Shown: positions 1-64,000 of the stretch, piece after piece
Layout: each line of letters starts with the position of its first letter
How positions within the stretch are numbered: the stretch's first letter is position 1
IMG/VR virus record: IMGVR_UViG_3300050498_000097
Coordinates: 2,700-66,699 of that record
Reading direction: 5' to 3' (one strand)
Source: a virus
Length of the DNA stretch: 64,000 nt
Notes under the pieces: model-generated
Database searches by the model: none
What the model was told of the DNA's origin: nothing
Seen by the model: the letters and a program-made list of their open reading frames with translations, nothing else
Translations under genes and position numbers: made by a program

Positions 1-89
1 GACGGTTCTCTGCTTCATAGCAATGGCCCTATGTTCGCTCTGGGGCCTTGCTTCTGGTTATTCGGAACGTAAATTTTGGAGAAGACTCA

Positions 90-656
90 GTGAGTGATAA
101 CCCGATACCGATCTGGCTACTGGACGTGGATGGCGTAATCAACGCCATCTCTACTTCCAAGCAGCGGTTGCATGCTGCGTGGCCAGAGGACTCCTGGATT
201 CTTACTGAGGCTGACAGTGGTACCAGCGTATGGCCCATTCAAACGGCAACGCCGGTAGTGGAGTACATCCGCAAGGTCCATGAGTCGGGCCTGGCCGAGA
301 TCCGTTGGCACACCACGTGGCAGCAGAACGCATTGAACGTGGGCCGCGCCGTTGGACTGCCGGACTTTCCGATCCAGGAGGCTCCCGAGTACGATCCTGG
401 CTTTTGGCACCGCATGCGCGGTACGGACAGTTGGTGGAAACTGCCGGCCGCACGTCGCCTGATCCAGCTGGAGGAGCGTGCTCTCATTTGGACAGATGAT
501 GACATCCACTACGAGATGTCCAAGCAGCAGCGCCAATGGCTACGGGGCGAGAACCCTGGCCGGGTGCTGTTGATTGCCCCGGATGCGTACGCAGGTCTTC
601 ATCAGAGGGACCTGGACCGAGTCGACAAGTTCCTTAATCCTGGGCCTGGTGAATAG
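90..656 (+). CDS. HAD-superfamily hydrolase (Swiss-Army-knife RNA-repair-type HAD domain)
   Basis: Motif I LLDVDGVIN, W-x-TTW, LIWTDDD; GTG at 90 follows GGAGAAG (ORF track starts at 48). Confidence 0.75.
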   Translation: MSDNPIPIWLLDVDGVINAISTSKQRLHAAWPEDSWILTEADSGTSVWPIQTATPVVEYIRKVHESGLAEIRWHTTWQQNALNVGRAVGLPDFPIQEAPEYDPGFWHRMRGTDSWWKLPAARRLIQLEERALIWTDDDIHYEMSKQQRQWLRGENPGRVLLIAPDAYAGLHQRDLDRVDKFLNPGPGE

Positions 657-700
657 CATTGAGACATGGCACTCATCTTGTACATGGGAGGCAGACGGCG

Positions 701-934
701 ATGAGACCACGCCTGTTCGTAGTCATCTCAACACTCGCACTGATCTTGGCGGGCTGCGATCCGAAACCCACCATCACTGAGGGCACGGTCACCGAGAAGG
801 GCTTCCATATACCGCCGACAAGAATCTCGTACTACGAAGTCTGCTTCACCAGCGAGAATCAGACCCGATGCGAGAAGGTCTCAAAGGATGTCTATAACCA
901 GGCCAAGGTCGGCGAGTGGTTCGTACTGCCATGA
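701..934 (+). CDS. Small putative lipoprotein
   Basis: Hydrophobic N-terminus with lipobox LAGC; ATG 701 after GGGAGG. Confidence 0.6.
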   Translation: MRPRLFVVISTLALILAGCDPKPTITEGTVTEKGFHIPPTRISYYEVCFTSENQTRCEKVSKDVYNQAKVGEWFVLP

Positions 935-1016
935 CTCCGCGTGGGAGGGTGGCCATACGATTGTCGCCCGCCGAACGAGATGTCATTGACCGCCTATCGG
1001 GACCTGGACCGGCGTC

Positions 1017-1451
1017 TTGATGAGTACGCCCAGCGAAGGAGCAGCAGTGAGCACACCAACGTCGTCTGAGTTATGGCCGTCGCTCGACAGCATGAAGCAG
1101 TACCTGGAGACCTGGTCCCGGAACGTCTACGAGCTTGAGGCCAAGGTCCGCACGCTTGAGGCCATGAGCGTACGGATGGAGGCCACCTACACCGAAGAGA
1201 TCGCACGCCTGACCAATGAGCTGGCTACTTGCGCTGCCCCACGGGACCAGCGCATTGCTGAGCTGGAGACGTCCGTCAAGGGTCTGGAGCAGTATGTACA
1301 GGACCTGATTGCCGAGCGCCAGCGGGCGATTGAGCGGCTGGCCAAGGTGCTGGAGGTCACCGTCACGGGATCAATGACTCTGCAGGATCTCATCGGCCAG
1401 ACCATGACGTTGGTGGACCATACCAAGAAGATGTTCCGCGAGCGACTGTGA
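1017..1451 (+). CDS. Hypothetical coiled-coil protein
   Basis: Heptad-like L/E/R pattern; coupled to next ORF. Confidence 0.55.
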   Translation: MMSTPSEGAAVSTPTSSELWPSLDSMKQYLETWSRNVYELEAKVRTLEAMSVRMEATYTEEIARLTNELATCAAPRDQRIAELETSVKGLEQYVQDLIAERQRAIERLAKVLEVTVTGSMTLQDLIGQTMTLVDHTKKMFRERL

Positions 1452-1699
1452 AGTCCTATCTGCAGAACAACAACTGGTGGCGACGCTTGAACTGTCGTCT
1501 TAATAAGCACGAAGACGTCTTGTTCTTCGTGGGCATGAACTTTGGAAAAGAATGCCGATGGTGCTCCCGGCATGGAGTACTGACTGTGGATGAAGTTCAC
1601 CAAATACGAAAGCAGCAATGGACCGATTACGGTCTCAGAGGAAAGGACTCTTACACCTATGTCCGGATCACGGGAGGAAAAGAAGCCGAGACTGGATAG
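1448..1699 (+). CDS. Hypothetical protein
   Basis: GTGA overlap with upstream stop; C-x2-C motif. Confidence 0.45.
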   Translation: MKSYLQNNNWWRRLNCRLNKHEDVLFFVGMNFGKECRWCSRHGVLTVDEVHQIRKQQWTDYGLRGKDSYTYVRITGGKEAETG

Positions 1700-1718
1700 T
1701 GAGCTTTCTCTGCAGGAA

Positions 1719-1946
1719 ATGGACAACTTGTTCGCCAATGTGGCGTGGGCCCGAGAGCAAATTTCTGGCATGTTGGATGCTATCGCGGAACACAAAGAAG
1801 AGGACCACGAATGCCAGGTCTACTGCATCCCCGGCAGCATGGCGACCTTTCTCCATGAACTTCCCCATGAGGCCGTTCTGCTCCTACTCCAGGTCGCCCT
1901 AAAGGACGCGGTCCTGGTAGAGGATGCCAGTGAAGATGTCTCATGA
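1719..1946 (+). CDS. Hypothetical protein
   Basis: In-frame ATG 1719 avoids a long overlap with the previous gene (ORF track 1590). Confidence 0.45.
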   Translation: MDNLFANVAWAREQISGMLDAIAEHKEEDHECQVYCIPGSMATFLHELPHEAVLLLLQVALKDAVLVEDASEDVS

Positions 1947-2024
1947 TTCGCCTGGTCGTGGGGGTTACCCGGACGTACCCGTGCGCTACGATCATCGTAT
2001 CCGCCAACCCACGGGAGGTAGCAC

Positions 2025-2333
2025 ATGATTGACGCAGGCCTTATCAAAGAGGCCTTACGGGTTCCAGAGGGTAAGCCCGATACCCCCGAACAGGCCCAGT
2101 TGCGAGCATGCTTGACCAGTGTCCTGACCGGGCACAACGAAGTGGACACTATTCGTATCTGTTCGGATCTTGTCACACTGATGCGGGATCAGTTGTCTAC
2201 CGGCACTGCGACAGTGCGCCGGATCGCAGCCGCCAAGGCCAGGGAAACCATGCAGCCGGCCGCCATCGCCCAGGCGTCTGGACAGACAAGGCCCACGATC
2301 GCACGACTACTAACCGAGGCTAGGAACGTGTAG
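2025..2333 (+). CDS. Putative helix-turn-helix DNA-binding protein
   Basis: GGGAGG RBS; C-terminal PAAIAQASGQTRPTIARLL is HTH-like. Confidence 0.5.
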   Translation: MIDAGLIKEALRVPEGKPDTPEQAQLRACLTSVLTGHNEVDTIRICSDLVTLMRDQLSTGTATVRRIAAAKARETMQPAAIAQASGQTRPTIARLLTEARNV

Positions 2334-2552
2334 ATGACCAGGAACGAAGCTCTGGCCAATTCCGTCGCTGCCATCCAGGAGGCCGTTAAATACCTGGAGG
2401 CAGGAAACTCTGATCTGTCGTATAGCTGGACCGTCATAGCCGACACCTGGGCCAGTATTGCCAGTGCTATGGACTATGACCCAGGAGACGATATCTACGA
2501 GTGGGAGACAAAGCAGGGATCCCACACTGGCCCGGTAGCAAGACACCCGTAG
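2334..2552 (+). CDS. Hypothetical protein
   Basis: Starts directly after the upstream stop. Confidence 0.5.
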   Translation: MTRNEALANSVAAIQEAVKYLEAGNSDLSYSWTVIADTWASIASAMDYDPGDDIYEWETKQGSHTGPVARHP

Positions 2553-2563
2553 GGGAGGCTGCA

Positions 2564-3049
2564 GTGGACCAGGAAGCCGGACAGTTGATCCAGACCCCTC
2601 TCCCAGGGTTACCCTTCCGTATCCTGGTCACTGGCTGGCGGGATTGGCCCCGAGCGGCAGCCTGGAAGGTATGGGAGCAACTGGAGCTGGCCGTCAAGGA
2701 GCTGGCTGCCGACGCCAGTCTGATCATCGTGACCGAGGGCGAGTCCCCGTACGGGGGCGTTGATGACTATGCCTATGAGTGGGCAGCGCTCAATCGTCCG
2801 CGCACGATGCCAGATCGACATCCAGCCAACTGGGCCAGGCATGGGAAGGCTGCTGGTCCCCTCCGGAACGCCGAGATGGTGGCCCTGGGCCCAGATGTCT
2901 GCCTCGCGTTCCCTGGTCCAATGTCCAAGGGCACGGTCGACTGCATGAAGAAGGCAGAGAAGGCCCAGGTCCTGGTCCGTACCGTGGAGTGGGATCCGGC
3001 CTTCCTGGAGACTGTTGACGACACCCCCATGTCCCCCGTACCCTGGTAG
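2564..3049 (+). CDS. SLOG/YspA-like (DUF2493-type) protein
   Basis: RILVTGWRDW, GVDDYAYEWA, AGPLRNAEMV, CLAFPG..SKGTVDC motifs; GTG 2564 after GGGGAGG. Confidence 0.75.
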   Translation: MDQEAGQLIQTPLPGLPFRILVTGWRDWPRAAAWKVWEQLELAVKELAADASLIIVTEGESPYGGVDDYAYEWAALNRPRTMPDRHPANWARHGKAAGPLRNAEMVALGPDVCLAFPGPMSKGTVDCMKKAEKAQVLVRTVEWDPAFLETVDDTPMSPVPW

Positions 3050-3121
3050 GTAGAGCGGCGCCGGCCGCTGAACCCCGTGAGTCGCGGCCGGTGTCTGCGT
3101 TTTCTGGAGGAGAGGGACACA

Positions 3122-3394
3122 GTGACCAATGATCAGCTCCTGAGACACATTGAGCTGCGCCTGGCGCAGGGCCGTACCGCAGACCTGCAGCAGGTCGTGT
3201 ACTGCACCCACGAAGGTCCCCAGCTTCACACAGTCCAGGCGGCTGCTGTTGCCGCTGGCTGTGTGTACAGCACCCTGGGCCCCGATGACGATGGCGAGGC
3301 TACCGTATTTGTCCAGGGCTCTCCGGAGGAGCTGAAGGACTGCGTCCAGAGAATCAACTGGGCGCTGGAGACGTGCGGTACGGATGGCAATTGA
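3122..3394 (+). CDS. Hypothetical protein
   Basis: GTG 3122 after GGAGGAGAGGG. Confidence 0.5.
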   Translation: MTNDQLLRHIELRLAQGRTADLQQVVYCTHEGPQLHTVQAAAVAAGCVYSTLGPDDDGEATVFVQGSPEELKDCVQRINWALETCGTDGN

Positions 3395-3692
3395 TCCGGA
3401 TACCTACCAGCGGTACCTGGTCGCAGAGAAGAGGGCCCGAGACTTAGGCCTGTCGCTGACCGAGGTGCTGGATCACGCACAACTGTTACTGACACAGCAG
3501 CGTCGGCACAACATCGAGGTCACTGCGGTCGAGGATCTGTATCGGCGTCTTGGGCGACAGAGCCCCAACAAGCTCATGTCCCACTACTTTGGCCGGGTGG
3601 ATGGAACGCCGGCCGAGATGTTTGAGGCAATGAAGTTCTGGGTTGAGGCGGTATGCCGCAACCTGGCAAACAAAACCCTGGAGGAGTTGTGA
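3384..3692 (+). CDS. Hypothetical protein
   Basis: Overlap-coupled to both neighbours. Confidence 0.55.
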   Translation: MAIDPDTYQRYLVAEKRARDLGLSLTEVLDHAQLLLTQQRRHNIEVTAVEDLYRRLGRQSPNKLMSHYFGRVDGTPAEMFEAMKFWVEAVCRNLANKTLEEL

Positions 3693-4087
3693 ACGTAGAG
3701 CTGCAGGCGGCCGAGCTGTTGGAGCAGGGCGCCAAGATCCTGGAGCGCGACGGCTGGATGCCTTGGGTGCTTCATGACGATGTCAGCGGGAAGCGCTGTG
3801 TCATGGGTGGCCTGATGGCCGTTGCTGGACTGGAGCCCAGTCGCTACGTGGGGATGCCGTGGGCCAGGGAAAATCCTGTTGCTGTCACTGCAATTGCACG
3901 GCTGGCTTCGGTTATTGACCCGGAGGATCAGGGAGGAAACCCTGACTGGAACCGGGTCGTGACCTGGAACAACATGTCCACTCGGACCCAGCAACAGGTT
4001 CTGGACGCCGTGCATGTGGCAGCCATGTCCCTGCGTCTGCAGGTGGCGGCCATGGCTCCGCGTGAAAGGGCTGAGGTGCCGGCATGA
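3689..4087 (+). CDS. DUF6197-like protein, paralogue 1
   Basis: LLE.GA.ILE..GW, C.MGG, WNN...RT..QV motif set; GTGA overlap at 3689. Confidence 0.6.
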   Translation: MNVELQAAELLEQGAKILERDGWMPWVLHDDVSGKRCVMGGLMAVAGLEPSRYVGMPWARENPVAVTAIARLASVIDPEDQGGNPDWNRVVTWNNMSTRTQQQVLDAVHVAAMSLRLQVAAMAPRERAEVPA

Positions 4088-4449
4088 ACATGATGCAGGT
4101 ATCAGCCGAGGTGCTGCAGGATGCCGTCATTGACGTACTGGAGCAGGCTGCTGATCTCATTGAGACGGTCGGCTGGACTCAGGGGAGTCGACGTAAGCAT
4201 GATTACGGGATAACTGGTGGCATCACTGGTTATTGCGCTATTGGAGCCATGCAGGCCGTCAATGAGTCACTTTGGATAACGGCCGAAGAAGTATTCAAGG
4301 ACTGGCTCACTTCTTCATGGCCCAAGAGCATGCTCTACCTCCGCTATGTGGCACGCTGGAATGACTTTCCTGGGCGCACGGCGGCAGAAGTCATTGACGC
4401 CATGAAGTCCTGCGCCAAGGATCTGAGAAATGAGGCGGTGCCATCATGA
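4084..4449 (+). CDS. DUF6197-like protein, paralogue 2
   Basis: LEQAADLIETVGWTQG, YCAIGA, WNDFPGRTAAEVIDAM. Confidence 0.7.
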   Translation: MNMMQVSAEVLQDAVIDVLEQAADLIETVGWTQGSRRKHDYGITGGITGYCAIGAMQAVNESLWITAEEVFKDWLTSSWPKSMLYLRYVARWNDFPGRTAAEVIDAMKSCAKDLRNEAVPS

Positions 4450-4802
4450 CTGATGCAGCCGGTGCACTGGAAAGAGCGGCCGATCTCCTTGAAACGGTTG
4501 GCTGGGTTACGGGAATTGCTATGCAGTATGGGTATAAGGAAAGTGACCCAGTAAGACTGTTGCAGGTAGTCGGTTACTGTGCATCTGGGGCCGTTGTAAA
4601 GGCCGCCAGTAACAGTGTGGAATACCAGGCTGCTATGGCAGCCTTGAGCTGCAAAATTCGGCAGGGTATGCAGTTCGTTGCCACCACGAGCAGGGATACC
4701 GTGGTCGCGTGGAACGATGCCCGAGGCCGCACCAAGTCCGAGGTCATTGATGCGATGCGGCACGCGGCAAAGGACCTGAGGAATGAGGCGGTGCCATCAT
4801 GA
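4429..4802 (+). repeat. 21-bp direct repeat AATGAGGCGGTGCCATCATGA at 4429-4449 and 4782-4802
   Basis: Exact match read from the sequence; forms the gene end, RBS and ATGA junction of consecutive paralogues. Confidence 0.9.
4446..4802 (+). CDS. DUF6197-like protein, paralogue 3
   Basis: LERAADLLETVGW, YCASGA, WNDARGRTKSEVIDAM. Confidence 0.7.
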   Translation: MTDAAGALERAADLLETVGWVTGIAMQYGYKESDPVRLLQVVGYCASGAVVKAASNSVEYQAAMAALSCKIRQGMQFVATTSRDTVVAWNDARGRTKSEVIDAMRHAAKDLRNEAVPS

Positions 4803-5161
4803 GCGATATAGCCGACACATTGGAAAAGGCGGCCGATGTCCTTGAAACAATCGGCTGGGTCCAGGGATCTTCAACTGCATATGGATATGGTCCCGATGGG
4901 AATATCGATCATATAGTTGGGTACTGTGCATCTGGCGCTCTTCACAGGGTCAGTGGCCTTGAGTACGAATCTGCCATGAGTGCGATGGCCTGTGAAATTG
5001 TTGGTTGTCATGGCGACCACTGTCATTTGTTGTGGCCCATTGGCTTTAGATCAGCAACCGTTGTCGAATGGAACGACGAGCCCGGCCGCACTAAGTACGA
5101 AGTCATCGACATGATGCGGCGTACTGCAAAGAACCTGCGCAATGAGGCAACGCCAGAATGA
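4799..5161 (+). CDS. DUF6197-like protein, paralogue 4
   Basis: LEKAADVLETIGWVQG, YCASGA, WNDEPGRTKYEVIDMM. Confidence 0.7.
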   Translation: MSDIADTLEKAADVLETIGWVQGSSTAYGYGPDGNIDHIVGYCASGALHRVSGLEYESAMSAMACEIVGCHGDHCHLLWPIGFRSATVVEWNDEPGRTKYEVIDMMRRTAKNLRNEATPE

Positions 5162-5445
5162 CACAATCGGTCATTGCATGTGTTCCTGTCGACCGCTCTG
5201 AACTTCCGCAGATTCCAGAGCTGGACGCTATCGTGGTCACGGACCTTTACACCCTGACCATCTGTCAGGCCTGCGGCCAGGACGTATGGATCGGTCCGCG
5301 CAGCTTGAAGCAGTACCAGGATGATCCGGCTGTGTTCCTGGTCCTGTGCTACATGTGCACCTTCAAGCTCCCGGAGGCGTCCCAGTTGCCTGTAGTGCAG
5401 TTGGGTGGGGGCTTTCCACGTGAGGGAAGGGCCCGAGTCCTGTGA
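5158..5445 (+). CDS. Hypothetical protein with two CxxC motifs
   Basis: CQAC ... CYMC; ATGA coupling. Confidence 0.55.
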   Translation: MTQSVIACVPVDRSELPQIPELDAIVVTDLYTLTICQACGQDVWIGPRSLKQYQDDPAVFLVLCYMCTFKLPEASQLPVVQLGGGFPREGRARVL

Positions 5446-5672
5446 TCAGTCGCCTGCATGAAGCTAGCCTGCGGCTCTGGTTCTGGCCCAGTGATTTGGT
5501 ACGGGCCTGGAAGTACAGTCCCAAGGCCAGACACGCACGTCGCCTGCAGAGCTTCTACTGCAGGCACTGTAACCGGACCTCGTACAAATCCAAGGACGTA
5601 GAGAACCGTTACTGCGGCTACTGCCATCATTTCTGCGACGACGTCGAAGACCCGGTATACGAGATCATGTGA
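5442..5672 (+). CDS. Small zinc-ribbon-like phage protein
   Basis: CRHCNRTSY...RYCGYCHHF. Confidence 0.6.
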   Translation: MISRLHEASLRLWFWPSDLVRAWKYSPKARHARRLQSFYCRHCNRTSYKSKDVENRYCGYCHHFCDDVEDPVYEIM

Positions 5673-5687
5673 TCGGAGTGGTTCTGA

Positions 5688-5879
5688 GTGAAGCGACTTG
5701 CCGGCTGGATATTGGCCTGGATCGGGTTCCTGGCTCTGTTGTACGCGATCTGGTCCTTTAACGATCAGCCCCGACACTGGGCGCTTGTGCTTGGCGTGGG
5801 TGTCGTTACCGGCTTTACCATGATGCACGGACTTCGCATCGTGGACCGCAACCCAAGGAAGACGAAGCTGACGAAATGA
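5688..5879 (+). CDS. Small membrane protein (2 TM)
   Basis: Two hydrophobic stretches, basic C-terminal tail. Confidence 0.55.
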   Translation: MKRLAGWILAWIGFLALLYAIWSFNDQPRHWALVLGVGVVTGFTMMHGLRIVDRNPRKTKLTK

Positions 5880-6016
5880 GATTCTTGCTCGTACTGGTGG
5901 TCGTTGTTGCCGGAGTTATGGTAGGAGTTACTTGGCCCGGTTGGTGGGCTGTGGCCCTGGGTGCTACCGGAAGTGTTTGTTACAACATCGGAAGATGGGG
6001 GTCTGATGACATATGA
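5876..6016 (+). CDS. Small membrane protein (46 aa, absent from ORF track)
   Basis: MRFLLVLVVVVAGVMVGVTWPGWW...; ATGA overlaps at both ends. Confidence 0.55.
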   Translation: MRFLLVLVVVVAGVMVGVTWPGWWAVALGATGSVCYNIGRWGSDDI

Positions 6017-6435
6017 GCAACGGTGAATTAGAGCCAGCTGAAGTGGCTCGGGAATTGGTCTTAGCTACCACCGAGCCCGTCGAAGAGGCTGAACCAATTG
6101 CGATAGATGCTCACGTCAGCAAGCTCGCTGACTACGTCGAGTGCTTGAACAGCATTGAATTCTGGACCAAGCGACGGGAACGGCTAAAGGCTGAGCTAGC
6201 TGAAATCATGGGTGACGCCGAGGTAGGCACCATCAATGGTGAAGAGGTCCTTTTCTACAAGGCTCAGGCTCGTTTCCAGACAACTGAATTCGCTAAGAAG
6301 TATCCGGACTTCTATCGGCTCTACAGTCGGGACTTCACCAAGAAGCAGTTCGATCCAGACTGGCTGAAACACGATCGTCCGGACCTCTACGAAAAGTTCC
6401 AAGTCAGGGCCATGAGGACAACGTTCAACGCCTAG
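6013..6435 (+). CDS. Hypothetical phage protein
   Basis: Coupled ORF with a charged helical segment. Confidence 0.6.
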   Translation: MSNGELEPAEVARELVLATTEPVEEAEPIAIDAHVSKLADYVECLNSIEFWTKRRERLKAELAEIMGDAEVGTINGEEVLFYKAQARFQTTEFAKKYPDFYRLYSRDFTKKQFDPDWLKHDRPDLYEKFQVRAMRTTFNA

Positions 6436-6445
6436 ACTAACAGTC

Positions 6446-7048
6446 ATGGTGAACGTCCCCAGGATCAAAGGTACGGCTGCCGAGACCGCCGTTGTTGGCT
6501 ACTTCCAGGAACACGGTTTTCCGTACGCAGAGCGTCGGGCCCTGAAGGGTGCCCTCGACCGAGGCGACCTGACCGGGATGCCAGGACTGGCCATTGAAGT
6601 GAAGTATGCAAATGCCGGAATACGGATGGGCAGCTGGCTCGCTGAGACTGGTATCGAGCGCCTGAACGCGCGAGCGGATCACGGCATCCTGGTCATCAAG
6701 CCGGCTGGTATGGGCGATCGGAAGGTGGCCCAGTGGCTGGCCGCCATGTCCGCAGAGGATTTCAACCGGCTGTGGCTCAAGGCCCTGATGGCGCCGGAGT
6801 TCTCGGTCATTGTGGTCAATGATCCTGTTGAGACGTACAGCGAGCAGCACCTGAAGTGGCAGCTCTACGCCAAGGTACGTGGGCTGGAGGACCCGCGCGA
6901 GGTCATGGTCCTGACCCTGCGCCCACCGGGTACGAAAGACAAGCCTGAGGCTTGGTACCGGGTGATGACCTTGGAACAGATGACACGATTGCTACACGCC
7001 GCAGGGTACGGAGATGGAGTCCGGGAGCATGAGCCAGCAGGAGCCTGA
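6446..7048 (+). CDS. PD-(D/E)xK nuclease, actinophage Holliday-junction-resolvase type
   Basis: KGTAAETAVV.Y...GFPYAERRAL.G..DRGD..G..G.AIEVK. Confidence 0.65.
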   Translation: MVNVPRIKGTAAETAVVGYFQEHGFPYAERRALKGALDRGDLTGMPGLAIEVKYANAGIRMGSWLAETGIERLNARADHGILVIKPAGMGDRKVAQWLAAMSAEDFNRLWLKALMAPEFSVIVVNDPVETYSEQHLKWQLYAKVRGLEDPREVMVLTLRPPGTKDKPEAWYRVMTLEQMTRLLHAAGYGDGVREHEPAGA

Positions 7049-7211
7049 ACGGCACCGTCACAGGATCTCGAAGTACGGCCAGAATTGGTACGGAGACTGT
7101 GGCATCTGCATGCGCTCGGTGTGGAATCCATACTGGTCAGCGACCCGAGACCTACTGACCCTACATGTTCAAGATCATGAACCCTTGACGAAGGACCCGG
7201 TCTCCGGCTAG
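7029..7211 (+). CDS. Small C2H2-like zinc-binding protein
   Basis: CGIC ... HVQDH; ATG 7029 after GGGAG. Confidence 0.45.
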   Translation: MSQQEPERHRHRISKYGQNWYGDCGICMRSVWNPYWSATRDLLTLHVQDHEPLTKDPVSG

Positions 7212-7254
7212 TCTGTAGGGGTACATCCCCCTACGACATTACTGGAGACGGTCA

Positions 7255-7734
7255 ATGAAAGGACTCATCGCAGCCGCCGTGGCATTGGTCGTGCTTACGG
7301 CTGACAAGGGCTGCGGACTTCAACCCCCAGGTGACAAGACACCCGCTGGAGGGGTTCCAGCTGGCGTTGTCACACTGATCGAGGTGACTTCTCACCCTTC
7401 TGGCGCTCTCGCCAAGGTTCGCATCGATGCCAGGGATCACTCTGGCCTGCCGAGCGTAAGCATCCTTACCTCTGAGCTGTACCCGACTGAGCACATGCGG
7501 CGCACGCCACACACCGAAGGCATCACACATCCGGCCAGCGCCACAGTGACCTACTACGTGGATGCCATCTTGGCCGGGGAGCCGGGTGACATCCTGGGAT
7601 GCAAGATCTATGTGGATGGTGATGTGCCTACTGGGCCCAATGCTCTTGAGACCGTACATGTGGCTCAGATCCTGGAAGGGATGACATCGACCCAGGTGTC
7701 CTGCAGCTACACCCGTTACCCAACGGCAAGTTGA
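7255..7734 (+). CDS. Putative lipoprotein
   Basis: Signal-like N-terminus ending ADKGC; Pro/Gly linker; GGAGA RBS. Confidence 0.55.
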   Translation: MKGLIAAAVALVVLTADKGCGLQPPGDKTPAGGVPAGVVTLIEVTSHPSGALAKVRIDARDHSGLPSVSILTSELYPTEHMRRTPHTEGITHPASATVTYYVDAILAGEPGDILGCKIYVDGDVPTGPNALETVHVAQILEGMTSTQVSCSYTRYPTAS

Positions 7735-8150
7735 CAGGAGGATCAACAATGTGGTTGTGGATTGCGTTGATCTATTTCGTTGGTGCCAGCTACACGGTAC
7801 GGCGAACGGTGCTGCAGAACAGAGAGCGTGGGCAACGGCTCCTTGGGGGGTGCAGGCTTTGTTCAGCTAACGGTGCACAATACTACTGCGCCTTGCACAC
7901 ACCAGAGATACGCAAGAGTCGCAAGAGGCGTGTCTGGGTGCCGCTCCTTTGGCCCGGAGTGCTTGCCGTATGGCTCTGGTGGAAGATGCTGTTCCCACGT
8001 GGGGTACGGACCAGGACTGAAATAGCCAACGCCAAGGAGAAGGCGCTAGAGGCCAAGAATAAGGCACTGACTGAGAAGCTGCAGCGACAGGCTGAGGAGA
8101 TCAAGCAACTGTCGACAGTAGCCGGGCTCTATATCCCCGAAGGCTTGTGA
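7731..8150 (+). CDS. Membrane protein with Cys motif and coiled-coil tail
   Basis: Two TM segments, CRLC..YC..H; start may be ATG 7749. Confidence 0.55.
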   Translation: MTGGSTMWLWIALIYFVGASYTVRRTVLQNRERGQRLLGGCRLCSANGAQYYCALHTPEIRKSRKRRVWVPLLWPGVLAVWLWWKMLFPRGVRTRTEIANAKEKALEAKNKALTEKLQRQAEEIKQLSTVAGLYIPEGL

Positions 8151-8160
8151 GGAGTATCTA

Positions 8161-8445
8161 ATGTGGAGAGTAATTCTTGCTACGGCCTTCGTTCTCGTGT
8201 TCTTCGCGGGATGGACCTTCATGTGGTTCGGCATCGGGGCCAAGTCGCATGAGAACCTGGTCCGTAAGGACGGTATGGCTGGGCTCGGTGGGGCCAAGGT
8301 GCTTCGCGACGGTGCCGAGATCATGGACCGGCTCATCAACCCCCAGATCATGTCTGCCACGGAGCAGATCGATTTCCTGTCAACCGAGACCAGTACCAGA
8401 ATCCAGGGCTGGCTCGCGACCTACAACAAGTGGAGAGAGAAGTGA
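8161..8445 (+). CDS. Single-TM hypothetical protein
   Basis: GAGGAG RBS, N-terminal TM helix. Confidence 0.6.
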   Translation: MWRVILATAFVLVFFAGWTFMWFGIGAKSHENLVRKDGMAGLGGAKVLRDGAEIMDRLINPQIMSATEQIDFLSTETSTRIQGWLATYNKWREK

Positions 8446-9368
8446 AGAAGCTCCTTGCGATGGTGGCCATGGCGGCGCTGTTGCTGACCGGAACAGCGGC
8501 GTGCGCCGAGATCGCTGACTTCGACAAGGTCGGCATCTGGTACGCCCAGGGCCAGAGTGACGGCAACACGTTCGATCACTGTGTCAAGCCAGGTGTATCG
8601 GACGACGTCTCCGTCAATGACCACGTGTACTGGCTACCCAACAGTCTGCGTACCTGGAACGTTGCGCCCAGCGGTGGCGACACGGACAAGCCTCTGACCA
8701 TTGTGGCCAAGCCTGAGGCCGGTCAAGCCACCGGTCTAGAGGTCAACGTCTGGCCACAGGTGAACTTTATGCTGAATACGTACTGCGGTACGGACGAGAG
8801 GGACGGCAACTCCCCGTTCGTTCAGTGGTGGCAGAAGCTTGGCTCCCGTTACCAGGCCGATGGGCCGGACGGCTGGAAGGCCATGTTGCTCAATACCGTG
8901 GTGCCAGCGCTGGAGAAGGCCAAGAACACGCTGCGCAATTACACTGCCGACCAGCTTGTGACAGGAGTAGCGTTCGCTGAGGCTGAGACACAGTTCGCCG
9001 AAGTCTTCTCCTCGGAGCTGGAGCGCGTCAGCGGTGGTGACTTCTTCTGCGGTCCGGACTTCAATCGGGCCGTGAACGAGTGCTCCCAGGTCGCGATTCT
9101 GCTGAAGGATGCCGACTACGCGGATTCTGGCGTGCAGGCTGCTCGTAACGATAAGCAGAAGGCGCTGGAGGAGGCTGCCGCGAACGTAGCTCGGGCGCAG
9201 GGCCAGGTGCAGGCAGCAGAGGCACAGAAGCTCCTGTATCAGAATCCGGCGTGGGTGCAGTTGCAGTTGGCCCAGAAGCAGTTGGAGATTGCCCAGGCCT
9301 GCGCTGCAAGCGCCAAGTGCACGATGGTCCTGGACTCCTCGGGCAACGTGCAAGTCCACACCAGCTAG
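8442..9368 (+). CDS. SPFH/band-7-like exported protein
   Basis: Signal/lipobox TAAC, SPFH-like beta core and long AQ-rich coiled coil (ARNDKQKALEEA...AEAQK); GTG 8442. Confidence 0.6.
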   Translation: MKKLLAMVAMAALLLTGTAACAEIADFDKVGIWYAQGQSDGNTFDHCVKPGVSDDVSVNDHVYWLPNSLRTWNVAPSGGDTDKPLTIVAKPEAGQATGLEVNVWPQVNFMLNTYCGTDERDGNSPFVQWWQKLGSRYQADGPDGWKAMLLNTVVPALEKAKNTLRNYTADQLVTGVAFAEAETQFAEVFSSELERVSGGDFFCGPDFNRAVNECSQVAILLKDADYADSGVQAARNDKQKALEEAAANVARAQGQVQAAEAQKLLYQNPAWVQLQLAQKQLEIAQACAASAKCTMVLDSSGNVQVHTS

Positions 9369-9410
9369 TTCCTAGTTCCAATCGAAAACATCCTGGAGAG
9401 AGGTAAGTCA

Positions 9411-9638
9411 ATGTTCGGATTCCTGGTCAAGGCGGGCGTCGCTGGAGTCGCCGGCTATGTCGCCGTCAGGATCATGCAGCAGTACGAGGTGGACAAGAAG
9501 CTGGCCGAGTTGGGCAGTGCCGCAGCTGACAAGCTGTTGGCCTTCATGGTCAGCAACAACATCTCCTTCGGTGGCGACACGGAGCCGGAGACCCCGGCGC
9601 CTGCGCCAGCATCCTCTACACCCTGGAGGGCAATGTGA
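9411..9638 (+). CDS. Small membrane-anchored protein
   Basis: GGAGAGAGG RBS, N-terminal hydrophobic helix. Confidence 0.55.
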   Translation: MFGFLVKAGVAGVAGYVAVRIMQQYEVDKKLAELGSAAADKLLAFMVSNNISFGGDTEPETPAPAPASSTPWRAM

Positions 9639-10057
9639 GCACTGACGTTTCTCCTGTCGACTACAGTCCGGCAGATCCCTCTGTACGCCTGATGCCTCCG
9701 CATCCATTGGGTGGCACCTCAGCCCTGTCAGCAGTGCAGCTGACGGACCTGGGGGCACAGGCCGCGTCCGTGGGCATGGAGCGCAGCGCCATCACCGGGT
9801 TCGTGCACGATGTGCAGACCCTGGCTGTGGAGCTGTCCCTGCGGTCGGCCAGCAAGCTCCTGGAGCGGGTGCGTTACGCCCAGGAGGCGCGACTGGGCCG
9901 GCTGGCTCAGGACATCAAGGCTCTGCCCGGTGCTCCGGCACCGGGGCTGTTCGGGAGCATGAGTCCTGATGCTGCGCTCATCCGATCCGGCTACGTGTCC
10001 AGGGAGGCTGTGCTTTCCCTGATACATGGCCTGAACCAGGCCTCACCTAGAGGCTAA
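9635..10057 (+). CDS. Hypothetical protein
   Basis: GTGA coupling, GC3-rich codons. Confidence 0.55.
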   Translation: MSTDVSPVDYSPADPSVRLMPPHPLGGTSALSAVQLTDLGAQAASVGMERSAITGFVHDVQTLAVELSLRSASKLLERVRYAQEARLGRLAQDIKALPGAPAPGLFGSMSPDAALIRSGYVSREAVLSLIHGLNQASPRG

Positions 10058-10079
10058 GCGGATCGGCCCTATGTCGAGG

Positions 10080-10115
10080 TAGCTGGTGCGCATGTCTTGC
10101 GTACCAGCTACTTTC
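10080..10115 (+). terminator. Stem-loop, putative intrinsic terminator
   Basis: TAGCTGGTGCGCA / TGCGTACCAGCTA 13-bp stem (one G.U pair) followed by CTTTC. Confidence 0.5.
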
Positions 10116-10137
10116 AACTTCAGGAGGATGAGTCGTT

Positions 10138-10797
10138 GTGAGGATCGACCTTAGTGGTAAAGGGTTCATTGAGATAGCCGCTCCAGTCATGGACCCTGTT
10201 GAGCAGATCATGCGAATGTTCGAGGCTCATTTTGAAGCAGAAATGGGTTGGGACCAAAAGCCGCTGTACTTTATGTTGTTCAGGAATGGCGACGGCATTG
10301 GTGCGAATACTCTGTCATTGCCGGGACCTCTATACGTTGATCCCAGTCTTTGGCTCCCGCTCCTTGCTCAGCTCGTTGGACAGGATGATGATCATGTAGA
10401 GAATCCTCTCCAGGGTCCTCTTGGAAAATTGACCAAGTCCTTGATTAAGGACCAGCTCCCGCCTGCCGAGTTCCACTTCTACGGCATAGGCGCACTCCAT
10501 GAGGGCTGGATGGCGTATGGCCTTGGAGAGGATGAAGCACAAGCCATTGCTAACGGTACGGCCCTTTCGCCAAGCCAGCGACCAGATCGGGTTGAGGTGC
10601 GCATGGTTCATGTGGTAACCACCGATGGCCGGTTCATGTCACTCACACGCCAGCGTGGGGGAGTGCCAGAGCTGATGGAGGCCGAGCCCAGCATTGACGA
10701 AAATGGCGAGTCCGCTATGGGACCAATGGCTGTTGGCCGGATGCCCAGTGCTCTGAGATTGTTGTGTGATGGAGTGGAACGGCTCGCTAGTGCCTGA
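10138..10797 (+). CDS. Hypothetical protein
   Basis: AGGAGG RBS, 219 aa open frame. Confidence 0.65.
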   Translation: MRIDLSGKGFIEIAAPVMDPVEQIMRMFEAHFEAEMGWDQKPLYFMLFRNGDGIGANTLSLPGPLYVDPSLWLPLLAQLVGQDDDHVENPLQGPLGKLTKSLIKDQLPPAEFHFYGIGALHEGWMAYGLGEDEAQAIANGTALSPSQRPDRVEVRMVHVVTTDGRFMSLTRQRGGVPELMEAEPSIDENGESAMGPMAVGRMPSALRLLCDGVERLASA

Positions 10798-11293
10798 TAA
10801 CACCTGGCTGGATGATGCGGCTTGTCGTAATCATCCAGTCCTCGGTCCGGATGCTTGGTCCGGGGTTATCAACGGCAGGCCTCAGGGAGATGGGGCTCGG
10901 GCCCTGATGGTGTGTCAACGCTCCTGTCCCGTCAAACGGGTGTGCCGGGAGCAATACCAGGGCATTGAGACCATAGCTGGGGGTGGCTGGTTCAACAGCA
11001 AGGGCCAGTTCCAGGAGCCAGTTGACGAGCTGCTTGACGTGAGCCAGGCAGCTGCGTACCTGGACATAGACGTGGAACGGGTCCGGCGCATGGTGGGCCG
11101 TCGACTGCCCGTAGCAGACAGGCGCAGTGGCAGGGCCTGGTTCAAGTTCGAGGACATAGTACGGATCAGCGTGATCTACGACCCGCCTCATGGCAGTTCG
11201 CAGAGGTACAAGCTCCATGAGCTGAGAGGGGAGCCAGTGTGTTTGACGTGCCGGGAAGCGATGGAGCCGAGCTTGAGCGCGTACGCCAGTTGA
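10790..11293 (+). CDS. WhiB-like Fe-S protein fused to HTH and a C-terminal H/C motif
   Basis: W.DDAAC...VCQRSCPVKRVC...IAGG; VSQAAAYL...VRRMV HTH; HG...Y..H..RGEP.C..C; GTG 10790. Confidence 0.65.
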   Translation: MPDNTWLDDAACRNHPVLGPDAWSGVINGRPQGDGARALMVCQRSCPVKRVCREQYQGIETIAGGGWFNSKGQFQEPVDELLDVSQAAAYLDIDVERVRRMVGRRLPVADRRSGRAWFKFEDIVRISVIYDPPHGSSQRYKLHELRGEPVCLTCREAMEPSLSAYAS

Positions 11294-11505
11294 GGGGCGA
11301 CGAGCTAGAGGACTGGATGTTCTTCCGGGAGTGGTACGCGCAGCCGAATGATCTGATTGGCGGCTACAGCGTCATGACGGTAGACCTGCCACCAAGTTCT
11401 GGTTGGCCCGAAGTCGCCACCTTCATGTCCAAGAGGGCAGCTCGTCACATTGCTCTAATCCATAACAGCTGGTACGCACTACAGAGCACTGGATTTCTGC
11501 AATGA
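11290..11505 (+). CDS. Hypothetical phage protein
   Basis: TTG overlapping the upstream stop; NDLIGG...PPS..EVATF..HIALIHN. Confidence 0.5.
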   Translation: MRGDELEDWMFFREWYAQPNDLIGGYSVMTVDLPPSSGWPEVATFMSKRAARHIALIHNSWYALQSTGFLQ

Positions 11506-11521
11506 CCAGGAAGGTGGGAAG

Positions 11522-12097
11522 ATGAGAATCTTCTATGACGCAGAATTCGTGGAACGTGGTTCCCAATTACCAATCCAGCCGGTATCTTTCGGCTTTGTCC
11601 GTGAAGACGGCGCAGAGTTATACGTAATCAACGAAGAGTGCTTATCCAACGTCATGAAACATCCGTGGTTAGCCGTCAACGTACGCCCCGGTCTTCCGAT
11701 TCGTGAGGACGGGGGCTATATCTATGAATGGGACCGGGAGCACCCCGAGTATCCCTACGTAATGTCCCTGGACACTCTCGTACGTCATGTGCAGCGGTTC
11801 CTGACCGAAGTGCCAGACATCGAGCTGTGGGCCTACTACGGAGCCTACGATCACGTCGTCTTGTGCCAGCTGTTTGGCTCCATGGGAGAGCTGCCGGCTG
11901 GCATTCCCATGTTCACCCACGACGTACAGTGGCTCGCGGAGCAGAAGCCAGAGCAGAGACTGCCCCCGGATCCTGTAGATGTGCACCATGCCATGTGGGA
12001 TGCGCGCTGGACACGGGATGCGTACGAACAACTACAAGCTGAGCCGATCAAGACGGTTGGCTACGTCGGCCGGATGCTGGATGGAGTTGAAGCATGA
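11522..12097 (+). CDS. DEDDh 3'-5' exoribonuclease, Rv2179c-like
   Basis: FYDAEF, WAYYGAYDHV, HHAMWDARW. Confidence 0.85.
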   Translation: MRIFYDAEFVERGSQLPIQPVSFGFVREDGAELYVINEECLSNVMKHPWLAVNVRPGLPIREDGGYIYEWDREHPEYPYVMSLDTLVRHVQRFLTEVPDIELWAYYGAYDHVVLCQLFGSMGELPAGIPMFTHDVQWLAEQKPEQRLPPDPVDVHHAMWDARWTRDAYEQLQAEPIKTVGYVGRMLDGVEA

Positions 12098-12381
12098 TTG
12101 CAGTTCGGGTGGCCCTGGATTCCGTGGAGCGGGTCAGGTTAGAGACGGCTGACCACTTCCTGATCGACAAGGATTACATGCTGGAGGTCTACAATGGGAC
12201 TGAGCTGGTTGCCGTCTTCCGGGAATGGGCCTACGCAGTGAAGATCGAGGGCTCCATTGGTCCCGACGAGCAGCTCCCACTTCCATCCGGAGTTCGTACG
12301 GTGACGCCGTCGCGGCCGTTGAATCTGGGAGCACCTACGAAGCCGTCGATGATGGCGTCTTCGGCTCCCGGTACCTCTTAG
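12094..12381 (+). CDS. Hypothetical protein
   Basis: ATGA coupling; last + strand gene of the left block. Confidence 0.5.
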   Translation: MIAVRVALDSVERVRLETADHFLIDKDYMLEVYNGTELVAVFREWAYAVKIEGSIGPDEQLPLPSGVRTVTPSRPLNLGAPTKPSMMASSAPGTS

Positions 12382-12706
12382 TCCGACCCCATTGGTATCC
12401 CCGGTGGGTATGAGCTTCCTGCCGGTGTGAGGCCAGCTCCAGCTTTGTGGCATTGGTGGAAATGCCCCAAGTGACCACATTCAGGATATCTTGGGCTAGC
12501 TGTCGGGACCACCACTGGTCACGGCCGACGATGGTGAGAGACAGTTCCACCACGCCCAGGGCCTCGCCACTGACACCGTGACATTCAATGTGCTTGTCGC
12601 CCTCACAGGCCCATCCCAGGACTCTTTGAGCCTGCTTCAAGACCTTGTCGGTGTCCTCGGGCTTAGGTGTCAGGCGATAAGTGAAGGTCCTCCTTGATCC
12701 GGGCAC
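12335..12706 (-). CDS. Hypothetical protein
   Basis: GTG 12706 after GGAGGG, next to the upstream stop. Confidence 0.55.
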   Translation of the reverse strand: MPGSRRTFTYRLTPKPEDTDKVLKQAQRVLGWACEGDKHIECHGVSGEALGVVELSLTIVGRDQWWSRQLAQDILNVVTWGISTNATKLELASHRQEAHTHRGYQWGRTKRYREPKTPSSTAS

Positions 12707-12707
12707 G

Positions 12708-13322
12708 TCACCCTCCGACACAGGTGGTGATGGTCTGGTGTCCACCTGGTGTGACTACTGTAATTGTCCTAGTCGAGGCGCCCGGTGGGCATGCTGACAA
12801 TGGATGAGCGATGAACCAGTTGGCCACGGCCTGGGCAATCTGTTCACTGGAGGGTGGAGGACCAGGAGGACCCGCTGCAGGGGGATTCTCGGTCAAGTAG
12901 GTGATCACTGCCGCTGCGATCTCAGCGGGGGTCGGTGCAGGTCCAGCTGCAGGTGGATGAGCCAGGAAGTATGCCTCCACGGCCTCACGCACCGCTTCAT
13001 CAGATGGCGGCGGTCCAGCGGGACCACGCTCTCCAGCTGGGCCGGGATCACCACGCAGCTGGTCCGGGTCTCTCACGCACTCCCGACCCAGGGCCCGTAC
13101 CTGTTCACATAGCTCTTCAGCGGTCGCTACGGCCTCATTCGCTCGCTGTCTCTCCCGTTCAGCCTGTTGCTGAATCTCTACGAACGAGTAGATGCCAAGA
13201 CCCAGGGCAATGACCGTGCCCAGTATCATCGCAAGTAGGAGCCACCGCAGTGGACCCAGTTGACTTGCGGCATGATGAAGTCGGTGGAGCCCAACATGCT
13301 GCTCACGTGTTACGTCGTCCAT
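12708..13322 (-). CDS. Lysis-module membrane protein with collagen-like and PPAAGP repeats
   Basis: One TM helix, coiled coil, GDPGPAGERGPAGP, three helix+Pro repeats. Confidence 0.6.
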   Translation of the reverse strand: MDDVTREQHVGLHRLHHAASQLGPLRWLLLAMILGTVIALGLGIYSFVEIQQQAERERQRANEAVATAEELCEQVRALGRECVRDPDQLRGDPGPAGERGPAGPPPSDEAVREAVEAYFLAHPPAAGPAPTPAEIAAAVITYLTENPPAAGPPGPPPSSEQIAQAVANWFIAHPLSACPPGASTRTITVVTPGGHQTITTCVGG

Positions 13323-13618
13323 CAGGGATAGCCCCTCAGATCCCGTACCGACGCTTCTAGGTCATTTATCCGCTCGGTGAGACGGGCAATCTTTTCGTTC
13401 GCTCGTTCCAGTGCAAGGACTGCACGAGCTTCACGTCCTTCGGCTTCACGACGCAGTCTAATTTGTAAATCAAGCTGGCTGATCGTTTGTTCGTGGGCCT
13501 TGACCTCGTCCAGTCGTCGCGCCTGTTCGAGTATTAGTGTGCGCAGACAGATGGCAACGACAATAACGAATCCACTGAATGCGCCTGCGGCGGGTATGAG
13601 TACCTCAATCCCGCCCAT
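13322..13618 (-). CDS. Lysis-module membrane protein (TM + coiled coil)
   Basis: N-terminal TM helix; GGAGGG RBS; lies downstream of the holin. Confidence 0.6.
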   Translation of the reverse strand: MGGIEVLIPAAGAFSGFVIVVAICLRTLILEQARRLDEVKAHEQTISQLDLQIRLRREAEGREARAVLALERANEKIARLTERINDLEASVRDLRGYP

Positions 13619-13715
13619 GCTCTACCCTCCACCATCTCAAATCATGTTGAGGATTCTTCGTTTCGTTGAGCAGGATATTAGATGATGTTGACCATCACTG
13701 TCTATGAACGAGCTA

Positions 13716-13916
13716 CTACTTTGTTGATGTTGGTGTGTTAGGAATCGCCCAGACGGCAAACCCAGCGACAATTCCGGCGACAATAACACTGGCCCACTCG
13801 CTACTTGTTACCGTGGCTCCACCAGGAGAGCTAGCAAGAGTAGCGGTCTGATATACCGCATAAGCTGCCACCACCAAAGCCGTTAAAGCTTTGGCAACAG
13901 AGTTGAGTGTGTTCAT
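13716..13916 (-). CDS. Putative holin
   Basis: 66 aa, 2 TM helices, T..EW..VIVAGIVAGFAVWAIPN ending typical of actinophage holins. Confidence 0.7.
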   Translation of the reverse strand: MNTLNSVAKALTALVVAAYAVYQTATLASSPGGATVTSSEWASVIVAGIVAGFAVWAIPNTPTSTK

Positions 13917-13923
13917 AGCGCAC

Positions 13924-13929
13924 AGTATG
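13924..13929 (-). promoter_or_regulatory. Putative -10 element (CATACT) for a leaderless holin transcript
   Basis: CATACT-N7-ATG with no SD upstream of the holin ATG. Confidence 0.4.
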
Positions 13930-13961
13930 CGGGATCACGGGAACAAAGCACATCCTCCTCG

Positions 13962-14009
13962 ACAAAACAATCAAGGTCCGGACTCCCATCGGGAGAGTCA
14001 GGACCTTGA
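13962..14009 (-). terminator. Intrinsic terminator after the glycosylation operon
   Basis: TCAAGGTCC/GGACCTTGA 9-bp outer stem plus inner stem, followed by TTGTTTTGT on the - strand. Confidence 0.7.
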
Positions 14010-14044
14010 GAGTTGGAGCGTACAGGTGGCGCTCTCAGCTTACC

Positions 14045-14497
14045 TCAATCGGAGATGTCACGGAACCGGTACGCATGCCAGCGTCGGAAGTCCAGTGGTC
14101 GAGCCCGCCTCGCTGGTCCGGGCGAGGTATTGGGAAGCTGCTGCCAGGTCAGGGCGTAGCCCAGGTTGATGTCCCCGTTGAGCCAGCCCTCGAAGATAAC
14201 AACAACGCCGCCGTCAGCGTCGGTAGAGTCTGGGCCGCAGTGCCCAATAGCGTCGCCCGGTAGCAGGTCCCTGACCGGGATCTCCTTGACCCAGCCGTCT
14301 GTCTCCAGCGTCACGGTGGACATACCGCCCCAGCTGTGGGGAGCGGTCAACGGGATGTCCCAGCACATGGAGACGAAGCCAGCGGCATCAGTACGGTAGC
14401 CGTCAGGTGCATGGAAGGATGCCTTGTCGAACGGTACCGTCTCGGTGGGCCAGCCGTATTTGGCTCGTAATAAGACCCGCTCTCTACTGATCGACAT
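14045..14497 (-). CDS. NlpC/P60-like protein lacking catalytic residues
   Basis: GYRTDAAGFVSMCW (family consensus GYRTDCSG.VSM.W), DLLPGDAI, GGVVVIFEGW (family GHVV.F..W). Confidence 0.65.
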   Translation of the reverse strand: MSISRERVLLRAKYGWPTETVPFDKASFHAPDGYRTDAAGFVSMCWDIPLTAPHSWGGMSTVTLETDGWVKEIPVRDLLPGDAIGHCGPDSTDADGGVVVIFEGWLNGDINLGYALTWQQLPNTSPGPARRARPLDFRRWHAYRFRDISD

Positions 14498-14705
14498 CTG
14501 GCTCCTTGTCTCTAGAGATCGTAATGCCGTCCAAGGTACGAACCAGGTTCAGGAGTCGAGTGTCTCCGTATTGCTCGATGTAGAGGATGGGAACATCTCC
14601 CCGGTTCAGGTCGATGATAACTCTGGCTACGTTGTCTTGAATAATCCCTGCGTCCACTGGCGCCTTAAAGAAGGTCTTGGCGGTGAGCACACCATGCGTG
14701 GTCAT
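14484..14705 (-). CDS. Hypothetical protein
   Basis: ATGA coupling with the upstream glycosyltransferase. Confidence 0.55.
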   Translation of the reverse strand: MTTHGVLTAKTFFKAPVDAGIIQDNVARVIIDLNRGDVPILYIEQYGDTRLLNLVRTLDGITISRDKEPDVDQ

Positions 14706-15364
14706 GCAGCATCTCCTTTATGGGCGCGACCGGAAGAATTACCAGGACTCCCATTCGGCAGTTGCCAATGCCTCCATGCCCATGACTTACGTACCAGGTG
14801 AGAGATTTTGGCGCCGGCCTTCAGGCATTCGATTGTAAAGTACCGATCCTCACCAGAGTTTTGGTCATGTCCCCGGTCCAGCTCCTTGAATCCCACCTCT
14901 TTCGCCAATTCGGTACGGACCAGTGTGGTGATCGTGGTCTCGATTGGATCGTCCGGATTGAATGGGTTCAGGTAATGAGTAACCGGAAAGACGGTGTCAT
15001 CTTCTAGGAGCCGGGTGCTTCCATTCGCGAATTGCTGAAGAATTTTGAACCAGCTATAGCAGAAATCTGCACCAGTCTCCTGCTGATGTTTCATCAGCCA
15101 TTCCAGATGCTTTGCGAAGAAGATGTCATCCGAATCCAGAAAGGCAACAAAGTCCGTTGAGGCCGACATCAGTGCTCTTTGTCTGGTTGCTGCGGCACCC
15201 TCTCGGTCCACATCAATAGCAACGATGTGGGCATCCGGTAACAGAGTCTGTGCGTATACAGAACCTGTCGCCTGCGCCAGTAATCCATTGGTTACTCGTG
15301 CAGGGTGTGCGGGTGTGATAACGGAGACTGTACGACGTCTGGCCATGTTGTCAGCTTCCTGCAA
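14702..15364 (-). CDS. Glycosyltransferase family 2
   Basis: VSVITPAH, FVAFLDSDD, SGED; start possibly 15346. Confidence 0.85.
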   Translation of the reverse strand: MQEADNMARRRTVSVITPAHPARVTNGLLAQATGSVYAQTLLPDAHIVAIDVDREGAAATRQRALMSASTDFVAFLDSDDIFFAKHLEWLMKHQQETGADFCYSWFKILQQFANGSTRLLEDDTVFPVTHYLNPFNPDDPIETTITTLVRTELAKEVGFKELDRGHDQNSGEDRYFTIECLKAGAKISHLVRKSWAWRHWQLPNGSPGNSSGRAHKGDAA

Positions 15365-15959
15365 AGTGGTAGTCGACTGTCACGGTGGGCACGTGCACCC
15401 ATCTGGCGCCCTTCTCAAGCCACGCGGCGACAATGGCCCAGTCTGGGGCATGCTGATCACCAGCAATATTATCAGGGTCGGGCCATCGTGCCAGCTCTAG
15501 TAGCTCGCGTCGATGCATGATCACAGAGGTGTCAATTCCGCAGTAGGCGGGTGGATTAGAGCCAATGACCAGGCCCTGTGGGTGTGTAATCAGCTGACTG
15601 TACGCGAAGCTGGCCTCGGGGTTCTCGTCCAATGCTTCAGCTAGGAGCCGCAGATGGTCAGGGCGCCAGGCGTTGTCATCGTCCAGGTAGGCGATGTACT
15701 CACCAGTGGCGTAGCTGAGTGCATGGTTGCGAGCTATGGACCCGTAATTGAACGGATGGTCACTATGCGCGGGGACCTGGACGTAGGTCACCGGCTCCAG
15801 GAGGAGTAGGTCTGCCAGCGTCTCGTCAGGGCCATCGGAACAGACAATGTGCTGAATCTTGGGATAGCTCTGTGCACGCACGGAGGGGATCGCACGCTGC
15901 AGCAGCAGATGATGTCGCTGCCACGTTGGTGTCACCGTAGTCACTAACGGGGTGCTCAT
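15351..15959 (-). CDS. Glycosyltransferase family 2
   Basis: VTTVTPTW, ARNHAL..ATGEYIAYLDDDN. Confidence 0.88.
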   Translation of the reverse strand: MSTPLVTTVTPTWQRHHLLLQRAIPSVRAQSYPKIQHIVCSDGPDETLADLLLLEPVTYVQVPAHSDHPFNYGSIARNHALSYATGEYIAYLDDDNAWRPDHLRLLAEALDENPEASFAYSQLITHPQGLVIGSNPPAYCGIDTSVIMHRRELLELARWPDPDNIAGDQHAPDWAIVAAWLEKGARWVHVPTVTVDYHFAGS

Positions 15960-16948
15960 CAGGCGACTGTCTCCAGAGCCATTTCTGTGATCAACTTGGC
16001 GGTCGAAACTGCAGTGCAGATCTTCCCGGATAGTACTGAGATGACATTGTCATGAGACTCTAACAGTGTCGGTCGTTCATCCGTGGCGTCTACGTCTGGT
16101 AACACGGCCCGGACACTGAACAGGGAGCGGTGGTAGATGACAACGCCCTGTCCTCCGGCACGCAGGCCGCGCAGGTGTTGACCAGCAGTCTCCAGCATCT
16201 TCTCCCACCTGCTTACCGGTTCACCGCGATACGGCCACACGCGATCAGGGCGGTCACTGACACTATGAACACTGTTGACCACGTCATAGAGCATGTGCCC
16301 GCGCCCGTACGGGTCCAGGGAAACGTGGTCGCCGTCGAGCACCACAAACGACTGGCCGTCGTAGCGGGCCACCTCGATCAAGGCGACCTCGCATAGCTCG
16401 TACCGCAGTGGCCTGGACCAGGGCTGCCCATAGGTTGCTGCTATGGTCAGGTCGTATCCGGGGACCGGGGCATCGGTACGGCTGTTGAAGTGCAGCCGTA
16501 CTCCGGCCATGGCCAGGTCTCTACGTAACAGACGCCGCAGCACGTCGGTATTGATGAGGGCCTCGGGCACCCGTACACACAGCTGGGCATGGTGCACCTG
16601 CGGTGGATCCACTATCTCGTATGGCAAGTCGAGCCGGTCAAGAAATGACAGGTACTCCTCAGCGGAGACCCTGCTTTCAGCGGCAATGACATAGTGCTGG
16701 TCGGCGCTCCACACGGCCTCTGGATAGCGGGCCCTGAATTCAGGTGCTGCCTCTCGTGCGGTCTTTGCCGTCAGGTCACTGCGAGGATAGTGATAGCCAG
16801 AATGTAAGCGACCCTGGCAGCGGGAAGTAGCCCCTTCTAGCAAATCAAAGCGGGACTCGAACAGATCGACCTGGGCCCCAGATCTAGCTAAGTCGACAGC
16901 TGCGGTAGCTCCAAAAATGCCACCACCAATGACAGCTACTTTCACCAT
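15959..16948 (-). CDS. FAD-dependent oxidoreductase
   Basis: VAVIGGGIFG Rossmann motif; GATSRCQGRLHSGYHYPRS; GKI near the C-terminus. Confidence 0.85.
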   Translation of the reverse strand: MVKVAVIGGGIFGATAAVDLARSGAQVDLFESRFDLLEGATSRCQGRLHSGYHYPRSDLTAKTAREAAPEFRARYPEAVWSADQHYVIAAESRVSAEEYLSFLDRLDLPYEIVDPPQVHHAQLCVRVPEALINTDVLRRLLRRDLAMAGVRLHFNSRTDAPVPGYDLTIAATYGQPWSRPLRYELCEVALIEVARYDGQSFVVLDGDHVSLDPYGRGHMLYDVVNSVHSVSDRPDRVWPYRGEPVSRWEKMLETAGQHLRGLRAGGQGVVIYHRSLFSVRAVLPDVDATDERPTLLESHDNVISVLSGKICTAVSTAKLITEMALETVA

Positions 16949-17490
16949 TCACCTGGCCGGTAAATGGCCATGGTGTCAACCAATGTGGGCGGCTTCTTCC
17001 AAGCATCTAGCGCCTGTCGCACGCCAGGACAGGTGTCCTCGTCATAATCGTGACAGGCCAGAATTCCATCGTCACGAAGCAGTCTCAAGGCCCATTGCAC
17101 ATCATGGGTTACTGCGTGCGCCTGGTGGTCGCCATCAATCCAGATCAAGTCAAACTGCTGCCCTTCGGCGACCAGTGCGGGCAGTACATCTTGACTGTAG
17201 GCAACCCGAAGACTCACGCGATGGGCCACCTCATAGGCGGCGAGGTTCCCGGCCAATATGGTGAGGGAGCCAAGGTCTACGTGTGGGTCAACTGCGGTCA
17301 CCCGAGCTGATACAGAGGCCAGGGCTATGGTGCTGTATCCGTACGCTGACCCGATTTCCAGTACATCGGCGCCAGTGCCCATCCAGCGCAGCTGGTCCGT
17401 CTCCTCCTTGGTCAGTGAGGTACTGATCGGTGGTCCAGCGTCAGGCGCAAGAGGCCCGCCTGGGAGCATCGGTCGCCAGTCAAGCTTCAT
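16942..17490 (-). CDS. Class I SAM-dependent methyltransferase (Methyltransf_24-like)
   Basis: VLEIGSAYGYST, DLIWIDGDH, GILACHDY; ATG 17490 after AGGAG. Confidence 0.85.
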   Translation of the reverse strand: MKLDWRPMLPGGPLAPDAGPPISTSLTKEETDQLRWMGTGADVLEIGSAYGYSTIALASVSARVTAVDPHVDLGSLTILAGNLAAYEVAHRVSLRVAYSQDVLPALVAEGQQFDLIWIDGDHQAHAVTHDVQWALRLLRDDGILACHDYDEDTCPGVRQALDAWKKPPTLVDTMAIYRPGEW

Positions 17491-17498
17491 GCACGCTC

Positions 17499-18698
17499 CT
17501 AAAGCATCATGGGCAGTGGGATGGGAACGATCCAATGGCCGTGGAAGGCCGGCTCCTGGCGCATGATCTCCCCCTGGTAGTTGTGAATCAGGGAAAGGTA
17601 GACGTCTGGTGCTCTGCTGTCCGAGCGAGGATCGATGATGGGGATACCAGTACCAGGGGTGTAGCGGCCCTGCTTGTTGGGTGTTGTGTCCACCACGTAC
17701 TGCACCAGGTCTGGCCCTATGTTGCAGAAGTTCAACAGGGTTGTTGACTTGCCTGAAGCGCCGTAGCCGGCTACTCGCTTACTGGTCCGTCTCTGCTCCC
17801 AAAGCATGTCTCGCAGCCGTGACTTGATCCGGTCTGCTCGTCCCTGCAGCCCAGCCAGGGCATGTTCGTTCAGGAGCCACTCCTCGTCTTTCAACAGGAG
17901 ATTGACGCTGTGATCCCAGAACTTGCTACGTGAGATGACGACGCGCAGGGAGCCGCCCTGGGGGTTCACCTGACTGACGGAGGTTGGTCGTAAGTCGTGA
18001 CGCTCCAGTGAATGTTTGAGTGAGGACAGGGAGAAGAACTGGCGATGCTCGTGATACACATGGTCAATCTGGTTCCCGGTAATCAGGTCGGCAACGTACT
18101 GGAACTCAACGACCGCTACCCCGTTGGGACCCAGGGCAATGGTGATGCCCTCGATAAAGTCATCGAGGTTGGCGACATGGGCAATGACATTGTTGGCGAT
18201 AACCACGCCCTGGTGCCCATGTTGGGCCACGATGCGTAGTGCAGCGTCTGAGCCAAACCGTTCTGCCCACACGTCCAATCCCCTGGCGCGAGCCTGAGCG
18301 ACCGGACCTTGGGCTGGGTCGATGCCCAGGGTCGGATATCCAGCATCTTGGAAATGTCGCAGCATGGTCCCGTCGTTGCAGGCGATCTCCAGAACACCCT
18401 GACGACATAGGCGTGGATACAGTTTCATGATCTGAGCTGCGTACTGCTTCTGATGCTCTGCGGCCACCCAGGAACTGCCGGTGTAGAAGTCGTAGTTTCC
18501 ACCCCAGAGAATTTCATCTGGAACGACTTCAGCCAGCTGTACTAATGAACAGCGAAAGCAGCGTAAGAGTTCCAAGGGATAGCGCTCTTGGATTTTATTG
18601 GCAGAGAAGGGGAATTCATTTGCCAGGGGACTGTCACCAAGGTCCAGAACTGTGTGGAGATTCGTGGAATAGCAGCTCCCGCATACCTCACGTCTCAT
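17499..18698 (-). CDS. NDP-sugar C-methyltransferase (TylC3/EryBIII/NovU/TcaB9 family)
   Basis: N-terminal Zn site CGSC..CFRC, DLGDSPLANEF, VLEIACNDG, YHEH, GYGASGKSTTLLN; ATG 18698 after AGGAG. Confidence 0.88.
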   Translation of the reverse strand: MRREVCGSCYSTNLHTVLDLGDSPLANEFPFSANKIQERYPLELLRCFRCSLVQLAEVVPDEILWGGNYDFYTGSSWVAAEHQKQYAAQIMKLYPRLCRQGVLEIACNDGTMLRHFQDAGYPTLGIDPAQGPVAQARARGLDVWAERFGSDAALRIVAQHGHQGVVIANNVIAHVANLDDFIEGITIALGPNGVAVVEFQYVADLITGNQIDHVYHEHRQFFSLSSLKHSLERHDLRPTSVSQVNPQGGSLRVVISRSKFWDHSVNLLLKDEEWLLNEHALAGLQGRADRIKSRLRDMLWEQRRTSKRVAGYGASGKSTTLLNFCNIGPDLVQYVVDTTPNKQGRYTPGTGIPIIDPRSDSRAPDVYLSLIHNYQGEIMRQEPAFHGHWIVPIPLPMML

Positions 18699-19345
18699 GA
18701 CAGCTCCTGTTGCGTGTTCATGGGACCATCCCACCACTTGGCTCGGAAAAGCTCGTCCGCTCGGAGCCAGTCTAAGTGACTTTCGTCAGTTTTGAATCCC
18801 ATCTGGGTGTGGTGATGCGTCTCGACGTCAGCGACTCTTACGTCTTTACCGTGATGCAGTACCTGAAGGCTGATATCTACGTCGTAGCCATGGAAGCCTG
18901 GGTACCGGGTATCGAATTGCAAATGGTTAATGGCCCATTTGGAAAGTACGAGTAGGCTGCCCTCCAGCATCATGGTGGATCCACTGTGCCTGCCAAAGTC
19001 GATGTCCATGACATCAGTTCTCTGGTGGCCCGTTGGACTGTTGTTCCACCAGGCCATCCCAGCTCCGTACAGGCCGCCAGCTATACCCACGATGCCGGTG
19101 TTGGGTACCTCCAGCATGGCCAGGAGCTTGGCTTCTCCATCGGGATCGGTGATCTCCAGGTCGTCATGCTGCAGTACCAGTGCGTCCGCGTCCAGTTCCA
19201 TGGCCGCGTCGATGATGGCGTTGTAGGCGGTGGCTATGGAGGTTTGCCCTGATACAGCGACCAGGGGGCGGGCACCCACGTGCGGGACCACGTTGGCCTG
19301 GAGCTTGCCCCAGGACCCGACACAGACTCCGTAGACAACGTTCAT
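18695..19345 (-). CDS. GT-A fold glycosyltransferase-like protein
   Basis: SIATAYN, LVLQHDDLEI, FHGYDVDIS; ATG 19345 (ORF track 19483). Confidence 0.78.
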   Translation of the reverse strand: MNVVYGVCVGSWGKLQANVVPHVGARPLVAVSGQTSIATAYNAIIDAAMELDADALVLQHDDLEITDPDGEAKLLAMLEVPNTGIVGIAGGLYGAGMAWWNNSPTGHQRTDVMDIDFGRHSGSTMMLEGSLLVLSKWAINHLQFDTRYPGFHGYDVDISLQVLHHGKDVRVADVETHHHTQMGFKTDESHLDWLRADELFRAKWWDGPMNTQQELS

Positions 19346-19361
19346 CAGAGAATTACCATGG

Positions 19362-20030
19362 CTACCAAGGCACTTGTCCCCACTTGGCTGCGAACGCCTC
19401 CCGATCACGGCCCGTCTGTTCCCCGAGCCCAGGGACGATGTTGGTATATTCACCGTATCGGGCATTGGGTACCGTGTAGCCACCGACTGTGACCATACCG
19501 CCAGCTAAACGAGCCTGGACGTCTAGATCTGAGTCGCACCACCACCAGTGCATAGACTCATCCGCCCGGAGACCTTTGTCGGCATCAATGACGAATGCCC
19601 AGCCAACCATTCGGCCCGCGATGTCCCTGTCTATCGTGGTCTTGATATGGGCTGGATGCATTGTTCCCCAGGGACTACTACACCCGGCCGCTGCTCCCGT
19701 CTCTCGCATCCCCTCAGTGACTGCGGCGAACCAGCCTTCGGGAACTATGGCGTCGTCACAGAGCATGGCGATGTCCAGGCCGTCGTGTCCGTTGTACTGG
19801 TGACTGAACCTGGTAAACCAGTCAAAGCCACGGTTCCAGAGATTGGAGATGTTGGGCGGCTGGTCCGGAACATAGAGGAGATGCACATCTTGTTCGACGG
19901 TGGCCCGTGGATTCGAGGCATTGTCGATTACCAGGACCACATCTACTTGGGGCTTGATCGCAGCGATGGCCTCAGCTAACAGCTCGGGCCGGTTATGGGT
20001 GATGATCAAGCTTCCTCTGAGTCGAGTCAT
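19362..20030 (-). CDS. Glycosyltransferase family 2
   Basis: IITHNRPELL, VLVIDN, MLCDDA, WWCDSDL; ATGA overlap at 20030. Confidence 0.75.
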   Translation of the reverse strand: MTRLRGSLIITHNRPELLAEAIAAIKPQVDVVLVIDNASNPRATVEQDVHLLYVPDQPPNISNLWNRGFDWFTRFSHQYNGHDGLDIAMLCDDAIVPEGWFAAVTEGMRETGAAAGCSSPWGTMHPAHIKTTIDRDIAGRMVGWAFVIDADKGLRADESMHWWWCDSDLDVQARLAGGMVTVGGYTVPNARYGEYTNIVPGLGEQTGRDREAFAAKWGQVPW

Positions 20031-21073
20031 TTGGCCCCCTGCTGGATTTCGTACGCCCGCGTCCAAGCCTCCAGGAAGCGCCAGCTGTTAGCTTCAATGG
20101 TCTGGGTTCGCATGAACTCCCGTCCTCGCTCTCCAAGGTCCTTGCGTAAGGTGTCGTCGTCCATGAGCTGCTTCACAGCTTTATACCAGTCCTTGGGTCG
20201 GTCAGCGAGGATACCAGCACCAGACTCAGCAAAAAATCTCCGATACTCGGTCCGAGGGCTAGCCACCCAGGGAACACCGCAGGCTGATGCTTCAATTGCC
20301 TTTAGACGTGACTTGGAGTGATTGAAGGCAGATACCTCCAGGGGCGCAATAGCTACCTTGAGCCTGGAGACAGCCTCTGCCCAATCTTGAAGGGGAACTA
20401 CGCCAGTGACCTCGGGCTCTTTTGTCAGTCGCAGGGCCTGCTTGACACTAGACGGAGGACCGACCACCCGGAACTTGTAGCCGTCGTCTACCAGCTCTTG
20501 GATTGCACGGCCACAGGTTTGTAAGTCCATGGGGTGCGATTGGGTGGTACCAGCCCAGCCGAATACGTCATCGGGCTCAGGCTGGACGTCCAGGTAGCGT
20601 TCCGGGACATAGTTATCTAGGACCATCCCTCGCCCATGCTTGGCGTACACCTTGAGCAGGCTTGGAGTGGACACTGTGACTAACGTAGCCTCCCGGCATG
20701 AAAGCTCAGCGTTCTTCCAAGAGTACGGCGTGTTGGACCGGGGATGGTAGTTGGCGTAGGCCGAATTCAGTCGGTGAATGGCCGTGAGGTCGTCGTCCAT
20801 ATCAACGACAACGGCCGTTCCCTTTGCGCGGATGAGTGGGACTACCTGGCTGTGTAGGTTGTGGGAGATCCGTTGCAGGACAATGACATCGGCGCCCTGG
20901 GGCACGACAACGTCAACGATCCTGTCTTCTTGTATGTGGATTTCCAGCCCCGAACCTTTCTCTGGCCACTGGACTTCGACGTCATGTCCTTGACTGGCCA
21001 GATGCTGGGCAGCCCAGATCATCCTGTAATAGCCACATCCGGCAACGTCTGCTGGGATTGCTAAAACCTTCAC
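20027..21073 (-). CDS. Glycosyltransferase family 4 (GT-B)
   Basis: GCGYYRM, VVDMDDDL, GWAG..SH..DL, APL....N.SKS.LK..EASACGVPWVASP. Confidence 0.85.
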   Translation of the reverse strand: MKVLAIPADVAGCGYYRMIWAAQHLASQGHDVEVQWPEKGSGLEIHIQEDRIVDVVVPQGADVIVLQRISHNLHSQVVPLIRAKGTAVVVDMDDDLTAIHRLNSAYANYHPRSNTPYSWKNAELSCREATLVTVSTPSLLKVYAKHGRGMVLDNYVPERYLDVQPEPDDVFGWAGTTQSHPMDLQTCGRAIQELVDDGYKFRVVGPPSSVKQALRLTKEPEVTGVVPLQDWAEAVSRLKVAIAPLEVSAFNHSKSRLKAIEASACGVPWVASPRTEYRRFFAESGAGILADRPKDWYKAVKQLMDDDTLRKDLGERGREFMRTQTIEANSWRFLEAWTRAYEIQQGAK

Positions 21074-21148
21074 TGGGCCTCACCTACAGGAGCGGTTAAC
21101 CTCTTGTGCATTCTTCTCCTTGGACCTTGGCTATGGGAGGATAATGCC

Positions 21149-21295
21149 ATGGGAGAGCCCGAAGAAGTACCGAGGGAAGAGATTGGTCATGGTGACCGTC
21201 GGGGTGATTTGAGTACGCCACCTGATGATAACCAGGTTGAGCCTGGCGTGGAACCGTATGAGGAGCCTGACGATGCAGAGCCCGGACCATCCTGA
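21149..21295 (+). CDS. Small acidic peptide upstream of the endolysin
   Basis: GGGAGG RBS then MGEPEEVPREE...; overlaps the amidase start. Confidence 0.45.
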   Translation: MGEPEEVPREEIGHGDRRGDLSTPPDDNQVEPGVEPYEEPDDAEPGPS

Positions 21296-22139
21296 ACTTG
21301 TCTATCTCGAAGCGCTCAAAACTGATGGCAAGCCGATGTACACGATCGGACGCCCAGATGGCCCACCCCTGTGGCACGTAATCCACGACATGGAGAAGAC
21401 CGAGTCCACGGACTGCGCTGAATGGACTGCGAACTACTTCCATACTGGGGCTGGGGGACGTTCCGTCTCGTCACACTACACAGTTGATGACACCAGCATT
21501 GTTCAGTGTGTACTGCTCAAGCACTCGGCCTGGACCGTGGGAAATCGACCCGGAAATAATCGTGGCATCAATTGGGAACTTTGCGGGTTCGCTGCCCAGT
21601 CTCGTGAGCAGTGGCTTGATCCATTTGGTGTTGCAATGCTCAATCGCATTGTCCCGATCATGCGCTCTGATGGATTGAAGTACGGAATTCCTCCGACCAA
21701 GCGCACGATTGCCGAACTCCAGGCGTATAAGCCAGGAGTTACGTCACACAATGATCTTGGAAAAGCATTCGGATTTACGGACCACACCGATCCAGGGATT
21801 AATTTTCCATGGGACTATTTTATGGCGCTGCTACAGGGCGCACTACCCGAGGAGAAAGATGTGCCAACACTTATTCGTGTGAAAGCGACCGGTGCGATTT
21901 ACGTTACGAACGGAACCACATATTGGCATCTCACTGGGGTAACGTATCCAATTGCTGCCGCAGCATATGGAAAGACAACATGGGACTATGAGGTACCTAC
22001 TGAGGTAGACATGGCTGCGTTTGGTGTCGATGTCACCACTCTTCAGGGTGGCGACGGTAGCGGTGGCCCCGTCTCTGGCACGATTTCGGGAACGGTCTCC
22101 GGGACAATCTCGGGTACGCTCTCAGGGACAATTTCGTAG
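21273..22139 (+). CDS. Endolysin, N-acetylmuramoyl-L-alanine amidase (Amidase_2)
   Basis: VIHDME, SSHYTVD, AWTVG, INWELCG, TSHNDL, HTDPG; ATG 21273 after AGGAG. Confidence 0.88.
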   Translation: MQSPDHPELVYLEALKTDGKPMYTIGRPDGPPLWHVIHDMEKTESTDCAEWTANYFHTGAGGRSVSSHYTVDDTSIVQCVLLKHSAWTVGNRPGNNRGINWELCGFAAQSREQWLDPFGVAMLNRIVPIMRSDGLKYGIPPTKRTIAELQAYKPGVTSHNDLGKAFGFTDHTDPGINFPWDYFMALLQGALPEEKDVPTLIRVKATGAIYVTNGTTYWHLTGVTYPIAAAAYGKTTWDYEVPTEVDMAAFGVDVTTLQGGDGSGGPVSGTISGTVSGTISGTLSGTIS

Positions 22140-22153
22140 AACGGGATTCCTAC

Positions 22154-22435
22154 CTACACCTGTAGCGTGTACTGACTGATGAACAGTGCATTGGTCATAA
22201 CTGTGACGTCGTCGCCGGATCGTACAACCCAGTTGGTGGGTGGAACAGCGATCTCGGCCGCACCGACGACAGGGTGCGGTGTGCCGGTCGTCAAGTACAG
22301 CGCCCCATCTCGGATTATTGCCTCGTTGAAGTAGCCCTCATTGGTTCGGACGAATTGGCGTATCTCAATGACATTGGTGCCAGTCCATTGCACCGCCTCT
22401 ACGAACGATCTATAGGTAGCCATCAGGAAGGCCAC
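22154..22435 (-). CDS. Small phage protein (VEAVQWTG family)
   Basis: VEAVQWTG.N...WVV..GD...M...F..QY pattern. Confidence 0.55.
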   Translation of the reverse strand: MAFLMATYRSFVEAVQWTGTNVIEIRQFVRTNEGYFNEAIIRDGALYLTTGTPHPVVGAAEIAVPPTNWVVRSGDDVTVMTNALFISQYTLQV

Positions 22436-23199
22436 CCTTCAAGCTGGAAGTCGGTATCGGCCACCCATGATCCAGCAAGAGGGAAGAACGTGAGGCTTGT
22501 GTAGGGACTAGAGCCTCCAAAAAACCCGGTACCGACCTGCTTGACACCATTGAATGTGAATGCCCCCGCTTCCCAGTTCAGTGGTAATCCCGTAGCGGTC
22601 AGGTCCCAGCCGGTGAATAGAAGTTCCCCGGTAGCAAAGATGCCAGCCGCAGCGCCTGCCGAAGCGTGGGTGCCCACGAACATGGACGTTGCACCAGTGA
22701 TCAAAGTGCCTCCTGCCGCACCTCCTCCAACAGCTTGTATGTGTTCAGAGCCGTAAACAGCGGCAGAGCTGCCGTTGACCTGCATCCTGGTTTCATCGAT
22801 CGCGGCAACGTTGGTGCTACGAGCACGCCATTTCACAGACAGTGCCCTGAGTCCAATCGGAATAGCGGAGAAGGTTATTGATGCTGTTGTGGTCGTTAAG
22901 GTCTGCCTTGCTTCATATTTGCCTAGCCTGCCAACAATGAAATTCCCCGAAGGAGGGACAATGATGACATAGATCCGTTGGCCGAAGAGGAGTGTTCCAA
23001 TCATTGAGGTCATATCAATAGGGTTATTTGCATCGCCGTCATAGACGGCACTAACGGCCGAAGCATTAGATCCATCTAGGACTGTGGCTAGGCGTAGGGT
23101 CCATTCAAGTCCCAGTCGTTGGGCGTTGTCGACAATACTCTTAGCCCCAACGCCAATAAGTTCTGGGGCTGTCTGCTCGGGTGAAAGGTCAGGTTGCAA
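22423..23199 (-). CDS. Minor tail protein
   Basis: Position after tail genes; beta-rich G/T/A-rich C-terminal domain. Confidence 0.65.
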   Translation of the reverse strand: MQPDLSPEQTAPELIGVGAKSIVDNAQRLGLEWTLRLATVLDGSNASAVSAVYDGDANNPIDMTSMIGTLLFGQRIYVIIVPPSGNFIVGRLGKYEARQTLTTTTASITFSAIPIGLRALSVKWRARSTNVAAIDETRMQVNGSSAAVYGSEHIQAVGGGAAGGTLITGATSMFVGTHASAGAAAGIFATGELLFTGWDLTATGLPLNWEAGAFTFNGVKQVGTGFFGGSSPYTSLTFFPLAGSWVADTDFQLEGWPS

Positions 23200-24256
23200 G
23201 GGTACGCCTCAACAGATGATTCATGGTGCCACCCTCTACTAGGGCCATGGACCAGGCAAGCTCTATCCAGTTGATTCCTTGCCAACGAATGACGTTGTAG
23301 GAATCATGACGAGGATCTGGGGCTGTGACCAAGTTAACGCGAGAAAAGACACTTTGTCTGTTGACCAGGCCCTGGGCTACAGCCTGAGCCTGGGGAGGGT
23401 CGGTTAGCTGCAGAGTCAGTACCTGAGGAACGGCAAAGCCACGATTAACTACTGAATGTGGCGCATTGGATGGAACCGAGGCGATACCAATAGCCGGTTC
23501 ATTCGTGCTAGTAGTCGTATTGGAAATCACGATGATGACATTGGGGGCAGTAAGCAGGTCATCATCTTCTACAATGGAGTTTCTCATTACCTTGTTACCG
23601 TTATCAAAGTCAAGATCCGGCATCCGGTCAGCTGGGTCAAAGGTCCTGATGAAGTGCATCTTCGAATCGTTGCCGAACCACGGCGAGAACCAGTCGCCGG
23701 AGACTGACAGTGATTCGAGGATTGATCCTCTGTTGGCACCGATACCCCATGCCTCAGCTGAGGTAAATGGAGATGGCTCCATGTCAAAAATGACGGGTAG
23801 GCCAGTAAGTGTATTCTGGACAACAGTCGAAACATTCTGGCCCACTCCATTGATGCCCTTGGTGATCTGTTGGTCTACAAGGAGCATCTCGTCAGTTAGC
23901 GCTGGCTGAGCCAATTTTCCTGAAGTGAATACTTGGCGAGTGTCATTCGCCCACATGTATGTACCTAGAGGATATTCAACCCCGCCGGGGAAGGTCATGA
24001 ACAAATTGATTCGGTCAGTAATTGAGTTCACTGCTGCAGTGTCCGTCACTCCTAATGGCATATTAAGTCGGCGTTTGATCATTGAGGAGGTGTTATGGGT
24101 AAGGCTGGCACCACGCAGTGGCGTGATGTCTCCAAGATGTTGACCAGTTACCCCGTTGACAAGCTCAAATCGGAAACTAGCTGAACGTTGGCCCACCCAT
24201 GGGTCAAGGTCCAATAGGTCATCATGAGGGAAAGTGGTCAATACCTGATGAGACAT
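23189..24256 (-). CDS. Minor tail protein (baseplate-hub-like)
   Basis: Synteny after the large tail protein; FELV..G..LG, D..LL..Q motifs. Confidence 0.65.
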   Translation of the reverse strand: MSHQVLTTFPHDDLLDLDPWVGQRSASFRFELVNGVTGQHLGDITPLRGASLTHNTSSMIKRRLNMPLGVTDTAAVNSITDRINLFMTFPGGVEYPLGTYMWANDTRQVFTSGKLAQPALTDEMLLVDQQITKGINGVGQNVSTVVQNTLTGLPVIFDMEPSPFTSAEAWGIGANRGSILESLSVSGDWFSPWFGNDSKMHFIRTFDPADRMPDLDFDNGNKVMRNSIVEDDDLLTAPNVIIVISNTTTSTNEPAIGIASVPSNAPHSVVNRGFAVPQVLTLQLTDPPQAQAVAQGLVNRQSVFSRVNLVTAPDPRHDSYNVIRWQGINWIELAWSMALVEGGTMNHLLRRTLAT

Positions 24257-27200
24257 TATGGGTCCACTGGGGTGGGCGTGTCGTTGGTCTCGATGATTTC
24301 CACTGGAGCTAGATACAGTCTCCGGTCACGGAGCACCCGGCCGCCCGGAACAAGCACGGTGGCGAACCAGCGATTGCCGTCCTCGTCGCGGACGCAGATG
24401 TAGTTCACCGTATCCCAGGCCATGTCTCGTAGGCTCCGGAAGTCAGCCAAGGTCTCGGGCGCAATGGCGGCAGCTTGTACAAGGAGGGTTCGATTAAATC
24501 GTTCACCACCACGCTCCAACGGCCGGAAGGCCGTGACGAAGTCCTTGTTGTACATGAGCTGTAGTTGCACGAACCCTGCCTCCGGGAAAACGAAGTCCTC
24601 TTCTACGGACTCCCCCATCCATGCCGTTGAGTAGGCCAGGTTGATGGATCCATTCTGGTGCTCATTAGAGGTGAAGATAAGGACATGGCCCCCGCTTAGG
24701 CAACCTCCCGATACGCCCGGAGACGAGATGGTGGCAGTGATCGTAGAGGACCATGGTCCTGGGAAATCGTAGACATCGACCACTCTGATCCGATACGAGG
24801 AGAGGATACCTACTCGTGCCTCGTAGTCAGCGAATCCGGTAACTCCCATGTTGCTGGCGAGCATGATGGTTTGCCAGCCGGGTTCAACAGTATCCATGCG
24901 CTGAAGTTCAAATGCAGAGTAGGCAACATTGCTAGTACCACTGACGATTGAGGCCGTGCCATTGACCGTCCATACACGCCCAGCACTGTCGGTGAAGCTC
25001 GTTGTACCTGGTAGCTGGGCAGTAAAGTTCGGGTTGGCAACTATGGTGCCATTGATGCCGCTACGAATCTGAGCGGCGTGGGCCGTACCGGCCCAAAGAT
25101 TCGTTGTACCGGCGATTCCACCGACTTCTCCACTTGCCGTTCCTGAGAAGATGGACGTGACCCCAGCCGTAATCACCGGGTCACCGAGTTGAGTCCACGG
25201 CCCGTTAATCGTTGGTGCTGTGTAGAAGGTCACGGTATGACCCGCAGCCCCGTTATCCACATCAAGCGTTGCGCGCACCGCGAGTCGACCGCCATTAGCA
25301 ACAACTGGGGCAACTGTTGAGCTTCTCAGTGTCGTTGCAGTTCCGTCAGTAGACCAAAGCATCGTGAGAAGCCCTGTTGGCGCGATATTGAGTGCGTATG
25401 ACGCCTGCGCAATAAACCACTTGGAGACCAGTGTGGCATCACCTGTGGGTGTCCAGTCAGTCATCGTGACATCGGCACGTAGATCAATGTCACCGACAAT
25501 ATCTAACGCCGCATTGTCCGGTGTGGATGCCCAGTTACCACTGGTGCCGGGCAGGGAGAGTCCGCCATTGTCGGCGAGTGCTGTCCAATGGAGCTGGTTG
25601 TACAAGATGTCAGTTGGGATGCAACAAGGATCAATACCACACTCCTGGCCAATGCCGGTGATGGCCTGAGACAATGTGGTGATACTGAACCCAGAGACCG
25701 ATGGAGCGTCCTGAGCGAAGATAACAAAGGCGTCAGAGGTCGTGTCATCAACGGTACCGGAGACCCATGGCGAACCCACACCTTGAACTATCCAGCCGAG
25801 GTTGATAGAAGCACCTGATACTGGTTGACCGTAAGTGGCAATATCAAGTCGCTGAGTCAATGGTACCAAATTCAGAAGGTTGCCAGGGGTGCCAGATATG
25901 GCTGGGGCACTGGCTCCAAGGACTTCCCACCGGTTGCCAGCAAGCTCACCAGTCGCGGACCACACACCCTGTGGCTGTGTGCCTGCGCCCATCGTGGGTG
26001 CAGTAACAAAACGGAGAGTGATCTCTTTCCAACCGTCTAATATTTCATTGAGGCTGTCGAACTCAGCTGGTGTTATTGCTACCGACTGTCCAGCGATGGT
26101 GAACGTGAGAGGAATGGTGGTGTCGCCAAACCTACGGGCGATATAGCGTACCCAGGGCCAGGATGCCGAGCCCCCAGCTAGTCCATCATGAATTTCCTGG
26201 GTAGCGGTCTTACTGCCATAGACTTGAGCTATTGCCTGGCGACCGTAGACATGTGGCTCCGTCAATGGAGCACCACCAGTGGCATGGAGCGTTAGTTGAG
26301 GAAGTACGTGCGTCTCAACCTTGGTGAAGGTCTCTCCAAGGCGCTCGGCAGAAGGGAACGGGATGTCGATCTCAATCCCTGGGTGCGAAGGGATCTGGTA
26401 TAGCTCCCGTAGACCGTTCACTTGAGGGATGCCAGTCTTGAGACTGTCATCGTAGTCAACTTCGCCAGGGTTCACCCAGGAAAGCGTTGCTGTGTAATTG
26501 CCTGCTGCTAGTATTGGGTTAGGTTGAAATAATGTGTCCCGCATCGTGATGATGTTGGTGCCATATTCATATGGGGCAAATCTTTTGCCTCCATAGGCAA
26601 TACGAGTCTCTTCGCAGTAGATGACCCGTAGCGCAATGTAGTCCAAAAAGCCACGAGCATTGGCCATTGCAAGAGGTATTTGAAAGGTGACCCTGATCAT
26701 TTGTCTATTGACGTTCGGAAAACTTGGCTCAAATCTCAATAGGTCAACATAACGCCAGGGCATTCGACTGAAGTCTGTAGTGCTGATTGGAGAAAGTGCT
26801 GGATCCCAGAAGTTGTTGATATCTCCTAGATTCAAGACGCCAATGACCTGGTTAGCGAATGGTTGGTTTGAAGCGGCTCCCGGTATAGTCGCTAACTGTG
26901 CCAATGCGCCAGTGTTACTAATGTAGGCTGGACCAACGAAGTCTATATCTGTACCAAGATCATTTCGTTGTTCAACAATGGTCGGAAACAGGGATGGGTC
27001 AGTGGTGACAAAAGGAATACTGATGCCACCGGTACCATCCGTTAGATATCCAGCATAGAGCAGAGAGACGTTCAGGATACGCTTGTTGGCTAACTCTGGA
27101 CTGGCAGAACTGACGTTGAACCAGAACCCCATCCTCTGGGCACCGGATGGGTTCATTGGAATGGTAATGCCCTTGTTGTCGCTTGGTTGAGCCACGGCCT

Positions 27201-27528
27201 CAGCTACATTAGCCGAGTTAAGGAGGGTAATTCCCACCCCAGTGACAGTTCCAGAGTTAACTGGAATAATGAGCTGTTTAATGGGACCAGTCAAGTCCTC
27301 AAGGCCAGCAGGATAGATATTGACCATTGCAGTTTGGAACTGATTTCGAGGTGCCTGCAACTTATTGGTGTAGAACCGGGCGTCACGAACTTGGCGTGCG
27401 GTATCCAACCGGAAAGATGTACCCAGCTCAAAGGCGTTGACTGAGGGAGAAAATGGAAGGTTCTCTTCCCGGATGGGGACCCATTCCTGCCCAAGGATTC
27501 GAGGGGCATGGGGATTGTAGGAACCCAT
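24256..27528 (-). CDS. Large minor tail protein with LamG/concanavalin-like insert
   Basis: Directly after tape measure; LSLPG..GNWASTPDNAALDI.GDIDLR segment. Confidence 0.7.
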   Translation of the reverse strand: MGSYNPHAPRILGQEWVPIREENLPFSPSVNAFELGTSFRLDTARQVRDARFYTNKLQAPRNQFQTAMVNIYPAGLEDLTGPIKQLIIPVNSGTVTGVGITLLNSANVAEAVAQPSDNKGITIPMNPSGAQRMGFWFNVSSASPELANKRILNVSLLYAGYLTDGTGGISIPFVTTDPSLFPTIVEQRNDLGTDIDFVGPAYISNTGALAQLATIPGAASNQPFANQVIGVLNLGDINNFWDPALSPISTTDFSRMPWRYVDLLRFEPSFPNVNRQMIRVTFQIPLAMANARGFLDYIALRVIYCEETRIAYGGKRFAPYEYGTNIITMRDTLFQPNPILAAGNYTATLSWVNPGEVDYDDSLKTGIPQVNGLRELYQIPSHPGIEIDIPFPSAERLGETFTKVETHVLPQLTLHATGGAPLTEPHVYGRQAIAQVYGSKTATQEIHDGLAGGSASWPWVRYIARRFGDTTIPLTFTIAGQSVAITPAEFDSLNEILDGWKEITLRFVTAPTMGAGTQPQGVWSATGELAGNRWEVLGASAPAISGTPGNLLNLVPLTQRLDIATYGQPVSGASINLGWIVQGVGSPWVSGTVDDTTSDAFVIFAQDAPSVSGFSITTLSQAITGIGQECGIDPCCIPTDILYNQLHWTALADNGGLSLPGTSGNWASTPDNAALDIVGDIDLRADVTMTDWTPTGDATLVSKWFIAQASYALNIAPTGLLTMLWSTDGTATTLRSSTVAPVVANGGRLAVRATLDVDNGAAGHTVTFYTAPTINGPWTQLGDPVITAGVTSIFSGTASGEVGGIAGTTNLWAGTAHAAQIRSGINGTIVANPNFTAQLPGTTSFTDSAGRVWTVNGTASIVSGTSNVAYSAFELQRMDTVEPGWQTIMLASNMGVTGFADYEARVGILSSYRIRVVDVYDFPGPWSSTITATISSPGVSGGCLSGGHVLIFTSNEHQNGSINLAYSTAWMGESVEEDFVFPEAGFVQLQLMYNKDFVTAFRPLERGGERFNRTLLVQAAAIAPETLADFRSLRDMAWDTVNYICVRDEDGNRWFATVLVPGGRVLRDRRLYLAPVEIIETNDTPTPVDP

Positions 27529-27529
27529 A

Positions 27530-29638
27530 TCACATCGTCCTTATCTGCAGCTGGGTATTGCGCGCCGCCAGTGCGTTCACGATCCCTCGCCCGGCCGCCA
27601 TGCCCGTCGTCTGGGCCTGTGCGGTCGTAGGTACGGCTCCGTTGAAGCCCACGCTCACGCTGCCTGGTCCAAAGAAGATGCTCCCGGCCGCTTGACTGCT
27701 AGCCGCCTGGAGAGTGGGGGTCTCCATTGAGATGCCGGCTGCAACTCTTTGGATGATTTTCTGTCCCGCAAAGAGGGGATCGCCCTTTCCGGACAGGGGA
27801 CCTTCTTCAGCGGGAGAAAATGGCCAGAAGTTCCGGACCATTTGTGCGGCATCTCTTACGATATTACCCAGCGGCCCGAACATTGTCTTGATGCCCCGGA
27901 TCAAGCCGTCAAGGAGATTGCGACCCGCCTCGTATAGCATTGTTCCGGCGTTACTGACGAAGTTCTTGATTGTATTGGGAACGGTCTGAGTAAAGAAGTT
28001 TGCGATGGTGCTCCCAGCGTCCCTGAACCATTGAACAATAGCCCCAACCGCTGCAAATATTCTGCCGATCAGCCACCCGATGAAGTCCGCGATGCCCGTG
28101 ACAATGAAGTCAATGGTGTTATGGACTGCCCCTAGCACCGCAGGAACTGCCGTACCGAACACCCATTCCAGTGCGGCGCCAATAGCATGGACGACGGCAA
28201 GTATCCCATCGCGAAGAGCGTTACCAGCGTCGTCCATTGCTGGCATGAATTCAAATCGGATCCACTCAAGCGCGTATTCAAACCATCCGAATACTGCCAA
28301 GAAGAAGAACAGTATGGACGCGAACGCGAACGCGAGGGCCTCTAGTCCGTGAATCAATCCCTCTAGGGACTTCTTCCCCAGGTCACTTTCGAAGAAGAGC
28401 TTCAGCTGCTGGAAGAATACAACGAGGCCTTCGATCAGGCGGTCGCCACCGGCCTGCTTGAACGCTTGCCAGAATTCTTTCAAAAAGTCAACGGCCTCTT
28501 CAAGGGCCTTGTTGAAACTCTTCATTGTTTCCCAGGCGTCCTCTAGAAACTCCTTGAATTCTGGGTCTTTGTCCAGACCAGATAGCCAGTTTCCAATCTT
28601 TGTGATCATGTCATTGAACGATTCACCGAATCGCTCAAAGAACGGCATGACGGTATGGCCAAGGTCAGACAATCCCGTCAAGAATGTTGTCAGTGATGGG
28701 CCAAAGTCATTGATCCAGCGCACGGTTGCTGGAATGAGTTCGTTGAGGAACCGTGTGAATGACGGAGAGTCGAGGAAGGCGACAATCGATTTAGCAAACT
28801 GACCTAGAGCAAAGGCCACTTCCCCAATTTTGCCGGCCAATCCGCCTTTGGTAAGCATCGAGATCAAGGACGCAACGGCACCCTCAAAGCCTGCGAAGAA
28901 TCCTCCTTGAGCCCTGTCCGAGAACAGTTTGAAAATCTCCCTCAGGGGCAGTAAGGACTTGACGAATTCCTGGGCCTCTGGTGTCAGGCCCTTAATTGCC
29001 TCTTGAAGCTCCTTGGCGTTCTTGGCGGCGAACGCTCCCTGTATGGCGCTTCCCACGCCCTTAAAGGCAAGGAAGAGGACGCCAGCCTGCAGAATGATCG
29101 CACCGATAGCGCTTGGGATCAGGTACAGAACGGAGACCAGGGCACCAGCCTCCATGACCAGGGCACCAATGAGATAGCCGATAGCACCAAGGACGGGGAT
29201 AAGGAGAGCAATCAACGGCGAACGGCCGGAGACGTTGAACCCGGCCCCAATGGCTGAGGCTATGGTCCCGCCAACAGCACTGAGGATGCTCTTGCCGGCT
29301 CCGCTCGTAACCTCTCTCTCAAGGCCATCGGCTATCGTGTGTACCCAGCGCCTGGTGGTATTTCCATCGATATCGATGTCAAAGTCTCGGGAGAATTTCA
29401 TCTTGAGGCCGGAGAGACCTCGCTGTATGGCCGTGATGAACGACGGTCCCCGCTTTTTAAGTGAGTCGTCTATCCCCTCACCTATTTTGTCTCCCATTTC
29501 CTTGCCGGTTTGCTTGAGTTCCCTGTCATTGCTGCGGGCAAGCCGGTCAAGCGCATCCTTGACTTCTTTGGGAACGCCGCTGCTGTCGACTCTCAGCTCG
29601 GCAACAAGCTCAGCATCAGGACGAATGGCCCCAGTCAC
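27530..29638 (-). CDS. Tape measure protein
   Basis: Helical A/G/L-rich sequence with periodic F/W, C-terminal PFSPAEEGPLSG; follows the chaperone genes. Confidence 0.85.
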   Translation of the reverse strand: MTGAIRPDAELVAELRVDSSGVPKEVKDALDRLARSNDRELKQTGKEMGDKIGEGIDDSLKKRGPSFITAIQRGLSGLKMKFSRDFDIDIDGNTTRRWVHTIADGLEREVTSGAGKSILSAVGGTIASAIGAGFNVSGRSPLIALLIPVLGAIGYLIGALVMEAGALVSVLYLIPSAIGAIILQAGVLFLAFKGVGSAIQGAFAAKNAKELQEAIKGLTPEAQEFVKSLLPLREIFKLFSDRAQGGFFAGFEGAVASLISMLTKGGLAGKIGEVAFALGQFAKSIVAFLDSPSFTRFLNELIPATVRWINDFGPSLTTFLTGLSDLGHTVMPFFERFGESFNDMITKIGNWLSGLDKDPEFKEFLEDAWETMKSFNKALEEAVDFLKEFWQAFKQAGGDRLIEGLVVFFQQLKLFFESDLGKKSLEGLIHGLEALAFAFASILFFFLAVFGWFEYALEWIRFEFMPAMDDAGNALRDGILAVVHAIGAALEWVFGTAVPAVLGAVHNTIDFIVTGIADFIGWLIGRIFAAVGAIVQWFRDAGSTIANFFTQTVPNTIKNFVSNAGTMLYEAGRNLLDGLIRGIKTMFGPLGNIVRDAAQMVRNFWPFSPAEEGPLSGKGDPLFAGQKIIQRVAAGISMETPTLQAASSQAAGSIFFGPGSVSVGFNGAVPTTAQAQTTGMAAGRGIVNALAARNTQLQIRTM

Positions 29639-29712
29639 AGCAACACCACCCCTCAGAACTCAAGTGATGAAGTGGGTTAGTTAGGACTAGGCGCCACTGG
29701 CAAGCAGTATAG

Positions 29713-30312
29713 CTAACCTCTTGCCACCATGGAAAGGAATGCGTCCTTCGACATTTCCATCTCCTGTGGCTTGTCTTGTACGCCGGCCGGCACCGCTTCC
29801 AGCTTCATGACGAACATGGTGGTGTCCTTGGGGTCCATGGACTGCAGTGTCACTATGAGCAATGCATCCAGCCACAGGGCCAACGAGATTCGGCTGGCGT
29901 CTATCTGCTTCAGGGCCAATTCGGCGCCCAGAATGCTCCATGAATCTATTGCAACAGAGATCTGTCGAAGCGCCACCCACCAGGGACGCGCAGAGACCAT
30001 GGATACCAGCTCCAAGCAAGCCTCATAGAGCTTGTCCGGATCCAGCTCCAGCTCATAGAGAAGATCTTCGGCGCCTGGTAGCAGGTCGTTGATCAGGCCG
30101 TCTAGGTCCGGGACCGGCTGCATGAGATAAACGAGCCAGTCAGCAGCGGACAGGGCCGGTATTTCGAACTCTTTCCCGGCGAAGGTGACTGTCACCGGCC
30201 AGGGCTGTAGGGACCAGATTGGGTCCTTGTTCAGTTTCGGTACGACGACCTGCGTGTTTTCTGCAGACGACAGCGGGGAGCGGTTAAGAGCGCTTGGTCG
30301 GCGGCCTGCCAC
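29713..30312 (-). CDS. Tail assembly chaperone-like protein (pre-TMP)
   Basis: Position directly upstream of tape measure. Confidence 0.55.
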   Translation of the reverse strand: MAGRRPSALNRSPLSSAENTQVVVPKLNKDPIWSLQPWPVTVTFAGKEFEIPALSAADWLVYLMQPVPDLDGLINDLLPGAEDLLYELELDPDKLYEACLELVSMVSARPWWVALRQISVAIDSWSILGAELALKQIDASRISLALWLDALLIVTLQSMDPKDTTMFVMKLEAVPAGVQDKPQEMEMSKDAFLSMVARG

Positions 30313-30634
30313 GGCGCACCTTAGGCTTCTCGTCTTCGTCGTCGTCCTTGAATACGGAGATGAAGCTCATGAGTTCTCTAAGGTCCAGGTCTCCGGTGAT
30401 AATCAACTCTTCCAGGAACTCCCTATCCTCAGGCTGCACTACGGCCGATTCCAGGATCCGGAACATCCGGTCCACGCCATCGACCTTGCGGTCAGTGGGA
30501 ACGTCGTCCCGCTGTAACATCTTGGCCTCGCGCGCCATGAGCATCATCTGGGCGTCGATCAGTTGCCGGATGACAATATTGCGATCTCGAACTTGGACTA
30601 TGCGCGTTTCGCGCCCTGGGTCAGGTGCTGTCAT
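30284..30634 (-). CDS. Tail assembly chaperone
   Basis: Position; acidic/helical, about 116 aa. Confidence 0.55.
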   Translation of the reverse strand: MTAPDPGRETRIVQVRDRNIVIRQLIDAQMMLMAREAKMLQRDDVPTDRKVDGVDRMFRILESAVVQPEDREFLEELIITGDLDLRELMSFISVFKDDDEDEKPKVRRGRPPTKRS

Positions 30635-30648
30635 GTGGTGATCCTAAC

Positions 30649-31152
30649 TCACAAGTCATAGATGATGAGTCGCATGCGATATTTGACTGCAATGGTTCCC
30701 GCAGATCTGATCAAGAAGCGCTTAGGCTTTTGGCCAGGATGGGACACGGGAACGGTCCCTGGCGCCATGGGCACTTGAGGTGTGAAAACAGTACGGCCCG
30801 CCTTGCGCCAGAAGAACTTCAGTTGCGGTGCGTCCTTGTATCCGGGTTGACCATAGAACCTATATACATGGGGCGCCCCCATTGGGAAGATGTCATGACG
30901 CCTGGCTCCACGTTCTACGGACTCGGCATAAGGCAGTCGTGATCCTACCCATGCCGTTACCGTCCAGCCAGATGTAATTGGGCCCCTAGCATGGATACTT
31001 TTAGCCAATCGACCCGTACTGTACGGTCCGATTGAGGCAAGGATCCTGGCCTCGCGCTCCATTTCGTTGGAAATTTTGCGCAGTTTCCGGGTCGAGATCC
31101 TGGTGGACGTGACTTGGATCTGGCTACGATGGACTCTTGTGACAAATGGCAT
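30649..31152 (-). CDS. HK97 gp10-like neck/tail-completion protein
   Basis: TGRLAKSI...VG....YA..VE.G...H.I pattern, H PG.KP..FL. Confidence 0.65.
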   Translation of the reverse strand: MPFVTRVHRSQIQVTSTRISTRKLRKISNEMEREARILASIGPYSTGRLAKSIHARGPITSGWTVTAWVGSRLPYAESVERGARRHDIFPMGAPHVYRFYGQPGYKDAPQLKFFWRKAGRTVFTPQVPMAPGTVPVSHPGQKPKRFLIRSAGTIAVKYRMRLIIYDL

Positions 31153-32552
31153 TAACAGTCACAATTCGGGAACTGGGCAATCAAGGTCATTGAACGTTCA
31201 ACACAGCCGCCCTGGGGTGTGCTCTGGTTCTGGCGCTCGATGACCACGGACATGCCCAAGAACCTTTCATCGTTGAGAGTGATGAAGTCTCGGAAGCAGC
31301 AGGCGACCCGTCGTAGCGTCTGAGCGTCGATGACGTTCTGCAGAGCTGCCGCATTCCAGTCGGTGCAGTTCGGAGGGTTGTACGCATCTCCAACGGTCGG
31401 CAGGCATCTGATGATACCTACTTTGAAGACCTGGGCCCAGGTTGGGGGTGGGCACTTGGCGTCCGCTTGGCGAACAAAGTCCTGTTCCGGGAACGAACTA
31501 CCTGAGGGGTATGTATCGCCCAGGGCCACGTAAGCAATTCCCTCGCAGCATTGGTCCTCATTGATGCCAGCGTCATGGGCTATCTCCGTACCAACGCGGA
31601 AGCAGCAGATGCCTGGGGGATTGGCTGCCTGGGCCGACTGCTCGCACATGCAGGCCAGTAGCTCAAGCATCAACGGACCAACAAAGAAGTCCGCAGTTAA
31701 CATGGGATCTCCTCCGAATGTGGCCAGTCCTTGAGCTGAAACTCCAACAAAACAAAGGCCTGCAACTGAGATGGGTGGAATGAATGGGGGGATAGTTACA
31801 ATTCCCGATGATGATGATCCCACAACCGAGTCACCGGTTAAAGCGACCGTCTTGGCTGTACCACCATTCGCTGAAACACCAGCAGAACATGAGCCAATTG
31901 GCGAGACTACGCCAGCTGAAGTTGCTATTCCATACGTGCTGGCCCCGGCAGCTGCAACGCCGGAATCAATTGCAGTCTTAGTCGCAAATCCGGACGCCAG
32001 TCCCCCGGCAAAGCTAGTTCCCGATGCTGAGACGACACCGGAGGCGCTGGCCACCCCATTGGTCGAGGCGCCGGCAACACACACTCCTGAAGAGGCCGCG
32101 ATCTTTGCTGCGAGCCCTCGCGCCAGGGCCCCGGCGTAACTGGCCCCGGACGATAGCGCGACCTTTGTGACCGCACCCCGAGCTAGAGCCCCAGCGACAC
32201 TACGCCCGGACTCCGGGGCTATCTTCGCGGCCGTACCGCGCGCTAGGGCGCCAGCGAAGCTGAACCCAGACTGGGCAACGATCTTGATGTCCACGCCACG
32301 GGCCAGGGCGCCGGCCACCGATGTGGCGCTAGCTGAAGCTAACTTGGTGCTGGCTCCAGCTGCCAGGCCGCCAGCCACCGATCTGCCGCTGGGGACGGCC
32401 ACCTTGATACTGGTGCCATGAGCAGAGGCGCCACCAAACGAATTGCCAGACTCCGAGGAGCTTGGTACAACCTCTTGGACCAGGAGAATTCGCGATGGCC
32501 CGAGACGGTCGGGCCGCTCCCTTGACTGGCTGTAGCGAATGAGTTGGCTCAC
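31152..32552 (-). CDS. A/G/S-repeat protein fused in frame to a Cys-rich tail-terminator-like domain
   Basis: About 19-aa SG.S.AG..A.G repeats; internal GGAGGAG-N5-ATG at 31703. Confidence 0.6.
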   Translation of the reverse strand: MSQLIRYSQSRERPDRLGPSRILLVQEVVPSSSESGNSFGGASAHGTSIKVAVPSGRSVAGGLAAGASTKLASASATSVAGALARGVDIKIVAQSGFSFAGALARGTAAKIAPESGRSVAGALARGAVTKVALSSGASYAGALARGLAAKIAASSGVCVAGASTNGVASASGVVSASGTSFAGGLASGFATKTAIDSGVAAAGASTYGIATSAGVVSPIGSCSAGVSANGGTAKTVALTGDSVVGSSSSGIVTIPPFIPPISVAGLCFVGVSAQGLATFGGDPMLTADFFVGPLMLELLACMCEQSAQAANPPGICCFRVGTEIAHDAGINEDQCCEGIAYVALGDTYPSGSSFPEQDFVRQADAKCPPPTWAQVFKVGIIRCLPTVGDAYNPPNCTDWNAAALQNVIDAQTLRRVACCFRDFITLNDERFLGMSVVIERQNQSTPQGGCVERSMTLIAQFPNCDC

Positions 32553-33223
32553 TGGTGCCTGGCCACGGTCAAGTACGGCTGAGGTGGTTCAAGGATGGCA
32601 GCGACCAGAATGCCCCAGGCGAGTGGAACCCCGTTAAAGTCGTGGCTCACGTTGCCGGTTGCGCCAGCAGCGGTCCGGACCCCGTCGTAGAAGAAGCCGC
32701 CCGCATCGGCACCAGTGGCAATCGTGGTGAAGTGCCGAACGGTCCATGCTGACGGGTCTGTCGCGGTCACTGTCGCGGCGGTTGCCAAGTTGTCGGCATC
32801 CATACCAAGGCTAAACACGTACTGGTACGGCAGGGTGGTGGTGACACCTGTGGCTACGGCCGGGTCAACAGTGCCATCTAGGAAAGCTTGAGCTGCAAAC
32901 GGGCTACCCGTTTGAATTGCCCCCCGGATGCTGTGTACCTGGGCGTATTTATCTGCTGAGGTGGCGGTCCAGTCGCACAGAGGGTCGGTCACTGCCGCAG
33001 AGTCAGCTCGTCTCCAGAAGACATAGGACCGCCAGTTGGTGGTGTCCTCCGGACCAAACAGCAGGTTCCAGGTCGATGGAGTAGCGCAAGTGTTAGTAAC
33101 TACCCGGTTGGCTGTAATACAGATCAAGATGTCATTGATTAAATGAGCTGGATTCGGTGGCGTAACATCGTTGGTTGTTAGCGCCCCAGTTAGCGCTCCC
33201 GACGCCTGGTAAAACGCCGGCAC
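32549..33223 (-). CDS. Putative beta-sandwich virion protein
   Basis: T/A/G-rich; P....NDILI......TPS.W..L pattern; structural operon. Confidence 0.5.
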   Translation of the reverse strand: MPAFYQASGALTGALTTNDVTPPNPAHLINDILICITANRVVTNTCATPSTWNLLFGPEDTTNWRSYVFWRRADSAAVTDPLCDWTATSADKYAQVHSIRGAIQTGSPFAAQAFLDGTVDPAVATGVTTTLPYQYVFSLGMDADNLATAATVTATDPSAWTVRHFTTIATGADAGGFFYDGVRTAAGATGNVSHDFNGVPLAWGILVAAILEPPQPYLTVARHQ

Positions 33224-33264
33224 CGGGGATCACTCTTCCAGTCTGTGCGGACAGATTCTCATAT

Positions 33265-33702
33265 CTATTCGATCCACTCGATGTAATAATCGCAAATTTG
33301 TCCGGTACCAGTTGGTGTGATGATCCCGATTCCGTTGGCAGTTCCATCGTCACAGAGGAATCCGACGTCGCCAAAGGTCCAGATGACACCTGAACCGATA
33401 GCGGCCCCTAGCGACGCCTGACGGACCGAGGCGCCCACGGCCCCATCTGCGGTATGTCCAGCGAATCCGGTCGCAATGACGGTCTTGGTCGGGTCGTCCA
33501 AGCAGACTTCAGTAAGACCAGCACCGACACCAGTGGAGTTGGTGAATCGGCAGACTGCAACAGCAAGGGCGACTGCGGTTGTGTTAAAGACCCCGATCTC
33601 GACAATGCGAGGACGGACGGCAGCAGTAGCGAATACAGATGCCATGGCTCGGACGGAGGTGCCCGCTACGGTAGACCGACCAGCGACTGCACATCTGGCC
33701 AT
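33265..33702 (-). CDS. Putative small virion protein
   Basis: Beta-rich, inside the structural operon. Confidence 0.5.
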   Translation of the reverse strand: MARCAVAGRSTVAGTSVRAMASVFATAAVRPRIVEIGVFNTTAVALAVAVCRFTNSTGVGAGLTEVCLDDPTKTVIATGFAGHTADGAVGASVRQASLGAAIGSGVIWTFGDVGFLCDDGTANGIGIITPTGTGQICDYYIEWIE

Positions 33703-33704
33703 GG

Positions 33705-34352
33705 CTACATCCCAGTCAGGTCAAGAGTCACGTTACCGATCGCTAGGGAAATCTGGCCCTGTCCAGCGAAGACCTCAGGTACCACCTTCTGCTGGAACAG
33801 CTCGCCAACGGCAGTGATGTCCACAGCGACACCACCGGAGGTCAGGCTGACCTGGTATGTATCGGTGGTGGCGCCAACAACGAAGTAGATCGTGCCCTCA
33901 GTCAAGCCAGTGGGTAAGGATTCAGCCAGGACGTTGAACACCATCACCCGGTCGGTGTTGACAAGGCCGTGAGCTGCGCTCGTGATCGTGTTGCTGGTAA
34001 CTCCAGCCGCATCTACGCAGCCGAAGCCTTTGACTGAGCCACCGAATGGCGCATAGCCCCGGTAGTTGCCCGAGTTTCCAGATGAAGCATTGAAGAACCC
34101 GTAGTACCCATAAGTGCCAGCGGGAACGTCGAAGGTCATGGTATTGGTATTCGACTTGAGTGCTGAAGCTGCCGCGCCCCAGGTGACTGCTTGTCGGGCG
34201 TAGGCGGGTGACCCACCGGTTGCCTCAACCGCATTGGCGTTGGTGCCAGTGCCAGGATCAGACAAGCTGAAGATGGCGATGTGAGTGATCTGGGTGACGC
34301 TTTCGTCTAAGGAATCCAGCATCACATTTTTGCTAGCATCGTTAAAGGGCAT
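33705..34352 (-). CDS. Putative tail-fibre/collar-type virion protein
   Basis: KNVMLD, E.TGGSPAYARQAVTW..A......TFDVPAGT motif. Confidence 0.55.
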   Translation of the reverse strand: MPFNDASKNVMLDSLDESVTQITHIAIFSLSDPGTGTNANAVEATGGSPAYARQAVTWGAAASALKSNTNTMTFDVPAGTYGYYGFFNASSGNSGNYRGYAPFGGSVKGFGCVDAAGVTSNTITSAAHGLVNTDRVMVFNVLAESLPTGLTEGTIYFVVGATTDTYQVSLTSGGVAVDITAVGELFQQKVVPEVFAGQGQISLAIGNVTLDLTGM

Positions 34353-35040
34353 TTCCCCTCCCTAAGGCCAAGGTCGCTTCGTTCGTAGGCTTCACTCGCG
34401 GCCTACCGTCCCATGTCAGTCCTTGAGCCCTAAATCTGTAACGCCTCTCTCGTGCCTTTTCACGAGCACACGTTTTACATTCACGACTGCCATGATGTAT
34501 CCGAGTGTTTTCATCATCATACATGTGACCCCTGGGGCAATGCGTCTTGAGGGTGTGCACTGCTCCCATACCACGTGGGGGATGACCCTTGCCAGAGTGC
34601 GGTGACCGAGCGCCATTACTTTGAGCACTAACAGCCTCTAGGTGGGCTGGATTAATACATCTGCGATGGGAGCAGGTTGGGCCGCCATCACATAGTCCAG
34701 CATGTGCGTCATCATTGTGACAAATGTGGTCGATGTGAAAGTCCTCAGGTATGGGTCCGTGCCATGTCTCATAGGAAATCCGATGAGCGCCAACAGGTTT
34801 ACTATTAACCCCAACGTGGCCGTACCCTTGTCGATCCAGCTTTCCCTTATAAAGGAAGCATTCACCAACTCGTTCGTACCCATGGAATAGAAGAGCAGAG
34901 TAAGGACTACTGCCGTTTTCGCGACGCAAAGTTTTCAGGGGATCACCATGCTTCCTCCACCTAACATAGTGTTTTGGGCACCAGCCACGTTTAAGGTAGC
35001 GTCCCCTGTATTCACATGTTGCAACCGCACATGACTTCAT
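34342..35040 (-). CDS. HNH homing endonuclease with Zn-binding loops
   Basis: GYG..AHRISYE..HG.IP....IDH.C..RCINP.HL, KTHCPRGH..C.TC. Confidence 0.9.
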   Translation of the reverse strand: MKSCAVATCEYRGRYLKRGWCPKHYVRWRKHGDPLKTLRRENGSSPYSALLFHGYERVGECFLYKGKLDRQGYGHVGVNSKPVGAHRISYETWHGPIPEDFHIDHICHNDDAHAGLCDGGPTCSHRRCINPAHLEAVSAQSNGARSPHSGKGHPPRGMGAVHTLKTHCPRGHMYDDENTRIHHGSRECKTCAREKARERRYRFRAQGLTWDGRPRVKPTNEATLALGRGNAL

Positions 35041-35852
35041 GGCCAGGTAACCTGTCTTGGTTCTTGTAGATCTGGGCTATAAAATCTGGTACGTCCCTTT
35101 AATCCCTGTGGGTTATACAACATAATGAGCTGGTCTAGCTCCCAGAGGCCGGTTAACCCGTTCTTGAGAATGTCATTGATATCCACCATAGAGATGGTGA
35201 CACCCTGGCGGGATATGGACGTGACTCTTGAGGGCAGTCGGCAAGGTGCGCCCACACATGCCTTGGCGTATTCGCACGCCAGGGATGACGTGGCCTGGGC
35301 CAATGCGCCCGGTACCTCGCGTCCCCGGAGATAGGTAACCTCAAAAACATCCGGGTCACCGGGGCTCAGGTTCTGATCCGAGCACAGTGGCCAGCACGCA
35401 ACCGTATCGGTACGGACGAGCCACTGCTGATCGAGCACGAAGTAGTTGAAGCCACCAGCGCCAGAGACAGCTAATGTTGCTCCGTCAATTTGCACCGAGA
35501 CGATGGAGTGCACTGGTCCTGGCAGATATACCTGGCAAGCCGGATCACAGGTGCAACAACCGCCTGGACCACCGTTGCCACACCAGCAGTTACGCCATTC
35601 TCCCTGCCAGATATATGGCGTCCAGGTGCCCTCTCCGTCCCAGAACCAGCCACTTGGGCAGTTGGTGCACTGCCGGCCACAGGGCCGTACCGTTAAGGAA
35701 CATAGTCCAAACTGGCGACCGGTGGCGGCCCAAACAACCGTCTTTGCATAGTCAAGGGCCTGCAGCTGTAGCTCAGGAGAAACGTCATCCCAGTCTGGGC
35801 AGCACAGTTGCGTGAGGTCTGGCCAGGTGCAGGGCCCAGATTCAATTGCCAT
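35037..35852 (-). CDS. Head-to-tail adaptor
   Basis: C.WP, A...VWAATGRQFG.C..TVRPC, CRLP.RVTSISRQGVT. Confidence 0.7.
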   Translation of the reverse strand: MAIESGPCTWPDLTQLCCPDWDDVSPELQLQALDYAKTVVWAATGRQFGLCSLTVRPCGRQCTNCPSGWFWDGEGTWTPYIWQGEWRNCWCGNGGPGGCCTCDPACQVYLPGPVHSIVSVQIDGATLAVSGAGGFNYFVLDQQWLVRTDTVACWPLCSDQNLSPGDPDVFEVTYLRGREVPGALAQATSSLACEYAKACVGAPCRLPSRVTSISRQGVTISMVDINDILKNGLTGLWELDQLIMLYNPQGLKGRTRFYSPDLQEPRQVTWP

Positions 35853-35878
35853 TTAACCTGGGCCCCTTCCCAAAGTTG

Positions 35879-36901
35879 TTGCTATTGCAAATATCTCCTT
35901 GCTATAGCAACTAGTACTATACGGCCGCGCAACCACAGGATGCAGCTGGTGGCGCCAGCCTGGTGAGGAACATTCTGTGGTGCTGGGTGCTCGTGATCGG
36001 TGTCAGCATTGGGATCGGGTTGTTCAACGTACCGGCCGCATCGGATAGGTCGACGTTGTACGGGCCAACGCCCCAGAGTGAATTGCTACGGGTACGAGCG
36101 GTCACCGTAAAGTTCATGACACCGTTCTCGAAGGTCATGTCACCGATCGTGCCCTCAACGACCCAGGGGAAGAGTACGTAGCCGTACTCAACGCCTCCGG
36201 TGCAGGCAACACCAGCGCCACTGAGCCGGGTCCAGCCCTCAAAGGCAAAGTTGACGTTGACTACAGAGTTCTCGTCGGTGGACCAACCAATTTTCGTTGC
36301 TGCAGCATCATTGGACTGATATAGCGGCTCAGCCGCCATGATATTGACTATGTCCGGATCCACGTTGCAGAAGGTGAACGTCAGGTCCATCCACTTGAGA
36401 ATCGGGGGGTTGGTCTCTCTGACGCAGAAGAGGCCATCACCATTCTTGACGAAGAACTCTTCACGGTCCTCGTAGTTCTTGGTCATCTCAATGGAGATGA
36501 TTCCATCGCTAACGACCTGCGAGCAGCTACCGGTCACCACCTGTCCGCACGAGTTAAGCCGTGTTACCCGGACGCGAGGGACCTTAAAGGGGGTAAAGCA
36601 AACAGCGGTCATTTCGGCTCCTCGCCATTAGAAGCGGAGGTGGTTACTTCTTTTCTGGGGCGTCCAGGTCCCCTTTTAACTGGCTCTGCTTCCGTGGTAG
36701 TTGCTATAGCAACGACTTTTTCCTGCTCGGTTTCCTCGTTACTTGCTATAGCAACTACTTCCGGTTCCTCATCCGAATGAGCACTTCCATTAGCAACGGC
36801 TTGCTGATACCACGCCTCGGCCACCTCTGGATGAGCATGTATCACTCGTCCATAGTCAGACTCTTGTACATCCACGAGATCCGGGTTAGTTGCTATAGCA
36901 A
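35879..36901. repeat. TTGCTATAGCAA palindromes at 35899, 36701, 36743, 36890 plus a 1-mismatch copy at 35879
   Basis: Read directly; the copy at 36700-36713 extends to a 14-bp perfect palindrome. Confidence 0.9.
35917..36612 (-). CDS. Major tail protein
   Basis: RVRVTRLNSCG, EEF.VKN.DG..CV, L.F.FCNVDP, FAFEGW, YGY.LFPW; synteny. Confidence 0.78.
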   Translation of the reverse strand: MTAVCFTPFKVPRVRVTRLNSCGQVVTGSCSQVVSDGIISIEMTKNYEDREEFFVKNGDGLFCVRETNPPILKWMDLTFTFCNVDPDIVNIMAAEPLYQSNDAAATKIGWSTDENSVVNVNFAFEGWTRLSGAGVACTGGVEYGYVLFPWVVEGTIGDMTFENGVMNFTVTARTRSNSLWGVGPYNVDLSDAAGTLNNPIPMLTPITSTQHHRMFLTRLAPPAASCGCAAV

Positions 36902-36968
36902 ACAGTTCCCGAAGTACCTGTGGCAACAGGTCTGGTTCAACCGAGATGACGGTGTACTCCTTCATCAA
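36609..36968 (-). CDS. Small protein with a C-terminal AT-hook-like KRGPGRPRK motif
   Basis: ATGA coupling on both sides. Confidence 0.6.
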   Translation of the reverse strand: MMKEYTVISVEPDLLPQVLRELFAIATNPDLVDVQESDYGRVIHAHPEVAEAWYQQAVANGSAHSDEEPEVVAIASNEETEQEKVVAIATTTEAEPVKRGPGRPRKEVTTSASNGEEPK

Positions 36969-37807
36969 TGACTCGTATCTGTAAGCGTCACTTGTATGGC
37001 CGCTACATAACAGTCAAAGGTGAGGACGTACTCACGCTCCATAACCATCGTCAGGACGTTGGTAGACCGGTTGATAACTTCGCCCATTGTCGGCGTGAAC
37101 AGCTGCGAATCGGGGGTGCGCCAGATAGCCACTTGGCCAGTGATGTAGACCCAAGTAGTTCCTGTAGTAGGAACCTGACCAGTGGGCCCAGTGCCAGCGT
37201 AGTTACCAAAGGAGACAGCAGTACCGACGTCCGTGCGCCAGACTCCGCTTTCCTTCTCAATCAGGTGGGCACCCTTGTAGTAGGCAGCCGCTTCCATGGG
37301 GACATGGAGAACACCCGGTAGTCCGTACCGGGTGTAGAGCCAATCTTCCAATGCACCAGTGGCTGCAACTACGCCAGCGGCAGAGCCCAGATTGACGACG
37401 TTGGGATTACCCCCGAGTCCTGGTGATAAGCCGAAAGCGGAGGTGGAGAAGATGTTCTCGACTGCAGCCTGTTCGCCAGCGACCAGTTGGTCGTAGAGGA
37501 ACTTGTTGACCCGCTCGGTACCCCAATTGACCAGACCAACCGCACTGCAGCGAATGGCCGAATAGACAACGAATGGGCCACCGGAAACGATGGCTACTGA
37601 GGACTCAAGGGTCTTGGAGGCATGTGAATCTTGACAGTTGACCTGATAGCCAAGAGGCAGGCTACAGGTAGAAATCTCGTACTGTAGTCCACCGATACGA
37701 GCATGCTGAGGAAGGTCCAGGGGGCCAGTGGCCGCCTGGAACAAGCCGTACCTAGGTACAACCGGATTGGGTGCCGGTACATAAATTGGGCCGTTGAGTG
37801 CCGCCAT
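36965..37807 (-). CDS. Major capsid pentamer protein (cluster-B-like)
   Basis: P.P..PRYGLF.AA, GG..YE, PF.VY....C, G..H.P; follows the hexamer gene. Confidence 0.65.
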   Translation of the reverse strand: MAALNGPIYVPAPNPVVPRYGLFQAATGPLDLPQHARIGGLQYEISTCSLPLGYQVNCQDSHASKTLESSVAIVSGGPFVVYSAIRCSAVGLVNWGTERVNKFLYDQLVAGEQAAVENIFSTSAFGLSPGLGGNPNVVNLGSAAGVVAATGALEDWLYTRYGLPGVLHVPMEAAAYYKGAHLIEKESGVWRTDVGTAVSFGNYAGTGPTGQVPTTGTTWVYITGQVAIWRTPDSQLFTPTMGEVINRSTNVLTMVMEREYVLTFDCYVAAIQVTLTDTSH

Positions 37808-37832
37808 CGTCCCCTCCTCCCTGTTAGGTCAG

Positions 37833-37862
37833 TGGGGGTTGGGCCAGTTGACCCAACCCCCA
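37833..37862. terminator. 11-bp perfect stem-loop between the two capsid genes
   Basis: TGGGGGTTGGG-ccagttga-CCCAACCCCCA; no U-tract. Confidence 0.55.
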
Positions 37863-37871
37863 TAAGGCCTA

Positions 37872-39557
37872 TTAGCAGGTCACGTCTCGCTGGAGGCCGG
37901 TCTTACCGGATGGGCAAATGGCGACTGTGTAGACACGGCTAACTGGGCAGAAGCGCATGGCTCGGAAGCCGTCTTCCAAGAAGAGCTGTGTCACTTTGTT
38001 GGTGGCCAGGTTGGTGCTGTCGTAGATGGTGTCCAGACGGATAACATCCTGACGAGCAACCACCCAGGTTCCAGCCGGGTAGGCAAGGAAGCTGACGTTG
38101 ACCGGCAGTGCACAGATCGGAACGTCCGAACCTGGGAACGGGCCACCGGAAACACCAGTACCAGTGAAGGAGTCCTGCCAGTCGTAGACCCACTGGGCAC
38201 GAGCGTTGCGGGTACGGAGCATCTCCGTGATCATGTTGTCGGTCAGGTTGGCATCCATCGGGCCATTGCGCCGGATCCAGTCAGCCCGCATCTGAGCCTT
38301 GAGCCAGTACGGGAAGATGAACTCGATCGTCTGGGCCTGCTGCAGGCGCAGCCGGTACTGGATGTCAACGCTGGCGACCTCAACGGCCGACATGACCTGG
38401 GACACGACTGTAGCGTCAGTTGTGAATGGGGCACAGGCCATGGACACGGCGGTGGAGTCCGTAACCATGTCGGCAATGATCTGCCGGTTCACGTTGTGGG
38501 CCTGGGCGGCAATAGCGCCCTGGACGAACTCAGAGACGAACTCCGGGTAGCCACGGTTCTGGAGAATGTCGCCGGTCAAGCAGAGGGCGGCAACCTTCAG
38601 ACGGTCATCCACGAAGGAGGGGCAAGGAACCGCGACACAGGTCTTGGTTGTGTCGGAGATGACCTGAGCCTCAGTCAGGATGTTGAAGCCTGTACCGGAT
38701 CCGAAGATGGTGTCGAACTGGATGCCCTGGTTGTGCCGGATGCCGCCACGACGGGCGCCAATCTCAGGAACCGAGAGCAGACCATCGGTCGTGATCTGGT
38801 TACAGGTGGTGTAGATGGTCTCAGACGGAGCACACCAACCGGCACCAGCCAGAAGTGACCCACCAGGAAGACGGCTCTCGTCCCTGGCGAAGTCGATCTT
38901 CTTCATGATCGAGATGTCGTCGTCACCGTCACTGACGGACAGTTCGTTGGTGAACTCACGCTTGATCGTGGCCACAGTGGACTGCTGAGCAGTACCGCCG
39001 CTGTGGGTGTGGGACCGGGCTACGAAGGCCTTGGCCACGTCGAGCCAGCCATCTAGCTCAGCACCAGCGGAGAAGCCGGTGTCGGCTGCGGCCAGGATCT
39101 TGAACTGTGGCTTCTGCTCATCGCCGTATGTCACTGTGCCCTCCACGACCTGAGTTGTGGAGACAGCAATGTCAGATACAGAAGGAACCTTGTCAGCGGG
39201 AGGACTGGCCATTGCCATTTCAGCTGCCTTGGCTCGTGCCTTACGAGCTACAGGGGCAACCTCAACCTCGGCCTCTTCTTCAGCGTCTTCGTCGTCTTCG
39301 TCGGCTTCAACAGCGGTGACCTTAGTCAGAGTGTTGAAGCGCTGGTGACGGTCCTTGCGGCTTTCCAGCTCCTCGTCAACCATGACCATGAAGTTCTTCA
39401 GGTCTTCAAGGTTGTCAAGGTCCTCATCGTCGGCGGTCTCAGGGGTCAGTGCTTCACGGAGAGCATCAAACGCTGCAGCAGCCTCAAGGCCAAGGTCACG
39501 TAGGGCAGCGACCGTAAACCGGGGGAGGCTGTTGGCGTCCGGAATCTCGAATTCCAT
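37872..39557 (-). CDS. Major capsid (hexamer) protein with N-terminal scaffold-like region
   Basis: SLLAGAGWCAPSETIY, LSVPEI..RRGGIR, C..VPCPSF.D.RL, G.YPE, P.W....MRAD, DST.L.TN. Confidence 0.82.
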   Translation of the reverse strand: MEFEIPDANSLPRFTVAALRDLGLEAAAAFDALREALTPETADDEDLDNLEDLKNFMVMVDEELESRKDRHQRFNTLTKVTAVEADEDDEDAEEEAEVEVAPVARKARAKAAEMAMASPPADKVPSVSDIAVSTTQVVEGTVTYGDEQKPQFKILAAADTGFSAGAELDGWLDVAKAFVARSHTHSGGTAQQSTVATIKREFTNELSVSDGDDDISIMKKIDFARDESRLPGGSLLAGAGWCAPSETIYTTCNQITTDGLLSVPEIGARRGGIRHNQGIQFDTIFGSGTGFNILTEAQVISDTTKTCVAVPCPSFVDDRLKVAALCLTGDILQNRGYPEFVSEFVQGAIAAQAHNVNRQIIADMVTDSTAVSMACAPFTTDATVVSQVMSAVEVASVDIQYRLRLQQAQTIEFIFPYWLKAQMRADWIRRNGPMDANLTDNMITEMLRTRNARAQWVYDWQDSFTGTGVSGGPFPGSDVPICALPVNVSFLAYPAGTWVVARQDVIRLDTIYDSTNLATNKVTQLFLEDGFRAMRFCPVSRVYTVAICPSGKTGLQRDVTC

Positions 39558-39636
39558 CGCTTGGCCTTTCGGAAAGTTACGTAGTTAGCACGCAGCTATT
39601 CCGCCCGGCTCCCAGCTCAGCAGCGAATGTGATTGG

Positions 39637-39665
39637 ATTATGTATCTAATTCAAGTAATTGTCCA
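39637..39665 (-). promoter_or_regulatory. Sigma70/SigA-type promoter upstream of the capsid gene
   Basis: TGGACA-N17-CATAAT in an AT-rich intergenic gap. Confidence 0.6.
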
Positions 39666-39694
39666 GTCAAGTGAGGACAATTTCCCGGAAGATG

Positions 39695-39853
39695 TTACTT
39701 CTTCTTGACCTCGATACGGCCGCCGTACTTGGTAACAGCAATGTCGGCCGCGACCTTGGAGGCAAACTCCTCTGTCTGTCCGTTCGCCTTGCGCACAACG
39801 TAGCTCTCAGCGGCATTGCCTCCGCTCTTGCCACAGTTACAGGGCATTCTCAT
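39695..39853 (-). CDS. Small Cys-motif protein (MPCNCGK...), absent from ORF track
   Basis: 50-52 aa, GC3-rich, ATGA overlap with the upstream gene. Confidence 0.65.
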   Translation of the reverse strand: MRMPCNCGKSGGNAAESYVVRKANGQTEEFASKVAADIAVTKYGGRIEVKKK

Positions 39854-40062
39854 TCCCTCTCTCGCAGTGAGGCGTAGCCATTAGACCAGCCGCTGTAATC
39901 ATTGAACACTTCTTCAGCGGGAAGGTCCACTAGGCGTTTAGAGATGATTGTCTTAACCCCCTTGCCTTGGTACGTGATCTTGCCGTCCTCCAGGGTGGCG
40001 GTATCCCCGGTAGGAACCGACTCGTCCCCAGTGTCATCGATGAGTTCCAGGACACGGGCCAC
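39850..40062 (-). CDS. Small hypothetical protein (candidate immunity factor)
   Basis: AGGAGG RBS then GTG 40062; ends GWSNGY..LRERE. Confidence 0.65.
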   Translation of the reverse strand: MARVLELIDDTGDESVPTGDTATLEDGKITYQGKGVKTIISKRLVDLPAEEVFNDYSGWSNGYASLRERE

Positions 40063-40073
40063 AACGCACCTCC

Positions 40074-40082
40074 TGCTATACT
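40074..40082 (+). promoter_or_regulatory. Extended -10 promoter TGCTATACT for a leaderless transcript
   Basis: TGn-TATACT-N6-ATG(40089). Confidence 0.65.
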
Positions 40083-40088
40083 GGCTCC

Positions 40089-40310
40089 ATGGCAAAGCGA
40101 GTGGATGATGAGACCGAGTTCATTATGGCCGATGAGGACGGGAATCCGACCAGAGATCGGTCCAAGGCCGTGATGGCTGAGCGGACCAAGACCCTTCCGG
40201 GCGGAATCGAAGAGCACACCATCATGCGCAAGAAGGGCCGTGGTGGTGGACGTTCGCCAGTCGATCCGGTCACGGGAAAGATCCGGCCGGAAGCTCTCAG
40301 AGAGAACTAG
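40089..40310 (+). CDS. Small antisense-oriented protein (candidate antitoxin/regulator)
   Basis: Own extended -10; GC3-rich codons; converges on the giant gene stop. Confidence 0.6.
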   Translation: MAKRVDDETEFIMADEDGNPTRDRSKAVMAERTKTLPGGIEEHTIMRKKGRGGGRSPVDPVTGKIRPEALREN

Positions 40311-43300
40311 ACGCTAGCGGTAATTCGTTCTGCTGCCTGCGCTGCTTCCCGGAAGATATCCGCCAGCCTCCGGTCAGGATCGATTTGCCCACGGAACGGC
40401 TCACGTTCTTCAGCTGTCTGGCCCCGACGAGCCCATTCTGCCAATTGTCCACGCATCTCTGGCGCACGTAGGCGTGTCTCCAGATTCCACATGGGATAGG
40501 CGCCATCGCGACTTTCGTGGTACCGCCGCAGTACGCCCTCGATCCTGCTATCAAGCTCGCGCCGTGAACCTGTTAATTCGCCCCTGCCTGCCTCTCGGAA
40601 GATTTCCGCCAGCTGCTCCACAGCGGAAACCCGGTCCTTGCGGTCAGGAAGATTTCCATTTTCCACTCGACGGGCCAGTGGGATCCGGTTCAGATCTTCT
40701 AGAAGCTGACGTAGTGCTGGTGGTGTGTTCACTGGAATGTCAGGGATTTCAGCCACGGGTGCGTCCATCTGAGCTAATGCCTTGTCGTACAGCGCCCGGA
40801 CGTTGGGGTCCGTTTCCGCTGCTCGCATCATTCTAAGCTCGTCAATTGCCCGTTGAGTGGCATCAAGATCAGTGACATTGCGGCTGTAGTCACGCCGCAG
40901 CTCCATCACTCTGTTCGCTGAGCCATTCCGATTACGCTTGGCAAGCGCCTGCGCCAGGTTCATTGCTGGTGAGTCCCCGTGCATGATGCTGTTGTCACCC
41001 TCTGGGTCACCCCGAAGTGGAACACTTTCATCTACCGGGGGACGTGGACCAGCTGCACGTAGCCGTTCTTCATCGACGCGATCCTGCTCCTGTAGCCGGC
41101 GCATTTCGGCGTCTACCAGCTCAGGTCGGAGATCCCGGATATCCCGATCAAGCAAACTGCCACGTGCTCGCATACGCAGTGGTTCTTCATTCTCTATCTC
41201 AGTGGCAACGCGCTCAATCCCAGCTTCCTCTGTCGCCCTTCTCCTTCTATCTTCTGCAATGAAGTTGTCAACGTCCTCCGGAGTAAGTAGTCCACGCCGG
41301 TTGTTGTCAGCCATCTTGCGGGCTGCAGGAGTATCAGCTTCTTCGGCGTACCGGTCGATACGGTCCTGAACCAGATCAGTTAGGACTCGCTGGAGAAGAC
41401 CACCTGGACCCTGCAGCTCGTTAGCGACCTCGTTAGCCGTTATGGGCGCTGGGGCTGCCTTCTTGGCAGGGCTCTCGGCAGGCGCAGTCTTCTTGGCAGC
41501 CGGTACGGTCTTCTTCTCCCGAGTGATAGTTGGCTTGGCGGGTGTCTCAGGTGCCTCAGGTGCAGCCTTCTTGGCTGCCGGTGCCTTGCGAGGACGCACC
41601 GGACCCTCAGTGCCTGGAGCTTCGGCAATGACCTTGCCACGGTTCAGGATGACGTACTGGTCTTTGGCGCCGGTCTCTGGGTCAACACCAAATGCCATAG
41701 ACCCACGAGGGGCATGGATAGCGTCGTATCCGCGTGAGATTGCGTAGTGGCCCATGCCATCGGATGAGCCATGAACCTCGTTGTCAAGGACGCTGACATA
41801 TCCGTAGAGCTTTGCTTCTGGACTATTGGGGTCTAGACCCTTGATGAAGTCGTCATACTCCTGACGCAAGTCTTCTAGCTCAACGATTTTTGCATCTTTG
41901 GCAAGACCGTATCGAGCAACAGAGCCATCAGTCAGATCACTGTAACCCTTAGCATGCTGACTGTTCCGGGTCATGTATGTGCCGTTACCGAAGACTCCCT
42001 GTCCTGCGTGGTAGCGACCTTCCCGGAATTCGGCATGGACCTCGGATGCGGGCTTGGTTCTGTAGTAGCTGCTGACGTTGGCATCGCGACCTGATGTATT
42101 GATTCCACGGTACAGAACCAGACCAATGTCCTTCTTCCGCCGCTGCTCGAACTCTTCCCGAGAGACAACCTCAGGAAGCGCGTCAAATCCCTGACGCTCG
42201 GCTAGCTTTTCTGCAGTCAGGTCGCCGCCACGACGACTCTGCCGCTCCCCGTACCGGTTGTCACTACGTTGTTTGCTGTAGTCAGGATCTGTTTCAATCT
42301 GCTCGTAGAGTCGAGCAGCCAGGCCTGACTCTCGGGTGCGGTCCTTGGTATCTACCTTCTTGGCCCGCAGATCTGCCTTACGAACCTCGTCGGCATCTGC
42401 AAAGTGCTCCAGGATGTCAGCCTTCAGCTCCTTGGTGCTCTTGGTCCCAGGCTTTAGCCCTAGGTCCTTGGCAATACCTCTCCAGATAACTGGGGAAGTG
42501 CCGAGATGCGACTTGTACTTAGGCTTCGGCAGCGCCGCATCAAGACGTTCAATCACACGTTCACGAGCGCCCGAACCTTGGGCGTCTAATAGCGCTCGCC
42601 GCAGGTTTTCAGTGTTGACCGTCTTGTCAGGCCTCAGAACAGCCCTAGCCTCATGGGCTGCTCGCACCTCCTCGCGCTCCTTCTTGGCCTTTTCGTCCTG
42701 CTCAGCATGCCGCTTGTCTTCTGCGTCCCGCTCCCTCTGCGTCATCGCCTTGCGACGATCCCGTTCGCGCTGCTCGCTTTCACGACGGTCCTGATCCATA
42801 CGCTGTATCACGTCACGGGTGTACTTGGCTTGACGCCAGTCAGGAATCGACCGTTCCCTGGCCTTCAGGTAATCCGCCGTCTCCTCCTCAGTAAGCTTCG
42901 CCCTCTTAGCGGCAGCTGTCTTCCGCTTCAGCTCCTGGCTCTTCTCCAGCTCCTTACCTCTGGCTGTACGCCAGACACCAAGTGACTGGTGATTGGAGCT
43001 GGCGTAGCTCTGGGCATCTGCTTCACTGAGTCCGGCCCTGCGAGCAACGGCTAGCTTTCGACGCTCTTCTTTGGACTGTGGTGTCTCGGGAGCAGCCTTC
43101 GCCGCTGGAGCAGCCTTGGGTGCTCGCTTGATGACTGGCTTAGGGCCTGCAGCTAGGGACCGGAGTTTACGTCGGGCATCGTCGTCTAGTCCTGACTCCT
43201 TGTCACTGGCCATATCCCTGATAGCACGCCGGACGAAGTCACCATGATCTGCATATAGGTCATCTAGCAGTTCACGTGTAACCGGGACCCAGCCATACTC

Positions 43301-46300
43301 CAGGACCTCTCCCTTTTCTTCGGGTCCCTTGAACCGGACTCTGGCTGCTTGGCTGGGAGTAAGGTGCCGGTGGAGTACCGTCGTTTCGACCCAGGACTCA
43401 TCAGTATTCCGTGGGTCATTGACCTTGCCCTCAAAGACTTGGCGAGCACCCGTGGTGGTGAGATCAACCCCGGTCTCCTCGCGGAGTTCCCGTCTGGCAG
43501 CGGCAGCAGCAGACTCGTCTCCGTCCCTGAATCCGCCTGGAATCGCCTGTGGGTTCTTGCCGTTCACCTTCTTTCCACGAGTGATCCGGATCATCTCCAG
43601 TTCACCGGTCTCAGGATTGTTTCGAGTGATGATGAAGTCAGCCGCTTGGTTCGGGCCCTTGTAGAAGAGATCTCCCTTCGATGCCCTTTCCCTGCCAGTT
43701 ACCTTGGCTGGTACGGCCTTCTTTGTTAACGTTGCCCTGATCTCAGCAGTCTGTGGCCCTTCTGGTGTCCCGTCCCAGTCCTCGACATAACGCTTGGCAT
43801 CAGCCAAATTGTCAAAGTCCTTGGGCTCTCCACCCCTGACATCATCAATGTGTCGATAGGCCCGGAAGCGGCCGGTGTCAATTTCATCATCGGCCGGGAA
43901 CTCAGCGACATGACCCTTGCGGCTGGTGTGGGTAGTTACGCCCATACTGCCAGGGCCCGCTTTACGCCAAGCAAGCCGACGAGCCGTTGGCTTGGCTGGT
44001 GCGGCCTTCTTAGTAGGTCTGGCCTCAATCTCATCGGCCAGTGCACGCAGACGAGCAGCTTCTGCAGTGAACCTGTCGTACCGTTCCTTCTGCTCCTGAG
44101 TCCATGTCTCTCGCGGGGAACCAAGGCCGATGTATCCAGCGCTGTCCGCTTGGCCCTGGGCGTACTGCCGAATACGTCGGGCTGCTGCAGGACGACTGAT
44201 CCGACCATTCCGTGCAGCGTCAGCCCAGTCCTCAGCACTATTCAATTCCTGTTCGGCTCGTGCCGGAGTTAGTCTGCCCGACGTCGCCTTCTTCGTTGGA
44301 CTGACTCCGGACGAAACATTGAGCCCATCGCCCCTACGGTATGACTGCAGCTGCGGTGCACCCTTGCCATCGCCCCATGCAACGGTCACCAGATAGCCGT
44401 CAAGACCAGACCGCTGAATATCGGTAACGTGACCGGTACCAACCAACTCCCTTGGCATCGAGCCAGGACTCTGGTCCGGCTCAATGACATCGCCAACCTT
44501 GAGGTCTTCCACCTTCACAGCACGTGTTGGCACTGTTGTTACAGCCTTGACTGGGACGGTCTTCTTGGCGGGGGCGGCCTTCTTGGCGATCTTAGGAGCA
44601 GCTCGTTTGGCTTCGGCAGCCGTCTCCTTGCGGTAGAACGTGCCACGTGGGGCATCGGGCACGGTGTTCATCTCACGGCCGTCGTTGTCACGAACGCGCA
44701 GACTGCCGTCACGGTTGTGCCGGATGACGGTGACCGGGAATGCGCCCTTGCCGCGCACCATTTCAGGGACAATCTGACCCTCAGAATCCGGTTCGACCAT
44801 AATCCGGTCGCCGATCTGTACATCCGGTGTACGGGCCTTACTGCCAGCAGCCTTTGCAACAGGCGCCGGAGCCTTGGTCGCCTTGGCCCTGGTGACCTTG
44901 GGCTTTGCGGGAGTCTCCGGTATTGCCTTCTTTGCTGCTGGGCGCCGACGCGCTGATACCTTTTCCAGCATCCCGTCGATGCGTTCCAGCGCATTGGCAT
45001 GCCACTGTTCCCGGCCATAGGCACGAAACTCTGGGGCCATGGCAATGAGTGCTCTACGGGCAGCTCTCAGTTCTGTAGCCGAGAATGGGAGATCATCAGC
45101 CCAGTCAATGTTGCCATCGCTATCAATCACTGTCGCCTTGTAGTAGGCATCGAGTGGGTCATCAAGGCTTGGATACGATGGCTTACCAACTTCACCACCC
45201 TGGAAGCTGGAGGCATGGTCAATACCTACCAGCTCTTCTCCTTCCCGTAGCAGGTTCCCGTCGTGACGGTCCTGGTTACCAGTAACCAAGTCGTATAGGT
45301 ATAGCCTCCGACCGCTCTCACCTCGTACCAGGCGACGAAGTACACGTGGCTGATAGGCAATGTTCAATGGTCCGGGCACCCGGTCCATGTACACGGTTTC
45401 TGGATCAGCCTTGTAGGCAGCCGGGACTCGAACACCCAGTCGACGGGCATAGGAGCTAGCTAGGACTTCAGCGTCTACTTGGTCTTCTGGACTGTAGTCA
45501 TAAGCCTTACCCTTGTCTCTCTTTGGTTGCTTACGAATCATCTTCCGACCATCGGCACCACGGACCTGCCAAACCTTGCCATGCTTGAGCCCACCGATGC
45601 GGCGTTCCTCAGTTACGCCGCCAGCTACCGATGCATGAATAGCTCTAGCCTCAGGGCCTTCGGACCTGACGGGCTTCCGGAGAGATGGCGCAGGGGCTGC
45701 CTTCTTGACCGGGGCAGCTGCTTTCTTAACGGGGGCAGCCTTCTTGGCCGCAGGTGCCTTCTTGGCTGCTGGCCTGCGTGCTGGAGCCTCAATGCCTTTC
45801 GCCTTGCGCCAAGCCGCTAGTGTCTTGTGCTCGGACCTAGCAAAGTCACGAGCCTCTGAGGGCGTGAGGCCTCGACGCTCACCCAGTTCGAGCTTTTCGT
45901 TGTCAGGGGGCGATCTCCTGTCCAAGAACGCCCGTGCCCGGTCATTAGCCTCAAGAGTCTTTGTGCCGTCACTAGCGGAATACCGCTTGTCGATGTTGCG
46001 AACAGCGTCAACGATGCTCTCACGCTGGTCGGGGGCCAAATCCCGCCAGTCGTCATCAGTGAGCCGTTCGAATGCAGGCAGGATGAGGTACGGATTACCG
46101 GAGCGCCCACCGCGACGGGCCATCTCCAGCGCGTCGGCAGTCCTTTCTCCTCTGGCACGGAAGCCGGATGGTGCAGTCTTCTTTCTCCTGCGAAGCCTCA
46201 GGAACGGCTGTCCACGGCCTCGACCACCAAGGCGCTTGGCAATGGCCTGACGCATCTCCGGGATCTTGTAGTTAGCGGCCTCGGGAATGCCAATGTCATG

Positions 46301-49300
46301 GGCAATTTCCCGCATGTCCGTAACGTTGATCTCATCGGTCTCCATCATCTGCAGGGCAGCTTGGGTGGAGCCCGATTGCTGAAGCTTGGTGATATAGGCG
46401 TCACGGGCCTTGTCGTCGTCAGCCAGGTGACCTGGGTACTTGATCTTCTTACCGGGCGCTGCCCTCTTCACTGTGACCGGACGAGTCGGCACCTCAGGTG
46501 CAGCTACCTCGGGCACAGCCTCAGGTGCAACACTCTCTGGTGGTGGATCCAGCCGATTGGCCAAGAAGCGAAGGTTGTTGGCGTCAGCTCTGGCCTGTAG
46601 TTGACGTTGGTCTTCTGTGTATGGTCCACCGGATATGAAGTCCTTGTCTTCGTTCTTCCGGTGGTGCTCTAGAGTGTCTGCCTCCCGCCGCAAGCTCTCG
46701 GCAATCTTCTTGCGATCAACGCCTTTGGCGTAGTCCCTTTGGGCCGCCTCGACCGATCCGGTTGCGTAGAAAGTACGTGGGAACGCTAGGCCGCTGTCAC
46801 GCCTGAGGGCATCGAACTCGTCCTGGCGATCCCTACGCTGCTGTGCGACCGTCTTACGTGGAGCCCGAGCCTTGGCCTCTGGCTCCCGGATGATGTCCAG
46901 CATCTTGCTGGTCTTCCTGTCCCGGCTCAGGGTCGGGTCGATGTCACTGAAGAGGTCTGATCCCTTGAGGGTGCGATCAAACTGGCTCTGGGTCAACGAG
47001 TCCAGGTACTTCTTACCTTCAGCCCGGTCACGGGCAACGTAGACCTGGTCAATGTGCTCGAACGGAGCTGGACGCCGGCCCAACGCCGGAGACCAGGCGA
47101 CTTCATCCGAGTCCCGAACCTTGCCCCATTCAGACTGTGGAGAGCGCTTGGTCGGTGGAGGAGGTGTCCGGCGCGCGGTACCAGTGGCTCCTGGTACGGC
47201 CTTACGCAAAGACTGAGTGGTGGCCTCAGTGTCAGCGTTGGTGTCGGCAATCGCCTTCTTGGCGACCCGTGGTGTTACTCCCTTACGTGCAGTGGTAACT
47301 GCAGGAGTTCCAGAGATGGCGTCAAGCGTGTCCTGGGCACCAAGAGCATCGATAAGCTGCTGCTTGTTCATCCGGCTGTAGCCACGGATGCCAGCCTTGG
47401 AGGCTCGGTCCTTTAACTCGGGCAATGTAGGCCCACGCCCAGCACGGGTGATGGTCGGCTTAACTGGGGCAGCCTTCTTAGCAGCGGCTTCACGGAGATC
47501 GGCGTACTTCTTCATCTCCGCGTAGCGCTTGACCCACTCTTGAATCTGACGCTTTGAGTAGTTGTTGGTGTACTGGCCACGAGCACCCGAGTCAGTACGG
47601 TGGAAGAGGATGTCATAACCCTCTTCCTTTCGGGAAGTCTTTGGCGTGTGCTTGACGATTGTGGCCCAACCACCCCCACCAGTACTAAGAACATGCCTAC
47701 CTGGCTGGATGTCTTCATTTGTAAGAGCAGGCTTGCCGTGAGGACCAAGGCTGCGCTGCGCGATCTCCCACGGCACAGGCCCATTCGGACCTTCGCCACC
47801 AAGCTCTGGTGGATTTGGCGTGCGCCCTGGAGCAGCCTTCTTGACAGCCTTGGGCACTGGTGCCTTCCGTGGTGCCCGCGCCTTCTTGACCGGAGGCCCG
47901 ACTTCCTCTGGAGCCATCGCGTCCAGAAGGCGCTTCTTGCCTTCAGGCAGATCCTTGGAGCGTGTCAGGCCGACGCTGGTAAGAGCGTTGTCCAGCTCTG
48001 CCTTGCTTCTGAGTCGGGCAACAATTGCCTGAGCCTCGTTGCGGGTCTTGGCCTCTCCCAGTTGCTGAAGAGCCTCGCGCCCAGTGAACTTGGGCCCAGC
48101 AGGAGCAGCCTTGACGGCCTTGGTGACAGGAGTTACTGCAGGCGCACCTTCAGCCTGGTACCGCTTGTAGCCCTTGGGACCATCCGGCTCCTGTGACTTC
48201 TTCAGGGCATCGCGCAGCTCCCGGAACTGCTTCGCCTGGGCCCTGAGTCTCTTCGCCTTGTCTTCATCCTTCTGGTCAACGGCTGCCAGTACGGCTTCAT
48301 TGTTCAGGCGCGTGGCAGTGGAGCCAGCCTTCTGGGAAGCGCGGGCCGGAGTTACATCTCCACCACGTACGTCGGATACCAAGGTGTCATAGGCACGGCT
48401 GCCTTCAATCTTGTGCTCATCCAAGGCGTCAAGGGCAGATTGACGTCTGGCGTCTACAACCGACACCCGGCGAGCGGCAGGGAAGGCCTGGACCTTGGGG
48501 CCTAGATTCTTGACTCCATTCCAGCTGGCGCCATTCATGATGGAACGCCCTAGGGGGCCAGATTCGGCAATCTCCCGTGGGCTCGGGGGATCGTCACCCT
48601 GGAACCGCTCCAGCCAGGACCGGATCTGAGCCTTGTCCTCGTCGCTGGCGTCATGCCCGTCCCAGCCATTGAACCGATCCATCATCCTGGTTGGGACATC
48701 GCCAAAGCCACCGCGACGCGCCCGGTCCCAGTCAAATCCCTGACGGGCCCAGAACAGCCCACCGTCAAAGGCTGGGTCCACGGTCATGCGGGTGTAGCCC
48801 TGCTCCCGCAGCTCTTCCTCTATCTGGCGGTGGAACTGGCTACTGAAGCCCTTGCCCTGATGCTCCTTGCCGATAGCCAGCATGTCCGCGTGCGCGGTTC
48901 TACGGTCCGGGAACAGGTGGTACCGGAAGCCACCGACGATCTTTCCGTTGCTATCCCGGATCTGGCCCTCAGCAACGATGCGGCCGGTCTTATCAGGAAC
49001 TGCTGGCCGGTCCAGGCGCGTAGTTAAGCCGTTGGCACGGAACTTGAATGCATCACCAGGGCGAGCGGCAGGGAAGGCCTGGACTTCGGGGCCACGACGC
49101 TTGCGTGGAGTAGGTGCACCCTCGGGTACGTATGTCAGTGTCTGGTGACTAGGCCATCCGTTACTTAGCCCAGACCCTTCACCCCGGTCACCAATACGGA
49201 CTTCATTCCCGTCAGGATCACGGCCGACAACTACGAACCTGTTGGTAGTCCTACTGAAGCCTCGGGTTGACTGCACCCGCTCAATGCGATCCACGGTAAT

Positions 49301-52300
49301 GGTTGTGGCCCGAGTCTTCCGAGCGCTTGGCTGCCAAACGCCACCAGTATGTTGTTCGGCAAGGACCCGGTCACCCTTCTGAAGCTTGCCCAGGGCGATT
49401 TTGCCATTGGGACGGACGCGACCTTCTGTGCTAGGTACAGCTGCAGCTGCCTTCTTAGCTGGCGGCGCTGCCTCGGGAACAGCCTTCTTAACAGCAGGAG
49501 TCTCGGGTACCTCGCCAATCCAGAACGCAGTGTTGGGACTTGCTCCCGTACTAGTTCCATCAGCTCGTGTGATCTTGATACGATGACCATCACGCTCGAT
49601 GGCAGTAACTGGTGAAGGAACAGCCCACTTCCCCTTGTAGCCAGATGCGGCACGGATGACGTCCCCAACTTCAAGGTTGGTTGCACTCTTGCGCCGTGTG
49701 CCGTCTGCCAGTGGTGGTAGGAACTTCCCCGCCCTCTTAGCTGGCGCAGCCTTGGCTGCTTTCGCTGGTGCAGCCTTCTTAGCCGGGGCCGGCTTAGCTA
49801 CCCGAGCCAGTCGCCTTTGCGCAGCCTCCATGGTTGGAGAGCTGACGGTACGGCCGTCACGGTGGAGATTGCCATCCGGGTCAAGGAGGTACCAACGCTT
49901 GTTGCCAGCATGCTCAACGATGTCCCAGCCGGGGAACTCTGGCTGCCGGAAGATTGTGCCCCGGTTCGCAATCACGTCATCAGCGCTTGTGACCGTCTTC
50001 TTGGCTGGTACAGCCTTCTTGGCTACCGCTGGCCTTCCGCCAACGCTGCTGGGACGTACCCGGTCCTTGACGTCGCCTTCGCCAGGACGCCGGCCACGGA
50101 ACCCACGGAGGGCAATCGAATCCACACGCCGGCCAGCCGTACCTTCGACAATTTCTCGCCTGAGGCCAGGCATGTCCAGGCGGGTATACCCAGGAACACT
50201 CAGCTTCTTGGCTGCCTCCAGCAACGGAGCCCGACGCCAGTCGGCAACCATTGCCGCAGCTTCCTCGCGGCTGGGTGGGTTGTCGAAGTCACTGAGTCGA
50301 GCAAGGGTTGCATCTACGTCTGGTGCCTTTGCAGCAGCTCTGGTTACCTTTACCGGGCGCTCAGGCGCAGCCTTTGCCTGCGCCTTGAACCGACCTGGTG
50401 TCTGGACCTGAGACAAGGCTTCGGCCAGTGCCCTGTCGTGTGGCAGGTCTCGGTCACGGTTGTCGAAGTAGTCCCTCTGCTCATTCGGGGTCAGTGGGTC
50501 AACGTCTTCACGCTGAACTGGACTTAGCCGACGACGGTCTCCAAGCGGGGCAGCCGCTCCCTTGGCTCGCTTCGCTGGGAACGCCTGAGCTTCCATGCGC
50601 TTGGTCGTACGCAGGCGCGAGCGCCGCTCCGACTCCCTTTGTTCTTCTGCTTCTTGGGCAAGTTCTTCCTCAGTGAAGAATGGTCTGACGCCCTTCCTTG
50701 CATCAGCAGGGACGGCTTTCCTCCGGCGTGCGAAGGTGCCGTGACGCTCCAGTCTGTCGGCAAACTCTCGAAGCCGGCCTGCATCGGCTTTGGCCAACTG
50801 CTGCTGCCGTAGACCACTTAGTTTCGCACCATCAGGAGTCTTGATCGATTGGAGGTTTTCAATTCGATCGGCAGCAATGCGCAGTTCCTCAGCAACTGCT
50901 ACTTGGTCACCGGTGGCTGTGTACTGGAGGCCGCCGTTCTGCAGGGCTTCCCGAGCCTGAGTAGACGCAACAGTGTTCTGGAAGTTGTTACGTTCAAGGA
51001 GATCTTTATATACCTGCTGGCGGTTTGCCCGGATTTCGACAGCTGACTTACGTAGCGACTTAGTCTGAGGCTCGGGCTCACGGATCTTGCGTAACAAGGC
51101 GTCAGTGATACCGTCCCGGTCCTTGGCAAGATGCTCTGGGCCGAGATCTAGCGCCCGTACCAGTCTCTTGAACCGGTCCTCGTCCATGTCATCGATGAAC
51201 TTGTGGGCATAATCCCGGTCTGTCGCCATGTAAATGGAGTCAGCATCATCAAACGCCCGGCTAGGACGGCGGCCTGTGATTGGACGCCAGGCCTTTTCTG
51301 GGTCATCACGATGCATACCCCAGAAAGACTTTGGCCGCTTCTTGGTCGGCATCGGCTCTGCGAACCGCCGGACCTTTCCTTCTCCAGCGGGGACTTCGAT
51401 AGGCAGTATCTCTTCACGCAGGAGTCGGTCACTGTTGTAGCTGTCTACGATCTGCTTCCGGATCGCAGAAGCAGAACGCAGGTCTGCGAATCGTGGAGCA
51501 GAGATCAGGCTCTTGGCCAGTCTTCGCCAGGCTCCTTTGTCGTTGCCCAGCTCCAGTTCATCAAGTATTTCCTCTATTTCCTTGGCGCTAGCGGCTGTCT
51601 CTAGATCTGCTCTGACCAGGTTGGGGTTGGCAGCTCTCTTCACCCTTGCTACTGGAGCTGCAGGAGCGGCAGGTGGCACCTGGATCTTGCGCGGAGGAGG
51701 CGTCTTCTTAACGACAACGGGAGCTTCGAGACGTTCAGGCAATGGCGCAAACGGCTTGATGTTCGGGCCCTCGCCACGCAAGTGCCGCTCAACAGCCTGG
51801 TCAAAGGCTTCGGTCTTACCGAGTTCGATTTCGATCAGTTCATAGATTGCCGCCGCCTTGCGGACAGTACGGGCCTTCCCGGCATCCGTGTCCCTAAGCT
51901 CACGTGCCTGCAGGTTAAGTTCCCTGGCCTCTTTCCGCAATATCGGTCGAATTTTCTCCGGGGTCAGCCTCCTTGCCTCTAGTCCTTCGATGAGTTCCTT
52001 TCGGAGCCCATCGTGTTCAGCCGGCATCCGGTGCTGGTACTGGTCAAGGCGGTCAATCGCCGCCTGGGCCTTTGCCTTGTTCAGTGGTGTATCCGCAACG
52101 AGGCGTGGGGCACGGGCACGGGTGGGACGCTGCAGGACGGAAGCGTCGCCAGCCTCATGGCGAGCCAGAGCTGTTTCTAGCTCAGGTCTGGCCATCCGGC
52201 TGAAGCCAGGTATCTTGGCGTCCCTGGCCTTGTCCCGCAGACTCTTCAGCGTGACCCGTGGCTGAGTCTCGCCCGTACCGCTGGTGCCAGTCGGCGCCCT

Positions 52301-55300
52301 GCGGGGGATGGCCTTCTTAACCGAAGGCGCTTCTGGTACGACCTTCTTGGCAGCCCGAGTGATGGTCGGCCTCTCGGGTGCAACCTTCTTGGCAGCAACA
52401 GGTGCAGCCTTCTTGACTGGTGCAGCTTTCTTTACCGGTGCGGCCTTCACCGTTATCTTCTTGGCTGGCGCCTGCTTGGTGATGGTCGGCCTGGCACTCG
52501 CAACCGACTTCCGGGGCGCTCTGGCTACAACCGGCTTGTCGGGATCCAGCTTCAGTGGGTTGGCATTGCCCTTGGCCAGGTACAGGGCCTCCTCATGTGT
52601 TGGTATCCCGGCCTGCAGACGGGCGAGGTAATCCTCTTGTTCTACAAGAGACAGTCGCTGGACATCTTTGCGATGCTCTGGTGGAAGCGCATCGACCAGC
52701 GCCTTGATACGGTCTGGGCCAAGGACTCTTGGAACCGCCTTCTTGGTGGCCCGGAATGCTTGGTCTGGAAAGCCGACCAACTGGGCCGGTACGCGAGCAG
52801 TTTTCCCTCTTCCCATTCCTGCTCTAACGGGAGCCCTTAAAGCTGATCCAACGCTTGGTAGCCGACGACCGCGAAGTCTTTCGATATGAGCTATCTGCCT
52901 GCGGCCATAGTCCGGATAGATTTCATCGAAATGTGTGGCACGCTCTGGGTACAGATCACGGAACCAGATGTCTTCTCTTCTGCCGTCTCCGTCAGAGAGA
53001 ACGCCAGTGCCTACAACATCTGCCAGATACGCTGCATGAGCCTCAGCAAAGTCCTCTCCATATGAAGAGCGTCCATATGGGGTTACACCCTTAGGCACCT
53101 TGACATGGGGATCACCTCTACGAGCTGTACCCCATTCGTCATAAGCCTTCTTTAGGCGCCTTGGAAGAGCGGTACGACGTGGCTCAAATCCAGAAACCTG
53201 AACATGCGGATTATCAAGAACCGTAGCGGCTGCATATGCAGGACTGGCCTCACCTAACTTGAGACCGCTCTTTATCGAAGCCATGTAACTGGCATTGTGT
53301 CCAGTCTCGTGATTCATAATGGACTGGAAATCCTCAATGCCGACTCCAGCTCTCCAAACAGTGGTGTGTCCACCACCAGCAGTCGCCTGTGCCTCAAAGT
53401 CTCCTTTATCGTCAGGATTTCTACTGGTTACAAAAGCGTAAGACTTCTGTGCGGCGCGCGCCTCAGGTGGTAAAGATTCGAGGTGACGAACTAGCAGACG
53501 ATGTGCGCCCGCCCCCCACTCGGGGCCATACCTCTTGGCCCCTGGGTCGCGATGCTCTACAACGTAGGTGACCCCATCGTGCCGCCAGGCCGTACCAGTG
53601 TAGATCTTGTATCCGTTGTACAGGGCAAAGTCCCGTACTGGAACACCCTCGGGGCCCGTATCCTCTCTCAGCACCCTGGCCTGATCGTCAACTGAGAAGA
53701 CTCGGCCGGTAAGCGCGCCGTCTTGTCCAATGCCAGCAGTACGAAGAGGTGCTGAACGGGCACCGGTAGGTAGCCCACCAGTAGCTCCAATACCAATGTC
53801 CTGTGTAGCAGGCCCTCGCCGCCGACCAGGGACAGCCTTCTTAACTGATGCCTTAGCAACCTTGGCGGCTGGTGCCTTGACTGGTGCAGCCTTGGCAGCC
53901 CTCTTGATTACCGGCCTGCCGCGTGGTCGTAGCTGCAGACCTGATTCTTTCGTCAGCGACGTGTACACGAACGAGTCAGAGAGGCCCTCGGACTTGGCAA
54001 TCTCCGAGATACCTTTCCCAGAGACATACTGACGTGCAATTCGCTTGTTCAGCGCATTACGTTCCGGAGTGCCCTTCGCAGGGATGCGGGGAACAGCGGC
54101 AGCAGCGGCCTTCTTAACGGGAGCTGGAGCAACCTTCTTAACAGGGGCAGGAGTTACCTTCTTTGCCGCCCTGGCAACACGAACAGGCTTGGTAGAAGGC
54201 GCAGGCTCAGGAATACTGACTGGCCGGTACAGACGCATACGTCCGCGCCCTTTACGGCCAACTGGAACTTCCAGCTCTTCAATGACTCCCTGGTCACGCA
54301 GTGACTGCAATACCTTGGGCCCAACAATCGGGATCTCGGCACGTGCAACCCAGCCTCGTCGGCTTTCTGGCAGGTTGGTATCCTCAGCCAGGTTCTTGGC
54401 GTGCGCACTCCGGATCCGGCCTAGAGCCGCCTGCTCCAGAAGAGACATCCTGGTGCCACGAGAAAGTATCCGGCGACGTCTGCGTTCTGCTGCATCAGCC
54501 TTGGCGCGCGTGACCAGTCGCTCAGAGATGCTTGCTAAAGCCTTCTTGACCAAGGCTGTAGCAATGGCTCCACCGATCTTTGCGGCTACGCGAGGAACTC
54601 CGAATGGTTGAACGGGTACCGGTGCAGCCTTTGGTGCGGCCTTAGCCACCCTCTTGCGGGGGGTGGCCTTCTTGGCCAGTGCCGCCTTCTTGGCTGGTGG
54701 CGGCGCCATGACGGTACGGCCATCACGAGTGATCCGGTACCGACCGTCCCGATACTCTAGCCAGCCCCGGTCGACAAGGCGCTGGGCCACGTCCTTACGC
54801 GGGAACGGGGATTCGCCGTCAATGAAGCGCTGGAGTGTCGCCCTCTGTGCCGGCGTTGGTTTGCCAACAGCTTCACCTGCACGAGTGACGGTCGGCTTCT
54901 CCGGAACAGCCTTCTTGGCAGCCTTGATCGGAGCCTCGGGTGCAGCCTTCTTACCGGGTACTGCCTTCTTAGCCCGAGGGGTCTTTAGCTCAGGCTTTCC
55001 GCTAGTCTCCTGGCGACTTAATGCCTCCTCCAACTGCTTCCGCGTCATACCTGAACGGCCACGGATATCCGCGTTGCGGGCGCGCTCATAAAGTTCAGCT
55101 CGCGTCTCCCGCTTAGCTGGTGCCGTTTCAGGTGCAGCTTTCTTCGCAGCCCTGGTGGCTGCCTTCTTGACCGGAGCAGCCTTCTTGACCGGAGTCTTAG
55201 GTGCAGCCTTAGCTGGGGCAGCCTTGGGCGCACGCTGAGCCCTGGGCGGGGCTGCAATCCGTCCCTCTTCCGCATCCCGGTCTTCCTGCTCAGCATCCAG

Positions 55301-58300
55301 GGCATCAGCAAGTCGACGGAGACGCTCAACATCATCTTCCTGGATGAAGCCAAGCTCCCGAGGAGTCAGCTCCCGGACCAGGAGTGGGTCACCGATGTCC
55401 TCATTGGACAGTTCGTCTGCCTCTAGCTCATCGGCCTCCTGCCGCAGGCGCCCAGCAAGGTCGTCCAGGCGATCTGGATTCGGATCTTCATCAATGACAT
55501 CGTCAATGATCCGGCGAGCACGTCGGGATGCTGGTACCTCAACGTTGGTACCGTCACGAACGTTGGCCGCGTCACGAGCGTCAATGACCCTCTGGTGTGT
55601 CTCTCGAACCTGTCTTTCATGCTCAGCCCGGTCAAAGGCAGATGGAACATTGGTGTGACGAGGGGCCTCGCGGGTGATGGTCGGCCTCTCTGGGGCCGCC
55701 TTCCTCGCTACGGCTGGTTCGCCCTCACGGCGAGCCCTAGCAATTGCTGCCCTGGAGAGCTTGTACCGATCTCTGTCTCTCATTTCATAGAATCGATCAA
55801 ACACAGGACGCATTGCTTTAACAACCGGGTCATTGTCACGTCGCTGTTGAATGATGTCGTTGAGAGTTTGTTCTATGGCCTCATCATCAGCGATGCCTTT
55901 CTCAGCATCCTCACGAAGACGCCGAAGAGAAGTTAGCGGGGCAGCTTCCCCCTCGATTCGTACCTTCTTTAGATCGTCGTTATCTTCTGCTATAACTGCA
56001 TCGAGCCAGTCGAGGCGTTCCCTCTTGCGACGCTCTGTGGGTGTGACTCGTGGCGCTGCCTTCTTAGCTGGTGCAGCTGCCTTTTTAGCTGGCGCTGCCT
56101 CCTTCTTGACAGGAGCGCGCTTCATAATCTCGATCTGGCGCTCAGTCTCTGCAATGTCTGCCGCTACGCGCTCACGAGTGGCAGCCCGGACCCTGGCATC
56201 CTGGTCCTCTTTGGCCTGAGCTGCCTTAGTGACCTTCTTGGCTGGCGGCTTGATCAGGCCCGCGCGCTTGGCGGCAACGATCCGGCCGATGAAATCGTTC
56301 TTGTCCCGGTCATCGGTATCCGGGTCACTGTTGCCCACGCCCAGGCGCATGGCCAAACGAGCCAGGTCATCGTCTGGCAGCTGCTTGAGGTAGGTAACTA
56401 GCTTGGCTTCATCCTCAGTGCGCCGGACACGGGCGGCCTGAGCCATGCTCCGTTCCTGCTCTTCATCAGACCAGTTCTCAGCCTCCCGCTCGGTGTCTGA
56501 ATCAGAGTTGCGCCACCGGTCCTCGACCTGGTTGGGGATCTCGACCCGGCCGATTGTCTCTGCTGGCCGTTCCTCGGCCGCAGTTCCCGCGCGCCGGGCC
56601 CGGATGTCATCGGCCAAGTTGCGACGGGCCCGTTGAGCCGGAGTCAGATCAGCTTCTGGAATGTCAGCTTCACGATCAGCCTGATCCAGGGTCCGTTGTT
56701 CAGCCCGAGTGAATTGGGCCTCCGTCACCGGGCCAGTAAGTCTCTTCGTACTTGTCGGAGGGGCAGCCTTCTCTGGCTTCGGAGGTGCTTCGAACCGGAC
56801 GTTCTCATCGTCCATGCGCAGGTTCTTGGGCAACGGCCGTGGCTCTCCGGCCATGACCTCATCGCCCTCGCGCCACTTGACCGCAACGGTTCCCTTGCGA
56901 CCACGACGGACGACTACACCTTCAGCTGTGTCTCCATCTTCGGTCTCGAAGAAGACGACGTCTCCTGCGCGGCCAGTAGCTGCACGACGGGAGGTTCCAC
57001 CAACCTCCTGGCTCGCCGGCATCTGTACTGCCTTCTTGGCGGCCAGCTTGCGCGGACGAGCGAGGTTGGGTCCCTGGTCAAGGGGCGGCAGCAGTTCTTC
57101 GCCACGTGATTCACGGAGAACGTTCTCAGCCGTCCGCTCGATACGTCTTTCATCATCATTACGGGGATAGCCGGGAAACCTCGAACGAAGATCACGGTCC
57201 CGGTTAACTTGGGCAATCTTCTGAGCCCTGGTCATGCCCCGAATATCGGACCCACCACGGGTGTCTCCACGCGGCGCTTCGGGAGCTGGAGCCTCCGATT
57301 CGCCAGTCTCCTGCTGACGCATGAGTCGATCAATCAGCTGGTCTCGTTGTTCAATCGCCCGCTGCTGTGACTCCTGGAATACCTGGCGCTGGCGATCTTC
57401 GCGTGCTGCCCGCTCCTCCAGCCTGGCTTCACGTTCATCCAGCCTCCGACGCTCTTCCTTAACCCGTGCCTCGGCCTCAGGGATGATCTGTCGACCAGGA
57501 GCCCTGCGAGCCTCAGGCGTAAGCATCTCTTCCGGCGCTGGCGGCTCACGATCACTCTTGAGAACACGACCAGGCTCAATTGGCCCTTCAGGCTTGGGTG
57601 CAGGACCAGTTTTCTCGCCTGGTGCAGCAGGCGGTAGTCCGCTCTTTGCCGGTGGGCCCTTTCGAGGTGGCGCCGGTAGTGGCTTGCCGTCAGGACCGAG
57701 GCCACGACGGGCCAGTTCCTCAGGAGTGGCTTCAACAGCCTTAGCTCGGGATTCAGCAACTTCGCGAGCAGGAAGCTCCTTGCCCAGGCTACGGGGAGGG
57801 CCAGATCCGGTCTTGGGCATGACGGTGGCGTACACGTACATGCCGCCACGGCCGTTGTCCTCGACCTTCATGATCTGGATCGGCTGTTCCCGGTCCAGGA
57901 TCACGTCCCGGTGGCCATCACCAACGACAACGGCCTTAGTTCCCTTGGGGGTGACCAATGACCAAACGATGTGGGGACCGTCTACCGATTCCGGCTCGGT
58001 AAGGTTCGTTGGGACATAGCCCTTGCTGGAGACAAGCCGCCCGGTCCATTCCTCGACCTCAGGCATACGCTCTTTCGGCAGACCAAAGGTTTCTGGTCCA
58101 CCGACCCAGGTAAGAAGCATGTCCCTGGGCAGTGGCTCCATCATGGAATCTAGGTCGTGGATCTCACGGTGGGGGCCCTCGCGCTGGGCCTCTACATCGA
58201 CTACGGTCGCGGGGTCGAATCCCCGGTAAAGCGCACCCTGAATCTCGTCATAGCCCTCCTTGGTGTAGAAGTGGCTGATCGTCTCGTCCTGGCGCTTATT

Positions 58301-64000: not shown

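Follow-up and report, generated by a model that had tools for sequence, protein, structure and literature searches.

The window analysed here, 64,000 nucleotides in length, comprises bases 2700-66699 of an 87,125-bp IMG/VR virus record that is rated 100% complete and belongs to an uncultured phage. Every gene at the locus is encoded by the minus strand, and the order is capsid, phrog_779, small AT-hook gene, major tail, gap and adaptor (Table 1). ATGA overlaps of start and stop codons join the small gene to both of its neighbours. The gene module belongs to the Rosebush/phiAsp2 type known from actinobacterial siphoviruses; the major tail protein has annotated relatives in Rosebush- and phiAsp2-type actinophages, and in the cultured relatives the slot before the tail gene is occupied by other genes. 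The hosts of this clade of uncultured phages are apparently actinobacteria, and no prophage relative was found in GTDB genomes. The sole match to a sigma-70-like promoter in 35000-40400 (TGGACA-17-CATAAT, 39637-39665, minus strand) lies upstream of the capsid gene. Past the adaptor, an HNH endonuclease gene separates the adaptor from the next head-tail gene. It is probably a mobile insertion, because the ORF that follows the adaptor differs in length in all related loci mapped (142-457 aa), with L007 as a possible exception (234 aa). In one relative (L023:4001-4777, IMGVR_UViG_3300044699_000054), the tail frame continues without a gap into the adaptor N-terminal coding sequence, reflecting either a deletion or fusion or else an assembly error.

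Table 1. Features of the tail-gene locus (window coordinates) and gap dyads of related phages.
Feature	Position	Strand	Description
Major head protein (capsid) gene	37872-39557	-	phrog_777
Capsid hairpin, GC-rich, 13 bp	37834-37861	-	Directly past capsid gene; comparison element; no U-tract
phrog_779 gene	36965-37807	-	Function unknown
Small gene	36609-36965	-	118 aa; AT-hook; at least 31 homologues
Site A, exact	36890-36901		Folded N-terminal domain; codes FAIATN; 15 nt complementary to D
Site B', degenerate	36785-36796		42 nt from B; GTTGCTAATGGAA on coding strand; codes VANG
Site B, exact	36743-36754		Linker; codes VAIAS
Site C, exact	36701-36712		Small-gene linker; codes VAIAT
AT-hook PVKRGPGRPRK codons	36651-36683	-	Invariant or nearly so in 22 aligned homologues
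Major tail protein gene	35917-36612	-	phrog_792, E 1.6e-70; cistron bracketed by copies
Gap, 64 nt	35853-35916		Between tail and adaptor genes
Site D, exact palindrome	35899-35910		Starts 7 nt past tail stop codon; coding strand TAGTTGCTATAGCAAGG
Site E, one-mismatch copy	35879-35890		20 bp from D; coding strand TTGCAATAGCAA
D+E stem	35877-35912	-	Predicted in late mRNA: 8 + 5 bp, one A-A mismatch, 6-nt loop
Second gap hairpin	35832-35866	-	12-bp stem enclosing adaptor start codon; -26.5 kcal/mol
Head-tail adaptor gene	35037-35852	-	phrog_783, E 2.6e-72; downstream of gap
HNH endonuclease gene	34342-35040	-	PF13392
L007 gap dyad			GTTGCTATAGCAAC
L006 gap dyad			GTTGCTGAAGCAAC
L008, L013 gap dyad			GTTGCTTGCGCAAGCAAC
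L010 gap dyad			TTGCTTGTACAAGCAA
L083/L084 gap dyads			GTTGTTTGCGCAAGCA / TGCTTGCGCAAACAAC; tail protein 49% identical

A 12-base palindrome, TTGCTATAGCAA, recurs around the major tail gene. A motif search located exact copies at 35899, 36701, 36743 and 36890 and a one-mismatch copy, TTGCTATTGCAA, at 35879, all within 35879-36901. The initial annotation, made from the sequence alone, had listed these same five copies, two in the 64-nt gap past the major tail gene and three in the small gene, and each was found again in its place. A sixth, degenerate copy at 36785-36796 continues a 42-nt spacing. We labelled the sites in the order of transcription: A (36890), B' (36785, degenerate), B (36743), C (36701), D (35899) and E (35879). 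Site A falls in the folded domain encoded by the small gene, B', B and C fall in its linker, and D and E in the gap.

The shuffled-background count proposed in the annotation gave a mean of 0.04 matches to TTGCTATAGCAA and a maximum of 1 in 100 dinucleotide shuffles of the window, against four exact copies in the real sequence. Consistent with the earlier statement that no full copies were seen elsewhere, the whole 87,125-bp record holds those four exact matches and no others. Shuffles and whole-record count together rule out a chance origin of the copies. The genome had also been described as GC-rich, which is correct only in a moderate sense (57.5% GC). Three more sites appear in the whole record when up to two mismatches are allowed. 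The 3' end of the terminase gene contains two of them, spaced by 20 bp and reading TCGCTATGGCAA and GAGCTATAGCAA on its coding strand. That large-subunit gene (G000 genome 84305-86296, L101:806-2797, minus strand) lies outside the window and has a weak Hint (intein-type) match near its N-terminus, below the Pfam cut-off. Elsewhere in the genome the palindrome half-site occurs at chance level, ruling out a genome-wide regulatory motif, and Rfam gave no match at E <= 1 in 35000-40000.

Three unrelated virus contigs also contain arrays of the 12-mer. In one of them, a low-G+C contig, nine 12-mer or one-mismatch copies occupy 350 bp of non-coding DNA adjoining an integrase-like gene (L099:2560-2915, IMGVR_UViG_3300043822_000014). 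Homology with these arrays is not indicated, since any repeated 12-bp palindrome would surface in this way.

For the small gene, the ATG at 36965 is the most likely start codon and gives a product of 118 aa. The annotation had placed the start at 36968 and read the protein as ending in KRGPGRPRK; the AT-hook is indeed present, with its G-R-P core and basic flanks, but 13 residues follow it. Conserved homologues confirmed that the AT-hook protein is a real protein. The family comprises at least 31 metagenomic proteins, 22 of which were aligned, and in its members an N-terminal domain (about 60 residues) is followed by a variable, acidic linker, then by the invariant PVKRGPGRPRK and last by an SASNGEE tail. 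The closest relative with available DNA is L090 (small protein 64%, tail protein 94% identical), and the AT-hook codons differ silently between it and the window genome. The SASNGEE codons (36618-36638, minus strand, TCCGCTTCTAATGGCGAGGAG) are near-identical in all relatives, most silent positions included, a constancy likely imposed by the ribosome-binding region of the overlapping tail gene. An AlphaFold model displayed a confident beta-alpha-beta-beta-alpha N-terminal domain, with the remainder disordered (linker pLDDT 41-44). Searching with this domain returned weak fold matches of at most Z 6, to TFIIH p8 and RNA polymerase dimerisation modules, and no known DNA-binding fold. The small protein has no Pfam match above cut-off, no PHROG match, no cultured-phage match and no Atlas lead.

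In the gap, sites D and E are predicted to fold together in the late mRNA, and the same stretch is a 34-bp dyad in DNA. RNA folding predicted -22.9 kcal/mol for the gap, with D+E at z -2.6 to -4.1 relative to shuffles. The stem is AU-rich and is followed in the window genome by AACUUUGGG, with no U run; a terminator consensus scan made no call on the minus strand in the gap. Neither a sigma-70-like promoter site nor a TANNNT hexamer was detected in the gap on either strand. Between the window genome and L090, all 24 positions of D and E agree, E's deviant base included, whereas 39-48% (about 44%) of the codons for identical residues differ across all four flanking genes. This identity places the gap copies under constraint at the nucleotide level. 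Further along the gap, a second hairpin (arms GGGGCCCAGGUU...AAUCUGGGCCC) encloses the adaptor start codon. Several relatives have pairing around or just past this codon, in some cases as a perfect anti-Shine-Dalgarno match, and the hairpin looks like a conserved translational throttle.

Scans of IMG/VR, metagenomes and GTDB genomes for further close relatives yielded L090 only. At greater distance, six further lineages have paired dyads in the same place with the same arms and another centre; in all seven lineages the arms TAGTTGC/GCAACTA are kept, and the centre changes symmetrically. In L006, L007, L008 and L013, the pattern GTTGCT-N2-6-AGCAAC is confined to the gap in searches of the whole records (28-148 kb). 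Each copy in L083/L084 is an imperfect palindrome, yet one copy is fully complementary to the other over 16 nt. In the L013 gap, the predicted stem reaches 18 bp (z -6.0) and precedes a run of five U, and L081 has two direct repeats of CCCGCAACTA without hairpin potential. Among more distant relatives, many have an ordinary hairpin of unrelated sequence in the gap (7-13 bp; for example L014, L016, L020, L021, L050 and L074), and others have a short gap and no hairpin. Centre-to-centre spacings of adjacent gap dyads are 20, 22, 32, 43, 32, 22, 15 and 20 bp. In an exploratory, post hoc test, all but one of these eight values came within 1 bp of a multiple of 10.5. Because the copies are confined to the surroundings of the major tail gene and their layout is kept in relatives, we conclude that the palindrome set is a real, selected, local cis element.

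Inside the small gene, B and C are inverted repeats of each other, perfect over 16 nt (GTAGTTGCTATAGCAA / TTGCTATAGCAACTAC) as against 13 nt in direct orientation, with a predicted 15-bp stem (z -3.5 relative to shuffles). A and D, and likewise C and D, match over 15 nt in the inverted sense. Comparable partners occur in relatives. The L007 linker contains a 14-nt segment complementary to the second L007 gap copy, perfect only when inverted, and 48 nt of the L009 linker are 73% complementary to the L009 gap. In L008 and L010 the adaptor gene contains 18 nt that copy the L008-type gap dyad; the gap dyad of L010 itself departs from that type at two central bases. This adaptor copy arises wholly by codon choice for the conserved peptide LAQATS, for which relatives use other codons, and in L008 it matches the gap copy over 18 nt inverted versus 14-15 nt direct. 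In every partner pair compared, the flanks past the core match in the inverted sense.

These in-gene copies might nevertheless be by-products of a gap hairpin that alone is functional. The codons of a repeat E-V-V-A-x-A-S/T share GTAGTTGCT with the hairpin arm, and gene conversion between nearby similar stretches could keep the copies alike without benefit. The repeat V-V-A-x-[AS]-[ST], which corresponds to GTT GCT nnA GCA ACn in frame, is indeed present in the linker of most of the 22 homologues, and a disordered linker should tolerate change. Site B shares 19 nt with the L007 gap copy, showing that sequence has moved between positions, and in-gene copy number and form differ even between the window genome and L090. 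The L090 linker copies keep the arms TTGCT/AGCAA with different centres, and its site A has ATT as the Ile codon. Codon choice makes this explanation improbable in our judgement. The predicted proteome contains 16 AIA tripeptides; the three in the small gene are all coded GCT-ATA-GCA (probability about 0.0067 each from genome codon usage), compared with 0 of the 13 others, and site A is coded so although it lies in the folded domain, outside the peptide repeat. The cores of B and C are identical at 12 of 12 positions but the rest of their 42-nt units at only 17 of 30, which also rules out a recent tandem duplication of the unit. Further against a by-product, the 18-nt copy in L008/L010 lies in a conserved adaptor gene and is made by silent choices alone, and repeats around an essential gene invite deletion, so that neutral persistence in four lineages is unlikely. 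The in-gene copies are therefore not accounted for by the peptide repeat alone.

Alternatively, the copies could be landmarks for DNA transactions, namely origin iterons, a packaging signal or recombination handles for exchange of the tail gene. Dyad repeats in the linker codons of a gene for a small putative DNA-binding protein are formally lambda O-like, and the conserved arms flank a gene that may be exchangeable between phages. Phage SPP1 provides a precedent, with one origin inside gene 38 and a second within the late region (PMC6316719). The surroundings make such a function highly improbable. Local GC near the copies is 0.47-0.63 in 120-nt windows, without an AT-rich unwinding stretch, and none of the 15 most AT-rich 120-nt windows of the genome falls among the copies, the nearest (window ~35012) being about 870 nt away. 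Structural genes surround the cluster, the terminase gene lies at a distance of 45 kb, relatives without in-gene copies retain the gap pair, and spacers of 8-25 bp are unfit for a recombinase core site. The origin or packaging landmark offered by the annotation thus finds neither an unwinding stretch nor replication or packaging genes adjoining the cluster. An origin assignment by GC skew was rejected separately, as the skew merely tracks the composition of a giant gene.

Judged from the sequences compared, the element most likely consists of RNA stem-loops and less likely of protein-bound DNA sites, and its most likely role is to set tail-protein output relative to the next genes. Tuning of tail versus neck expression, as first proposed in the annotation, fits the position of the sites. 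Our leading account, which we hold tentatively, is that the late mRNA carries stem-loops on either side of the tail cistron, with a function in 3'-end formation, in stabilisation or in processing; we infer both the action as RNA and the effect on mRNA ends and amounts. The palindromes would act in cis on the late mRNA. D and E would fold into a 13-bp stem right past the tail stop codon (up to 18 bp in relatives), which, together with the adaptor-start hairpin, would mark the point where output steps down between the tail tube protein and the neck genes. In phage virions the tail tube protein is generally needed in far greater amount than the neck proteins. The D+E stem could be a barrier to 3' exonucleases, a leaky terminator or an RNase III-type site. 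The in-gene copies would serve as pairing partners: B and C could pair in a stem of 15-16 bp, some 90-150 nt before the tail start codon, and the 15-nt matches of A and C to D would place like stems on both sides of the tail cistron, which could therefore be released as a stable unit or maintained as one. The small protein's disordered linker would tolerate the copies.

Several observations argue for stem-loops. The gap site lies directly past the stop codon of a gene whose product is needed in high copy number, at a position where distant relatives have plain hairpins, and further hairpins of the operon occur after the capsid gene, at the adaptor start and, as a degenerate pair, at the end of the terminase gene. 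D+E, B+C and the L013 gap fold better than shuffles, the imperfect palindromes of L083/L084 pair perfectly with each other, and the flanks beyond the core match in inverted sense. The complete identity of D and E amid extensive silent codon change supports the same reading. Other features count against it. The D+E stem is AU-rich, has an A-A mismatch, lacks a U-tract in the window genome and was not called as a terminator. Clear fold excess over shuffles is limited to 2-3 of 8 linkers, and on the sense strand the long complementary match of L009 has C-A mismatches but lacks G-U pairs. The GC-rich hairpin after the capsid gene, present in 16 of 16 loci checked, differs between the window genome and L090 by compensatory changes, while the D/E sequence was kept, which points to sequence-specific recognition. 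The near-whole-turn gap spacings (7 of 8, exploratory) likewise favour recognition as DNA.

Such recognition is the core of the main competing explanation, in which the palindromes are DNA operators and a dimeric or oligomeric phage protein binds the gap dyads cooperatively together with auxiliary copies in coding DNA. The obvious candidate for the binder is the AT-hook protein, whose own gene holds three copies; once bound, it might curb transcription beyond the tail gene, either as a roadblock or by forming a loop, and it might also be autoregulatory. The dyads show perfect symmetry, with an exact sequence that is conserved in L090 and arms that stay constant in seven lineages while the centre varies symmetrically, and in the gap they are spaced close to multiples of 10.5. 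At 0.6-1 kb on both sides there are extra copies, made by silent codon choice in L008/L010 and by rare codons in the window genome, which resemble the auxiliary operators of lac and gal. The direct repeats of L081, devoid of hairpin potential, also suit DNA sites better. In addition, the AT-hook is invariant in its family, the gene adjoins the sites, and gap dyads mostly co-occur with it.

Weighing on the other side, the gap has no sigma-70-like promoter on either strand, and the half-site is not above chance elsewhere in the genome. The separation of half-sites varies from 2 to 6 bp among lineages, which is hard to reconcile with a rigid dimer, and dyad spacing shifts from 20 to 22 bp between close relatives; the helical spacing test itself was post hoc. 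The candidate protein has an N-terminal domain without a known DNA-binding fold (best Z 6). AT-hook and dyads are also uncoupled in some lineages: L006, L008 and L013 keep the dyads and have lost the AT-hook, and L015 has the AT-hook protein and no dyad. A link between the AT-hook and an AT-rich dyad centre (window genome, L090, L007 and L009) was considered as well; it is contradicted by L083 and L005, and few lineages are involved. We therefore rate operators as possible, if on balance rather unlikely, and place them behind stem-loops because intercistronic stem-loops are common in phage late operons, where operator sets are rare. Phage SPP1 exemplifies such stem-loops (PMC6316719). A bolder proposal, which we think unlikely, is that the AT-hook protein is a local architectural regulator with sites in its own linker codons and in the gap, bridging the tail gene and throttling the late operon. 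By analogy, this arrangement of self-sites would be like lambda O/ori, for late-gene dosage and not replication, with lineage-specific dyad centres.

To our knowledge, how very unequal protein amounts are set from one long late operon is understood in few model phages only. The clade described here marks the boundary past its major tail gene with a sequence-conserved double dyad, and coding DNA has repeatedly been recruited, via silent codon choice, to bear further copies. These patterns provide clear evidence that selection acts on signals at the nucleic-acid level within structural and accessory genes. A compact module emerges, made up of the gap pair, the start-codon hairpin and the in-gene partners. 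If a protein binds the sites, they would represent a rare operator set inside a late operon, and the small, widespread family of AT-hook proteins would gain its first assigned function.

Among known systems, the lambda ori repeats are internally symmetric and occupy the codons of the inter-domain linker in gene O. As in lambda ori/gene O and in SPP1 oriL/gene 38 (PMC6316719), the palindromes are repeats inside the gene for a small putative DNA-binding protein. Unlike these origins, they have no AT-rich unwinding element and lie in a late structural operon with no replication genes nearby. Short sites are also familiar from actinobacterial phages: the Cluster A stoperators are asymmetric and number 30 or more across the genome. 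Cluster O actinophages have a 17-bp dyad repeat, TGTTCGGNNNCCGAACA, in 30 or more copies genome-wide, some of them inside genes (PMC4351075). The palindromes resemble both in being short conserved sites at or near gene boundaries, and they share with the Cluster O repeats the presence of some copies within genes. They do not reach 30 copies across the genome and, unlike either, are confined to the flanks of a single gene.

Primary and auxiliary operators joined by DNA looping are found in lac (O1/O2/O3) and gal (OE/OI). The phage locus is similar in its intergenic dyad, the extra copies a few hundred bp away in coding sequence and the near-whole-turn spacing, and its dyad-symmetric sites are repeated as in an operator set. 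It differs in that no sigma-70-like promoter was detected at the primary site, half-site spacing varies by lineage and the binder is only a candidate.

RNase III processing stems, such as the R sites of phage T7 and the stems flanking rRNA genes, are classically of ~20 bp. The phage locus shares with them predicted stems of 13-18 bp between cistrons with a conserved internal mismatch, and long-range complementary segments of 14-18 nt that bracket or abut one cistron. All exceed one helical turn in prediction (13 bp for D+E, 15 bp for B+C and 16-18 bp in L008/L013), but they are shorter than the classic stems, and their partners lie upstream or downstream depending on the lineage. In E. coli, as Newbury and colleagues reportedly described in 1987, the intercistronic REP palindromes of malE-malF stabilise the upstream mRNA. 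Like REP, the phage element has paired palindromic units in the gap past the more highly expressed cistron and a predicted 3'-end stem. REP units are dispersed genome-wide in many intergenic copies, whereas the phage copies all lie within 1 kb, some of them in coding DNA, and are conserved in exact sequence. Collectively, these comparisons place the palindrome set with the known intercistronic control elements, as a variant of them.
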